From: an uncultured Planctomycetaceae bacterium
GTDB taxonomy: Bacteria; Planctomycetota; Planctomycetia; Pirellulales; UBA1268
Assembly (NCBI GenBank): GCA_903917235.1
Contig: CAIWZS010000033.1
Span: 1 to 41,958 of the forward strand
Length of the DNA: 41,958 nucleotides
Reading direction: 5' to 3'
Part shown: piece by piece, positions 1-41,958 of the stretch
How the letters are laid out: every line of letters starts with the position of its first letter
How positions within the stretch are numbered: position 1 is the stretch's first letter
Notes under the pieces: model-generated
The model's input: only the letters and a program-made list of their open reading frames with translations
Told to the model about the DNA's origin: nothing
The model's database searches: none
Position numbers and translations under genes: made by a program

Positions 1-1032
1 GATGAGGATGCTCGCCCCCGCGGCGAGCGGACCGTAGGTCACGTAGCTGTGGCCGGTGATCCAGCCACAGTCCGCCGTGCACCAGAAGAGGTCGTCGTCG
101 CGCAGGTCGAAGACCCACTCCGCCGTCGTCTTCGCCCAGAGGACGTAGCCGGCGGTCGTGTGCTGGATGCCCTTCGGCTTTCCGGTCGAGCCGCTCGTGT
201 AGAGGATGAAGAGCGGCGCCTCGGAGTCCATCGCCGCCGGAGGCGTGTCGGACGGCATGCCGTCCACGACGTCGTGCCACCAGTGGTCGCGACCGGCGGT
301 CATGGAGACGGGCTGGCCGGTCCGTTTGAGCACGATCACGTGCCGCACGGAGGGGGACTTCGTCAGGGCCTCGTCCACGTTGGCCTTGAGCGGCAGTTTC
401 GCGCCGCGGCGCCAGCCGCCGTCGGCGGTGATCACCGCCACGGCCTCGGCGTCGTTGTTGCGATCGGCGATGGCCTCGCTGGAGAACCCGCCGAAGATCA
501 CCGAATGCACCGCCCCGAGCCGTGCACACGCGAGCATCGCCACCACGAGTTCGGGCGTCATCGGCATGTAGATCGAGACCACGTCGCCGGGCTTCACACC
601 GAGCCGTGAGAGCCCGGCGGCGAGCCTGCAGACCTCCGCGTGCAACTCCCGATACGTGAGCGCGCGCCGTTCGCCGGCCGGCTCGCCGACCCAGACGAGG
701 GCGGTCTTCTCGCCCCGGCCCGCGGCGAGGTGGACGTCGAGGCAGGCGGCCGACGCATTCGTGAGGCCGCCGGCGAACCAGGCCGCATGCGGCGGGCGCC
801 AGTCGAGCACCCTGTCGTAGGGCCGCATCCAGGGCAGCGCGCGGGCCCGTTCGTCCCAGAACGACTCGGGTGAGGAGCGGGCGGCGTCGTAGAGCCGGCG
901 GTACTCCTCGAGCGACCCGATCCTGGCACGGCTGGAGAATGCCGTGGGAGGCGGGAAGACGCGATCCTCCTGCATCACGCTCGCGACGCGACCGGCGTCA
1001 CCCGTCCCGGCTGCCTTCTGTGGCACGTTCAT
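1..1032 (-). CDS. acs: Acetyl-CoA synthetase (acetate--CoA ligase), N-terminal 344 aa; continues past the left edge
   Basis: Not in the ORF track (no stop in window). Hand translation from ATG 1032 gives MNVPQKAAGTGDAGRVASVMQEDRVFPPP...WFAGGLTNASAACLDVHL...PLFILYTSGSTGKPKG...LFWCTADCGWITGHSYVTYGPLAAGASILI, which are canonical Acs motifs. GGGGGAG RBS upstream. Confidence 0.95.
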   Translation of the reverse strand, partial: MNVPQKAAGTGDAGRVASVMQEDRVFPPPTAFSSRARIGSLEEYRRLYDAARSSPESFWDERARALPWMRPYDRVLDWRPPHAAWFAGGLTNASAACLDVHLAAGRGEKTALVWVGEPAGERRALTYRELHAEVCRLAAGLSRLGVKPGDVVSIYMPMTPELVVAMLACARLGAVHSVIFGGFSSEAIADRNNDAEAVAVITADGGWRRGAKLPLKANVDEALTKSPSVRHVIVLKRTGQPVSMTAGRDHWWHDVVDGMPSDTPPAAMDSEAPLFILYTSGSTGKPKGIQHTTAGYVLWAKTTAEWVFDLRDDDLFWCTADCGWITGHSYVTYGPLAAGASILI

Positions 1033-1067
1033 CGCTGGTCTGCTCCCCCCGAAGGTGCATGTGGCCC

Positions 1068-1090
1068 GGCGGCGCGGAGGCCGCGCCGCC
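1068..1090. other. Perfect 10-bp GC hairpin in the pfkA-acs spacer (possible terminator, attenuator or processing stem)
   Basis: GGCGGCGCGG-AGG-CCGCGCCGCC; no U-tract follows. Confidence 0.4.
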
Positions 1091-1162
1091 CGCGGGCGGC
1101 CCGGAGAGCAGAGCATCCGCGGCACGCCCGGGCAATGCCCGGCCGCGGGGGCGGCATCGCGC

Positions 1163-1182
1163 GCGACGTGTCGTGACGTCGC
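1163..1182 (-). terminator. Inverted repeat just after the pfkA stop; possible terminator stem or operator
   Basis: GCGACGT-N6-ACGTCGC, 7 nt past the pfkA stop; no U-tract. Confidence 0.3.
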
Positions 1183-1189
1183 CTCCCGT

Positions 1190-2332
1190 CTACACCGGCG
1201 TGGCGGCCGGCCGTCCGGCCGCGAAGGGGCTCGCCGCCGCGTCGTCGCCGAAGCTGATGCCGAGGGCGCGCGCGGCGAGCACGATCGAGCGCGCCGGATC
1301 GACCCGCGAGAGTCGCGTGATCGCCTCGCTGATCGGCACACTCTCCATGTTGGGGGGGCGGAAGCAGACCATCTCGCCGAACCGCCCCTCGTGCACGAGC
1401 CGCACCGCGTGGGCGCCGTATTCCGTGGCGAGGACGCGGTCGAACGTCGTCGGACTGCCACCACGCTGGAGGTGGCCGAGCACGACGGTGCGCACCTCGC
1501 GCATGAGCCGTCGACCGAGTTCCGCCGCGACGATCTCGCCGATACCGCCGAGTCGCACCTGCTCCCTGGCCCCACCGGTGCCGGCTGTGACGAGCCCTCC
1601 CTCCGGCAGCCGCGCCCCTTCCGCGACGACGACGAGCGTGAACCGCTTGCCCTCCGACTCCCGCTCGAGCACCTTGCGGCAGACGTTCTCGAACGTCCAG
1701 TCGATCTCGGGGAGCAGGATCACGTCGCCGCCGCCCGCGATGCCGGAGTGGAGCGCGATCCAGCCCGCGTGCCTCCCCATCACCTCGAGCACCATGATGC
1801 GTTCGTGGCTGGCGGCGGTCGTGTGCAATCGATCGAGCGCGTCGGTGGCACAGTCCACGGCGGAGTCGAATCCGAAGGTGAAGGCCGTCGCACCGAGATC
1901 GTTGTCGATCGTCTTCGGGACGCCGACGACCGGAATCCCGCGCTCGTGGAACTGCTGTGCGATGGCGAGCGATCCATCCCCGCCGGCACAGACGAGTCCG
2001 CAGATCGAGAGCTGTCGGACCGTGGCCGCCACCTGGTCGAGCAGTGCGGGATCGATGCGGACGCGCTCGTCCTCGCCGACGGTTGCGGCGAAGCGGCCCT
2101 TGTTGGTCGATCCGAGGATCGTGCCGCCCCGGGTGAGAATGCCCGCGGTGTTCCGCGCGTTGAGCGGCATGTAGCTCACCGGCTCGACGAGGCCCTCGTA
2201 GCCCCTCAGAAACCCGACGCAGTCGTAGCCGAGCCGCTCGCTGCTCTTGACGACCGCGCGAATGACCGCGTTGAGGCCGGGGCAATCGCCCCCGGACGTG
2301 AGGACGCCGACGGCGGGCTTGGCGGGAGGCAT
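1190..2332 (-). CDS. pfkA: 6-phosphofructokinase (PfkA family, group III/mixed-substrate-like)
   Basis: LTSGGDCPGLNA, GGTILGSTN, GGDGS, PKTIDND, EVMGRHAGW, LGHLQRGG motifs; -10-like TACACT on the minus strand at 2402-2407. Confidence 0.95.
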   Translation of the reverse strand: MPPAKPAVGVLTSGGDCPGLNAVIRAVVKSSERLGYDCVGFLRGYEGLVEPVSYMPLNARNTAGILTRGGTILGSTNKGRFAATVGEDERVRIDPALLDQVAATVRQLSICGLVCAGGDGSLAIAQQFHERGIPVVGVPKTIDNDLGATAFTFGFDSAVDCATDALDRLHTTAASHERIMVLEVMGRHAGWIALHSGIAGGGDVILLPEIDWTFENVCRKVLERESEGKRFTLVVVAEGARLPEGGLVTAGTGGAREQVRLGGIGEIVAAELGRRLMREVRTVVLGHLQRGGSPTTFDRVLATEYGAHAVRLVHEGRFGEMVCFRPPNMESVPISEAITRLSRVDPARSIVLAARALGISFGDDAAASPFAAGRPAATPV

Positions 2333-2431
2333 GGGGCGGATTCCTGAGGGTGTGGTCGGTCCACGACACCGAACACCGGTCCGCCTCCGCCGGATCCGGG
2401 CAGTGTAGCCGACCTGTCACCATGCGTGGCG

Positions 2432-3226
2432 TCAGGTTCCGGACGGCCTGGCTGCCAGCCGCAGGAGGTCGATTGCGGCCCGGAGCATCTGCGGGCCCGA
2501 GAGCTTCGACCCACGCACGTCCCGCCAGGCCTCGAGCGGGAGCTCATGAATGCCCGCGGTCGCCTCTCCAGATCCCAGCGCGCCCCGGACGCGGAGAAGT
2601 CGCTGGAGGATCTCGATGTCGAGCAGCCAGCGTGTCGCGAACGGGATGTCGAAAATTCCCTCCCGGACGGCGTCGGCGCGGAAGAGCTTCGCACCGCACT
2701 GGGTGTCGTAGACCCGCAGCCCCAGCACCCACGACGCCGCCGTGGCGAACAGCCGACCGAGGTAGTGCCGCAGGGGCGACCGCCGGATGTCGCGTCCGAG
2801 CAGGGCGACGCGCGAGCCCATCACCATGACAACCTCGGGTCGGCGCTCGAGCAGCTCGACGAAGCGGCCCAATTCATCCAACGGCGTGGCGAGATCGGCG
2901 TCCCAGTAGCCGACGGCGTACGGGAGCCCGCCCAGCGCCTGCAGCACGCCGCGTCGCACCGCCTCCGCCTTACCGCCGTTGGTCTCGAGGGGCAGCACGT
3001 CCACCACGGCTGGCGCCCTTGCCCGGAGCGCGTCGAGCACGACCCGAGTGTCGTCACGACTTCCGTCGTCGACGAAGAGAAACCTCACCCGCGGCAGCGC
3101 CGAGGCACAGGCGAGAAAAGGCTCGCCGTGAAGCCGCTTGCCCTCGTCGAAGCAGGGCACGACGATGACCACGTCGGTGCCATGAGAAACCGGTTCCGCT
3201 CGTGCGGCTGTCGCGACCGCTGACAC
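2432..3226 (-). CDS. GT2 glycosyltransferase, dolichyl/polyprenyl-phosphate beta-glucosyltransferase (ALG5/DPG synthase)-like
   Basis: VVPCFDE, VDDGSRD, NGGKAEAV, YWDADLATP, DTQCGAKLF, WLLDIEIL, WRDVRGSKL. Start chosen at GTG 3226; the track start 3265 overlaps the upstream gene. Confidence 0.85.
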   Translation of the reverse strand: MSAVATAARAEPVSHGTDVVIVVPCFDEGKRLHGEPFLACASALPRVRFLFVDDGSRDDTRVVLDALRARAPAVVDVLPLETNGGKAEAVRRGVLQALGGLPYAVGYWDADLATPLDELGRFVELLERRPEVVMVMGSRVALLGRDIRRSPLRHYLGRLFATAASWVLGLRVYDTQCGAKLFRADAVREGIFDIPFATRWLLDIEILQRLLRVRGALGSGEATAGIHELPLEAWRDVRGSKLSGPQMLRAAIDLLRLAARPSGT

Positions 3227-3233
3227 GTCGTTC

Positions 3234-4079
3234 TCAGCGCGGCCTCGGGCGGATGACGACTTCATGGACGGCGTCCCGCGTCGCCGGCCGCATGCCCGCC
3301 GCGTCGCCGTCCACCGACGCCTCCCGCCGCAGCACCGCGATCAGGCTCACGCCGCTCCCGTGGACCGTCCGGCTCCCGGCCTTGAGGTTGCGGAGCAGCC
3401 CGCGCCGCTCGCCCGCGAACACGCGGTAGAGGAGGTAATTCATCGGTGCCGAGGGCATGGCGAGGTCGGTGCCGGCCGCGCCGGAGCGAAATCCCGGTGG
3501 TCGCATGCGACGCACGAGACGCACGAGGGGCTCGAGTCGGGTGTTGAGCGGCGCGAGCAGGTGGCATGAGACCGGCAGCGACTGCCAGAGCGCCGCGAAC
3601 AGGTCGGGGTCGTAGCGCCGGTAATGCCCGAGCACCTCGTCGTGGGTACTCCAGAGCGTCATGTCGGCGGGCACCGTGAGCACGAACCAGGTGCCGGGAG
3701 CGCATCGCTCCACGATGTCGCCCAGCAGCCCGGAGTCGTCCTCCACGTGCTCGAGCACGTCGGACATCACGACGGCCCGGACGTCGGCGATCCGACCGGC
3801 GAGCACGTCCGGTGCCCGTCCCTCGAGGAATTCGCACCCGGGATACTTCGACCTCGCGAGTTCGATCGCCGACGCGGACGGATCCACGCCCACGGTCCGG
3901 AACCGACCGGTGAGCGCGGCGACCGTGCCACCGGTGCCGCAGCCCACATCCACGACGAGGGGGTCCTTCTCGGTTCCGAGCAGTTGTGTGATGATGTCGA
4001 GGAGGATGCGGCGGCGGGCGACGAACCACCAATGCCGGTCCTCATGGGCGGCATGCGCTGCGAACTGGGCCTCATCCAT
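3234..4079 (-). CDS. Class I SAM-dependent methyltransferase (glycosylation-cluster type)
   Basis: EDRHWWFVARR, VVDVGCGTGG, GVDPS, DVLEHVEDD, LTVPA..LWSTHDEVLGHYRRY; start at ATG 4079 (MDEAQF). Confidence 0.9.
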   Translation of the reverse strand: MDEAQFAAHAAHEDRHWWFVARRRILLDIITQLLGTEKDPLVVDVGCGTGGTVAALTGRFRTVGVDPSASAIELARSKYPGCEFLEGRAPDVLAGRIADVRAVVMSDVLEHVEDDSGLLGDIVERCAPGTWFVLTVPADMTLWSTHDEVLGHYRRYDPDLFAALWQSLPVSCHLLAPLNTRLEPLVRLVRRMRPPGFRSGAAGTDLAMPSAPMNYLLYRVFAGERRGLLRNLKAGSRTVHGSGVSLIAVLRREASVDGDAAGMRPATRDAVHEVVIRPRPR

Positions 4080-4246
4080 GACGGAACCGGGTGAGTGCAG
4101 CATGCCTTCAGATCACCGTGGATCGCCGACCGGCGGGGCCTGCCCGCTCCTCCTCCATTGTTCATTGCGTTGAACGGAAAAGCCACCGTGGCCCGGGGTC
4201 CGACCGGATCAGCCGGCCACCAGCCTTCGTCGTCCCCGAGGAGCGC

Positions 4247-6097
4247 ATGAAGACTCGTGCGCCTGGGCCCCCGAGCCGGCCTGCCTTGGGGTCGGGGGAA
4301 TCGGTCGGCCCACGACGTGCGGACGTCGCCTGGTCGCTCGTCCTCGTGCTGCTCGTGGCAGCCGGCTGGGGAGTCGGGGTGGGCCTGCAACGCTGGTCGC
4401 TGCCGCTCTCCTCCCCGACGGATGGCTTTCGCGGCGACCTGCTCTTCCATCTGGCGTTGGTCAGGGCCTCGATGGAGGGCGATTTTCCACCGGTGCTTTG
4501 GAAGACGGTGCCGTCACTCGGCGCGCCCGATGGCGCGCAATGGAACGACTGGCCCGTCGTGGAGGAACTGCCCACGCTCTGCATGGCCATGATCGGTCGG
4601 ATCGTGGGGTTGGTGGCGGGCTACAACGTCAGCCTGCTCACGTCGTGCCTGCTGGCCTCCCTGACCTTCTTCACCGTCGCGCGGGCTTCGGGGTGTGCCC
4701 GCCCGTGGAGCTTCGTGGGAGGCCTTGCCTTCGGGCTCGCGCCGTGCACGTTCGCGCAGACGCCGCACCATCCCTTCATCGCCCAGGCATGGCATGTCCC
4801 CTTGTTTCTGCCGATCTGGAGGTGGGTCACGACCGGGGACGGGATCGTCTGGCGGAGCCGTCCCTTCTGGTTCGCCGTCGGCGTGGGCGCCGTGACCGGG
4901 CTGCAGAGCCCCTATTACACGAACATCTTCTGCCAGGTGACGCTGCTCGGGGGCCTGGTGACCTTCGCGCGGAACCGCACCGGACTGGCGTCGGCCGCCG
5001 CGGTCGTGACCGCAGCCGCGGCCGCCTTCGCCCTCATGAACGTGGACACCTGGACCTATCGGCTGGTCCACGGCGCGAACCCTGGGGCGTTGGTCCGCGA
5101 GTACAAGTGGCTGGAGATCTACGGGCTCAAGATCGTCGACCTGCTGATTCCGCCGCCGACGCACCGGATCCCCGCGTTTGCGGCCTTCGCCACGGCCCAT
5201 CGGGCGGTTGCACCGCTGCAGGACGAGGGCTCCTACCTCGGGGTCGTCGGCATCGCCGCCCTGCTGCTGCTCGTCGGTACCGCCGTTGCAGCGGTCGTGC
5301 GCCGCCGTGACGAGGGCGTGCCGATCGAGGCATGGTGGGTGCTCTGGATCGTGCTCGTCTTCTCGACCGGAGGACTCAACGCGGTGCTCGGTGCGTGCGG
5401 GCTCACGCTGTTCCGGACGGGGTGCCGCTATGCCGTCGTCATCCTCGCGATCGTGCTGCTCTTCGCGGCACGACGTCTCACGGCATGGGAGGACCGGGCC
5501 CCGCCAGATGCTTCGTCAGCAGAGACCAGACGCATCGGAATCCTGACGGCCGTCGCCGCCCTCACGACACTCGTGCTGATCGATCAGGTACCACGGTCGC
5601 CGGGCCCGGAACAGGTCGCGCTGATCGCCCGTCAGGAGGCCGCCGATCGCGATTTCGTGGCACGGATGGGCGCCGCACTGCCGGCACGCGCGTCCGTGTT
5701 CCAGCTGCCGGTGATGGATTTTCCGGAGGCCCCGCTCCCGAGCATCCCCGCCTACGATCATCTGCGGCCGTTCGTGCAGGGGGGGGACCTGCGCTACTCG
5801 TTCGGCTCGACGAAGGGACGGCCGCAGGATCAGTGGCAGCGGGAGATCGAGCAGCAGCTGCTCGCTGCTGCCACTCCGAACCAGGAGGCCCGCCGGCTCA
5901 ATTTCGACCCGGCGGCGGTCCGCCGTGTCGTCGCAGCGCTGCGAGAGCGCGGCTTCTCCGCGATCTACCTCAACCGCAACGGGTTCCCCGATCTGGGCCG
6001 TGGCCTGCAGCTGGCCCTCCGGGACGCGGGATGCGACGCGGACGCCATCGAAAGCCGAACCGGAGACCTCGTCTGCATCGTCCTGCCCGCTTCCTGA
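4247..6097 (+). CDS. Polytopic membrane protein with C-terminal soluble domain, putative GT-C-type glycosyltransferase
   Basis: GAGGAG RBS before ATG 4247; about 10-12 hydrophobic segments; acidic first loop (DGFRGDLLFH); soluble tail FQLPVMDFPE..YDHLRPF..LRYSFGSTKGR. GT-C function is inferred from topology and context. Confidence 0.7.
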   Translation: MKTRAPGPPSRPALGSGESVGPRRADVAWSLVLVLLVAAGWGVGVGLQRWSLPLSSPTDGFRGDLLFHLALVRASMEGDFPPVLWKTVPSLGAPDGAQWNDWPVVEELPTLCMAMIGRIVGLVAGYNVSLLTSCLLASLTFFTVARASGCARPWSFVGGLAFGLAPCTFAQTPHHPFIAQAWHVPLFLPIWRWVTTGDGIVWRSRPFWFAVGVGAVTGLQSPYYTNIFCQVTLLGGLVTFARNRTGLASAAAVVTAAAAAFALMNVDTWTYRLVHGANPGALVREYKWLEIYGLKIVDLLIPPPTHRIPAFAAFATAHRAVAPLQDEGSYLGVVGIAALLLLVGTAVAAVVRRRDEGVPIEAWWVLWIVLVFSTGGLNAVLGACGLTLFRTGCRYAVVILAIVLLFAARRLTAWEDRAPPDASSAETRRIGILTAVAALTTLVLIDQVPRSPGPEQVALIARQEAADRDFVARMGAALPARASVFQLPVMDFPEAPLPSIPAYDHLRPFVQGGDLRYSFGSTKGRPQDQWQREIEQQLLAAATPNQEARRLNFDPAAVRRVVAALRERGFSAIYLNRNGFPDLGRGLQLALRDAGCDADAIESRTGDLVCIVLPAS

Positions 6098-6221
6098 ACG
6101 ACGACAGCCGACACGGTGGTCGATCCGTGCCGTTCGCTGGGCCCGTGAGGCACGTGCGCTTTCTGTTACCGTTGGGGGCGGCCGGCGGTCGGCCCCCGCG
6201 CCTTCGCCTCGAGACCCGACG

Positions 6222-8210
6222 ATGACGTCGCTCAACCGCAGCAGATCTTCCGAACCCCGTTCGACTTCAGCGTCGGCAGCGAGCGCCCATGCCGCCTCGG
6301 GCGCGGTGATCGCCGACGGGTCCAGTGGTCCGTCGGGGGACGTGCTGCTCCGCGGCGCGGTGATCGTGCTCGCCGTGCTTTGGGTCTACGCCCCGGTCTG
6401 TCATCCCGTCTTCGCCCCCGAGTGGCTCTGGGACGACGACACGCTGCTCACGGCGAACGCGACGGTTCAGTCCACGACGGCGGCGTCCCTTTCCAAGATC
6501 TGGTTCAACCCCGATGGGGTCGACTACTTTCCGCTGAGCTACACGGCCCTGTGGCTCCAGTGGCCGCTCTTCGGCGGCTGGTCCTCCGGCTATCACGCCG
6601 TCTCCATAGCACTTCACGCGATCGGCAGCCTTCTGCTCTGGCGGTTGCTGGCAGTGATGCGGGTGCCGGGAAGCTGGCTGGCGGCGCTCATGTTCGCGGT
6701 GCATCCGGTGTGCGTCGAATCCGTGGCATGGGTGTCGGAACTCAAAAACACGCTTTCATTGCCGCTGTTCCTTGTGGCTGCCATCCATTTCGTGTCGTTC
6801 GACGATCTGGCCCATGGCCGGTCGAACGGAACGCCCGTCGCATCCGCCGGTGCGGAACGGCACTACTGGCTCGCGCTCGCGTTCTTTCTGCTCGCCATGT
6901 TCGCCAAGACGTCGGTCGTGATGCTGCCGGTGGTCCTGCTCCTCTACGTCTGGTGGAAGCGCGGGCGAGTGGCCGTTCAGGACGTGGTCCGGGCAGGACC
7001 GTTCTTCCTCGTGTCGCTCGTGCTTGGGCTGGTCACACTCTCTTTCCAGCACGGTCGGGCGATCGGCGACGAGGCGATCATCGTCGGTGGACTCGCATCG
7101 CGCACCGCGACCGCGGGACTTTCGATTCTCTGGTATCTGTGGCTCATGCTCTGGCCCGTGAACCTGCTTCCGATCTATCCGCGCTGGGAGGTCGACCCTC
7201 CCCGCGTCTGGCAGTTTCTCGCCTGGCTTCCGATCCTCGGTGGGCTCTGGGCCTGCTGGAGGCATCGCGATGCGACCGGTCCGCCCGGCTGGGAACGCTG
7301 GGGCCGCCACGCGATCTTCGCCTTCGGCTTCTTTCTGCTCATGGTGTTCCCGGTGCTCGGGTTCGTGACCATCGCGTACATGCGGATCACATGGGCGGCC
7401 GACCACTTCATCTACCTGCCGATGATCGGCCCGATCGCCCTCGTTGCGGCCGCGCTGGCGACGGGAGTGCGGCTGGTGCCGGAGCGGTTGCAATCGCTGA
7501 TGCCCGTGTGGATGACCTGCGTCCTGGTCTGGTTGGCGGCGCTCTCCTATCGCTATGCGGGGGCCTGGGTCAACGAGGACGCCCTCTGGACGCACACGCT
7601 CGCGCACAATCCCGACGCGTGGCAGGCGCACAACCGGCTCGGCGTCATGAAGTACTCCCGGGGACACATCGACGACCTCGAGCCCGCCGACGGCATCCGC
7701 AGCGTCGGAGCCTTGCATCACTTCACGCGGTCGACGGCGCTGCGGCCGGATCTCGGCGAGACGCACAACAACCTCGGCCTTGCGCTCTCGGCGAAGGGGC
7801 GCCTCCCGGAGGCCATCGAGCAGTTCCGTGAAGCCGCCCGGGTGACACCGAGGGATCCACGCATCCGGGTCAACCTCGCCAACTCCCTGGTGGCCGTGGG
7901 GCGGTTCGAGGAGGCCGCCGCGATCTACGAGGCGCTCCTGAGATTCCAGCCCGACAACCCGGCGCTCTTGTGCAACCTCGGCGTGACTCTCCACCGTCGC
8001 GGGCGACGCGACGAGGCGATCGTGCTTTTTCGTCGGGCGCTGTCCATCGCGCCGAATCTCAAGGACGCTCAGGAGAGCCTCGCGATCGCGCTCCGCGAAA
8101 AGGCCGATGAGAACCCTCCCCCCGGAGCGGTCGAGGCAGGCCCCGGCCCCGTGCCGGAGAGGCCAGCGTCGCCCTCACCCGTACCGGAGCGGGCCGCACC
8201 CGGAAGCTGA
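6222..8210 (+). CDS. TMTC-like membrane protein: multi-TM N-terminal domain plus C-terminal TPR repeats (putative protein O-mannosyltransferase)
   Basis: First loop WLWDDDTLLTANATV resembles the TMTC DD..I..N motif; YFPLSY, FAVHPVCVESVAWVSELK, AMFAKTS, ADHFIYLPMIG, W.NEDALW; several TPRs (HNNLGLAL, RVNLANSL, LCNLGVTL). Confidence 0.8.
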   Translation: MTSLNRSRSSEPRSTSASAASAHAASGAVIADGSSGPSGDVLLRGAVIVLAVLWVYAPVCHPVFAPEWLWDDDTLLTANATVQSTTAASLSKIWFNPDGVDYFPLSYTALWLQWPLFGGWSSGYHAVSIALHAIGSLLLWRLLAVMRVPGSWLAALMFAVHPVCVESVAWVSELKNTLSLPLFLVAAIHFVSFDDLAHGRSNGTPVASAGAERHYWLALAFFLLAMFAKTSVVMLPVVLLLYVWWKRGRVAVQDVVRAGPFFLVSLVLGLVTLSFQHGRAIGDEAIIVGGLASRTATAGLSILWYLWLMLWPVNLLPIYPRWEVDPPRVWQFLAWLPILGGLWACWRHRDATGPPGWERWGRHAIFAFGFFLLMVFPVLGFVTIAYMRITWAADHFIYLPMIGPIALVAAALATGVRLVPERLQSLMPVWMTCVLVWLAALSYRYAGAWVNEDALWTHTLAHNPDAWQAHNRLGVMKYSRGHIDDLEPADGIRSVGALHHFTRSTALRPDLGETHNNLGLALSAKGRLPEAIEQFREAARVTPRDPRIRVNLANSLVAVGRFEEAAAIYEALLRFQPDNPALLCNLGVTLHRRGRRDEAIVLFRRALSIAPNLKDAQESLAIALREKADENPPPGAVEAGPGPVPERPASPSPVPERAAPGS

Positions 8211-8232
8211 CGGGCCGTCTCCCTGCCCCGCG

Positions 8233-8991
8233 TCACCATCCCAGCCAGGTGCGCCGGGCGAGTCGCACGAGATCACCGATGCTCCGGCAGCTCTCCGCCA
8301 GGCCCGCCTTGCTCCTGCCACGGGTGCGATCGGTGAACGTGATGGGCACCTCCACGATCCGCCCTCCGGCCCGATGCACCCGCCAGAGAAAATCCTCCTG
8401 GAACGCGTAGCCTTCCGCGAACGGTCCCGTGACGCGGCCGAGCACTGCGAGCCGCACCGCCCGGAAGCCGCTGGAGGCGTCGCGCACCGGCACGCCGAGC
8501 ACGAGTCGGGTGAACCAGCAGACGAGCCGGCTGGCGACGTGACGTGAGAGCGGCCATCCCACGACGCGTCCCCCCGGCACACGACGCGAGCCGATGGCGA
8601 CCGCCGGCGATCCGGGGCCGCCCGGGCCGAGCGCGGCGACGAGTCGGGGGACGTCGGCCGGATCGTGGCTGAAGTCGGCGTCGAGATTGACGACGATCTC
8701 GAAGCCGTGTCGCCTGGCGAGTTCGAGGCCCTCGAGCGTGGCCGAGCCCAGGCCGCGCCGCCCGCGACGCACGAGCACGTGCAGCCGCGGCTCCTGATCG
8801 GCCCGTTCGAGCACGAGCCGGCCCGTGCCGTCGGGCGAATCGTCGTCCACCACGAGCACCTGGAGCGCCGGGTCGACCGCGAGCAGGGCGTCGACGAGCG
8901 GCCCGATGTTGTCCCGCTCGTCGAACGTCGCCGCAAGGGCGATCACGCGTCCGGGTGGCCATGCCTCGGACGATCGCAGGTCGTCAGCCAT
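8233..8991 (-). CDS. Polyprenol monophosphomannose synthase (DPM1/Ppm1-like GT2)
   Basis: [68 protein letters not shown]; 8-nt overlap with the trxB stop suggests coupling. Confidence 0.9.
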
Positions 8992-10057
8992 GGGAGTGCG
9001 CGAGCCAGCGTTCGGCGTCGAGGGCCGACATGCAGCCGGTGCCCGCCGCCGAGATCGCCTGCCGGTAGTAGTCGTCGGCGACGTCGCCCGCCGCGAACAC
9101 GCCCTCCACGCTCGTGTCGGTGCGGAAGTGCTTCTTCCAGACGATGTATTTCTTGGCCGTCAGCTCCAGCTGGCCGTCGAGGAAGGCCGTGTTGGGCGTG
9201 TGGCCGATCGCGAGGAAGACGCCGGCGGCCTCGACCTCGGTCGTGCGTCCCCGCTCCGTCGTGCTCTCGAGCCGGACACCCGTCACCCCGCGGGCGTCGT
9301 CCCCGAGCACCTCGGCGAGCGCCTGGTTGAAATGGATCGTGATCTTCGGGTCGTCGACCGCCCTCTGGGCCATGATCTTCGACGCACGCAGCGTGTCGCG
9401 GCGGTGCACGAGGTGCACCGTGCTCGCGAACTTCGTGAGGTAGGTGGCCTCCTCGACGGCCGAGTCGCCACCGCCGACCACCACGAGCGGCCTGTTGCGG
9501 AAACGTGGCAGCGCGCCGTCGCACACGGCGCAGGCGCTCACCCCCCGGTTCTTGAAATGCTCCTCGCTCGGCAGGCCGAGCCAGTTGGCGCTCGCGCCGG
9601 TCGCCACGATCACGGCACGTGCCGTGATCTCGCCACCGGCCGCCGGAAACAGCCGGAAGGGACGTCGCGAGAAGTCGACCCGCTCGATGTCGTCGGTCAC
9701 GATCCGCGTGCCGAAGTTGACCGCCTGCTGACGCATGAGCTCCATGAGTTCCGGTCCGGTCACGCCGTGCCCCTCGTGGGGTGGCATCATCATCCTCCGC
9801 TCCGACGGCAGGGCGGAGTCGAGGAAGCGGCCGAGGTCGCCCGCGGGAAAGCCTGCGTAGTTCTCCACCTCGCTCGTGAGCGCGAGCTGGCCGAGCGGCA
9901 GCGTGCCGGCCATGCGATTCTTCTCCGAGATCGCCCCCTCGAAGACGAGCGGCTGCAGCTGGGCACGGGCGGCGTACGTCGCCGCGGACCACCCCGCGGG
10001 GCCGCTCCCGATGATGACGACGGTCTCGGCGGCGGTGGCGGAACGGGAATCAGCCAT
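8984..10057 (-). CDS. trxB: Thioredoxin-disulfide reductase
   Basis: [38 protein letters not shown] (CxxC), [41 protein letters not shown]; CAGGAG RBS before ATG 10057. Confidence 0.96.
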
Positions 10058-10244
10058 GACGACGGGCTCCTGGAGTGGTCGGGCACGGGCGGTCGTCCCT
10101 GTCGACGACGCGTTGGCGAACGGGCATGATGGTGGAGGCCGCATCGCTGCGGAAGGGCCGCTCGACGTTTCGCGTGCCGGCCCGCGGTGATCGTGGTCGC
10201 GTCACGGAGGTCCCCGTCCCGGGCCTCACGGAGCCCCGGCCACG

Positions 10245-10487
10245 ATGACCCGCGACACCGGACGACGAGGCCACCGCACCCCGCTGCCGACGAAGCCCTG
10301 CGCCGCCTGCGGCCGCCCGTTCGCGTGGCGACGGAAGTGGGCCGCCTGCTGGGACCAGGTCAGGTTCTGCAGCGACCGCTGCCGCATCACGGCACGGAAG
10401 GAGAGGCGGGCGTCGGCATCCCGCCCGGCGTCGGCAGCCCCTCGTCCTCGATCGGCCGGCCGAACTGGTCGCGGGCGACCGGCGTGA
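10245..10487 (+). CDS. DUF2256 domain-containing small Cys-rich protein
   Basis: LPTKPCAACGRPFAWRRKWAACWDQVRFCSDRCR matches the DUF2256 pattern. Confidence 0.85.
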   Translation: MTRDTGRRGHRTPLPTKPCAACGRPFAWRRKWAACWDQVRFCSDRCRITARKERRASASRPASAAPRPRSAGRTGRGRPA

Positions 10488-11355
10488 ACCACCGCGGGAC
10501 GATCGGCAGATCGGCCTCCTTCCAGAGCGACTCCATGCGCTCGCCCGTGAGCCGCACGATCCGTTCTCGGCTCCGACCGGCGAGCGTGGTCCGGTCGGCC
10601 CAGGGCGTCACCGGGCCGTCGAACCCGGCCGTCCGCGCGTGACGCAGCACCGCCGCGCAGGATACCGCCCCGGTCTCCCCAGGAATGAGCCGCTGCTCGC
10701 GCGTGAGCGAGGCGGCCGGGACGTCGCGCGGCGCGTCGGACACCCGCACCTCGATGATCCTGCCCGCGGGCGTGCGTTCGATGATGCTGGGTGATTCACC
10801 CGTGACGTGGAGCGCCCAGGCATCGACGACCGCGCCGACGCGTTCGTGGGCCACCGCCACCAGGCCGAGCAACGCCTCGTAGGTGTGGATGAAGCCGTGG
10901 GCACGGCCCTCCCGCGCCGCCTCCTCGGGGTTGATCGCGAGTCCCAGCCGGATGCCGTGACCGGCGAGCAGGTCGCCGATCGTGTGCAGCCGCGTGCGAT
11001 GGAGCTCGAAAAAATCCTTGAAGGTGTGTTCGTCGGAAGCCGCCGCGATGGAGGTGACCATCCGCGGACACTCGGCCGCGGCGGCGAGCTCGAGCTGCGG
11101 CGGCAGCGACGCGAGGCCGCGATCGAACTCCTCCTTCGACGCGTCCAGCCGGAAGGGCAGGTGAAACACGCCGCTCGCGAGCCGGGCGCTGACCATCAGC
11201 CGCCGCGCGTGCGTCACCCCGTAGACATCGGCCTGCTGCTGGAAGTCGACGATGTCGATGTCCATCGAGTCGAACCCGAACGAGAGGGCCAATTCGATGA
11301 GCTCGCTCGGCCGGCCGGAGAGCGGCAGGCCGATGGTGCTGAGGTTGCGGAACAT
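10387..11355 (-). CDS. Xylose isomerase-like TIM barrel (sugar-phosphate isomerase/epimerase family), metal ligands degenerate
   Basis: ELIELALSFGFDSMDI, VVDAW, VRVSD, RLIPGETG, GFDGPV; GGAGGA RBS before ATG 11355. Confidence 0.8.
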   Translation of the reverse strand: MFRNLSTIGLPLSGRPSELIELALSFGFDSMDIDIVDFQQQADVYGVTHARRLMVSARLASGVFHLPFRLDASKEEFDRGLASLPPQLELAAAAECPRMVTSIAAASDEHTFKDFFELHRTRLHTIGDLLAGHGIRLGLAINPEEAAREGRAHGFIHTYEALLGLVAVAHERVGAVVDAWALHVTGESPSIIERTPAGRIIEVRVSDAPRDVPAASLTREQRLIPGETGAVSCAAVLRHARTAGFDGPVTPWADRTTLAGRSRERIVRLTGERMESLWKEADLPIVPRWFTPVARDQFGRPIEDEGLPTPGGMPTPASPSVP

Positions 11356-11507
11356 CCGGGGCGATCCTCCAGGGCGACGGGCGGAAGGGCGACAGTATGC
11401 CCAAGGACGTCGCCGCACAGAAGCCCCGGCCGGGCACCTCCGCGTGTCCGGGCCTCGACCGCGCGTCGGGCCCGCTGCTTCCGCCGATCAGGGGCTACAG
11501 TGGCGTG

Positions 11508-12560
11508 ATGACGTCCACCCCCGTCGCCGATCATCCCGCCAGGCCTCGCAGACGCCTGGTCGCCCTCGGCGCGGGGCTCGTCGCGGCGACGACGGCCGCG
11601 GGCTGGGTGGGCGCTTGGCTCGCGCCGGCGGGGAGCGTCATCGGCTGGCTCTGCGACCTGACGACGCACTTCCGCGTCTATACGGCGCTCGCCGCCGTCG
11701 TGGGCCTGGTCGTCGCGTTCCGTCACGGCGGAATCGCGGCACGGCTCACGCTCGGCACCGTGGCCGCGGTTCATGCCGTCGAACTGCTCCCGGCGTGGCT
11801 GCCCGGAGCGACCGCCGGCGCGGAACGGCGAGACGGCGCGGTGATCGACGTCGTCTGCCTCAACGTGCGGTACAGCAACCGCGACACGGAACGCGTGCTG
11901 GCCTACCTGCGGTCGACGCGCGCCGACGTCGTGGCGGTCGTCGAGGTCGACGGCGTGTGGGCCGACGCGATCGCCTCGCTCGGCGGCGACTACCCGTTCG
12001 CCCACGTGAAGCGGGGCGACTCCTACGAGGGAATCGCCCTCCTGTCGCGCTGGCCGCTCCGCGATGCGGAGGTCGTCGACTTCGGCACCCGCGGTATGCC
12101 GAGCATCGTGGCGACGGTGATCACCCCCGCCGCCGAGATCACCGTGATCGCGACGCATCCGCGGCCACCGATGGGGCCCGCGCTCGACGGGGAGCTGCGC
12201 CATCATCTCCGCGAGGTCGGCAGGAGGGCCGCCGCGAGCTTGTCTCCGTGCCTCGTGGTCGGTGATCTCAATGCGACCCCGTGGTGCGAGGCGTTCCGCG
12301 GGCTCGTGGCCACGGGCCGGCTGCGTGACTCCGCGGCGGGCAGGGGCATCCAGAACACGTGGAACGCGAGGCTCTGGGTCCCGCGGATCCCCATCGACCA
12401 CATCCTCGTGTCGCCCGACGTCACCGTGCTCGACCGGCGCGTCGGGCCCGATGTCGGGTCGGATCACTTCCCGGTCGAGGCGCGGCTGGTCGTTCCGTCA
12501 CGTCAGCGGGATGGCGCCACGTCCGCGAGGTCGATGCCGAGACGCTTGAGCTTCTTGTAG
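11508..12560 (+). CDS. Membrane-anchored endonuclease/exonuclease/phosphatase (EEP) family protein
   Basis: Three N-terminal TM segments, then CLNV, AVVEV, GIALLSRWP, VGDLNATPW, IDHILVS, GSDHFPV; start 11508 (or 11505) follows -10-like TACAGT. Confidence 0.9.
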   Translation: MTSTPVADHPARPRRRLVALGAGLVAATTAAGWVGAWLAPAGSVIGWLCDLTTHFRVYTALAAVVGLVVAFRHGGIAARLTLGTVAAVHAVELLPAWLPGATAGAERRDGAVIDVVCLNVRYSNRDTERVLAYLRSTRADVVAVVEVDGVWADAIASLGGDYPFAHVKRGDSYEGIALLSRWPLRDAEVVDFGTRGMPSIVATVITPAAEITVIATHPRPPMGPALDGELRHHLREVGRRAAASLSPCLVVGDLNATPWCEAFRGLVATGRLRDSAAGRGIQNTWNARLWVPRIPIDHILVSPDVTVLDRRVGPDVGSDHFPVEARLVVPSRQRDGATSARSMPRRLSFL

Positions 12561-13894
12561 AGCGTCGTGCGGTTGATGCCGAGGGACCGGGCGGCCGTGT
12601 CGCGCCGCCACCCCGCGTTCTCGAGCGCGTCGAGAATCAGCCGTCGTTCCGGGCCGGCGAGGTCGTGCTTGAGTCCGCAGCGATGCGTCGCAGGGGTTGC
12701 AGGGATCGACCCGGACGCGACCGTGGACGGCAGGTCGGGCAGGTCGACGACCGCGTCGCGTCCGAGCAGCACGGCCCGCTCGACCGCATGCTCGAGTTCG
12801 CGGACGTTCCCGGGCCACCGGTGCGCCCGCAGGGCCTCGATCGCCCGGGGCGTGAAACCCTCGACGCGTCGCCCCGCACGGGCGGCGGCCGCCGTGAGGA
12901 AGTGCGCGGCGAGCGCGGGAATGTCGTCGGCCCGTTCCCGCAGCGGCGGCATCGCGATCGTGACCACGGCGATCCGCCAGAAGAGGTCGGCCCTGAAGCG
13001 TCCGGAGGCGACGAGCGCGGCGAGGTCGTCGTTGGTGGCGAGGATCACGCGGGCGTCGATCGTGATGGTGTCCCGGCCTCCGAGCGGTTCGAACTGCCGC
13101 TCCTGCAGCACGCGCAGCAGCTTCACCTGCATCGCGGGGGACGCCGTCGTGATCTCGTCGAGAAAGATCGTGCCGCCGTCGGCCAGCAGAAAGCGACCGT
13201 CACGGCGGGCCGTCGCGCCGGTGAAGGCGCCGGGCACGTGCCCGAAGAGCTCGCTGTCGAGCAGCGATTCAGCCAGGCTGCCGCAGGCCACGTCGACGAA
13301 TCGGCCCGCGCGGCCGCTCGCCGCATGGATGTGCCGGGCCAGGAGCGACTTGCCCGTGCCGCTCTCGCCCGTGATCAGCACGGTGGCGGGCGTCGCGGCG
13401 ATGCGCGCGGCCACGTCGAGCGCGTGCCGCATGGTCGGGTGGTCGCCGAGCAGGTCGCGCGGCTGCGTCTTGGGCGCGGGGCCTGCGGCGCCGCGCATGT
13501 GGGCCATGCGGGACGCCGAGGCGAGGGCTGCGAGGAGATCCTCGTCGCGGTGCGGCTTGACCAGGGTGCCGTCGGCGGGCTGGAGACGTGCGAGGTCGTG
13601 CGGCGAGGTTGGCAGGCACATGATGAGCGCGGCGCGCGGGGCGTGGGCACGCAGCGCGACTGTCACGCGAGCGGCCCCGTCGTCGGGCAGGATCGCGTCC
13701 ACGATGCAGACGTCGTAGGCGACCCGGCCGATCATGCGCACCGCCTCGGAAGCGCTCCCCGCCGCAGAGGCATGGTGCCCCAGGCCGCAGAGCCACTCGG
13801 CGAGGCTCGATGCAAGCCGCCGGTCCGTGTCGACGACGAGGATGCGCCAGCGGTCTGCCGCAGGGCTCGGGCTGGTGCACGGATCGTGAGGCAT
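12503..13894 (-). CDS. Sigma54-dependent response regulator (NtrC family: receiver-AAA+-Fis HTH)
   Basis: Receiver (ILVVD..CIVDAILP..LVKP), ITGESGTGKS, ELFGHVPGAFTGA, IFLDEI, QVKLLRVLQE, RFRADLFWRI, WPGNVRELEH, LGINRTTLYKKL. Confidence 0.95.
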   Translation of the reverse strand: MPHDPCTSPSPAADRWRILVVDTDRRLASSLAEWLCGLGHHASAAGSASEAVRMIGRVAYDVCIVDAILPDDGAARVTVALRAHAPRAALIMCLPTSPHDLARLQPADGTLVKPHRDEDLLAALASASRMAHMRGAAGPAPKTQPRDLLGDHPTMRHALDVAARIAATPATVLITGESGTGKSLLARHIHAASGRAGRFVDVACGSLAESLLDSELFGHVPGAFTGATARRDGRFLLADGGTIFLDEITTASPAMQVKLLRVLQERQFEPLGGRDTITIDARVILATNDDLAALVASGRFRADLFWRIAVVTIAMPPLRERADDIPALAAHFLTAAAARAGRRVEGFTPRAIEALRAHRWPGNVRELEHAVERAVLLGRDAVVDLPDLPSTVASGSIPATPATHRCGLKHDLAGPERRLILDALENAGWRRDTAARSLGINRTTLYKKLKRLGIDLADVAPSR

Positions 13895-14260
13895 GCGTCA
13901 TCTCGCGGTGGGTGGATGGGCCGGGATCGGGGCGTGGGGACCGGGTGACGGCGCGTCGCCCTGCATCAACACGTAGGTCGCCATCGGGCGACAGGCGCGA
14001 GACCCGCGCCGGTAGTTGCCGACCATGCCGGCGGATGTGAGCCGTACGATCGCGGCAACCCGCCTCACCCGTACGACCCGCACCCGCGGATACGGGGCAG
14101 CGAGATGTGGATCCTCCTTTGTTGGGGCACCCGCTCCGCGTGGCTCGGGGACGCGCAACGCGTCCCGGAGACGCTCGCTGCGGTATGCGTACAATCTCGA
14201 CCCGCACGATTCGGCCGCGTTCCCGCCCCTTGGCGACTCGTCTGACAGCCCCGGACGCCC

Positions 14261-17200
14261 GTGATGCCCAGCTCCGTCAGCCACGCGTCCCGCTGGTCCG
14301 TCGCCTCGGCGTCCCCGGCACCTCCCGCCTCGCTCGTCGGGCTGCTCGCGACCCGGCTTGCCGACGCGCCGGGCCGGCGCGCGATCGTCGATGCCCTTGC
14401 CGCCGCCGACGAGCACGCGGCGTGGAGCTGGGCCGAGCTCGTGGCGGCGGCGCTCGAGTGTCGGGACGGTCTCGTCGGCGCCGGTCTCGAATCGGGTGAC
14501 CGCATCGTCCACGTGGGTCCGCATGGCCCGGATTGGCTCGTGGTCGACCTCGCGTGCCTGCTGGGAGGGTTCGTGCATGCGGCCCTGCACATCGACGCGC
14601 CGCCACGGGAGCAGGAGAGGCTCACCGAGTGGCTGCGTCCGCGGGCGGTCATCACGAGTGGCGGTGCGAGCATCCTGGCGCGGCGCGGCCCCGCACTCGC
14701 CTCGTCGGGCGGGGAAAGCGTCTCCTCGGGCCTGCGCGGGGGCAGGTGGCGCGACCGGGCTGCGGACCTGCCCCGGCTCGCCGCGGAGGTCGAGGCACTC
14801 GCCACGGCGGTGGATCCCGATGCGTGCTGCACGATCCTGCTTTCGTCGGGAACGACGGGCCATCCTCACGGCGTGCTCCATTCGCAGCGGGCGCTCGCCG
14901 TCAATGCAGCCGCGGTGGCGGAGACGTTCCTCGACGACCCGCGTGACGTGCGGCTCGCCTGGCTGCCGATGAGTCACGCCCTGGCCCGCACCGGCGATCT
15001 CTACACGGCGCTGGTGCGCGGCGGCTGCCTGGCGATCGTGGGAGACCGTACGCGGCTCATCGACGCCTGTCGCGCGCAGGAACCGACGGTGATCCTCGGG
15101 GTGCCCGCGTTCTTCGAGCGACTGGAGGGGGCGTCGCGCGCGGGGCGGCTGCCCGATCTCGCCGCCGCGCTCGGGGGGCGCGTGCGGGTGTGCGTCTCCG
15201 GAGCGGCACCGCTGCGCCGACGCACGGCCGACTTCTTCGCGTCGCACGGGGTGCCGCTCGTGGAGGGATATGGACTGGCGGAGGCGGGACCGGTCGTCGC
15301 GGTGTCGAATCCGCGGATTCGGCGGCCGGGCACGGTCGGCCCCCCGCTGCCGGGAATCGAGGTGCAGCTCGATCAGCGGCCGGAGACCTCGGGGCAGTTG
15401 CTCGTGCGGACGCCGGCCCGCGCGATCGGCGTGCTGGCCGCGGACGCGACCGACGCCACGCCGCCCACCGCCGACTGGCTCGAGACCGGCGACGTGGCCG
15501 AGATCGACGAGCAGGGGCATCTGCGCATCGTCGGCCGCCTGCGGGACACGCTGGTGCTCGCCACCGGCGTGAAGGTGCCGCCGGCCGACGTGGAGCGGGT
15601 GCTCGCGGAGGACGAGGTGGTCGCCCAGGTGTGCGTGGTCGGTGACGGGCTGCCATGGCCCGTGGCGCTCGTCGTTCCCGAGCCGGCCGTCCTGCGGGCG
15701 ACCATGTCCCGATTGGGGGTGCGGGTGCTCAGTCGACGCGCCGCGCTCACCCACCCTCGCGTGCTCGCGTGGATGGGGCGGCGCCTCGCCTCCCGACAGG
15801 CCGGGCTGCCGAAGGCGTGGCAGGTGCGACGTGTCATCCTCGTCGGTCGGGCCTTCGATGCGGCGCACGGCGAGGCGACCGAGTCGCTCAAGCTCAAGCG
15901 GGCGGAGATCGTGCGACACTTTCGCAGGCAGGTGGAGGCTGCCGCGGCCGACGAATCGGCGCTCGGCGTCGGGGTGGTGCCGGGCGGATCGAACGCCGCC
16001 GCGGCGTCCGCCGGCGCCGTGAGCCTCCATGCTGGCGGCGTGGTGACGGCCCTGTGGCACGGCGGCGATGGGGGATTCACCGCGGCCGCGAACGCCGCAT
16101 CACGACCGCTGTCCGCCGGCGTGGTCGGGGTTCTCGAGCGGTCGTGCGCGACGCTCGCGCACCTGCGGGCCCACGGCAGGCTCTACGAGCCGCTCGAGGA
16201 GGCCGGCTCGGTGCCCCCTCTCGCCGACGCGCCGCCTCCACGGGTGGGACGGTTTTCGAGGGATGCCGAGGACGCGCTCGGCGAGGCCGGTTTGTGGGGG
16301 CTGTTCGTTCCGCCGGCGAATGGCGGGACCGGGGCCACGGTCGCGGAACTCGCCAGGGCGATCACGATGCTGGCGGCGGACTGCCCGACCGCCGCGGGGA
16401 TGCTCGCCGTCCACTCCGCGATCGGCGCGGTGTCGGCGTTGGTCGCGTTCGGCACGCCCGAGCAGCAGGCACGGCACCTGCCCGCACTCGCCGCGGGACG
16501 CCCACTTTCGATCTTCGGTGGCACCGAGCCCGATGCCGGCTGTGACCTCGGCGCCATCCGTGCGTCGCTCACGCGCGACGGCAACCGCCTGCGACTGACG
16601 GGCACGAAGATGTTCATCACCGGGGCGACGCACGGCCGTCTCGTGAAGGTTCTCGCGAATCTCGATGGCAGACCCGCGGTCGTGCTGGCTCGGCTGCCCG
16701 ATCGCGACACGCCGACCTTCAGGCTCCGCACCTACGAGATTCATCCACTGAAGCACGCGTACAATGCGGCGCTCGAGTTCGAGGGTTTCGAGATCGACCC
16801 CACCGATCTGCTCGCGGCGGGCGCCGGTCGCGAGGGGATGGCCATCGTCTGGCACGGACTCAACCGTGGTCGCGTGACGCTCGCGGCGCAGGCGGGGGGC
16901 ACGCTGCGGCTCATGCTCGCTCACGCGGTCGCGCATGCCGGGCGCCGTCATACCTGGGGCCGGGCGATCGCGTCGCGACAGCTCGTCCAGGGCCGGCTCG
17001 CCAGAATCGCCGCCGCGATCGAGGCGTGTGATGCGGTCGCCCAGTGGGCGGCCGCGGTGATCGACTCGGGCGCGGCAGGTGAGCTGGAGGCGATCGTGGC
17101 GAAGACCGTGGCGAGCGGCTGCGTGCGCGATGCGGCACTCGATGCGCTGGGGGTGCATGGCGGTCGCGCCTTCCTCGTGGGGCATCCGCTCGGCGACTCG

Positions 17201-17734
17201 CTGCATGACCACCTCGCCGTCGGCATCTACGAGGGTGAGAGCGACCTCCTCGGGCTCGCCCTGTTCAAGGGGCTCGCCCGCCGGCATCCGCTGGCCGACT
17301 CGGGAGCCCGCGGCTGGCGTCGGGCGGGGGCGTGGCTGGCGTGGCAGGTCGCTCGCTGGGCCGCCGCCCGTCCCGATCACGCCCCCCTGTTCGATCGCCG
17401 CCTGCGCGGGCACGCGCGGGAGGCGCATCGGGTGCTCCGCCGGGCCGCGCATGCGATCGACCGGGCGGTCCGGAGGCACGGCCGATCGCTTGCGGAGCGG
17501 CAACTCGAGGTCGGCAGCATGGCCGCCACCGTGCGGGAGAGCGTCGCCGTGATGGCGACCGCGTGGCACGCGGATGCGACCGGCTGTCCGCGCCGCGCCG
17601 ATGCGGCCGATGTGTGGTGCCGGCTCGCGCTCGCGAGGGCCGCGGGCAGGCTGCCCTCGGCGGCAGACCTCGAGGCGGTGGCGTCGCTCGGGGCCCGCGT
17701 TGCGATGGAGCCGGCGGAGCGGACCGAGGCTTGA
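14261..17734 (+). CDS. Fusion of long-chain acyl-CoA ligase (AMP-binding) and acyl-CoA dehydrogenase domains
   Basis: Single 1157-aa frame. N-half: LSSGTTGHPHG, LPMSHA, GYGLAEAGP, TGDVA, GRLRD, TESLKLKR. C-half: GGTEPDAGCD, LTGTKMFITG, LNRGR, RQLVQGRLA, GIYEGESDLL, ERQLEV. Confidence 0.88.
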   Translation: MMPSSVSHASRWSVASASPAPPASLVGLLATRLADAPGRRAIVDALAAADEHAAWSWAELVAAALECRDGLVGAGLESGDRIVHVGPHGPDWLVVDLACLLGGFVHAALHIDAPPREQERLTEWLRPRAVITSGGASILARRGPALASSGGESVSSGLRGGRWRDRAADLPRLAAEVEALATAVDPDACCTILLSSGTTGHPHGVLHSQRALAVNAAAVAETFLDDPRDVRLAWLPMSHALARTGDLYTALVRGGCLAIVGDRTRLIDACRAQEPTVILGVPAFFERLEGASRAGRLPDLAAALGGRVRVCVSGAAPLRRRTADFFASHGVPLVEGYGLAEAGPVVAVSNPRIRRPGTVGPPLPGIEVQLDQRPETSGQLLVRTPARAIGVLAADATDATPPTADWLETGDVAEIDEQGHLRIVGRLRDTLVLATGVKVPPADVERVLAEDEVVAQVCVVGDGLPWPVALVVPEPAVLRATMSRLGVRVLSRRAALTHPRVLAWMGRRLASRQAGLPKAWQVRRVILVGRAFDAAHGEATESLKLKRAEIVRHFRRQVEAAAADESALGVGVVPGGSNAAAASAGAVSLHAGGVVTALWHGGDGGFTAAANAASRPLSAGVVGVLERSCATLAHLRAHGRLYEPLEEAGSVPPLADAPPPRVGRFSRDAEDALGEAGLWGLFVPPANGGTGATVAELARAITMLAADCPTAAGMLAVHSAIGAVSALVAFGTPEQQARHLPALAAGRPLSIFGGTEPDAGCDLGAIRASLTRDGNRLRLTGTKMFITGATHGRLVKVLANLDGRPAVVLARLPDRDTPTFRLRTYEIHPLKHAYNAALEFEGFEIDPTDLLAAGAGREGMAIVWHGLNRGRVTLAAQAGGTLRLMLAHAVAHAGRRHTWGRAIASRQLVQGRLARIAAAIEACDAVAQWAAAVIDSGAAGELEAIVAKTVASGCVRDAALDALGVHGGRAFLVGHPLGDSLHDHLAVGIYEGESDLLGLALFKGLARRHPLADSGARGWRRAGAWLAWQVARWAAARPDHAPLFDRRLRGHAREAHRVLRRAAHAIDRAVRRHGRSLAERQLEVGSMAATVRESVAVMATAWHADATGCPRRADAADVWCRLALARAAGRLPSAADLEAVASLGARVAMEPAERTEA

Positions 17735-17759
17735 CGACCCCGGGCCGACGCGCTATCCT
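17731..17759 (+). promoter_or_regulatory. Sigma70-type promoter for the 17883 gene
   Basis: TTGACG (17731-17736) - 17 nt - TATCCT (17754-17759), overlapping the upstream TGA stop. Confidence 0.7.
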
Positions 17760-17792
17760 TTGCGTACGCAGTGCGCATGCATTGCGTGACGG
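17760..17792. repeat. Three 11-bp-period imperfect repeats including palindrome TGCGTACGCA; candidate operator
   Basis: TTGCGTACGCA GTGCGCATGCA TTGCGTGACGG immediately after the -10 element. Confidence 0.55.
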
Positions 17793-17882
17793 AAGGGGGC
17801 CGGCTGCGGTCTCCCCAGGGTGGCGTGGCGATCTCCGCCGGCCGCCGCCGTCACTCGAATCGCCAACGGACAGGAGGGCTCG

Positions 17883-18335
17883 ATGCCGTTTCTCATGGTC
17901 AATCTCGACGATCCCGCCGACTGCCGGCGGGCGATGCAGCAGCTGCGTGGGCGCGTCGTGGGCGCCCAGCGGATGACGGGGCCGTGCCGCGGAGGCCCGG
18001 GTGCGGGAGTGCCTCGGGCCGCGGGACGGTTGCCCCTCGGCCAACAGCTGCGTCGCATCCGGCACCGCGGCCTCTGGCCGCATCTTGTCCGCATCGCCCG
18101 GGCCTCGGCTGAGCCGCGTTCGCTCATGGAGTGGGACGAGGCCCTCGGGCTCCCGGCGAACAAGATGCGGTCGCTGAAGGCGATCATGGCCAAGCTCGAA
18201 AACCGGTTCGGGCTCCGGTTCCTGCAGCCGGCGACGGACGGGAGCGTCGATGCGGTCGGCAATCCACGGTATGAGATGGTGCCGCGCGTGCGTCGGGTCG
18301 TGCTCAGGCTCGCGGCCGAAGAGGCCGGCGGCTGA
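17883..18335 (+). CDS. Hypothetical 150-aa basic protein, possible winged-helix DNA-binding protein
   Basis: CAGGAGG RBS before ATG 17883; helical segment SLMEWDEALGLPANKMRSLKAIMAKLENRFG followed by a beta-like segment, suggestive of HTH plus wing (inference). Confidence 0.65.
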   Translation: MPFLMVNLDDPADCRRAMQQLRGRVVGAQRMTGPCRGGPGAGVPRAAGRLPLGQQLRRIRHRGLWPHLVRIARASAEPRSLMEWDEALGLPANKMRSLKAIMAKLENRFGLRFLQPATDGSVDAVGNPRYEMVPRVRRVVLRLAAEEAGG

Positions 18336-18477
18336 GTTCCCGAGGCGGGACGACCGTCGGAATCCGGGTCGGCGGGGCCCGCTGCTCGGCGGATGCAACC
18401 TTGGCGGGGCCACGTCCGTTGAAAGGGTACAATCCGTGGGATTTTCCGGTTCATTTCCTCGTGCAGAAAGGTGTCGC

Positions 18478-18804
18478 ATGCGCGTCGTTTGCCGAATCAA
18501 TCGCCCGATGACTCGTGGGGTGTCGAGCGCGATGGCCGGCGGCCTCTTCGCGATTGCGGTCGTCGTCGCGTCGCCGGTCGCGTCGGGCGCCGACAAGCCC
18601 GCGATCGATCCGGAAAAGGTCTTCAAGCGCAAGGATGCCGATGGCGACGGCAAGCTGTCGCTCGAGGAATTCAAGGCGGGTCTCAAGGAGAAGGCCCTCG
18701 AGAACGCCGACCGGCGTTTCAAGCGGGTCGATACCGACGGCAACGGCACGCTCTCGCTCGAGGAATTCAAGGCCGGCATGAAGCCGAAGCCGGCGGCGAG
18801 CTGA
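18478..18804 (+). CDS. Secreted EF-hand calcium-binding protein (two EF-hands)
   Basis: AGAAAGGTG RBS; signal peptide (..LFAIAVVVASPVASG-A); canonical loops DADGDGKLSLEE and DTDGNGTLSLEE; -10-like TACAAT at 18428. Confidence 0.88.
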   Translation: MRVVCRINRPMTRGVSSAMAGGLFAIAVVVASPVASGADKPAIDPEKVFKRKDADGDGKLSLEEFKAGLKEKALENADRRFKRVDTDGNGTLSLEEFKAGMKPKPAAS

Positions 18805-18900
18805 GTCGCCGGGGCGGGGTCGGAGTCGCTCGATCCGCACGCGGAGTGACTGGATCCGCGCGGGACACGTCCTGCACGGTGCCGAGGCCGCGAGGGCGGC

Positions 18901-19962
18901 TCACCGGCTCGTGACGAGCGCCGGCCACCAGCTGCAGAGATACCAGCCGCGGGGCGCGGTCATCTCCGCAAGCAGTTCGAGCGGCTCCCGCGCGCCGGGA
19001 ATCGCCCCGCCGAGGACGTCGTCGAGCAGGCCGCGCGGCCGCGAGTAGCGCACCACCCGGGCCGTGTCGGCCGTGAGGCCCGCGAGTTCAACCGCGCGGG
19101 CGACGGCGTCCTCGACGAAGCCGATGCGGTCGACAAGGCCCGCCTCGAGAGCCTGACGCGAGGTGAAGACCTGACCCGTCGCGACGGCATCGACCGCCTC
19201 CGCGTCGAGCTTCGGCCGGCCGGCCCGGACGATCTCCTTGAACCGCGTGAACATGTCGGCGACCAGCGACTCGAGCACCTCGCGCTCGCGTTCCGCCAGC
19301 TCCGGGGTGCGGTCTTTCGTGGGGCTGAGCATCTCCTTGAGCGGGCCGCTGGCGACGGAATCATCGCGCACGTCGATGCGCTTGAGCAGCTGCGAGAGAT
19401 CGAACGACGGGATGATCACGCCGATCGAGCCGGTGAGCGTGGCGGGCTCGGCGTAGATGACGTCCTCGCGCCCGCCGTTGGCCATGGCGACGTAGTAGCC
19501 CCCGCTGGCGGCGATGCCTCCCATGCTGACCACGACCGGCAGGTCGCGGCGCGTCGCCAGCCCGGCGATGCGGTGGTGCAGCTCGTCGCTGCCGCTGACG
19601 GTGCCGCCGGGAGAGTCGATCCGGAGCACGATCGCCCGGACGCTCTCGTCGGCCTCGACGGTATCGAGCTGGGCCCGGGCGAACCCCTCGCCTCCCATGA
19701 TCGCGCCCGAGATCGTCACGATCGCGACCTTCGCGGGCGCGGCTTTGGAGAGCGAGTGATACGTCTCGACGACCCGTGGGTCGCGCTGGAAGTACTGCGA
19801 GAACGCCCCCGCACTGCCGATCGCCGCCAGCAGCGAGACGCCGGTGATCAACCACGCCAGCCGGGCGCCCCAGCGGCCCCAGCCGCCGGCCTGCTCGAGG
19901 ATGACGCGCGTCGGCGCCTGCCGATCGAGGCGTGTGAAATCGTCCTGCACCATAGATGCCAT
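18901..19962 (-). CDS. sppA: Signal peptide peptidase SppA (36K type)
   Basis: N-terminal TM; AIVLRIDSPGG, VVVSMGGIAASGGYYVA, TLTGSIGVI, VATGQVFTSRQALEAGLVDRIG; -10-like TAGAAT on the minus strand at 20012-20017. Confidence 0.93.
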   Translation of the reverse strand: MASMVQDDFTRLDRQAPTRVILEQAGGWGRWGARLAWLITGVSLLAAIGSAGAFSQYFQRDPRVVETYHSLSKAAPAKVAIVTISGAIMGGEGFARAQLDTVEADESVRAIVLRIDSPGGTVSGSDELHHRIAGLATRRDLPVVVSMGGIAASGGYYVAMANGGREDVIYAEPATLTGSIGVIIPSFDLSQLLKRIDVRDDSVASGPLKEMLSPTKDRTPELAEREREVLESLVADMFTRFKEIVRAGRPKLDAEAVDAVATGQVFTSRQALEAGLVDRIGFVEDAVARAVELAGLTADTARVVRYSRPRGLLDDVLGGAIPGAREPLELLAEMTAPRGWYLCSWWPALVTSR

Positions 19963-20119
19963 CCTCGCGTATGTCGATCGGCACGAACCACGGATCAATC
20001 CCTGCGACACGATTCTAGCGTCGCTGGACCAGCGATGGCGTGCGAGTCGCCGGTTGGCAGTCGCGGGCTGTCGCGGCTACGATCCCACTTTCCCCCGCGT
20101 CCTTTTGGAGCCGCATCTC

Positions 20120-20866
20120 GTGTTCGTCTGTGTCAGCACGGAGTGCCTGCCCGACATGCCGCTCGCCGCGGCGATGGAGCGGCTGGCCGAGCTGGAGTTC
20201 ACGGCCGTGGAGATCGACATCCACGAAGGCGGCGGCCACTTGGAACCGGCCCGCGTGGCCGCGGATCCTGAGGCGGCGATCGCCGCCTGCAGCGACCTGC
20301 AGCGGCTGCGACCGGTCGCGGTCTCCTTCGCCGCGCCGGAGACGCCCGCACTGTACGACCATTTCGCCGCGTGCTGCCGGCTCGCCAAGGCGCTCGGCGT
20401 CGTGACCGTCGTCGTCGAGTCATCGGAGCTCGGCACACCCTTCAACGGGGAGATCGAGCGTCTGCGGAAGCTCGTCGCCATCGCGTCACGGCTCGGCGCG
20501 GTCGTCGGCGTGAAGACCGCGGCCGACCGGATGACGCAGGACGCCGAGACGACCGCCTCCCTCTGCCGGAACGTCCCCGGCCTCGGGGTCACGCTCGATC
20601 CCAGTCACTTCATCCACGGCCACAAGAAGCCCGCGTCCTGGGAGCCGATCCTCAAGTACGTCTGCCACGTGCACCTGCGCGACACGAAGGTCGACGCGTT
20701 CCAGGTGCGGATCGGACAGGGGGGCGTGGAATACGGGAAACTCGTCCAGCAGCTCGGCCGCGTCGGCTATGCGCGAGGGCTCTGTGCGCACATGGCACCG
20801 CTCGAGGGTGTCGACCAGGTGGCCGAACTGCGCAAGATGCGGCTGCTGCTCGAGACGCTGCTCTGA
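20120..20866 (+). CDS. Xylose isomerase-like TIM barrel (sugar-phosphate isomerase/epimerase family)
   Basis: STECLPDMPLAAAMERLAELEFTAVEI, VTLDPSHF, HVHLRDT, RIGQGGVEY; GGAG RBS before GTG 20120; -10-like TACGAT at 20079-20084. Confidence 0.85.
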   Translation: MFVCVSTECLPDMPLAAAMERLAELEFTAVEIDIHEGGGHLEPARVAADPEAAIAACSDLQRLRPVAVSFAAPETPALYDHFAACCRLAKALGVVTVVVESSELGTPFNGEIERLRKLVAIASRLGAVVGVKTAADRMTQDAETTASLCRNVPGLGVTLDPSHFIHGHKKPASWEPILKYVCHVHLRDTKVDAFQVRIGQGGVEYGKLVQQLGRVGYARGLCAHMAPLEGVDQVAELRKMRLLLETLL

Positions 20867-21089
20867 CCCATGTCGGCAGCCGGGTCTGCGGACGCGGCTG
20901 GATGCCCCATGTGGGCCACGCCGGTGGAGCGACGGCTTCGGGGCGGCAACGGGATCTCTTCCGCCGCTCCAACGGCGGATCGGCTCGTCGCGTGGGCCGA
21001 GGCGGCCCAAAGCTCCTCGAGCGTTCGCCGACCCCTCGCCTCCGTCTCCAGGTTTGCCAAGTCGTCGCTCCAGCTAAACCAGATGCGCT

Positions 21090-23300
21090 CTAACGGAGGG
21101 TGCCGCCCGTCGACTCGGCACGGCTCGCCATCTCGGCATAGGCCCTCGACTGGCGATCGTCCCCTTCCTCGGCGTACATCGTCGCAAGATTGCCGTACGC
21201 CACGGCCAGCGCCCGCTCGTCGAGGGTCCGCGCCTCCACGGCGGCGACCATCAGGTCGACCCCGCGCTGGCTCAGTGCGAGCGCATCCTCGCGCCGGCCG
21301 ATCTGCCAGTAGGAGATCGCCATGCTGACGTACGACTCGCCAAAGCGTCCCGCATCGGAAGCTGATGCGGCGACGTCGGTCGCCTTCTCAGGCTCCCAGA
21401 GCGGCACCACGCGATCGAACCAGGTCACGGCGGTCGCGTGGTCGCCGCGCTGCAGGCTGTGCATGATGCCGATGCGGAACAGCAGTTCGCCCACGTCCCG
21501 GCGCTCGGTCACCGTGAGGTCGCGATGCTCCGCACCCCGCTCGAGATAGGCTGCCGTGAGCGTGGCGTTGTCGAGCATGTCGGTCGCATCCCCGCGTTTT
21601 TCGGCCGCCGTGAGGGCGTCGCGGAGGCCGAGTCCGACCTCCCAATCGATCTGGCGACGTCGCCAGGGGTCGGTCATCGCCTCGCCCATCCGCTCGCGGA
21701 GTTCGAGCAGCCGCTTCACCCAGGGCAGCGGTTCACCGGCCTCGGTCGAACCGGCGGACGAGGCGAGCACGCCGCGGCAAAGCTGCAGCTCGAGGATGAG
21801 TCTCTCGGTGTCGGATCCCTTGAAGTCCGTCACGATCGTCTCGCTGCGCGCGATCCACTTCGGGATGACCCGGCTCTTCTGCTGCCAGGTGCCCTCGGCG
21901 ATCGCCCGGGCCGTGCCGATGTGGGCCCCGAGAAGCACCTCGGTGGCGGCCGCCTGCATCGCGGGCGACTTCTTCGCCGCGAGCGGCGCGGCGCGGCGAA
22001 TCGCGTCGGCGAAATGCTCCACCGCCGCCTGATGATCGGGCTCGGGCCCGGCGAGCGCGGCACGGCCGAGCAGCCTTTTCACCTGCGCCATGACGAGCGG
22101 TGACGGCCCCTCGCTCGTGGCGACGTGCTCGAGCACCACGCGGGCCTCGTCGGGGCGGTCGAGCGCGAGGAGGACACTCGCGTGCTTGATCCGCGTCCAG
22201 ATGTCCTGCGGGTCGAGCCGCACCGCGGTCTCCGCGAGCCGCAGCGCCTCGTTCCACCTGCCCTGCTCGCTGCTCATCGCGAGCAGGAGACGGTGGGCGC
22301 GGACGTGTTCGGGATCGAGCTGGATCGCATAGTTGAGGTCGGCGACCGCGTTGGCGGCCGACGACTCCATCTCGCCTTCGGCCCGGAGGACGAACGCCTC
22401 GGGATCGAGCGGTTCGATCATGATGCCGTCGGCCGCGCGCGTGCCCGGCTCCACGCTCAGGATGACACCGCGCTCGGGATACACCTCGCCGATCGATCGC
22501 CCCTCCTCGTCGAGGATCGACACGGTGCGGAGCTCGGAGATTTCCAGCTGCTTCGCCAGTTCGGCGATCGGCACCGCCTCGGCGAGCTTGATGCGGATCG
22601 CCGTCACGACGTCCTGCTCGATGGCCACCTCGACACGGTCGAACGGCTCGATCGACCAGGCGACCGCCTGTTCACCCTCTTCGGTCGTGAATGGCTCGCC
22701 TGCGCCCCACGTCGCCTCGATCTCGGCGCGGGTCGTCTTGCCGGGATGCACGCCGCGAAAGCTGGCCGGATCGATCGACAGCGCGGGCATCTCGTCTGGT
22801 GTGGCCGCGACCGGGGCGGTCACCGTCACCGGGGTCTCGGGGGCGTCGCGCCCCTCCGCGACGGTTTCGGTCGTGCGTTCGGCACCCTCGTCGGTCCGCG
22901 TCTCCGTGGCGGGGGCTTCGCGCGGGCCACCGAAGAGCGCCGTGGGCGTGGGCAGCGCCGCCATCCGCTCCGTGAGCCACCGTCGCACGGGGCCTTCACC
23001 GGACGAGTCGGTGTCGACCGGGGCCCGCTCGGACGTGCTCGACGTCGTCGCCTGCTCCTCCTGCTCGACTCCGGAGACGGTCACGGCTCCTTCCGGTCGC
23101 GCGGCCTTCGTCTCGGGTTGCTCGGCTGCATCGGGCCGTCCGGCACCGAACGACTCGATCCACTCCGGAAGCCGGAGCAGCGGACGGGGCGTCGATCGCG
23201 AGGGTGGTTCCGCGGCGAAGAGCGACGCCGGCAGGGCCCAGAGTGCGGCCAGGAACAGGCTCGAGGATACGAACGAACACGGCTTCCGCAGCGTGGCCAC
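21090..23300 (-). CDS. Exported TPR-repeat protein of unknown function
   Basis: AAGGAGG RBS before GTG 23300; signal peptide; low-complexity E/T/P/A linker; alpha/beta middle domain; TPR-like helices (AIQLDPEHVRAHRLL, AVRLDPQDIWTRIKHA, VAYGNLATMYAEEG). Confidence 0.8.
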   Translation of the reverse strand: MATLRKPCSFVSSSLFLAALWALPASLFAAEPPSRSTPRPLLRLPEWIESFGAGRPDAAEQPETKAARPEGAVTVSGVEQEEQATTSSTSERAPVDTDSSGEGPVRRWLTERMAALPTPTALFGGPREAPATETRTDEGAERTTETVAEGRDAPETPVTVTAPVAATPDEMPALSIDPASFRGVHPGKTTRAEIEATWGAGEPFTTEEGEQAVAWSIEPFDRVEVAIEQDVVTAIRIKLAEAVPIAELAKQLEISELRTVSILDEEGRSIGEVYPERGVILSVEPGTRAADGIMIEPLDPEAFVLRAEGEMESSAANAVADLNYAIQLDPEHVRAHRLLLAMSSEQGRWNEALRLAETAVRLDPQDIWTRIKHASVLLALDRPDEARVVLEHVATSEGPSPLVMAQVKRLLGRAALAGPEPDHQAAVEHFADAIRRAAPLAAKKSPAMQAAATEVLLGAHIGTARAIAEGTWQQKSRVIPKWIARSETIVTDFKGSDTERLILELQLCRGVLASSAGSTEAGEPLPWVKRLLELRERMGEAMTDPWRRRQIDWEVGLGLRDALTAAEKRGDATDMLDNATLTAAYLERGAEHRDLTVTERRDVGELLFRIGIMHSLQRGDHATAVTWFDRVVPLWEPEKATDVAASASDAGRFGESYVSMAISYWQIGRREDALALSQRGVDLMVAAVEARTLDERALAVAYGNLATMYAEEGDDRQSRAYAEMASRAESTGGTLR

Positions 23301-23587
23301 GAGAGTTCCTCCTTGAACGGCTGATCGAACGGCGATGTCGGGGCGGGCGGGGGACATGAATGCGGGGGGGACGGTAGGCGTGGCCGGCGACGCCGTCCAG
23401 ACCAGAAAGGCCGCTCTGCTCGAGACGGCATGCCGTCCCGGAGCCGATGGCCGGCGTGGTCGAGGAAGCCGGGGAAAGGTGGGGGAGACCGCCCGACACC
23501 CCGCCAGCGTGCCGGGCGTGCCCTGCCGTGCCGGTCACGACCACCTACACTGCACCGACGGATCCCGGGGCCGAGTCTGTGCAATCG

Positions 23588-25075
23588 ATGATGGACGACC
23601 GTGTGATGCCCAGGGCCGTCGTCCTCGGGGCAGGCATGGCCGGGCTCGCGGCGGCAGAGTCGCTCGTGGAGTCCCACTGGAAGGTCACCGTCATCGATGC
23701 GTCGGGGCGGCCCGGCGGCGTGCTGGGAACCCGCCGGGAGGACGGCTGGCTGGTCGAACGGTCGGCGGACACGTTCCTCGCGGCCCGGAGCGAGGTCATC
23801 GACATGGTCGCGCGGATCGGCCTGTCCGACGCGCTCGTGGGCGTGGCGCCCGAGGTGCGGCGCGCGCTCGTGTGGCACGGCGGCCGGGGCATACCGGCCC
23901 CGGACGGCTTCCGTCTCCTGGCGCCCGGCAGCGTCGGGGGCATCCTGCGCACGTCGCTCTTGTCTCCGGCGGGGCGGCTGCGGGTGCTCGCCGAGCGGTT
24001 CGTCCCGGCGCGATCTCGGCCGCGCGACACGGCCGATGACGACGAATCGCTCGAATCATTCGCCGTGCGTCGCCTTGGCCGCGAGGCGTTCGAGAACCTC
24101 GTGCAGCCGCTCGCGGCTGGAATCTGGACGGCGGACCCGGCACGCCTCGGGATGGCGGCCGCCTGCCCCGAGTTCTTCGCCATGGAGCGTGACGCCGGGA
24201 GCCTGTGGGCCGGAGAGCGCGCGCGACTCGCGGCCCGCGCGACCGCCGACACAGGTGATTCCTCGCGTCGCGGCGACCATGGCACGGCGGGTGCGAGGTA
24301 TGGGCAGTTCCTCACGCTCGTGGACGGCATGGAGTCGCTTCCCGTCGGGCTGGCAGCGCGGCTGCGGGCCAACGGCGTGACCTTCGTCACGGCGCGGGCG
24401 ACCGCGCTGGCGAGGCGCACGACCCACTGGCGGGTGGAGGGATCGGGTGATGATGGTCCCGTCATCCACGAGGCCGACGCCGTCGTCGTCGCGCTCCCCG
24501 CAGCGGCGGCGGCGACGCTGGTCCGTGGGGAGGATCCCGTCCTGGCCGCTGAACTCGCCGCGATCGAGTACGCGGGCTCGGCGATCGTTTCGCTGGGCTT
24601 CTCTCGCGGCGATGTGGCGCATCCGCTCGACGCAGCCGGCATGGTGGTGCCGCGGCGCGAGGGCCGGCGGGCCCTGGCGCTGAGTTTCTCGAGTTCGAAG
24701 TTTCCTGGGCGGGCTCCGGACGCGGCGGTTCTCGTGCGCGTGTTTCTCGGAGGGGCCCTCGATCCCGAGGTCGTTCATCTCGAGGAGGCACCGCTCGTGG
24801 ACCTGGCTCGGCGGGAGGTCGAGGTGCTGATCGGGGCGCGGGGGCAGCCCCGGCTCACGCACGTCGAACGCTGGCACGGAGCGATGCCCCAGTATCACGT
24901 CGGGCACGTGGCCCGCGTCGGGCGTGTCTCGGCCGCGGTCGGCCGTCATCCCGGTCTGGCCCTGGCGGGCGCCGCCTACGAAGGGGTCGGCATTCCCCAG
25001 GTCATCGCGTCGGGCCGCAGGGCGGCGGAGCGGGTCGTCTCCTCCGCGGCCCTCCCACCGGCCGGCGTGCGGTAG
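23588..25075 (+). CDS. hemG: Protoporphyrinogen/coproporphyrinogen oxidase (HemG/HemY, FAD-dependent)
   Basis: VVLGAGMAGLAAA, RPGGVL, VERSADTF, ESFAVRRLGRE, GIWTADP, GMVVP, SSKFPGRAP, RWHGAMPQYHVGH, LAGAAYEGVGIP; -10-like TACACT at 23546. Confidence 0.93.
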   Translation: MMDDRVMPRAVVLGAGMAGLAAAESLVESHWKVTVIDASGRPGGVLGTRREDGWLVERSADTFLAARSEVIDMVARIGLSDALVGVAPEVRRALVWHGGRGIPAPDGFRLLAPGSVGGILRTSLLSPAGRLRVLAERFVPARSRPRDTADDDESLESFAVRRLGREAFENLVQPLAAGIWTADPARLGMAAACPEFFAMERDAGSLWAGERARLAARATADTGDSSRRGDHGTAGARYGQFLTLVDGMESLPVGLAARLRANGVTFVTARATALARRTTHWRVEGSGDDGPVIHEADAVVVALPAAAAATLVRGEDPVLAAELAAIEYAGSAIVSLGFSRGDVAHPLDAAGMVVPRREGRRALALSFSSSKFPGRAPDAAVLVRVFLGGALDPEVVHLEEAPLVDLARREVEVLIGARGQPRLTHVERWHGAMPQYHVGHVARVGRVSAAVGRHPGLALAGAAYEGVGIPQVIASGRRAAERVVSSAALPPAGVR

Positions 25076-25086
25076 CCCGGGCCGGA

Positions 25087-25320
25087 CTACTTCTTCTTCG
25101 CCGCCGGCTTGGCGGCGGCCGCCCCCTCGGCCTCTTCCTTCTTGGGCTTCTTCTTTTTCATCGACATCTTCTGCACGCGTACCTTCGGCAGGCCGAGTGG
25201 GCTGCGGCCGTCACCCCAGAGATCCTGCTCCTTGAGTCTCGCGATGCGCTCGGCGCGCGTGAGCACTCCGCGAACGTTGGAGGCACCCTTTCGCACGCGC
25301 AGGCTCTTGTCCATCGTCAT
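25087..25320 (-). CDS. Small basic protein, signature protein of the PVC superphylum (TIGR04137-like), nucleic-acid binding
   Basis: MTMDKSL...RGVLTRAERIARL...W..GRSPLGLPKVR with a Lys-rich tail; GGAGA RBS. Confidence 0.9.
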   Translation of the reverse strand: MTMDKSLRVRKGASNVRGVLTRAERIARLKEQDLWGDGRSPLGLPKVRVQKMSMKKKKPKKEEAEGAAAAKPAAKKK

Positions 25321-25356
25321 GGCCGTCTCTCCGGTCGGAAGTTCATGTCAGCGGAA

Positions 25357-25385
25357 AGCGTAGGGAGGCCGTGGGTTCCGATCAA
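25357..25385 (-). promoter_or_regulatory. Sigma70-type promoter for the PVC signature protein gene
   Basis: Minus strand TTGATC (25385-25380) - 17 nt - TACGCT (25362-25357), inside the 78-nt spacer. Confidence 0.6.
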
Positions 25386-25398
25386 GGTCCGGGCCGAT

Positions 25399-26262
25399 TC
25401 AGCACGTCACCTTCGCGATTCGGCGGAGGAAGTCCTCCATGGCGGGTGGGCGGTCGCCCGGGTCGGCCGCGAGGCAGGCCATGATCGCGTCGGCGAGCGC
25501 GGCGGGGGCGTCCTGCCAGTGTGCCCGGATGTCCTTGGGCGTGGTGTCGTGCGCGAGCGCCGCCCGGCCGCTCGATCCCCGGGGCCACGGCAGCTCGCAG
25601 GTGCCGATCTCGTATGCCGTCACGCCGAACGAGAAGACGTCGAGTCGCCTGTCGGCCTGCCGTCGCCGCACCACCTCGGGCGCCATGTAGTTCGGGCTGC
25701 CGATGCGGTTCCCCGGCTGCATGAACACCGGCTTGTCGGGCACGGCCAGTCCGAAGTCGAAAAGCACGAGCGTGCCATCGGGTCGAAGGATGAAGTTGCG
25801 GGGGCAGATGTCCCGATGGACGTAGCCGGCCGCATGGACGGTGGAGACGGCCGTCGCCGCCTGGCGCACGAGGTCGAGACGCTGCGCTGGCGAGAGCGGC
25901 GTGCGTGCCATGAGCAGGCCGTGCAGCAGCGTGCCGTCGATGAATTCCTGCAGCACGAAGGGGGCACCGTCGCTGGACACGCCCCACTCGAGGGTGCGCA
26001 CGACGTTGGGTCCGCTGATCGCGAGCCCGATCTCCCCCTCGCCGGGCTTACCCAATCCTCGATAGCGGGCCTCGATCGGCTCGCTCTTGAGCCGGTCGAT
26101 CAGCTTGAGTCCGCGCAGCTCGCCGGACACGTTGTCTCGAACCTTGTAGAAGGTCGACATCGTGCCGACGCTGCTCTCACGCAGTCGCTCGAAGCGTCTG
26201 TCGAGATCGACACGCGTCGGCCGTGCCCTCCGTCCTGCAAACAGCCGCGAGAAGAAGCCCAT
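25399..26262 (-). CDS. Stand-alone Hanks-type (eukaryotic-like) protein kinase
   Basis: LRGLKLID (beta3 Lys), GEGE (helix C), PNVV, HRDICPRN, LFDFGLA, IGSPNYMAPE, DVFSFGVTAYE, DPGDRP; no TM or sensor domain. Confidence 0.93.
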   Translation of the reverse strand: MGFFSRLFAGRRARPTRVDLDRRFERLRESSVGTMSTFYKVRDNVSGELRGLKLIDRLKSEPIEARYRGLGKPGEGEIGLAISGPNVVRTLEWGVSSDGAPFVLQEFIDGTLLHGLLMARTPLSPAQRLDLVRQAATAVSTVHAAGYVHRDICPRNFILRPDGTLVLFDFGLAVPDKPVFMQPGNRIGSPNYMAPEVVRRRQADRRLDVFSFGVTAYEIGTCELPWPRGSSGRAALAHDTTPKDIRAHWQDAPAALADAIMACLAADPGDRPPAMEDFLRRIAKVTC

Positions 26263-26279
26263 GCCGCACGTCGGGGTGG

Positions 26280-26450
26280 TCAGGTCTGCTTGAGGGCGGC
26301 GAGTTCGGCATGGGCCGCGGCGAGTTCGCGCTCGAGCCGCGGCACCTCAGCGGGGTCGTCCGGCTGGCGCTTGGCCCCGGTCAGCTGCTGCTGGAGCTTG
26401 GCGATCTTCTGGTGGAGCACCTCCATGCGCTTCTTCTGCTTCTTGTCCAC
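26280..26450 (-). CDS. Small 56-aa basic coiled-coil-like protein (absent from the ORF track)
   Basis: GGAGGTG RBS, GTG start: MDKKQKKRMEVLHQKIAKLQQQLTGAKRQPDDPAEVPRLERELAAAHAELAALKQT-stop; GC3-biased codons (AAG, CAG, CTC). Confidence 0.8.
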   Translation of the reverse strand: MDKKQKKRMEVLHQKIAKLQQQLTGAKRQPDDPAEVPRLERELAAAHAELAALKQT

Positions 26451-26573
26451 TCGTGTCTCACCTCCACACGCGTCTCCGATTCCCGGCCCGCGGCCACCCG
26501 ACCGGGGTCGAGATCGGACTTCTGTCGCTCATGGTCGTGCCCGCGCCGGGGGGCTGTCGGGGCTGCGCGTCGA

Positions 26574-27263
26574 TCAGTCGGCCGGTTCGGTCGGCGCCGC
26601 GGCCTCCCGCGGCGAGGCGTCCGCCGGCGCGCTCGTCGCTCCGCCGACCCGGTCGTCTCCGTCCGGTGTATCGCGGCGCGGTCGGTCGGAGTCGCCCGCG
26701 GCGTCGGTGCGGGGGCCGGCACCGGCGTCGTCCAAGGCCGTGGCGGGCGCCGACGTCATCGACACCCCACCCCCCGAATCCGCGAGGTTCTCTCCGGTAT
26801 GGAGGTTGCGCATCCAGCTCGAAATCATCACCACCCCGAGCATCAGCCCGATGGTGACCGACAGCCATGTCGCCCGATTGTCCCGCATCCACTGCGTTCC
26901 CGCTCCGCGTCCGACGAGTCCGCTGGCGAGGTAGAACGCCACCATCGCGAGCAGGAACTTGATGCCGAACAGCGCGTGGTAGCCGTTCACGGCCATCCAT
27001 CGCCCCTCGCCCCATCCCTCCGCCTTCACGCGGGAGTTGAACAGCAAAAAATTGGCCAGGCCGCTGGCGAGCAGCACGGTGATGGCCGCGATGACGAACG
27101 GCAGCCACTTTCGTCGCACGGCATCGTGCACGCGATCCCGGGTCGATGCATCGAGTTCCGAGACGGCCGGCAGCAGCGCGAAGCGGGCGAAGACGAGGCC
27201 GCCCATGGCGATCACCGCCCCGAGCACGTGAGCCCATCTCAGGGCGAGGAGAGTCGGATCCAT
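26574..27263 (-). CDS. Four-TM membrane protein, CopD-like/DUF4149-like, with low-complexity acidic tail
   Basis: LRWAHVLGAVIAMGG, LLASGLANF, YHALFGIKFLLA; -10-like TAGCAT on the minus strand at 27418-27423. Confidence 0.7.
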   Translation of the reverse strand: MDPTLLALRWAHVLGAVIAMGGLVFARFALLPAVSELDASTRDRVHDAVRRKWLPFVIAAITVLLASGLANFLLFNSRVKAEGWGEGRWMAVNGYHALFGIKFLLAMVAFYLASGLVGRGAGTQWMRDNRATWLSVTIGLMLGVVMISSWMRNLHTGENLADSGGGVSMTSAPATALDDAGAGPRTDAAGDSDRPRRDTPDGDDRVGGATSAPADASPREAAAPTEPAD

Positions 27264-27502
27264 CGTGAGCCCTCGGGGGTGGCCGCGGGGGAGGCACCTC
27301 CCCGCGATGGCAGAATCGTGAAATGAGAACCGTCGGGAGGGCAGGGGGGAATGCGGCTGCAGATGCGAGCCACATCTCGGCATGACGCCCCGGCCCGCCC
27401 GCAGCCGATCGCCTGAAATGCTACCGGATCGTCGCGCGACACCCAAGCGGCCAGCGTCATCCGCCAGGGGGTACCCGGTTCACGACGATAGAATCGATCG
27501 GC

Positions 27503-28057
27503 ATGCCATTCTCCGAGGACCATGACGACGCGCTCGAGGGCTTCCTGATGGAGCGGCTCGCGGGCGTTGGCCCGCATGACCGCTGGATGCGGCTGGCACT
27601 CGAGGAGGCGCGGGCGGCGGCGGAAGCGGACGAGGTGCCGGTCGGTGCGGTGGTGGTCGCCGGCGGCCGGGTGATCGCCGCGGCGCACAATCAGCGGGAG
27701 CAGCTGCTCGACCCGACCGCGCATGCCGAGATGATCGCCCTGACGCAGGCGGCCGCGGCGCTCGGCTCGTGGCGGCTGGAGGGCTGCACGCTCTACGTCA
27801 CGCTGGAGCCGTGCCCGATGTGTGCCGGTGCGATCCTGCAGGCTCGCGTGCCGCGTGTCGTCTGGGGCGCACCCGATCCCAAGGCCGGTGCGGTCGAGTC
27901 GCTCTACCGACTCTTCGAGGATGCACGACTCAACCATCGCGTCGAGCACGTCGGCCGCGTGCTGGCCGACGAATGCGGCGGGGTGCTCACCGAGTTCTTC
28001 CGCGGCAAGCGCCTCGCACGCCCTGATCGCACCGGTGTGCCCGAGGACCACGAGTGA
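27503..28057 (+). CDS. tadA: tRNA adenosine(34) deaminase
   Basis: [61 protein letters not shown]; TAGAAT ends 8 nt before the ATG. Confidence 0.95.
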
Positions 28058-28187
28058 CGTGCGGCCGGTTCTCGACGCGACCCTGCGGCAGCGGGCGGAC
28101 GAGAGGGAATCGGGCGAGAACGCTCAGGCGATGCCGGTCAGACGAGGCCGGTTCGGCGATTGAGGGCGCTCAGACGCATGGGACCGG

Positions 28188-28820
28188 TCAGACAAGACCG
28201 CGACGAACCGCCCACACGGCGGCCTGCGTGCGGTCGCTCACGGCGATCTTCCGGAGGATGTTCTGCACGTGTTCCTTCACGGTCTCGACGCTGATCGTCA
28301 GCGATTGCGCGATCTCCTTGTTTGAGAGACCGAGCGCCATGTGCCGCAGCACCTGGGTCTCCCGCTGGGTGAGCGGGATGTCCGGGTCGGGCACCGCGAC
28401 GCGGTTCGCCATCGTCGTCGCCACGCGTCGCAGCTCGCCCGCACGCATCGGGAGCTGTCCGGCCGCGGCACCCGTGATGGAGGTGATCAGTTCCGCCCGG
28501 GTGCAGCCCTTGAGCATGTAGTCGTGGGCCCCGGCGGCGACCGCGCGGGCCACGTAGGTGGGATTGTCGAACGTGGAGAGCATCACGCAGCGCACGCCCG
28601 GCATGTCATTGCGGATTTTCTCGAGCGCGGAGAGCCCGTCCTTGCCCGCCATGCGGATGTCGAGCAGCACGACGTCGGGCTTGAACTTCTTGGTGAGTTT
28701 GACCGCCTCGTCCCCGCTGGCAGCCTCACCGACGATCTTGATTTCGGACCCGGCAAGCAGACTCACCAGCCCGCGGCGAACCACCTCGTGATCATCCGCA
28801 ATGACAACTTTGATCGACAT
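28188..28820 (-). CDS. NarL/FixJ-family response regulator (receiver plus LuxR HTH)
   Basis: VVIADDHEVVRRGL, PDVVLLDIRM, MLSTF, YMLKG, LTQRETQVLRHMALGLSNKEIAQSLTISVETVKEHVQNILRKI; GGAG RBS before ATG 28820. Confidence 0.96.
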   Translation of the reverse strand: MSIKVVIADDHEVVRRGLVSLLAGSEIKIVGEAASGDEAVKLTKKFKPDVVLLDIRMAGKDGLSALEKIRNDMPGVRCVMLSTFDNPTYVARAVAAGAHDYMLKGCTRAELITSITGAAAGQLPMRAGELRRVATTMANRVAVPDPDIPLTQRETQVLRHMALGLSNKEIAQSLTISVETVKEHVQNILRKIAVSDRTQAAVWAVRRGLV

Positions 28821-28883
28821 GACAACTCCAAGTCCGCCAGGGCACAGGTGATCGCGTCGCCCGATCACGCATCCAGCCGGCGA

Positions 28884-28985
28884 ATGCTAGTGGCTCCAAT
28901 GTTTTTCCGCAAACGAAAACCCGCCACCCGGACTCGCGGCAGCAACACGATACCCAATCATAGGGATTCACTCGTTCGTTGTCCG
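28884..28985 (-). promoter_or_regulatory. Two tandem sigma70-type promoters for the NarL-type regulator
   Basis: Minus strand TTGCGG(28912-28907)-N17-TAGCAT(28889-28884) and CGGACA(28985-28980)-N17-TATGAT(28962-28957) in an AT-enriched spacer. Confidence 0.5.
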
Positions 28986-28992
28986 GCGCGGC

Positions 28993-29991
28993 TTACGCTT
29001 TCGTCACGCCGGTGACGTCGGGGCCACCGTCGGGGCGCGTGGCAGACGCCGCGGTGTCGCGCATCCTCGCCAGCATGCCCTCCGCCCCGCGGCCCACGAG
29101 CACCGCCGCCACGCGGGCCCCGAGTCCCTCCGGCGATTCATCCTGGTCGCGCACGTCTTCCTCGACCACGAGTCGTGAGACTGTCTGCCCCGCCATCTCG
29201 AGGACACATGCGCCGAGTGCGAGTTTCCCGGTGGCCGTCCCGCGGGACCAGGCTGCGATCGGGGCGAGACATCCGCCGGCGAGCGCCGCAAGGCATGCGC
29301 GCTCCGCGCGAACGGCACGGTGGGTCGGCGGATCGTCGAGCGGCAGGACCGCTGCGTGGGCCCGTCGATCGGCCGCGCGAATCTGGATGGCCAGCGCGCC
29401 CTGTCCGACCGCCGGCCAGAAGCGGGGCGGTTGCAGTATTTCGGTGATCCGCCCGACGAGACCGAGCCGTTCGAGGCCTGCACCGGCGAGGATGATCGCA
29501 TCGTAGTCGCCGGCATCGAGTCGACGCAGTCGCGTGTCGACGTTGCCGCGCAGGGGCCGCACCACGACGTCGGGCCGCGCCCCGAGCACCTGGGCCACCC
29601 GTCGCACGCTCGATGTCCCCACCACCGCGCCGGAGCGCAGGCTCTCCAGCGTGAGCCCGGCGGAGCCTGTGACGAGGACGTCGAACGGCAGGGCCCGCAG
29701 CGGCACGGCAGCGATCTCGAGGCCGGGGGTGGCCGCCGTGGGCACGTCCTTGAGGCTGTGCACGGCGACGTCGATGCGGTCGTCGAGGAGCGCCTGCTCG
29801 AGTTCGCGGACGAACACGCCGTCACCACCGAACCGATGGATCGGCGTGTCCTGACGCAGGTCACCGCGGGTGCTGACCTCCACGATGGCCACGTCTTCGG
29901 TCCACGTCCGCAGGCGCTCGGCCACCCAGCCGGTTTGCGTGAGCGCCAGCTGGCTCGCTCGGGTGCCGATGCGGAGGGGTTCGGTCGCCAT
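28993..29991 (-). CDS. hemC: Hydroxymethylbilane synthase (porphobilinogen deaminase)
   Basis: LRIGTRASQLALTQ, STRGD, GVFVRELEQALL, AVHSLKDVP, VVGTSSVRR, LRGNVDTRL, PAVGQGAL, RAERACLAALAGGC (cofactor Cys); GGAG RBS. Confidence 0.97.
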   Translation of the reverse strand: MATEPLRIGTRASQLALTQTGWVAERLRTWTEDVAIVEVSTRGDLRQDTPIHRFGGDGVFVRELEQALLDDRIDVAVHSLKDVPTAATPGLEIAAVPLRALPFDVLVTGSAGLTLESLRSGAVVGTSSVRRVAQVLGARPDVVVRPLRGNVDTRLRRLDAGDYDAIILAGAGLERLGLVGRITEILQPPRFWPAVGQGALAIQIRAADRRAHAAVLPLDDPPTHRAVRAERACLAALAGGCLAPIAAWSRGTATGKLALGACVLEMAGQTVSRLVVEEDVRDQDESPEGLGARVAAVLVGRGAEGMLARMRDTAASATRPDGGPDVTGVTKA

Positions 29992-30023
29992 GGGCAACTC
30001 CGTGCTGGACGGGCGGGAGCCGG

Positions 30024-30824
30024 TCAGGAATCCTCGTCACGGTCGGCCCGCGCGACCACGGCAGCGTACACCGCCGCGGCGCCGCCGGCGGTGGCCGCGG
30101 CGGCGGAGGCGAGGAGCGTCGAACCCGTCGTCGTCACGTCGTCCACGAGCAGGAGCCGCCGGCCCGCCACGCGTCGCCCCGCCCGGAAGGCACCGTGCAC
30201 ATTCGCGCGCCGCTCCTCCCAGGGCAGCTCGTTCTGCATGCGCGTCGCCCGTCGTCGCCGCAGGGCCGCGGCCCAGGGCAAGCCCAGTCCGGCCCCGACC
30301 CAGCGAGCCAGTTCGTCCGCGGCGCTCGTGCCGCGCAGGCATCTGCGCAGCCAGTGCATCGGGATGGGCACGACGAGGTCCACAGCCCATCCGTGCAGCA
30401 CGTCGCGGTGCCGATCGACCAGCAGTCGGGCGAGGCCCGCTGCGACGAGCCGTCCGGCGGGCCGCTTGGTCCGCAGCACCTGCTCGCGGAGGCTCGCGTC
30501 GTACGCACCGAGCACGACGAGGCCTTCGAGCGGGCCACCTGCGCGGCGTGCGCACCTGTCACAGCGGGTGCTGACGCCGCCCGCCTCGAAGGGATCGGCG
30601 ACCGGCGTAGCGGGGAGCGGTGCGGCGCAGCGGATGCACCGCGGCCGATCGCCTGACAGGAGCCGGCGGCACGCGTCGCAGACGAGAGCCCCTGATCCGG
30701 ACGCCGACCGGTCGCATGGGGTGGGCTCCATGTCGCAGACCGAGCAGCGCGGCGGGTAGAGAAGGTCGAGCCCGTGACGGGCCCATCCGCTGGCGCCGCG
30801 GCGGAAGGTTTCGATCCAGGTCAT
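30024..30824 (-). CDS. ComF family protein (double zinc ribbon plus phosphoribosyltransferase-like domain)
   Basis: LLYPPRCSVC, VCDAC, RCIRC, RCDRC; VVPIPMH; ERRANVHGAF; LLLVDDVTTTGSTL. Confidence 0.9.
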   Translation of the reverse strand: MTWIETFRRGASGWARHGLDLLYPPRCSVCDMEPTPCDRSASGSGALVCDACRRLLSGDRPRCIRCAAPLPATPVADPFEAGGVSTRCDRCARRAGGPLEGLVVLGAYDASLREQVLRTKRPAGRLVAAGLARLLVDRHRDVLHGWAVDLVVPIPMHWLRRCLRGTSAADELARWVGAGLGLPWAAALRRRRATRMQNELPWEERRANVHGAFRAGRRVAGRRLLLVDDVTTTGSTLLASAAAATAGGAAAVYAAVVARADRDEDS

Positions 30825-30980
30825 GTGGTTCGGATTGACCGGGCGGCCGCGCCTCCCACCGGGGACACCACGATTGACGCTCTCCGGGGGTCCGGCCTAC
30901 CCTCCGCGGCCCTCACGGCCGACCCCCCACATGGTCGGTCCACGGGTCCCGCCGTCAAGTCGCCGTCCGCGCCGCCGCCC

Positions 30981-32111
30981 ATGCTCATCGACCGCTACAT
31001 CACCAGGGCGATGATCCACGCCTTCGTGGTCGTGTTCGTGAGCCTTGCCGGCCTCTACTTCGTGTTCGACGCCTTCACGAACATGGAGGAGTTCATCTCG
31101 CACGCGGCCGAGGCGGGCGGGCTCGCGCGGGTGCTCGGTGCGTACTACGGGTGCCGGCTGATCTGGTTTTTCGACGCGACCAGCCCGGTCATCGCGCTGG
31201 CCAGCGCGATGTTCGCCATCTCGTGGCTGGAGCGACATAATGAGCTCACGGCGCTGCTGGCAGCCGGCGTGAGCCGCTGGCGCATCGCGCGGCCGATCCT
31301 GGTCGTGGCCGCCGTGGTCGCCCTCGCGGCGGCCGTGAGCCGTGAGGTCGTCCTGCCCCGCATCCGTCAGGCGTTCGCCCGCAATGCGCAGAATCTGCGC
31401 GGGGACGTGCCCCAGCCGTTCGATGCCCGCTACGACCATCGCACCGACATCCTCTTCCGCGGCCGATCGGCCCTGGCCGCATCCAGTCGCATCGACTCCC
31501 CCAGCCTGCTCATGCCGCCGCAGTTTTCGGACCTCGGGCCTCAGATCGACGCGGCCGAGGCATTCTGGCGTGCCGCCGACACCCACCACCCCGCCGGCTA
31601 CCTGCTCGTCGGTGTGCGCGAACCGCCCGACATCGATCGCTGTGCATCGCTCGTGCGGGGTGGCCGCACGATCGTGGAGACCCCGTCGGGCAGCGCGTGG
31701 CTCGAGCCCGGGCAGTGCTTCGTGGCGAGCGACGTCACGTTCGAACAGCTGATCGGTTCGACGAATTGGAGCCAGTATTCGGCGACGACGGAACTCGTGG
31801 CGGCGATCCGCAACCCGAGCCTCGGCGTGGGAGCCGACATCCCCCTGCGGGTGCACGCCCGCGTCGTCGCTCCGCTGCTGGACATGGCACTGGTGATGCT
31901 GGGCGTCCCGCTCGTGCTGGGGCCGGGAAGGCGGGGCATCTTCGTCGCCGTCGGGCTGTGCGTCTCGATGACGCTGCTCTTCTTCATCGTGGTGTTCGGG
32001 TCGCACGCGCTCGCGTCGGCCGACATCCTCGGGCCGTCGCTCGCCGCGTGGACCCCGCTCCTCGCGCTGACGTCACTCGCCGCGTGGCGCGCGCAGCCTC
32101 TCTGGCAGTGA
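30981..32111 (+). CDS. LptF/LptG family LPS export permease
   Basis: MLIDRYI start; 3 TM + periplasmic domain + 3 TM; RHNELTALLAAGVSRWRI; LAAWTP at the C-terminus. Confidence 0.9.
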   Translation: MLIDRYITRAMIHAFVVVFVSLAGLYFVFDAFTNMEEFISHAAEAGGLARVLGAYYGCRLIWFFDATSPVIALASAMFAISWLERHNELTALLAAGVSRWRIARPILVVAAVVALAAAVSREVVLPRIRQAFARNAQNLRGDVPQPFDARYDHRTDILFRGRSALAASSRIDSPSLLMPPQFSDLGPQIDAAEAFWRAADTHHPAGYLLVGVREPPDIDRCASLVRGGRTIVETPSGSAWLEPGQCFVASDVTFEQLIGSTNWSQYSATTELVAAIRNPSLGVGADIPLRVHARVVAPLLDMALVMLGVPLVLGPGRRGIFVAVGLCVSMTLLFFIVVFGSHALASADILGPSLAAWTPLLALTSLAAWRAQPLWQ

Positions 32112-32350
32112 GCGGCGGGCCCAGCCGGTGGCCGGCGGCCCGACCGAACCCCGTGTCGGCCGGAAGCCTCGCGGCTTGCTCGACCGGCCCGAATGCCCTG
32201 GCCGTCACGGTCTTCGGCATCGTTCTTCTTTTGCCAAGCCTTTTTTCTCCACCCGGACTGCCCCGTCTGCCGAAAGAACATCCGGGCGGACGCGGGTTCG
32301 CCTGGAGCGGGCCACTGGGGCCCGGACCGGCGGACGGGAGTCCGCGCGGC

Positions 32351-32368
32351 GGCGGGATCCGTCCCGCC
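32351..32368 (+). other. 7-bp hairpin in the fliW leader
   Basis: GGCGGGA-TCCG-TCCCGCC, about 18 nt upstream of the AAGGAG RBS. Confidence 0.35.
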
Positions 32369-32400
32369 AGGGATCACGAGGGCAAAGGAGTGCCACAGCC

Positions 32401-32844
32401 ATGATGCGAATCACGACCACACGCTTCGGACGGATCGACGTCGCTCCAGGTGACGTCCTGCACTTCCCCAGCGGACTGCCCGGCCTCGAGGACTGCCGCT
32501 CGTGGGCACTCCTCGCCGACTCGACCAACGACGCGCTGGGGTGGCTCCAGAGCACGACCCGCGGCGATGTGGCCCTGGCGGTCGTCAGTCCGCGCCGCTT
32601 CGTCCCCGACTACCAGGTGCGGATTCCGCGGAGCGAACTGAGCCCGCTCGCGATCGGCGACATGCGGCAGGCGCAGGTCGTCGTGGTGGTCGGCACGAAC
32701 GGCACGAACCTCACGCTCAATCTCAAGGCGCCAATCGTCATCAACCTCGAAACCCGCACCGGCCGTCAGGTCGTTGCACGTGGCGAGCTGGCGCTCGATT
32801 ACGAACTGTCGAACGACCGTCCCCGCCTCAAAAAGAGTGCATAA
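32401..32844 (+). CDS. fliW: Flagellar assembly factor / CsrA antagonist FliW
   Basis: [46 protein letters not shown]; AAGGAG RBS; directly upstream of csrA. Confidence 0.93.
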
Positions 32845-32903
32845 TCAATGGTGCGGCCGGCAGGAAACTGCCCGTGCACCAGTCGGTATGGAAGGAGCCA
32901 GCC

Positions 32904-33179
32904 ATGCTCGTACTCTCCAGACAACGTGACGAAAGCATCATGATCGGCGACTCGATCGTCGTCACGATCGTGGACATCCGGGGAGACAAGGTCCGCCTCG
33001 GCATCAATGCACCCGCCGAGATTCCCGTCCACCGCCAGGAGGTGTACGAGGCGATCCAACGCGAGAACCTCCGGGCGGCTCAGCTGCAGCCGGGCGACAC
33101 GCGGGACATCGGGAAGTTCGCGGGCCGCGGCACCGCCGGGCAGCCCCAGCGGCCGCCGGAGAATCCTCGCCGGCCGTGA
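32904..33179 (+). CDS. csrA: Carbon storage regulator CsrA with C-terminal extension
   Basis: [15 protein letters not shown]...[25 protein letters not shown]; AAGGAG RBS. Confidence 0.97.
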
Positions 33180-33383
33180 TCGCCTGTCCGTGATCGGCTG
33201 GTGGCGTTCGCCTAGTCGTGTTCGCCCGGCGGATGAGGCGTCGGGGAAGGCTGCGGGGAGTGCGGAGTCCGCGTCGGCGGGCGGCGGCACCTCGCCCCGG
33301 TTTCGCCATTGATCCGGTCAAGCCGGTCGCCCATCATCGCGTGCGTCGCAGCGAAGGCTCGATGCACCAGGGAGGGTGATCGG

Positions 33384-35411
33384 ATGACGCGCTCAGGCGG
33401 GCGGTGGGGATACGTTCGCGAACTCGGGGCCGCCGTGCTCATCGTCGGCGCCTGCCTTGCCTGGCGTGCCACGCGGCCGGATCCGCTCGCCGTGGCCACG
33501 CCCCCCTCGACCCGTGCGACAGCCGCGAAGCCTGCCAAGGTGGCCGTGGCGGTGGATGCGGAGCAACGTCCGGTCGCGCTCGTCAACGGCGTCGAGATCA
33601 CGCAGGGCCGCCTCGCCACGGAGTGCCTGTCGCGGCACGGCGCGACCGTCCTCGAGACGATGGTCAATCGCCGGATCATCGAGCAGGCGTGCCGGCGTGC
33701 GGGCGTCACGATCAGCGCGGCCGACGTGGATGCCGAGATCGACGTCATGGCCCGGCGGTTCAGCCTCCCACGGGACAAATGGCTCGATCTGATCCGGCAG
33801 GAGCGCGGGGTCACCGAGCGGCAGTATGCGGACGACATCGTGTGGCCGATGCTCGCGCTGCGGCGTCTGGCCAGCGCGGCGATCGAGCCGACGCCGGAAG
33901 ACCTGCAGCAGTCGTTCGAGCAGCAGTTCGGTCCGGCGGTCAAGGCCCGCATCGTCGTGCTGCGGACGCGCGGTGAGGCGGAGGAGGTGCGCCGGCTCGC
34001 GGTCGCGGCCCCCGACGAGTTTCCCAGCCTCGCCCGCACGCGCTCCATCGACGTGGGGAGCGCGAGCGCCAACGGCTGGGTGCAGCCCATTCGCCTCCAC
34101 TCCGGTGAGCCGCAGTTCGACCATGCCGCCTTCTCGCTCCGTCCCGGTGAGATCTCCCAGGTCGTCCAGGTGGCCGATCAGTTCATCGTGATCAAGTGCG
34201 AGGGGCACCTCCCGGCCGACACCGTCACCTTCGACTCGGTCCGCGAGCGACTGGCCGCGGAACTCCGCGATCAGAAGAGCCGACAGGCCTCCACCGACTT
34301 CTTCCGCCGCCTGCAGGACGCGGCGACGGTCGAGAACGTGCTCAACGATCCGGATCGCGGGACCGCCACCGAGGATGTCGCGGCCCGCGTGAACGGGGAG
34401 CCAGTGCCGCTGGCCGACGTGCGGGCGGCATGCCTCGACCGGCACGGCCTCGACGTCCTCGAGGTGCTCATCTCGCGCGCGCTCATCGAGCAGGCGCTGG
34501 CCCGCAGCCAGCTCACCGTCGTGAAGGCCGATCTCGACGCCGAGATCACCCGGGCAGCCGAATCGCTCGGGTTCCGTCGCGCCGACGGCACTGCCGACGT
34601 GGAAGCGTGGATGCAGCGCGTCACGCGCGACGAGAAGATTCCGATGCGTCACTACCTCGACGACGTCGTCTGGCCGACGGTCGCACTGAAGAAGCTCGTG
34701 GGCAGCGTGCCGGTCACCGACGAGGACCTCCAGCGGGCTCACGAGGCGACGTTCGGCCCGCGGGCGCGGTGCCGCATCGTCGTTCTCGACAACCAGCGGC
34801 GGGCCCAGGAGGTGTGGCAGCTCGCCCGGCAAAACCCGACCTCCGAGCACGTGGGTGCGCTGGCCGAGCAGTACTCGGTCGATCCCACGAGCCGCGCGCT
34901 CCGCGGCGAGGTGCCGCCGATCCGGCGCTACGGGGGCCAGCCGACGCTCGAGCGCGAGGCGTTCGCACTTGATCCGGGCGAGTTGTCGGGCGTCGTGCAG
35001 GTGGCCGACCGATTCATGATCATCTTCCGGGAGGGTTCGACGGAGGCCGCCGCGGTCACGCTCGCCGAGGCGCGCAGCGAGCTCTACGCCGACATCCTGG
35101 AAAAGAAGCAGCGGATCCAGATGTCGCGGCATTTCGTGCACCTGCGGGAAAGTGCGGCGATCGACAATATGCTCGCCGGCACGAGCCAGTCGCCCGTGAA
35201 GCCCGCGGTGGGCGGAGCCGCCGGGCCCGACATGCCCGGCGCCGTGCTGGACCGGCTGCCGCGTGAGGCCTCCGCACCGCGGGCCGGGAGCCGTCGTGCC
35301 GCGGATGCCGCGGGACAGGGTGTCGTGCCTGCGGGATTCGAGGCCCCAGGCGGCGCGGCCCCCCAGCCACCGTCCGGGCCCCGTTCGGCGACGGGGCCAA
35401 TCCGGCGCTGA
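33384..35411 (+). CDS. Membrane-anchored peptidyl-prolyl isomerase/chaperone with tandem-duplicated SurA/PpiC modules
   Basis: N-terminal TM. Two homologous halves: VALVNGVEIT/AARVNGEPVP; FGPAVKARIVV/FGPRARCRIVV; LARTRSID/LAEQYSVD; AFSLRPGEISQVVQVADQF/AFALDPGELSGVVQVADRF. Confidence 0.9.
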   Translation: MTRSGGRWGYVRELGAAVLIVGACLAWRATRPDPLAVATPPSTRATAAKPAKVAVAVDAEQRPVALVNGVEITQGRLATECLSRHGATVLETMVNRRIIEQACRRAGVTISAADVDAEIDVMARRFSLPRDKWLDLIRQERGVTERQYADDIVWPMLALRRLASAAIEPTPEDLQQSFEQQFGPAVKARIVVLRTRGEAEEVRRLAVAAPDEFPSLARTRSIDVGSASANGWVQPIRLHSGEPQFDHAAFSLRPGEISQVVQVADQFIVIKCEGHLPADTVTFDSVRERLAAELRDQKSRQASTDFFRRLQDAATVENVLNDPDRGTATEDVAARVNGEPVPLADVRAACLDRHGLDVLEVLISRALIEQALARSQLTVVKADLDAEITRAAESLGFRRADGTADVEAWMQRVTRDEKIPMRHYLDDVVWPTVALKKLVGSVPVTDEDLQRAHEATFGPRARCRIVVLDNQRRAQEVWQLARQNPTSEHVGALAEQYSVDPTSRALRGEVPPIRRYGGQPTLEREAFALDPGELSGVVQVADRFMIIFREGSTEAAAVTLAEARSELYADILEKKQRIQMSRHFVHLRESAAIDNMLAGTSQSPVKPAVGGAAGPDMPGAVLDRLPREASAPRAGSRRAADAAGQGVVPAGFEAPGGAAPQPPSGPRSATGPIRR

Positions 35412-35581
35412 GGATCGCGGCTGAGGATCGCGGCAGGACGCGCTCAGCACGCGCGGAGATCGGCGTCCGCCGGGAGGGGTAAAATGGTGTGTCGGTCCTG
35501 ATCACCAGGACCGTTTTCGACCACCAGGACATCGATCGCGTGCGTCGCACCAGGATTGACCGGCGGCGCATCCCCTCCGGA
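35407..35581 (+). promoter_or_regulatory. Cluster of CsrA-type GGA motifs: 13-bp tandem repeat, three CACCAGGA copies, GCAGGA hexaloop; internal -10 TAAAAT
   Basis: GCTGAGGATCGCG x2 (35407-35432); AGGA at 35411, 35424, 35435; CACCAGGA at 35503, 35522, 35548; TAAAAT at 35480-35485; inverted repeat CGGTCCTG-N5-CAGGACCG (35493-35513). Confidence 0.55.
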
Positions 35582-37933
35582 CTCGTCGTCCGGTTCGCGA
35601 TGGCGCTCGCCCTGCCGGCATCGGCAGGTCTCGCGGCCGAGCCCGACGGAGAGGCCATCTACCGGACGCACTGCGTGCGGTGCCACGGCCCGGACGGCCG
35701 CGGCACGGCCGAGGTGCCCGCACCGCTCGAGGGGGATCTGTCGGTCAACCAGCTCGCCGCCACGATCGCGGAGACGATGCCGGAGGACGCCCCCGGCCTC
35801 GTGACGGGCGACGCGGCACGGGCGGTGGCCGCGTACGTGCACGACTCCTTCTACTCCACGGTGGCCCGCGATCGCTCACGGCCGGCGCGGGTCGAACTCG
35901 CCCGGCTCACGGCGCGTCAGCACCGGACCGTCCTGGCCGATCTGATCGGAAGTTTCCGCGGCGCCGCCCCCGCGATCGACGCGCGTCGTGGGCTGCGGGC
36001 CGAGTACTACGAGGGCCGCGGCTTCGACCGTCGACTCCTCGTCATGGAGCGGATCGATCCCGTGGTCGACTTCGACTTCGGGGTCGAAGGACCGGACCCG
36101 GAGCGGTTCGAGCCCTCCCGCTTCGCGATCCGCTGGGCCGGCGCCATCGTGCCGCCGGAAACCGGTCTCTACGAGTTCGTCGTCGTCACCGAGCACTCCG
36201 CCAGGCTCGCGGTCGATCGGGCGTGGTACGAACCGCCGCTCGTCGATGCGTGGGTCGCATCGGGAGGCGAGCGGGAGCATCGGGCCACCCTCTTCCTGCT
36301 GGGCGGTCGGGCGTACCCGGTGCGACTCGAGTTCTCGAAGGCCAATCAGGGCGTCGACAGCCGGAAGCACGAGCATCCCACGCACGCGGCGATCGCACTG
36401 CTCTGGAAGCCGCCGCATGGCGTGCTCGAGCCGGTGCCGGAGCGCTGCCTGATTCCCCAGGATGCTCCGGAGACCTTCGTCGCCGCGACCCCGCTTCCGC
36501 CCGACGACACCTCGACGGGCTACGAACGGGGCACCAACGTCTCCAGGGAATGGTTCGCGGCCACCGCGGCGATCGCCGGCGAGACCACCGCCTACGTGCG
36601 GGACCACGTCGATCATCTGGCCCGTGTGAAGCGTGATGCTGCGGACCGGCGGGAGAAGCTCCGGCAATTCGCCTCGGCCTTCGCGGAACGTGCGTTCCGC
36701 AAGCCGCTCGCTGACGACGTGCGCTCGCGGTTCGTCGATCACCCGTTCGCGGACGCCACCGACGCGGACGTGGCCCTCGAGCGGGCGCTCCTCGGCATCC
36801 TCCAGTCGCCCCGCTTCCTGTTCCGCGAGGTCGATGGCGGCGGCGATCCGTTCGGCACCGCCGCACGGCTGTCGTTCGGGCTGTGGGACTCGATTCCCGA
36901 CCAGGCGCTCTGGCAGGCGGCCGCGGCAGGCCGGCTCGCCACCGCCGACGAGGTGAGGCGTCAGGCCGAACGCATGCTCGCGGACCGTCGCACGCGGGCG
37001 AAGCTCCGCGACGTGCTCTTCGTGTGGCTGAGGCTCACGCCGGCGCCCGAGGTGGCGAAGGATCCTGCGCACCATCCCGCGTTCACCGCCGAGATGGCCG
37101 CCGACCTGCGGGCCAGCCTCGACCTGTTCCTCGACGACGTGATCTGGAGCGGGACCGCCGACTGGCGTCGGTTGTTCACCGACCGCGCGGTGCCCGTGAA
37201 TCCCCGGCTGGCCGCCGCGCTCGGGGCGGCCGCGGATGCCAACGCGTTCCGGTCGGCGGATACGTTTCGCGCGCTGGTGCTCGACGAGGGACGCAGGGCC
37301 GGCCTCCTGTCACACCCCTACCTGATGAGCGTCCTCGCCCACCAGGAGGCGACCTCGCCGATCCATCGCGGCGTGTTCGTCGCCCGCACCCTGCTCGGAA
37401 ACGTCCTCAAGCCTCCGCAGGAGGCGATCGCCCCGCTCGCCCCCGATCGCCATCCGGGGCTCAGCACGCGCGAGCGCGTGACGCTCCAGACGAGCCCGGT
37501 CGCGTGTCGCACCTGCCACACGATGATCAATCCGCTCGGATTCGCGCTCGAGGAGTTCGACGCGATCGGCCGCCACCGCTCGGTCGAGTCGGTCGCGGGC
37601 TCCGAGCGGCCGATCGATGTGGCGGGCTCGTACCAGCCCAGGCAGGGCGCAGCGGCGGAGTTTCGCGGGGCCGCCGAACTCGGCACGTTCCTGGCCGACA
37701 GTGACGACGCACGAGAGGCGTTCGTGCGGGCGATCTTCCAGGGAATGGTCCGGCAGCCGGTCCGGGCGTGGGGCCCGGAGACCCTCGACCGTTTGTGCGG
37801 CTCGTTTCGGGATTCGGGGCACGACATTCGACGGCTTCTGGTCGATATCATGGTGGTGGCGGCCTACGACCCGACGCACACCTTCGCCATGGCGGAGGGT
37901 GCCGGTGAGGACTCGCCCGACCAGGACCGGTAG
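35540..37933 (+). CDS. DUF1592-family (planctomycete PSD) protein: signal peptide, cytochrome c, PA14, DUF1595/1592/1588/1585 domains
   Basis: HCVRCHG heme motif; PA14 (GLRAEYY..RIDPVVDFDFG..FAIRWAG); LQSPRFLFR; AARLSFGLWDSIPD; TSPIHRGVFV; CRTCHTMINPLGFALEEFDAIGRHR. Start uncertain (35489 in track; GTG 35540 has an AGGA SD). Confidence 0.88.
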   Translation: MRRTRIDRRRIPSGLVVRFAMALALPASAGLAAEPDGEAIYRTHCVRCHGPDGRGTAEVPAPLEGDLSVNQLAATIAETMPEDAPGLVTGDAARAVAAYVHDSFYSTVARDRSRPARVELARLTARQHRTVLADLIGSFRGAAPAIDARRGLRAEYYEGRGFDRRLLVMERIDPVVDFDFGVEGPDPERFEPSRFAIRWAGAIVPPETGLYEFVVVTEHSARLAVDRAWYEPPLVDAWVASGGEREHRATLFLLGGRAYPVRLEFSKANQGVDSRKHEHPTHAAIALLWKPPHGVLEPVPERCLIPQDAPETFVAATPLPPDDTSTGYERGTNVSREWFAATAAIAGETTAYVRDHVDHLARVKRDAADRREKLRQFASAFAERAFRKPLADDVRSRFVDHPFADATDADVALERALLGILQSPRFLFREVDGGGDPFGTAARLSFGLWDSIPDQALWQAAAAGRLATADEVRRQAERMLADRRTRAKLRDVLFVWLRLTPAPEVAKDPAHHPAFTAEMAADLRASLDLFLDDVIWSGTADWRRLFTDRAVPVNPRLAAALGAAADANAFRSADTFRALVLDEGRRAGLLSHPYLMSVLAHQEATSPIHRGVFVARTLLGNVLKPPQEAIAPLAPDRHPGLSTRERVTLQTSPVACRTCHTMINPLGFALEEFDAIGRHRSVESVAGSERPIDVAGSYQPRQGAAAEFRGAAELGTFLADSDDAREAFVRAIFQGMVRQPVRAWGPETLDRLCGSFRDSGHDIRRLLVDIMVVAAYDPTHTFAMAEGAGEDSPDQDR

Positions 37934-37981
37934 ACCAGGCGTCGGGACGGCCTCGTCCCACACGGAATCGGGAGCGACGCG

Positions 37982-39400
37982 ATGCGCGAAACGGATGGGC
38001 GTCGAATCGGCCGAAATGGTGCCGTTCGGAGCCGATGCGGCAGCGACAGGTTCTTCGGCGGGGCCGTCTCCCGGCGGGCGTTGCTCCGACGGCTCGGAGT
38101 CGGGTCGGCCGTGCTTCCGTGGCTCACGAACCTTCCGAGTCTGTCCGCCGCATCGGGCGATACGGGCGCGAGGCGACGCCTCGTGATCGTCTTCAGCCCG
38201 GACGGCGTCGTGAAGAAGTCGTTCTGGCCGGCTGCCGGCTCCCTGACGGCGGGAGCCGACGGGGCCGCGCCGGCGCCCCTTCCGGAGAGCCTCGCGGCGT
38301 TCGAGCCGTTCCGCGACCGCATCCTCACCCTCAAGGGTGTACACAATCGTGTCCGCGGCGACGGCGACGGACACATGCGGGGCATCGGGTGCCTGCTCAC
38401 GGGCATCGAGCTGCTGCCTGGCAACATCCAGGGCGGCAGCGACACGCCGGCGGGCTGGTCGAGCGGCTTGTCGATCGACCAGGAGGTTCGCGGCCACCTG
38501 CAGGCCGATGCCGCGACGGCCACGCGGTTCGGCTCGCTCGAATTCGGCGTGCTCGTTCCTGGCCGGGCCGACACATGGACCCGCATGGTGTATGCCGGGG
38601 CGAATCGTCCGGTGACTCCCGTGGACGATCCCTACCAGATGTTCCGCAAGCTCTATGGTGGGGCCCGCGACCGCGACAGCCTCCGCAGTGTGCTCGATCC
38701 GATCCGCGAGGATCTGGCCCGCGTCGCGGCGGCCGTGCCGTCGGAGGATCGCCGGCTTCTCGAGGAGCATGCCGCCCTCGTGCGCGAGTTCGAGCAGGAA
38801 CTCGCCGGGGCGACGGATCCTGTCGCCCATGCCGTGCCGGCACTCGAGCAGGGAGTCGTCATCGACAACGACCGGATGCCCCGCATCAGCCGCATGCAGA
38901 CCGAACTGCTCGTCGCCTCGCTCGCCGCGGACTTCACGCGCGTGGCCACGCTGCAGTACACGAACTCGGTGGGGCAGCCGAGGTTCACGTGGCTCGGCAT
39001 CCAGGAGGGGCAGCACGACCTCTCCCACGAACCCAACTCCAACGAGGCCGCCCAGGAGAAGCTCACCCGCATCAATGCCTGGTATGCCGGCGAGATCGCC
39101 CATCTCGCGAAGCGGCTGGCGGAGACCCCGGAGCCGGGGGGCGACGGCTCCCTGCTCGACCACACGACGATCGTCTGGACGAACGAACTGGGCGAGGGCA
39201 ACTCCCACTCGCACCGGGACATCCCGTGGCTGTTGCTCGGTGGCGGGCTCGGTTTCACGACCGGCCGTGCGGTGGACTGCGGCGACGTCGCCCACAACAG
39301 GCTGCTGCTCGCACTCGCCCACGCCATGGGCCACACGGGGCTCGAGCGGTTCGGCAACCCGGATCACTGCGGCGATGGACCGCTCACGGGACTGTCATGA
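37982..39400 (+). CDS. DUF1552 domain-containing protein (Tat-type signal)
   Basis: [10 protein letters not shown] twin-Arg motif; LVIVFSPDG; SIDQEV; SVLD; DFTRVATL; HDLSH; [20 protein letters not shown]; [10 protein letters not shown]. Confidence 0.9.
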
Positions 39401-39453
39401 GCGATTCCTGTGACGTGCGGCGGATGGCTCAGCCCGCGAAAGGAGATCACCCC

Positions 39454-39846
39454 ATGTTCGGTTCATCATGCCTCGGCCGTCGTCTCAGCCTTTCGATCGC
39501 GCTGGTTGTGGCGATGGCTTCGGGCGCCCGAGCGAGTGGCACGATGGGCCTGCCGATCGCGCAGGTGAGCCTCACGGAGCTTCAGGCGACGCAGCAGGCG
39601 CGGCAGCAGATGGAAGGCAACGCAGCCGGAGCGGCGGCGGGTGCGCGGCCGCAGATGAATCCGGACAATGCCGTCCCGGCACCCGCGGACGGAGGCGATG
39701 CGACGCCCAACGCCGTCGGGGCTGAGAGTGGCGGGGGCGGGATCCTGAAGTACCTTCCAGCCTACGTTCTGATCGTGCTCTGTACCGGTCTCGGCATCGC
39801 GGCCGTCGGTCGGCCCGTCCGGAGGCTGCCGCCCGACGGCACCTGA
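39454..39846 (+). CDS. Small exported/membrane protein (signal peptide, Q/A/G-rich linker, C-terminal TM plus basic tail)
   Basis: AAAGGAG RBS before ATG 39454; ends ILKYLPAYVLIVLCTGLGIAAVGRPVRRLPPDGT. Confidence 0.75.
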   Translation: MFGSSCLGRRLSLSIALVVAMASGARASGTMGLPIAQVSLTELQATQQARQQMEGNAAGAAAGARPQMNPDNAVPAPADGGDATPNAVGAESGGGGILKYLPAYVLIVLCTGLGIAAVGRPVRRLPPDGT

Positions 39847-39870
39847 TGCCGCCGGGCGCGGCCCCGGCAG

Positions 39871-41328
39871 TTATTCGAGTTCGGGGAGCATCTCCTCAGC
39901 GAAGGCCGCCTCACGCAGTTTTTCGAGTGCCTTGGCCTCGATCTGCCGCACCCGCTCCTTGGTCACGCCCAGAGCCGACCCGACCTCCTTGAGTGTCTGG
40001 GGCTCGTGCTCGTGGTCCAGGCCGTAGCGACGGATGATGATGGTCTGCTCCCGCTGATCGAGGCGGTCGAGGAACTTGCCGACCTGTGCAAGCCGGTCAC
40101 TGGCCGCGAGCCGCTGCTGGTACTCGTCCGCCCTCCGGTCCGCCGCGGCCTGCAGCATCTCCGTGTCGGCGGCCCGGAAGCGGTCCCGACGACGGTGCTC
40201 GTCCGGGATCGTCCGGGCGAAGTTCTTCATGATCGCCCACGAGGCGTAGGTGCTGAACTTGTTGCCTCGGGCGTAGTCGAACTTCTCCACCGCGCGGATG
40301 AGCGACATGTTCCCGTCGCTGACGAGATCGAAGAAGCTGTCGCCCGGCGACACTCGTCGCTTCGCGATGGATACCACCAGCCGCAGGTTCGCACGCACGA
40401 TCCGGTTTTTCAGCTCGACGATCTCCTCGTACAGACGATCGATCTGATCCATCAGCCGGGTGCTCGGTCGCTCGGGGTCGAGCTGCTCCCGAAGCGTGAA
40501 CGCCCGGTATTTGAGGTAATTGAACCTCCGGAACAGCCAGACCTCCTGCTCCCTCGTCAGGAGCGGCACCTCGTAGAGGCTCGCGAGATACGCAGGCAGG
40601 CCGCTCGGCCGTCGCACCCGCTTCGCGTCGGTCTCTCCAGGGAACGGCTGGTTCACCACCTTCTCCGCGCTCGAGCGGGCGAAGAGGGCGTTGGGGATGA
40701 AGTCGAGCGGGAGGGCGGCGATCTGCACCGCGCGTTGCGAGAGGATCACCCGGTAGATGCTCGCCTTCGAGCGGTTGTAGCGACGGGCGATCGACTCGAC
40801 CGACTCGCCGCGGACGTGGTGCTGGTAGATCCGGGCGCAGCTTTCCGGGCGCAGCCGACCGTCCGCCGCCGGAAAGACGGCGTCGCCAGGATGCTCCTGG
40901 TCGTGCCGCTTGATCGTGTACCGCACGGTCTCCACGCTGCGGTCAAGCCGCCGCGCGATGCGGCGATGCACGTCAGCCGGGCACGCCCCTGCCATGGCCA
41001 GCCGGCGGGCCCAGGTGATGATCTTGTCGTGCTCCTCGTCGGAGAGCTGGCTGAATCGGCTCCCGCGCTCGATGCGGAGCGGGTTGTCCCGGATGAATCG
41101 CTCGACCGCGGAGGCGAGGAAGCCGACCCGCCGGCGTCCGCCGACCGTGAATCGCTGCGCCACCAGGCCGTGGTCCCGCCAGCGCGAGATCGTCTTGGTC
41201 GAGACGTTGAATCGGCGGGCAAGCTCCTCGATCGACAAAACCTCGTCCGCCCGGGTGGGCTGCTCGAACCCGTCGAAGAGGCGCACCGAATCGACGCGGG
41301 CCGCGTCGGAAGTCGTATTCGCACGCAT
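39871..41328 (-). CDS. Sigma70-family RNA polymerase sigma factor with multiple N-terminal HTH modules (485 aa)
   Basis: AGGAGG RBS before ATG 41328. Region 1.2 YLASLYEVPLLTREQE; region 2 ANLRLVVSIAKR..DLVSDGNMSLIRAVEKFDY.RG.KFSTYASWAI; region 4 TLKEVGSALGVTKERVRQIEAKALEKLR. N-terminal LSIEELARRFNVSTKTISRW and two further HTH-like segments. Confidence 0.92.
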   Translation of the reverse strand: MRANTTSDAARVDSVRLFDGFEQPTRADEVLSIEELARRFNVSTKTISRWRDHGLVAQRFTVGGRRRVGFLASAVERFIRDNPLRIERGSRFSQLSDEEHDKIITWARRLAMAGACPADVHRRIARRLDRSVETVRYTIKRHDQEHPGDAVFPAADGRLRPESCARIYQHHVRGESVESIARRYNRSKASIYRVILSQRAVQIAALPLDFIPNALFARSSAEKVVNQPFPGETDAKRVRRPSGLPAYLASLYEVPLLTREQEVWLFRRFNYLKYRAFTLREQLDPERPSTRLMDQIDRLYEEIVELKNRIVRANLRLVVSIAKRRVSPGDSFFDLVSDGNMSLIRAVEKFDYARGNKFSTYASWAIMKNFARTIPDEHRRRDRFRAADTEMLQAAADRRADEYQQRLAASDRLAQVGKFLDRLDQREQTIIIRRYGLDHEHEPQTLKEVGSALGVTKERVRQIEAKALEKLREAAFAEEMLPELE

Positions 41329-41845
41329 GGGATACCTCCTGTTCCGGCGAGTCCCTGCCGGAAAACCGCTGTACCGGTCCTCACCACCATCGTCCGACGG
41401 GACACACGATCCCGTCGGCCGCGCGGCCTGCGACCATTCCACACGTCGCCCAGGGGCTCCCGGGCAGTCAGCCGGAGAGAGCCCCTGCGACGTGCATCGG
41501 GGGATGTCCATTCCCCCACCAGCCATGTCGAAGTCGCGAAAGTTATACGCCTGAGGTGGAGAAAAGTTCACCTGGCGATCCCGGTCTTGAATTTTTTCCC
41601 GGCGTTCCGGACGACCCTTCCCGACGGCACGGCTCGCAACCTCTTGACGCCCGTGCAGTTGCGTCACCCCGGTCGGCCGATCGCCCGGGCGAGAGCCGGT
41701 CGTGGGCAGGTGGGCAGCGTCAAGGCTGGCCTCCTTGGACACCTGGTACCCGGAGGGATTCCGGGCCTCGCGAAGGCCCTGATGCCGGCGTGAGGCATCC
41801 CTGCTTGCCGGACCGGCCCTCTCGTCGCGGTCGCCCTTCCTTGCC

Positions 41846-41874
41846 TTGACGCCCCCGGGTGACGATGGGATCAT
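41846..41874 (+). promoter_or_regulatory. Candidate sigma70 promoter pointing out of the right edge (divergent from the sigma gene)
   Basis: TTGACG (41846-41851) - 17 nt - GATCAT (41869-41874). Confidence 0.4.
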
Positions 41875-41958
41875 CCGTTGTGTCTGGAGAGAGGCCCGGA
41901 TCTTGACCGGCCCTCACCCGATTCCCCGCCCCGCTGATGGGTGCAGCCCGGGCTGCGC

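Follow-up and report, generated by a model that had tools for sequence, protein, structure and literature searches.

Do five adjacent genes of an uncultured Planctomycetaceae bacterium constitute a bacterial glycosylation system that parallels the TMTC pathway of the eukaryotic ER? The question arises from a window of 41,958 nucleotides, the whole stretch of contig CAIWZS010000033.1 that was analysed, in which an earlier note had described a compact module of five genes. It comprised two donor synthases, of the ALG5 and DPM1 kinds, flanking a SAM methyltransferase and two GT-C-type membrane enzymes, one of which was taken to be TMTC-like and to mannosylate exported proteins. As set out below, this overall interpretation is supported in part.

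Organization and conservation of the locus

The five genes lie within 2432-8991; their calls are backed by codon-position GC and by translation, and the motifs that had been quoted for them are all present. On the reverse strand, a class I SAM methyltransferase (3234-4103; Pfam Methyltransf_23, 1.5e-13) precedes GT2-A (2432-3265, reverse strand; 277 aa), a TM-less GT2 protein of the ALG5/DPM1/ArnC type. These two genes overlap by 32 nt, through which the methyltransferase is predicted to be translationally coupled to GT2-A, and a PFK gene comes next after GT2-A. They diverge from the M3-M4 unit across an intergenic region at 4104-4246, in which no sigma-70-like match was found. On the forward strand follow M3 (4247-6097; 616 aa), a polytopic protein with a GT-C fold in its AF2 model, and M4 (6222-8210; 662 aa), which combines a polytopic domain with a TPR array. 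Finally, GT2-B (8233-8991, reverse strand; 252 aa), a TM-less DPM1/Ppm1-like protein, is convergent with M4 and overlaps the upstream Pyr_redox_2 gene by 8 nt. The five genes do not form a single operon; scans for promoters and terminators gave nothing above chance. The cluster is flanked by the PFK and Pyr_redox_2 genes, with TIM-barrel genes also among the neighbours, and no gene for a small membrane protein is present between 1190 and 10144.

The extent of the unit emerges from synteny in representative loci (80 in all) and, for the gene order, in 45 planctomycete loci with enough flank. Among these 45, the order M3-M5-M4-GT2-B was found in 16 loci, M3-M5-GT2-B in 5, and M3-M4-GT2-B, as in the present locus, in 4-5. 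The additional gene, M5, codes for a third, TMTC-like GT-C that is usual in relatives and absent from the cluster here. GT2-B stands directly after M4 or M5 in 27 of the 45 loci, at 50-74% identity, and the conserved order is kept down to 36-50% identity (locus L083). Hence, it is not the five-gene module proposed earlier that is conserved; the core kept across Planctomycetota is M3-(M5)-M4-GT2-B, with GT2-B convergent, to which the methyltransferase and GT2-A are added in a subclade only.

M3 defines a GT-C family outside curated libraries

Searches with M3 recovered no sequence match in Pfam, NCBIfam or the PDB. Its AF2 model (pLDDT 81, pTM 0.85) gave nine Foldseek matches against the PDB at E≤1e-3, all of them GT-C enzymes (STT3A, AglB, AftA, ArnT, AftD); the structural matches include STT3A at 2.5e-6, AftA with a TM-score of 0.52 and ArnT (5f15) with TM-scores of 0.51/0.56, as well as AftD and EmbA/B. 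Thus modelled, the protein encoded at 4247-6097 displays a clear GT-C fold, and both features that the earlier note had read from it, namely a GT-C-type enzyme and an acidic first loop, are borne out, the latter by the loop-1 acids D64, D101, E106 and E107, which are invariant in 32 homologs. The model also contains a C-terminal alpha/beta domain (~478-616), which is predicted to be periplasmic. The JGI name of M3 homologs, 'phosphoglycerol transferase', was rejected because they lack a sulfatase/AlkP domain and the fold is that of GT-C. M3 is accordingly described here as a GT-C family that lies outside the curated libraries.

M4 is a PMT_2-related protein with a TPR array

The polytopic domain of M4 spans ~37-448 and is followed by four or five TPRs (~452-623), with matches to Pfam TPR families at about 497-630. 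The membrane part had no Pfam match, and no Pfam GT-C model was matched by M4 itself even at E≤10. Its family is large (37,844 cluster representatives at E≤1e-3), and 27 of 66 homologs with 32-55% identity match PMT_2 (PF13231), the best at 1.6e-10; when the membrane part alone was used, PMT_2 was matched by 8 of 19 family members. As only homologs match the model, the membership is one of transitive homology; in this form, the placement of M4 as a GT-C of the PMT_2 superfamily is supported by family membership, in line with the GT-C-type assignment made earlier. M4 contains EWLWDDDTLLTAN. In loop 1, none of W70, D71, D72, L76, T77 and N79 varies among 32 homologs, and the conservation of D71, D72 and N79 reaches 90% or more across the 66 representatives, such that the DD on which the earlier reading hinged is a conserved feature of the family.

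The AF2 model of M4 (pLDDT 80.6, pTM 0.80) has helices that fit 11 TM segments, provided that, as in TMTC, the helix at 291-310 belongs to a loop. Under this pattern the conserved motifs all fall in alternate loops, with the sidedness inferred. Several profile and structure comparisons were dominated by the TPRs or were of little weight. The 50 Foldseek matches listed for the full model, of 227 at E≤1e-3, are all TPR proteins, and HMM profiles of the membrane domain searched against PDB sequences gave TPR matches at the domain boundary only, reaching neither ArnT nor PMT. Alignment by hhalign of the M4 profile with the M3 profile, E. coli ArnT and neighbouring membrane proteins (as single sequences) was uninformative. 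With a PMT_2 protein of the same genome, hhalign aligned WDDD with WDEDE and AKTS with AKGP, a weak match (E 0.0025, probability 12%) that we do not rely on.

How far, then, does M4 resemble the animal TMTC1-4, which we take to be CAZy family GT105? The TMTCs are Dol-P-Man-dependent O-mannosyltransferases of cadherins, and motif analysis has defined their features as a DD in EL1, an acid in EL2, a Lys in EL3 and an Arg in EL5 within AERV (PMC7801869). M4 shares with them an N-terminal polytopic GT-C domain with a C-terminal TPR array, helices that can be read as 11 TM segments, the DD in the first extracytoplasmic loop (W70, D71 and D72 being invariant), a Y-x-P-L before TM2, the FAVHP motif (LLFAVHPIHT in TMTC3), and the acid of EL2 together with the Lys of EL3 (E173/K229 in M4, D169/K219 in TMTC). 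An A-[ED]-x-x-x-Y segment of EL5 is likewise common to both, reading A-D-H-x-x-Y in M4, and M4 is paired with a donor synthase of the DPM1 type.

However, M4 also departs from the TMTCs in several respects. First, its EL5 reads AADHFIY in place of AERV, with His395 standing where TMTCs conserve the Arg that in OSTs contacts the donor phosphate (PMC7801869). D394, H395 and Y398 are invariant, His395 being so in 66 diverse members; R388, which lies six residues further upstream, is constant in close homologs only. Second, M4 is devoid of DUF1736 (PF08409), the hallmark of EL4 (the TM7-TM8 loop): human TMTCs match it at E<1e-30, M4 and the whole genome gave no match at E≤10, and none of the 19 membrane-only members of the M4 family matched at E≤1. 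The M5 paralog of relatives has a sub-threshold match (1.7e-3). Third, EL4 is about 50 residues long as opposed to about 75, and there are only four or five TPRs. Lastly, the predicted setting of M4 is the bacterial periplasm, and that of the TMTCs the ER. Of the TMTC-type assignment, therefore, the architecture and the DD, FAVHP and EL2/EL3/EL5 motifs stand; DUF1736 and the EL5 Arg do not.

A further comparison is offered by TfpW of P. aeruginosa, a pilin O-arabinofuranosyltransferase of the GT-C class in which a DDX motif and a periplasmic TPR domain accompany 11 predicted TM segments; it was modelled on ArnT and uses D-Araf on a polyprenyl-phosphate monosaccharide donor (bioRxiv 10.1101/2020.04.19.049825). 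By these described features M4 is alike: both would be inner-membrane GT-Cs of similar size (662 aa in M4, 646 aa in TfpW) with a DD(x) in loop 1, a C-terminal TPR domain, whose periplasmic side is predicted in M4, and a polyprenyl-phosphate sugar donor, as we propose for M4. The tfpW gene lies directly downstream of that of its client, pilA, unlike M4, which lacks a linked client gene. The parallel to the ER pathway drawn in the earlier note is less unprecedented than it appeared, because a bacterial protein glycosyltransferase with GT-C and TPR domains is already known in TfpW.

GT2-B and a model for the conserved core

GT2-B matches Pfam Glycos_transf_2 (9.1e-20) and is related to the solved P. 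furiosus Dol-P-Man synthase 5mlz (E 2.5e-23, residues 15-229). It carries the DxD motif as LDADFSH, and its NCBIfam matches (AglJ, PpgS, Dol-P-hexose transferase, ArnC) all fall far below the cut-offs. It is a putative DPM1/Ppm1-like polyprenyl-phosphate hexose synthase, perhaps for mannose; the sugar specificity of such GT2 enzymes is not readable from sequence. The match to 5mlz and the tight synteny with M4 agree with the identity first suggested for it.

We consider it probable that the cluster is an extracytoplasmic glycosylation module dependent on polyprenyl-phosphate-linked sugars, with exported or membrane proteins as the acceptor of M4. GT2-B, peripheral on the cytoplasmic face, would convert a nucleotide sugar to a polyprenyl-phosphate hexose, most likely mannose, which a flippase would carry to the periplasmic leaflet for use by M4 and M3. 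M4 would act as a TMTC/PMT_2-type enzyme whose catalytic DD opens periplasmic loop 1; as in TMTC and TfpW, its periplasmic TPR arm might serve to dock a partner or client proteins. M3, with an ArnT/AftA/STT3-like fold in a new GT-C family and its own periplasmic domain, might either extend the same glycan or modify a second acceptor. The TPRs of M4 and the precedent of TfpW make it plausible that its acceptor is a protein. The same genome contains further GT2 and GT-C modules, on contigs C411 and C324, in keeping with the favoured reading.

A serious rival, to which we attach a limited but real probability, retains this chemistry and places the acceptor elsewhere, in an envelope glycan or lipid, for which lipid A, the core of LPS, a glycolipid and a chain of the cell wall or of an exopolysaccharide are candidates. 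Each of M3, M5 and M4 would then contribute a successive or an alternative sugar, in the manner of ArnT, FlmK/LgmB, the Gtr enzymes and the mycobacterial PPM-dependent mannosyltransferases, with the TPR arm keeping hold of the polymer or of a partner protein. In its favour, the structural matches of M3 are, besides the OSTs, for the most part enzymes that act on glycans or lipids (AftA, ArnT, AftD, Emb), and a series of GT-Cs beside a single donor synthase resembles stepwise glycan building. In Gram-negative bacteria the substrate of a GT2 and GT-C pair (ArnC/ArnT, GtrB/Gtr) is often lipid A or O-antigen and not a protein, TPRs are known in polysaccharide export (BcsC, PgaA and VexE are among the NCBIfam matches of those in M4), and the locus sits amid housekeeping genes of conserved order with no syntenic client gene for M4; a pilin-like gene is not conserved beside M4 in relatives. 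Against it, the sole characterised GT-C enzymes that are joined to TPRs in exactly this way, TMTC1-4 and TfpW, have proteins as their acceptors, and no genes for LPS or polysaccharide biosynthesis adjoin the cluster.

The methyltransferase/GT2-A cassette

GT2-A carries the motifs DADLATP, DTQCGAKLF and GSKL, matches Pfam Glycos_transf_2 (5.7e-15) and has ArnC (7.4e-5) as its sole PDB sequence match. The ALG5-like identity given to it earlier is shared by the members of its 90% cluster and by homologs with 52-70% identity, through the automatic JGI name dolichyl-phosphate beta-glucosyltransferase. ALG5 bears an N-terminal membrane anchor, and none of this kind was seen in the GT2-A sequence. 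We regard it as a putative polyprenyl-phosphate hexose synthase, possibly for glucose. The methyltransferase additionally matches Pfam Methyltransf_25, _12 and _11, with generic PDB matches only. In the module as favoured above, this cassette, inserted in a subclade, would probably supply a second hexose donor, possibly O-methylated.

Among Planctomycetota loci the pair is subclade-specific: the methyltransferase and GT2-A are both missing from all 50 M3 loci of representative genomes for which upstream flank was available, save for a relative with 92-98% identity. In several loci PFK directly abuts M3, and the genome has other GT-C genes (contigs C209, C324 and C411). This speaks for the pair as a chance insertion between PFK and M3, functionally unrelated to M3, M4 and GT2-B and serving another GT-C or a non-lipid acceptor, a view that we find possible though somewhat doubtful. 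The genomic contexts argue otherwise, in that relatives with GT2-A only 62-70% identical keep the methyltransferase/GT2-A arrangement. Moreover, a GT2-A homolog neighbours a GT-C-type protein in four unrelated contexts; the methyltransferase is adjacent in three of these, and at L095 it lies three genes away.

The pair recurs as a cassette near GT-C enzymes in other phyla, where methyltransferase orthologs adjoin GT2-A homologs (43% identity over 260 aa at L093, 32% at L094) and the GT-C partners are PMT_2, PMT or GT22 proteins. The position of the cassette beside a GT-C in our locus fits the pattern of the four contexts, which lends support to the earlier guess that the methyltransferase, GT2-A and a GT-C belong together. 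A cross-phylum triad of the pair with M3 was dropped because the 630-aa neighbour of the GT2-A homolog at L092 has no detectable homology to M3; the general association with GT-C enzymes alone stands. The proposal that M3, as the second GT-C, uses the glucose donor is not upheld: GT2-A is found in 0 of 50 other M3 loci, M3 occurs elsewhere with GT2-B in its absence, and therefore M3 is not exclusively assignable to that donor.

That M4 is a non-catalytic TPR scaffold or chaperone on a degenerate GT-C-like anchor, with M3 alone transferring sugar, would accord with its want of a direct Pfam GT-C match and of the EL5 Arg, but is very improbable, since the DD, H161/P162, E173, K175, K229 and D394/H395 show little or no variation and are under strong constraint across thousands of relatives, and the invariance of His395 points to retained function.

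Relationship to known systems and significance

A wider proposition, which we rate as rather unlikely, is that M3-(M5)-M4-GT2-B is a general protein O-glycosylation core, probably for O-mannosylation, common to Planctomycetota and perhaps Verrucomicrobiota, in which exported proteins are glycosylated by one dedicated GT-C after another, with the cassette adding a methylated hexose via a lipid-linked intermediate. If true, it would be a prokaryotic counterpart of the eukaryotic TMTC pathway and perhaps the stock from which that pathway arose. To our knowledge, no glycosylation enzyme has yet been assigned in Planctomycetota, whose envelopes are rich in surface proteins, and we know of no tested bacterial representative of the M4 family, despite its tens of thousands of members. 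The conserved M3-M5-M4-GT2-B order offers a compact target for knockout. The cassette suggests a route to methylated sugars via lipid-linked donors. The only planctomycete glycoprotein known to have been characterised, the Kuenenia S-layer, bears a methylated O-glycan (PMC5088730).

The logic of a synthase coupled to a GT-C is already well known, and the value of the locus lies in a defined conserved unit and a new family rather than in a new principle. In the Ppm1/Pmt system of actinobacterial protein O-mannosylation and the PPM-dependent GT-C mannosyltransferases (PMC3485146, PMC8698208), the catalytic domain of Ppm1 resembles GT2-B as an anchor-less polyprenyl-phosphate mannose synthase feeding extracytoplasmic GT-Cs, a role that we infer for the cluster. 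Unlike that system, the planctomycete genes are clustered, and the actinobacterial Pmt, which belongs to GT39, has no TPR and carries PMT and PMT_4TMC domains, neither of which is matched by M3 or M4. The GtrA/GtrB/Gtr and ArnC/ArnE-F/ArnT systems likewise place a GT2 synthase and a GT-C side by side. The cluster differs from them in having several GT-Cs per synthase and a TPR arm and in encoding no flippase of the GtrA family (PF04138), which has no match in the whole genome at E≤0.01. ArnT of the three-component Arn system is itself among the best structural matches of M3.

Organization of the cluster

The best-supported reading of the five-gene cluster is periplasmic glycosylation from polyprenyl-phosphate sugars. 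All five genes described in the earlier note lie between a phosphofructokinase gene (PFK; 1190-2332, minus strand) and one for a thioredoxin-reductase-like Pyr_redox_2 oxidoreductase (8984-10144, minus), and every motif quoted there is found in the translations, the true reading frames having been identified by codon-position GC in this ~70% G+C window. They form three transcription units, not one. A class I SAM methyltransferase (3234-4103, minus; fold recognized by Pfam) overlaps by 32 nt the putative ALG5-like synthase GT2-A (2432-3265, minus; Pfam GT2 domain), followed by PFK; these genes diverge from those of two polytopic membrane proteins, M3 (4247-6097, plus) and M4 (6222-8210, plus), which run in the same direction with a gap of 124 nt. 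The DPM1-like synthase GT2-B (8233-8991, minus; Pfam GT2 domain) runs towards M4 and shares 8 nt with the Pyr_redox_2 gene upstream of it. This last pairing, with the overlap at the start of GT2-B, is kept in subclade relatives (L089-L091), not across the wider locus set. Neither Pfam nor NCBIfam matches M3 or the membrane part of M4, the latter having TPRs detected by Pfam.

As for the synthases, GT2-B matches the catalytic domain of the Pyrococcus Dol-P-Man synthase (E 2.5e-23) and is without a membrane segment. For GT2-A the PDB yields no more than a weak match to ArnC. Its family of TM-less enzymes (~250 aa; 52-59% identical across phyla) is very widespread, and JGI labels the members dolichyl-phosphate beta-glucosyltransferase. 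Sequence cannot settle the sugar specificity of either.

M3 as a GT-C family

M3 has hundreds of homologs (~600-630 aa), none with a Pfam domain and nearly all from planctomycete-type metagenome bins. Because its AlphaFold model, built with 32 homologs as input, is confident (pLDDT 81, pTM 0.85) and its nine significant PDB fold matches are all GT-C enzymes (STT3A, AglB, AftA, ArnT, AftD), M3 is predicted to be a GT-C-fold enzyme, of a family covered by no curated library. EmbA/B, AftB and Pmt4 follow below these nine, and TM-scores against GT-C structures reach 0.52-0.56. The GT-C fold that had been proposed as a check on M3 was thus recovered by comparing the predicted structure with the PDB. 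The acidic first loop noticed earlier likewise holds up, with D64, D101, E106 and E107 invariant; D64 lies where the first loop helix begins, and we infer that this is the place where GT-C enzymes put their catalytic Asp. M3 additionally bears a C-terminal alpha/beta domain, predicted to be periplasmic.

M4 and the TMTCs

The membrane domain of M4 falls in a very large family, whose cluster representatives (50% identity) number 37,844 with the cut-off set to E<=1e-3 and still 3,661 with E<=1e-30. M4 itself matches no GT-C model, its profile searches against the PDB do not reach solved GT-C structures, and a fold search with the full model gives only TPR proteins among the matches listed. Pfam PMT_2 is matched by 27 of 66 representatives (32-55% identity; best 1.6e-10), and on the membrane part alone by 8 of 19 relatives, which by transitive homology would place the family in the ArnT/PMT-type GT-C superfamily. 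Set against the published conserved features of human TMTCs (PMC7801869), M4 has an invariant W70-D71-D72 for the DD of the first extracytoplasmic loop (EL1), DYFPL for SHKSYRP before TM2, LMFAVHPVCVE for LLFAVHPIHT, E173 and K229 for the EL2 acid and EL3 Lys (D169/K219), AADHFIY with invariant D394, H395 and Y398 for the EL5 AERV, an AF2 helix list compatible with 11 TM segments, and a C-terminal TPR array for the lumenal one. Provided that helix 291-310 belongs to a loop, as it does in TMTCs, the helices are compatible with 11 TM segments and these motifs fall in alternate loops. The earlier assignment of M4 as TMTC-type is partly supported, by the TMTC-like architecture, the loop-1 DD and several motifs; however, two defining TMTC features are lacking: the EL5 Arg is a His in M4, and the DUF1736 model matches neither M4 nor any of 19 relatives nor anything else in the genome. 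The description that suits M4 best is a putative bacterial GT-C with TMTC-like architecture, inside the PMT_2 superfamily but outside the TMTC family.

Conservation of the GT-C/GT2-B unit

Of 80 loci fetched via M3, 45 with >=4.5 kb downstream were tallied. Sixteen show the order M3-M5-M4-GT2-B, five M3-M5-GT2-B, 4-5 the M3-M4-GT2-B arrangement of the window, and four M5 and M4 with GT2-B not within range; 12 have none of these. M5 is a third predicted GT-C (~520 aa, two or three TPRs; e.g. L016:9744-11318, L007:3978-5597 and L011:2680-4227). Most relatives have it flanked by M3 and M4, some carry it instead of M4, and this genome lacks it. M5 is nearer to TMTCs than M4 is (FAVHPVVTEAV, AADRYLYLP, sub-threshold DUF1736 match at 1.7e-3), with a further sub-threshold match to Mannosyl_trans4 (7e-5). 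The tally, together with the M3-M4-GT2-B order being kept down to 36-50% identity (L083), argues that the conserved functional unit is several GT-Cs plus a DPM1-like synthase.

In one relative a Pfam-less 309-aa ORF (L007:3088-4017) lies between M3 and M5, and a fragment 52% identical to it occurs at the edge of contig C340 of this genome. Several bins with the planctomycete-type M3 cluster (L010, L016, L020, L024, L033, L039, L045, L077, L082) go under the names Kuenenia, Chthoniobacter, Chitinophaga or Chryseolinea; some of these names appear to stem from faulty binning or classification, and verrucomicrobial ones, e.g. Terrimicrobiaceae, may be genuine.

The methyltransferase/GT2-A cassette

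The methyltransferase and GT2-A are missing from all 50 M3 loci with upstream flank, save one near-identical relative, and PFK directly abuts M3 in several. Context look-ups identified a subclade keeping the full order Pyr_redox-GT2-B-M4-M3-methyltransferase-GT2-A-PFK (GT2-A 62-70% identical, M3 and M4 60-67%). Homologs of GT2-A from other phyla (53-58% identical) lie beside or near a class I methyltransferase in four unrelated contexts (L092:1916-8438, L093:5001-8062, L094:3287-6720, L095:1-5804), and two of these four methyltransferases are clear full-length orthologs of the window's (43% and 32% identity). The GT-C-type neighbors there are PMT_2, PMT plus PMT_4TMC, and a pair of GT22 genes accompanied by a small membrane protein of EamA-like type. 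This cross-phylum co-occurrence suggests that the pair is a cassette travelling with GT-C enzymes, a recurrence that supports the methylated lipid-linked sugar raised in the earlier note, though not specifically for M3. L092 also encodes an EamA-like 123-aa membrane protein, a flippase candidate, and a NAD-dependent sugar epimerase/dehydratase.

Proposed mechanism and acceptor

In the proposed pathway, donors would be made at the cytoplasmic face by GT2-B and, in this subclade, also by GT2-A with the methyltransferase; a flippase would carry them across the membrane, and M4 and M3 would transfer the sugars outside the cytoplasm. The genome has no member of the GtrA flippase family. For M4 we lean weakly towards protein acceptors, because the only characterized enzymes with its architecture act on proteins, namely TMTC1-4 and TfpW, a bacterial pilin arabinosyltransferase that combines 11 TM segments and a DDX motif with a TPR domain in the periplasm (10.1101/2020.04.19.049825). 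The lean is weak since no client gene is linked to the cluster, M3 has its nearest structural neighbors mostly among glycan or lipid transferases, and several GT-Cs in line with a single synthase are also compatible with an envelope glycan built step by step.

The synthase-plus-GT-C logic is already known, and in the literature searched TfpW was the only bacterial TMTC-like enzyme studied by experiment. The window adds the Pfam-less M3 family as a constant partner, defines the conserved M3-(M5)-M4-GT2-B unit, and adds a methyltransferase/GT2-A cassette spanning phyla.

Elsewhere in the genome, a second module (C411:2796-10584; L002-L004) has three M4 paralogs, 25-33% identical to M4 and clustered within 8 kb, that come after a GT2-B-like gene (29% identity). 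Two tandem genes at C209:870-3163 have strong PMT_2 matches, and at C324:5668-7239 another GT2-B-like gene adjoins a weak PMT_2 match (L085-L087 cover both contigs). The genome therefore has at least four synthase/GT-C neighborhoods.

Follow-up and report, generated by a model that had tools for sequence, protein, structure and literature searches.

In the usual scheme of beta-oxidation, a ligase acts first, followed by an acyl-CoA dehydrogenase (ACAD) together with ETF and ETF-QO, and then by FadB and FadA. The first-pass annotation of a 41,958-nucleotide stretch of DNA from an uncultured Planctomycetaceae bacterium (the whole of which is referred to here as the window) described an uninterrupted frame in which the ligase and the dehydrogenase, normally separate proteins, are joined in a single chain. 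This raises the question of whether the fusion is genuine and, if so, what the enzyme does. ORF analysis of the window confirmed that positions 14261-17734 of the plus strand form one open frame of 1157 codons plus a stop codon. The true start of the fused gene is probably the ATG at 14264, since the identical database protein (P0002) has 1156 amino acids.

An apparent fusion could be produced by an assembly artefact or by read-through of two neighbouring genes. The source genome, a MAG, is fragmented into 553 contigs (all other genomes involved are also fragmented MAGs), and two adjoining genes do exist in related orders. However, the full-length fused frame was present in all 36 independently assembled species sampled from the same GTDB genus (58-94% identity), and more than 120 metagenome clusters (59-88% identity) have the same domain set. 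A further genus of the family also has the fusion, broken there solely by contig ends. Composition is uniform along the whole gene, GC3 is 0.87, and the junction contains a conserved structured segment (residues 599-662). Mis-assembly is thus effectively refuted, and an artefact of either kind can be regarded as vanishingly improbable. Nor did the architecture prove to be one already characterised: the literature search found no described ligase-ACAD fusion, and no planctomycete beta-oxidation without ETF.

The ligase half begins with an adenylate-forming domain at residues 32-386 (positions 14354-15418; all features lie on the plus strand), which scores 193 bits with AMP-binding PF00501 (cut-off 29.9) and has the ANL-ligase fold (TM up to 0.78). 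The C-terminal subdomain, at about residues 425-563 (15533-15949), matches AMP-binding_C_3 (PF23562) at residues 429-479 and includes the hinge GR..D (residues 425-429) and the A10 motif TESLKLKR (residues 540-547, 15878-15901). The two halves are connected by a variable Ala/Pro/Gly-rich linker, residues 561-598 (15941-16054), which is indel-rich and poorly conserved, with pLDDT below 50 at residues 577-585 and an omega of 0.24-0.9 compared to 0.15-0.35 elsewhere in the gene. The ACAD half starts with a helical N-terminal extension at residues 599-662 (16055-16246), in which W599, G605 and R636 are invariant. The AlphaFold model places helices at residues 593-637 with pLDDT 82-93, and W599 aligns with a conserved Trp in the N-terminal extension of separately encoded ACAD orthologues.

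The ACAD core, residues 663-1007 (16247-17281), matches (i) Acyl-CoA_dh_N PF02771 at residues 661-746 (56.3 bits), (ii) Acyl-CoA_dh_M PF02770 at 752-840 (33.3 bits, exactly the cut-off), and (iii) Acyl-CoA_dh_1 PF00441 at 858-997 (79.7 bits); its best solved relatives are ACADs, with E of about 1e-40 (3e-40). It is followed by a helical C-terminal extension, residues 1008-1157 (17282-17731), whose earlier description as VLCAD/ACAD9-like was borne out by sequence and by fold. Human VLCAD (3b96) aligns by sequence to residues 672-1126, the alignments with 3b96 and Thermus 2z1q end at residues 1126-1133, and the AlphaFold model matches VLCAD 2uxw with a TM of 0.73 over 554 columns. The extension contains a Trp/Arg-rich helix (residues 1018-1034; W1025, L1026 and W1028 nearly invariant), which in the model is suggestive of membrane association. 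By its likeness to VLCAD the protein would be a homodimer. The monomer model of the whole fusion has a pLDDT of 83 and a pTM of 0.79, the latter high enough to hint that the domains are arranged in a defined way.

The motifs quoted in the first-pass annotation were all found, and their conservation was assessed among 120 homologues. In the A3 P-loop SSGTTGHPHG (residues 195-204, 14843-14872), His203 replaces the usual Lys and the canonical pattern [ST][ST]G[ST][ST]GxPKG is not matched; the residue at this position is H in 98 homologues, R in 16, K in 5 and Q in 1, i.e., basic in 119 of the 120. The A5 motif YGLAE (residues 337-341, 15269-15283) carries Ala340 in place of Thr/Ser in every homologue. 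TGD (residues 409-411) is invariant or nearly so, while G425, R426 and the A10 lysine K544 do not vary. In the FAD-contact motif TEPDAGCD (residues 755-762, 16523-16546; TEPxxGSD elsewhere), T755, E756, G760, C761 and D762 are invariant. The IYEG motif (residues 989-992; YEG at 17228-17236) retains its catalytic glutamate, as had been noted: Glu991 occupies the position of the catalytic base Glu376 of MCAD, and Y990-E991-G992-E993 is unchanged in 120/120. A separate ligase orthologue (genome G190) has TSGTTGHPKG and YGLSE, and Ser stands in a separate ACAD orthologue at the position of Cys761, a replacement that appears conservative. The P-loop Lys to His change, YGLAE and GCD are signatures that have become fixed in the fused clade; the separate orthologue examined keeps the canonical versions.

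Purifying selection acts on both halves, with an omega versus the closest congener of 0.20 in the ligase and 0.15 in the ACAD. In ligases of this kind the P-loop Lys and the Thr/Ser of A5 normally touch the nucleotide; because both are replaced, the ligase activity could be reduced or altered. An inactive ligase half is not what the sequences suggest, given the basic residue retained at position 203, the invariant A10 lysine and the omega of about 0.2. The possibility that YGLAE and the Lys-less P-loop mark a fatty acyl-AMP ligase was also considered but gained no support: a 41-residue motif compared with the PDB returned only ordinary CoA ligases and noise, and a literature search with the YGLAE/Lys-less P-loop motif gave nothing.

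The origin of the fusion can be traced in the surrounding order, where 22 of the 24 other families sampled encode the two halves separately. Wherever these are linked, they are the final two genes of a fadB-fadA-ligase-ACAD operon, in which fadB (ECH plus 3HCDH), fadA (thiolase), a ligase of ~560 aa and an ACAD of ~650 aa are co-linear. In the tree, the ACAD halves of the fusions group in a single clade with SH-aLRT 100, the stem of which measures 1.01 substitutions per site, and since they do so, the fusion appears to have arisen once. Two neighbouring genes of this operon would have been joined in the ancestor of a single planctomycete family with small genomes, and a burst of sequence change after the joining may have fixed the unusual motifs. 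A candidate second fusion, a supposed 1310-aa open frame in genome G370, was false, as stop codons lie between the two genes.

At the window locus, the fused gene is divergent to a sigma-54 activator and no beta-oxidation gene adjoins it, so the earlier remark that no other such gene is nearby holds for the window. It does not describe the gene as such. An intact fadB and fadA pair is located on another contig (C39) of the same genome, while among ten loci of the genus fadB, fadA and the fusion are directly adjacent in seven and within ~4 kb in two more. The absence of beta-oxidation neighbours here is therefore due to a rearrangement at this one locus. With the fusion unlinked from fadB-fadA and divergent to the activator, pathway co-regulation is not evident from the window locus. 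Because of the divergent activator, the sigma-54 promoter TGGCAC-N5-TTGC was searched for with up to two mismatches; there was no site in 13895-14260, and the total for the window was below chance. Scanning by consensus revealed neither a sigma-70 promoter upstream of the fusion nor a terminator, and a published sigma-54 regulon study contained nothing on the fused gene.

The operon context also bears on the proposal that this is a specialised lipid activation/desaturation enzyme, i.e., that it activates a particular fatty acid and adds a 2,3-double bond for biosynthesis, for example of an unusual membrane lipid or a secondary metabolite, and not for catabolism. A shift in function could underlie the clade-specific motif changes and the long stem branch, and the isolation of the gene in the window, together with the failure to find ETF, the catabolic electron sink, would fit such a role. 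However, the fusion follows fadB-fadA in 9/10 congener loci, as the third gene of the operon, and the separate orthologues of both halves sit in the fadB-fadA-ligase-ACAD operon. The fusion has no conserved neighbour that encodes a carrier protein, a PKS/NRPS or lipid synthesis. Moreover, a biosynthetic enzyme that was also the sole ACAD would leave the conserved FadB/FadA pair without a feeding dehydrogenase. We consider a tailoring role improbable.

The genome has in fact no canonical ACAD other than the fusion, which is its single PF00441 match. Among the genomes of the genus that are at least 90% complete, the fusion is the sole match in 25 of 32, with a weak second match in 6 more. We are fairly confident that the protein is a bifunctional enzyme, FadD and FadE in one, through which fatty acids enter beta-oxidation, and the activities that we infer for its halves follow from their homology. 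The N-terminal ACSL/FadD11-like ligase would convert free fatty acid, ATP and CoA to acyl-CoA, the C-terminal VLCAD-type flavoprotein would oxidise acyl-CoA to trans-2-enoyl-CoA, and this product would be processed by the separately encoded FadB-like hydratase/dehydrogenase and then by FadA thiolase. As the sole canonical ACAD, the fusion must also accept the shortened acyl-CoA that each later cycle supplies in free form. Substrate channelling, which had been suggested on the strength of the fusion, is therefore unlikely in a strict or obligate form and cannot be the whole story. Instead, the fusion would mainly provide fixed 1:1 expression and co-localisation of the two activities, perhaps at the membrane.

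The most unusual feature, missed in the first-pass annotation, concerns the electron partner of the ACAD half. The ETF domain PF01012 was found in none of 61 genomes of the genus and PF00766 in none of the 5 searched; ETF-QO (PF05187) is absent from the present genome, which also has no EtfD-like protein. With no ETF, ETF-QO or EtfD-like gene, the textbook electron route lacks its parts, and the classical scheme is incomplete here. The genome contains a COX1 gene, by which aerobic respiration should be available to the organism. Electrons from the FAD would thus bypass ETF and pass to O2, a membrane quinone or another partner.

Within the bifunctional explanation, one way to settle the acceptor is that the ACAD half works in practice as an acyl-CoA oxidase, passing electrons to O2 and making H2O2 in a peroxisome-like first step. 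The missing electron-transfer genes and the aerobic lifestyle indicated by COX1 are consistent with this variant. So is the fold match to 2uxw, since VLCAD-type enzymes and acyl-CoA oxidases are both dimers with an additional C-terminal helical domain. However, the top sequence and fold matches are dehydrogenases and not oxidases, O2 reactivity is not predictable from sequence, and the orthogroup can use ETF, because in two relatives the ACAD orthologue lies next to etfBA. An oxidase therefore seems rather unlikely, although it deserves more weight than a biosynthetic role. More broadly, and still tentatively, the bifunctional enzyme and its separate orthologues may serve an ETF-free beta-oxidation in most of the planctomycete order, in which a VLCAD-type ACAD, anchored to the membrane through its C-terminal extension and tied to its ligase, passes electrons directly to respiratory quinone or to an undescribed partner. 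If true, this would be an exit for ACAD electrons not characterised before.

As reconstructed here, the lineage squeezes beta-oxidation into three polypeptides, with one ACAD serving every chain length and no ETF system. It offers a natural test case for what is gained by joining a ligase to an ACAD (stoichiometry, membrane co-localisation or channelling) and for ACAD re-oxidation without ETF, which to our knowledge is also unresolved for FadE of E. coli. The fusion is in addition a "Rosetta stone" link, confirming that the ligase and long ACAD whose genes lie side by side in many planctomycetes function together, and as a compact, self-contained activation-oxidation module it may be of use in pathway engineering.

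Separate FadD and FadE proteins are encoded in bacterial fad operons such as the fadXDEBA locus of S. aureus (PMC12369327). The fusion shares with these the same two chemistries and the same partners, a FadB-like multifunctional enzyme and a thiolase, but is one polypeptide, in which H takes the place of the P-loop Lys, A that of the Thr/Ser in A5 and C that of the Ser in the FAD motif. With human VLCAD/ACAD9 and Thermus 2z1q, the ACAD core and the ~150-residue extension align by sequence and fold, and the catalytic Glu likewise lies in YEG. Identity is just ~21%, however, the fusion has GCD and not GSD and carries a ligase at its N-terminus, and VLCAD uses ETF, whereas no ETF gene was found on the side of the fusion. 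A similar difference separates it from beta-oxidation in M. tuberculosis, which follows an ETF/EtfD route (PMC8593149). The related genome G444 has the corresponding parts, its ACAD orthologue being followed by etfB, etfA and an EtfD-type membrane FeS/CCG oxidoreductase, in contrast to the 61 genomes of the genus without an ETF match and the present genome without an EtfD-like protein. Among ligases, the closest likeness is to the FadD11-type of M. tuberculosis and the ACSL-type (COG1022): the best NCBIfam match, the FadD11 equivalog NF038343, aligns at residues 300-563, and TGD, GR..D and the C-terminal tail T.S.K.KR are common to both, while A3 and A5 are non-canonical in the fusion. The score of 169.6 bits is far below the cut-off of 950, and the ligase half is thus a relative of FadD11, not a member of that family. 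The direct orthologues of the fusion are the two-gene ligase/ACAD pairs of other planctomycetes, at 37-38% identity, and compared to these separate ACADs about 50 residues of the conserved N-terminal extension have been replaced in the fusion by the low-complexity linker.

The fusion gene, which joins an acyl-CoA ligase to an acyl-CoA dehydrogenase (ACAD), forms one frame of 1157 codons without a stop at positions 14261-17734 of the forward strand. Its GC3 is 0.87, and its codon-position GC pattern is typical of a true gene (genome GC 71%). The same protein in the protein collection (P0002) is 1156 aa long, and translation therefore probably starts at the ATG at 14264. Pfam searches identified (i) AMP-binding (residues 32-386), (ii) AMP-binding_C_3 (residues 429-479), and (iii) three ACAD domains (residues 661-746, 752-840 and 858-997). 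In an AlphaFold2 model (mean pLDDT 83.3, pTM 0.79), the N-terminal half matched ANL ligases with TM up to 0.78. Every motif quoted in the first-pass annotation was found at its position in the protein, and the VLCAD-like C-terminal extension that it proposed (residues 1008-1157) was confirmed by sequence alignment with 3b96 (over 672-1126) and Thermus 2z1q (over 673-1133), as well as by fold comparison of the model with 2uxw (TM 0.73, 554 columns).

The single chain is not a mis-assembly, a possibility that the first-pass annotation had asked to exclude. In genome searches, the full-length fused frame was present in all 36 sampled species of the genus (58-94% identity). A second genus of the family also carries the fusion, divided there merely by contig ends, and among 401 sampled genomes of the phylum, no match above about 45% identity was detected outside the family. 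The fusion is therefore genuine and fixed, yet phylogenetically narrow. In a word-indexed search, this five-domain architecture recurred in more than 120 protein clusters (1120-1210 aa, 59-88% identity), whose named sources are Planctomycetota MAGs. An exhaustive HMMER search of 1.84 billion cluster representatives (50% identity threshold) retrieved only three full-length fused representatives, the remaining top matches being ligase-only, ACAD-only or fragments. An apparent fusion in genome G370 was rejected, since stop codons separate its two genes. One congener (G405) carries, alongside the full fusion, a ligase-only copy at C240:22035-23459 (frame of 550 aa, 66% identity to residues 15-493), which could have arisen by secondary fission, could be a paralogue or could stem from strain contamination.

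Comparison of 120 homologues revealed that the non-canonical motifs and the retained catalytic Glu described earlier are near-fixed or invariant. Residue 203 of the P-loop is basic in 119 of them (H in 98, R in 16, K in 5; Q in 1), while YGLAE, Cys761 of TEPxxGCD and YEGE (990-993) occur in all 120, as do T409, D411, G425, R426 and K544 (G410 in 119/120). The separate orthologue of genome G190 has the canonical versions (TSGTTGHPKG, YGLSE and GSD), and thus all three changes date to the stem of the fused clade. Judged from these sequences, the unusual motifs are signatures of that clade and not decay. Nei-Gojobori estimates of omega against the closest congener were 0.20 for the ligase, 0.15 for both the ACAD core and the C-terminal extension, and 0.05 for residues 599-662, with weaker constraint in the linker than in the rest of the fusion; they point to purifying selection on both halves.

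In 22 of the 24 other sampled families of the order, ligase (~560 aa, 33-38% identity) and ACAD (~650 aa, 38-42% identity) are separate genes. Their neighbourhoods were clustered using 20 fetched loci, including nine from the order or class. The ACAD gene adjoins fadB and fadA in seven of the nine order/class loci, six of which also include the ligase gene; the partner domains, ECH+3HCDH (fadB) and thiolase (fadA), were verified with Pfam. Within the genus, fadB, fadA and the fusion are directly adjacent in 7/10 loci, ~4 kb apart in two and unlinked in one. In a maximum likelihood tree of the ACAD half (quick search, midpoint root), all fused sequences formed one clade (SH-aLRT 100) on a stem of 1.01 substitutions per site, a pattern compatible with a single fusion and faster change thereafter. 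Separate ACADs have a conserved N-terminal extension, which the fused form retains in part, from Trp599 on; the Ala/Pro-rich, indel-rich linker (561-598) stands in for the lost part. A strongly conserved N-terminal motif of the separate orthologues, SFAETALKLGGKSAEEARRTGA.D.ADDQ (L022:11142-11520, with equivalents in loci L025, L028, L029, L030 and L041), is lost in the fused form. Genomes of the genus are 3-4.5 Mb in size, compared to 5-9 Mb elsewhere in the order, which would fit fusion during streamlining.

In the window's own genome the fusion is unlinked from fadB-fadA. Both genes are intact on another contig (C39), together with rpsA and a DUF6580 gene (L044:11338-12018). Downstream of the fusion, the block at 18901-26262 (S49 peptidase, xylose-isomerase-like TIM barrel, TPR protein, amine oxidase and kinase) is syntenic across the genus. 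The upstream flank (sigma-54 activator, Exo_endo_phos) differs from that of the genus, and this change marks the breakpoint that parted the fusion from fadB-fadA. The DUF6580 gene lies divergently upstream of fadB in 3/9 order/class and 8/10 genus loci (e.g., L022:4810-5451 and L034:14816-15469). Its polytopic membrane protein (179-226 aa; "putative transport protein" in the Atlas) could serve the pathway as a fatty-acid importer or as a membrane partner. Directly downstream of the fusion, a 171-aa ORF without a Pfam family (17820-18335, forward strand) is preceded by a near-consensus promoter (TTGACG-N17-TATCCT); congeners have no conserved counterpart of this ORF at the same place, and one of them encodes an EF-hand protein instead. 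The contig end truncates another AMP-binding gene (acyl-CoA ligase-like; 4-726, reverse strand), whose position is unrelated to the fusion.

The fusion is the sole PF00441 match of its own genome (93% complete). Among the 32 genomes of the genus with a completeness of 90% or more, it is the only such match in 25 and is accompanied by a weak, distant second match in six, while G480 has a weak distant match alone. The more interesting point is the missing ETF: PF01012 was found in none of 61 genus genomes and ETF_alpha (PF00766) in none of the five most complete. The window's own genome, which encodes a haem-copper oxidase, yielded neither ETF-QO nor an FeS membrane oxidoreductase of the EtfD-like kind. 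Across the order, ETF is present in 23 of 81 good genomes, and 16 of 21 scored for both have the separate ACAD orthologue without ETF. In G444 and G458, etfBA lies directly beside the orthologue (L029:4325-8824, where a membrane FeS/CCG (EtfD-type) oxidoreductase follows etfB and etfA, and C6:254426-257623, respectively). The ACAD orthogroup thus occurs alongside ETF in a minority of lineages only, and by gene content the fused clade is part of the ETF-less majority. Candidate electron acceptors are O2, quinone or another partner.

Most likely, and we hold this with considerable confidence, the fusion is a bifunctional FadD-FadE. Acyl-CoA formed by its ligase half would be converted to 2-enoyl-CoA by its flavoprotein half, and FadB/FadA would complete the remaining steps of the cycle. 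As the only canonical ACAD, the fusion would also have to accept the shortened acyl-CoA freed by thiolase in later rounds. The substrate channelling suggested initially is therefore unlikely in the form of obligate tunnelling from the ligase site, since each later round needs free acyl-CoA. A more plausible gain would be fixed 1:1 stoichiometry, with activation and first oxidation in one place. VLCAD binds membranes via a segment directly after its core; a conserved Trp/Arg-rich helix (1018-1034) occupies the equivalent position in the fusion, and by analogy the membrane may be the site of these co-placed reactions.

The literature searched did not describe any single-chain ligase-ACAD protein, and JGI automatic names for the fused proteins list both COGs. 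Both domains belong to well-known families, and operons of the fadB, fadA, fadD, fadE type are ordinary; the fusion thus combines ordinary chemistry with an unusual architecture.

Follow-up and report, generated by a model that had tools for sequence, protein, structure and literature searches.

We found that a stand-alone protein kinase encoded in a 41,958-nucleotide stretch of DNA from an uncultured Planctomycetaceae bacterium (GCA_903917235.1, CAIWZS010000033.1:1-41958; hereafter the window) carries a cysteine in place of its catalytic-loop lysine. This lysine, which normally neutralizes the gamma-phosphate, is among the most conserved residues of Ser/Thr kinases. The window kinase belongs to a family of hundreds of sequences, universal and single-copy in 24 sampled genomes of its class, that dispenses with the lysine and keeps every other catalytic residue. 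The explanation that we favor with moderate confidence, from sequence comparisons, is that it is an active, PknB-descended Hanks kinase in which the charge of the lysine two residues after the catalytic aspartate (D+2) would have moved to Arg155 (D+4), with Ser/Thr as the likeliest acceptor.

A Hanks-type kinase without the catalytic-loop lysine

The kinase gene (positions 25399..26262, on the minus strand, as are all features given with coordinates below) encodes 287 aa and was recognized as an open reading frame matching Pfam Pkinase (PF00069; 103.3 bits against a cut-off of 31.7, E 1.9e-29), while PK_Tyr_Ser-Thr scored 87 bits. No second domain was matched in Pfam, so the kinase stands alone, and NCBIfam gave just sub-threshold likeness to PknB/Stk1-type and other bacterial kinases. 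Its catalytic loop, H149-R-D151-I-C153-P-R155-N156 (25795..25818), aligns with HRDLKPQN of StkP (HMMER), which puts Cys153 (25804..25806) at the position held by PKA Lys168, the catalytic-loop Lys, where the Ser/Thr-kinase consensus HRDxKxxN has Lys at HRD+2, and Arg155 (25798..25800) at D+4. Codons were checked by hand on the coding strand: gca at 25804-25806 is tgc (Cys), gcg at 25798-25800 is cgc (Arg), and gtt at 25795-25797 is aac (Asn). The motif, the absence of further domains, and the Ser/Thr-like P+1 loop are all as the initial annotation of this DNA had described them.

The remainder of the active site was compared across a family set of 298 sequences, reaching down to about 33% identity, in whose selection K53, E75, His143, Arg186, and Arg271 were not used. 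The beta-3 (VAIK) Lys53 (26104..26106) is Lys in 297/298 members, the alphaC Glu75 (26038..26040) is Glu in 298/298, and D151, N156, and D169, the last belonging to the DFG motif D169-F-G171 (25750..25758; placed from the open reading frame and the family alignment), are present and essentially invariant. So is His143 (25834..25836; D151 minus 8), the Ser/Thr-kinase histidine equivalent to PKA His158. Conserved structural motifs are likewise in place, including A194-P-E196, the alphaF D208 (296/298), and R271, the alphaH-alphaI arginine that pairs with the APE Glu (296/298). The near invariance of K53, E75, D151, N156, D169, and H143 indicates that the kinase is probably active. The P+1 loop, G188-S189-P-N-Y-M-A-P-E196 (25675..25701), is of the Ser/Thr type, and its Ser189 corresponds to PKA Thr201 (APE-7). 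The glycine-rich loop, S30-S-V-G-T-M-S36 (26155..26175), had been called degenerate; it does lack the first and third Gly, but the variant xGTMS is itself conserved (G33 in 294/298, T34 in 247 with Ser in a further 34, M35 in 285, and S36 in 287).

Within the activation loop, G184-N185-R186 (25705..25713), R186 occurs in 294/298 members and N185 in 258/298. Asn185 occupies the PKA Thr197 position, so the usual activating phosphosite holds no Ser, Thr, or Tyr, and the only such residues between DFG and APE are Ser189 and Tyr192, both in the P+1 loop. An AlphaFold2 model built from the family alignment A1 (mean pLDDT 93, pTM 0.90, with low confidence only in the first ~10 residues) shows the activation segment as ordered (pLDDT 91-98). 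Taken together, the missing phospho-acceptor and the ordered segment in the model indicate that control is probably not exerted through activation-loop phosphorylation. At the N-terminus, the conserved peptide MGFFSRLFAGRR (26227..26262, from the family alignment) is modeled by AlphaFold2 as a low-confidence short helix. Its hydrophobic residues fall at i, i+1, i+4, i+7, and i+8, a spacing that suggests an amphipathic helix, which may localize or dock the kinase.

The predicted fold is that of a bilobal kinase. The best 50 Foldseek matches in the PDB comprise Mycobacterium tuberculosis PknB (E 2.7e-20, TM 0.78-0.85), PAK1/3/4/6, CaMKII, MST3/YSK1, DAPK, CASK, and Staphylococcus aureus Stk1, with no Tyr kinase among them, and the best PDB sequence matches are PknB-type Hanks Ser/Thr kinases (E 1.5e-24 to 1e-20). 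The kinase thus has a Hanks fold and not the Walker A/A'/B ATPase fold of BY-kinases, and no Walker-type or BY-kinase match to it was found in Pfam or NCBIfam.

A search of 5.8 billion proteins for homologues gave 2713 relatives at E<=1e-10, the closest 120 of which were listed. HRD[IVL]C[PA]RN is present in 120/120 of these closest listed homologues (68-100% identity, 253-308 aa). Across the family set, Cys153 is retained in 290/298 members (Ser in 5, Gly in 2, Asn in 1) and Arg155 in 270/298 (Lys in 11, with H, Q, E, and P among the others). Alignment of orthologues, which had been proposed as a check on the initial annotation, therefore bore out CPRN conservation, and by these counts HRDICPRN is to be read as a conserved family feature rather than a chance occurrence. 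Further out, cluster representatives (33-47% identity, mostly 275-320 aa) retain Cys-Pro at D+2/D+3 and have in common an N-terminal peptide of the form MGxFxxLxxLFG...RFE, while their D+4 residue varies between R, K, H, Q, E, N, and P. Some orthologues are longer (374-559 aa), and their C-terminal extensions matched no Pfam domain.

The variant is singular within its genome and widespread in the class. A motif scan of the genome to which the window belongs found 18 other Hanks kinases, all with Lys at D+2, and one further kinase-like frame with Ser; only this gene has Cys, and it is the sole kinase of ~20 there with no Lys at D+2. When 401 genomes of the phylum were searched with a profile, one strong match (313-386 bits) came from every genome sampled in the class (24/24), complete genomes of cultured strains included. 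The next-best kinase in those genomes scored at most 192 bits, which marks the gene as a single-copy core gene in the class. Lower-scoring relatives (200-235 bits) were present in several further families, and a DNA pattern for HRDxCPxN was found in 90 of the 401 genomes, with ~97 matches compared with ~13 for a reversed control. Among the class members with an orthologue is the cultured Planctomycetaceae bacterium SH248 (CP197413.1).

Basic residues at D+4 and in the P+1 loop

The D+4 arginine, put forward as a stand-in for the missing lysine, appears constrained, as relatives with a non-basic D+4 gain Lys or Arg at the neighboring P+1-loop position. Residue 189 is T, S, or N where D+4 is R, and K or R where D+4 is non-basic. 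Among family members with R at D+4, APE-7 is T/S in 167/179; among those with H/Q/E/N/P at D+4, APE-7 is K/R in 8/10, and the two exceptions among these ten have HWD or HHD replacing HRD. A second sample of homologues comprised 83 sequences with CPR and GT, 21 with CPR and GN, two with SPR and GN, and seven with CP[H/P/D], all of which (7/7) had GK. A CPHN+GK member (P0124) had no close relatives among the species genomes.

When the two motifs were left out of the tree building, non-basic D+4 residues fell at six places on the resulting tree, and all four that keep HRD and Cys have K/R at APE-7. For example, SH248 and a 96%-identical metagenome-assembled genome (MAG) have HRDLCPPN with GKVNYMAPE, and their nearest relative (51% identity) has HRDLCPRN with GTASYMAPE. 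A joint tree of 134 Planctomycetota kinase sequences included 18 of the Lys type and 116 without the D+2 Lys, which have Cys or, rarely, Ser, Gly, or Asn in its place. A base at D+4 or APE-7 is found in 112 of the 116 kinases without the Lys, and the four that have no such base are degenerate in HRD or DFG (HWD, HHD, DMG, DIA). Conversely, the Lys-type kinases have a base at neither site (18/18). Bases at both D+4 and APE-7 were found in 12/113 members.

The independent events behind this pattern are few: the best tree shows 6-8 state changes, and its well-supported branches yield 3-4 independent pairs, which leaves a phylogenetic sign test on such pairs underpowered and not significant (median p 0.5). 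We therefore regard the association of D+4 and APE-7 as suggestive. The two positions have a structural connection in PKA, where Glu170, at D+4, and Thr201 are both in contact with residue P-2 of the substrate (PMC8970585), making D+4 and APE-7 spatial neighbors beside the phospho-acceptor.

Two sequences from Brocadiia and Planctomycetota MAGs (loci L167 and L168) have Asn at D+2 (HRDLNPAN and HRDINPSN), and in them neither D+4 nor APE-7 (GSLNYIPPE and GTMNYIPPE) is basic. They represent another Lys-less variant of the catalytic loop, and would be exceptions to the rule if active.

Fetching 40 places in phylum genomes that match the HRDxCPxN pattern revealed a second group of kinases (loci L181-L200 and L217-L220). 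Every fetched member with an intact DFG has HRD[IV]CP[S/N/T/A]N together with GK[YFLIV]xYM[AS]PE, or more narrowly GK[YF]PYM[AS]PE, and thus a Lys at the PKA Thr201 position. This clade shares Cys at D+2 with the window kinase, and several of its members carry an N-terminal peptide, MGxxxxIxxLxGRFK, similar to that of the window kinase family. However, its base is the Lys at APE-7 and not a residue at D+4, and its glycine-rich loop is the canonical GxGGMG. Genomes with this clade carry about one copy each and belong to families without the CPRN type. On the tree, the second clade groups with Lys-type kinases, a placement that would mean that the change from Lys to Cys arose more than once; the deep branches are weakly supported. 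Alternatively, given the shared N-terminal peptide and the fact that the two types occupy different families, each with roughly one copy per genome, CPRN and GK types may be diverged orthologues from one ancient event.

In the mechanism that we propose, an active kinase of PknB-like descent, cytoplasmic or membrane-peripheral, would have its catalytic-loop Lys replaced by Cys153, and Arg155 at D+4 would provide the positive charge. By analogy with the AAR arginine of Tyr kinases, Arg155 would reach back to Asp151 and the phospho-acceptor, and in the relatives the same charge would come from the adjacent P+1-loop position, that of PKA Thr201. Because the charge can come from APE-7, the need would be for one basic group beside the catalytic Asp and not specifically for an Arg at D+4. 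Arg186 of the activation loop could instead be the real substitute for the Lys, and it is better conserved (294/298) than Arg155.

Expression and genomic context

Lake metagenomes commonly contain the organism, with 87-98% of the sampled words recovered in 20 runs drawn from a range of studies. The kinase gene is expressed, as metatranscriptome contigs (Logan) from three runs fall on it, contigs of a kind that can contain carried-over DNA. One contig of 866 nt (97% identical, 25574-26439) covers most of the kinase and nearly all of a small upstream open reading frame of 56 aa (26280..26450), which stops 17 nt short of the kinase start and encodes a Lys/Gln-rich coiled coil (MDKKQKKRMEVLHQKIAKLQQQL...). 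This contig fits with co-transcription of the two genes, which is probable. In 76/80 related loci, the 56-aa frame (69-100% aa identity) adjoins the kinase or lies close to it; its sole Pfam match (ABC_tran_CTD, E 3e-4) is weak and sub-threshold.

Downstream of the kinase by 78 nt is a TIGR04137 small basic protein (25087..25320; NCBIfam 1.9e-17, above the cut-off), a member of a signature family of the PVC group (Planctomycetota, Verrucomicrobiota, Chlamydiota). It follows the kinase in 79/80 related loci and in 2/3 genomes of the same order, and is not found there in the wider class or in Planctomycetaceae. Upstream of the 56-aa frame lies a multi-pass membrane protein (26574-27263), kept in 74/80 loci, with a weak, below-cut-off resemblance to DUF2269 (E 3.6e-4) and a long tail of low complexity that is acidic and rich in Pro and Ala. 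The gene order in the 80 related MAG loci is tadA, the DUF2269-like gene, the 56-aa frame, the kinase, and TIGR04137, with hemY convergent. The block from the DUF2269-like gene to TIGR04137 is kept in 74-79 of these 80 close loci, together with general synteny (tadA, hemY, and a TPR protein gene), and dissolves beyond the order.

Elsewhere, the contexts of orthologous kinases differ. The gene accD, which encodes the carboxyltransferase beta subunit with its Zn ribbon, is directly upstream of the kinase in 5/20 wider loci (L143, L144, L147, L149, and L158) and 1.2 kb away in a sixth (L153), and in several lineages accD is preceded by genes for a His_Phos_1 phosphatase, rpe, and gap. This adjacency may be an ancestral arrangement or reflect a functional link to acetyl-CoA carboxylase. 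A distant Cys-type subgroup (L152, L154-L157, and L160) adjoins genes for the gamma, delta, alpha, and beta subunits of a 2-oxoacid:ferredoxin oxidoreductase, and other family members are near fabF-like or unrelated genes. We considered inferring a substrate from gene context and rejected it: with the block dissolving beyond the order and the neighborhoods patchy elsewhere, no partner is assigned.

Alternative readings and comparison with known kinases

The cysteine itself may have a function. With 97% of the family retaining it and Ser or Ala hardly ever in its place (Ala in 0 of 298), it looks selected in its own right, which makes a thiol-specific or redox role plausible, suggests that the thiol of Cys153 itself matters, and renders a redox switch at this site a reasonable proposal. 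In a thiol-switch kinase, oxidation, S-thiolation, or metal binding of Cys153 would toggle activity, a reading compatible with the relocation of charge to Arg155. The presence of Cys at the same place in the second Planctomycetota clade speaks for it, but given the N-terminal motif common to both Cys clades, a single ancient event rather than convergence may lie behind them. There is also no partner Cys nearby, the other conserved one (C263, 244/298) being in a C-lobe helix region, and no redox genes were found in the conserved neighborhoods. We consider such a switch unlikely, although it is the strongest of the alternatives. More doubtful is a stronger version, in which Cys153 would be a working thiol at the Lys site of a redox-gated kinase and the charge would have moved to Arg155 to free the site. 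The thiol could then be a redox or thiol switch; a transient phospho-acceptor is the less likely role.

The initial annotation had proposed a Tyr-kinase-like hybrid that may be a Hanks-type Tyr or dual-specificity kinase. In such a kinase, the small Cys at D+2 and the Arg at D+4 would admit and bind the Tyr hydroxyl, as in HRDLAARN. Its premise is sound: an Arg at D+4 without a Lys at D+2 is the Tyr-kinase arrangement, in which the AAR arginine binds the acceptor hydroxyl (PMC4771162), and the CPRN motif is conserved, as this reading would have it. The E-helix histidine (PKA His158), however, is selectively lost in Tyr kinases and kept in Ser/Thr and tyrosine-kinase-like (TKL) kinases (PMC4771162), and here His143 is kept in 298/298 sequences. 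The loop reads C-P-R, so that the Arg at D+4 is all that it has in common with AAR, and D+3 is Pro. The P+1 loop, GSPNYMAPE, conforms to G-[ST]-x-x-Y-x-APE and not to the P-x-x-W-x-APE of Tyr kinases, and the closest sequences and folds are all Ser/Thr kinases (PknB, StkP, PknA, PAK, CaMKII). Furthermore, some relatives swap the D+4 Arg for a P+1-loop Lys, so the Arg is not tied to tyrosine recognition; we know of no such takeover from Tyr kinases. What remains of the hybrid is the D+4 Arg without the D+2 Lys, and Tyr or dual specificity is quite improbable. Apart from that Arg and the missing Lys, the active site is of the Ser/Thr type, as are the P+1 loop and the core, so Ser/Thr is the likeliest acceptor, with a probability that we place somewhat above even.

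Since D+4 and APE-7 line the P-2 pocket in PKA, the pattern of bases could also reflect a conserved substrate preference, for instance for an acidic P-2 residue, with catalysis proceeding without any substitute for the Lys. That both PKA positions contact the P-2 residue of the substrate (PMC8970585) agrees with this reading, but bases occupy these sites in 0/18 Lys-type and 112/116 Lys-less kinases, and a pure specificity role predicts no such link. We give it a low probability, on a par with that of Tyr or dual specificity.

Least probable of all is a scaffolding or nucleotide-sensing role for a kinase that is very weak or inactive (a pseudokinase). In its favor, the missing Lys (PKA Lys168) is counted among the catalytically important loop residues (PMC3415842), so that its loss would cripple phosphotransfer, and the glycine-rich loop lacks the first and third Gly. 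In pseudokinase families, however, it is usually the VAIK Lys, HRD Asp, or DFG Asp that is relaxed (the K/D/D triad whose loss alone defines pseudokinases in the accessible text of the 2025 bSTK atlas preprint, which covers 42 families). Here all three are present and invariant across ~300 diverged sequences, the basic-residue rule is maintained, and members without a compensating base are exactly those with a degenerate HRD or DFG.

Relocation of the Lys charge to Arg155 in an active kinase is thus the reading that we carry forward. The apparent rule places a base in one of two sites, the P+1 loop or the D+4 position that Tyr kinases use. If confirmed, this rule would amount to a natural experiment in which the arrangement that defines Tyr kinases arises from a Ser/Thr scaffold, and it would call for care with pseudokinase calls made from motif checklists. 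The invariant active-site Cys makes the family a candidate for redox-controlled signaling, and orthologues in cultured Planctomycetaceae strains make the question testable. We found no description of the CPRN variant in the searchable literature: the motif strings had no matches in a search of 8.4 million full texts, the main text of the bSTK atlas preprint mentions neither Planctomycetes nor cysteine and does not include the variant, and 'HRD' does not occur in a 2024 paper about Planctomycetota STKs, whose searchable passages contain no description of the family. If confirmed, the rule would add a catalytic-loop variant to bacterial kinase classifications whose accessible text does not mention it.

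Two links to Tyr kinases outside this group were considered and rejected. A horizontal origin from eukaryotic Tyr kinases does not agree with the best matches, which are bacterial PknB-type kinases, and the archaeal Tyr kinase Sut1 is no precedent, being explicitly not of the Hanks type.

Among known systems, the window kinase most resembles the PknB type (M. tuberculosis PknB, PknA, and PknE and Streptococcus pneumoniae StkP), with which it shares the fold (TM 0.75-0.85), all Hanks subdomains, and the G-T/S-x-x-Y-x-APE P+1 loop. Unlike these kinases, it has Cys for the D+2 Lys, Arg at D+4, the xGTMS glycine-rich loop, and the putatively amphipathic N-terminal peptide, and it lacks activation-loop Thr phosphosites, a transmembrane segment, and PASTA or other sensor domains. 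In WNK kinases, the catalytic Lys has moved from beta-3 to the glycine-rich loop strand. As in the window kinase, an essential active-site base is supplied from a different position in the fold, but in the different, eukaryotic WNK family it is the ATP-anchoring Lys that is concerned and not the catalytic-loop Lys; WNK is listed among the families without the VAIK Lys that are still able to bind ATP or other ligands in the accessible text of the bSTK atlas preprint. Eukaryotic Tyr kinases (HRDLAARN) likewise have no D+2 Lys and have an Arg at D+4, which in them binds the acceptor and the catalytic Asp (PMC4771162). The window kinase differs from them in having Cys rather than Ala at D+2, Pro at D+3, a Ser/Thr-type P+1 loop, and the retained histidine, and it has no closer sequence or fold relationship with them. 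By this analogy, the proposed relocation of charge would mechanistically be the Tyr-kinase solution, reached on a scaffold of the Ser/Thr type.
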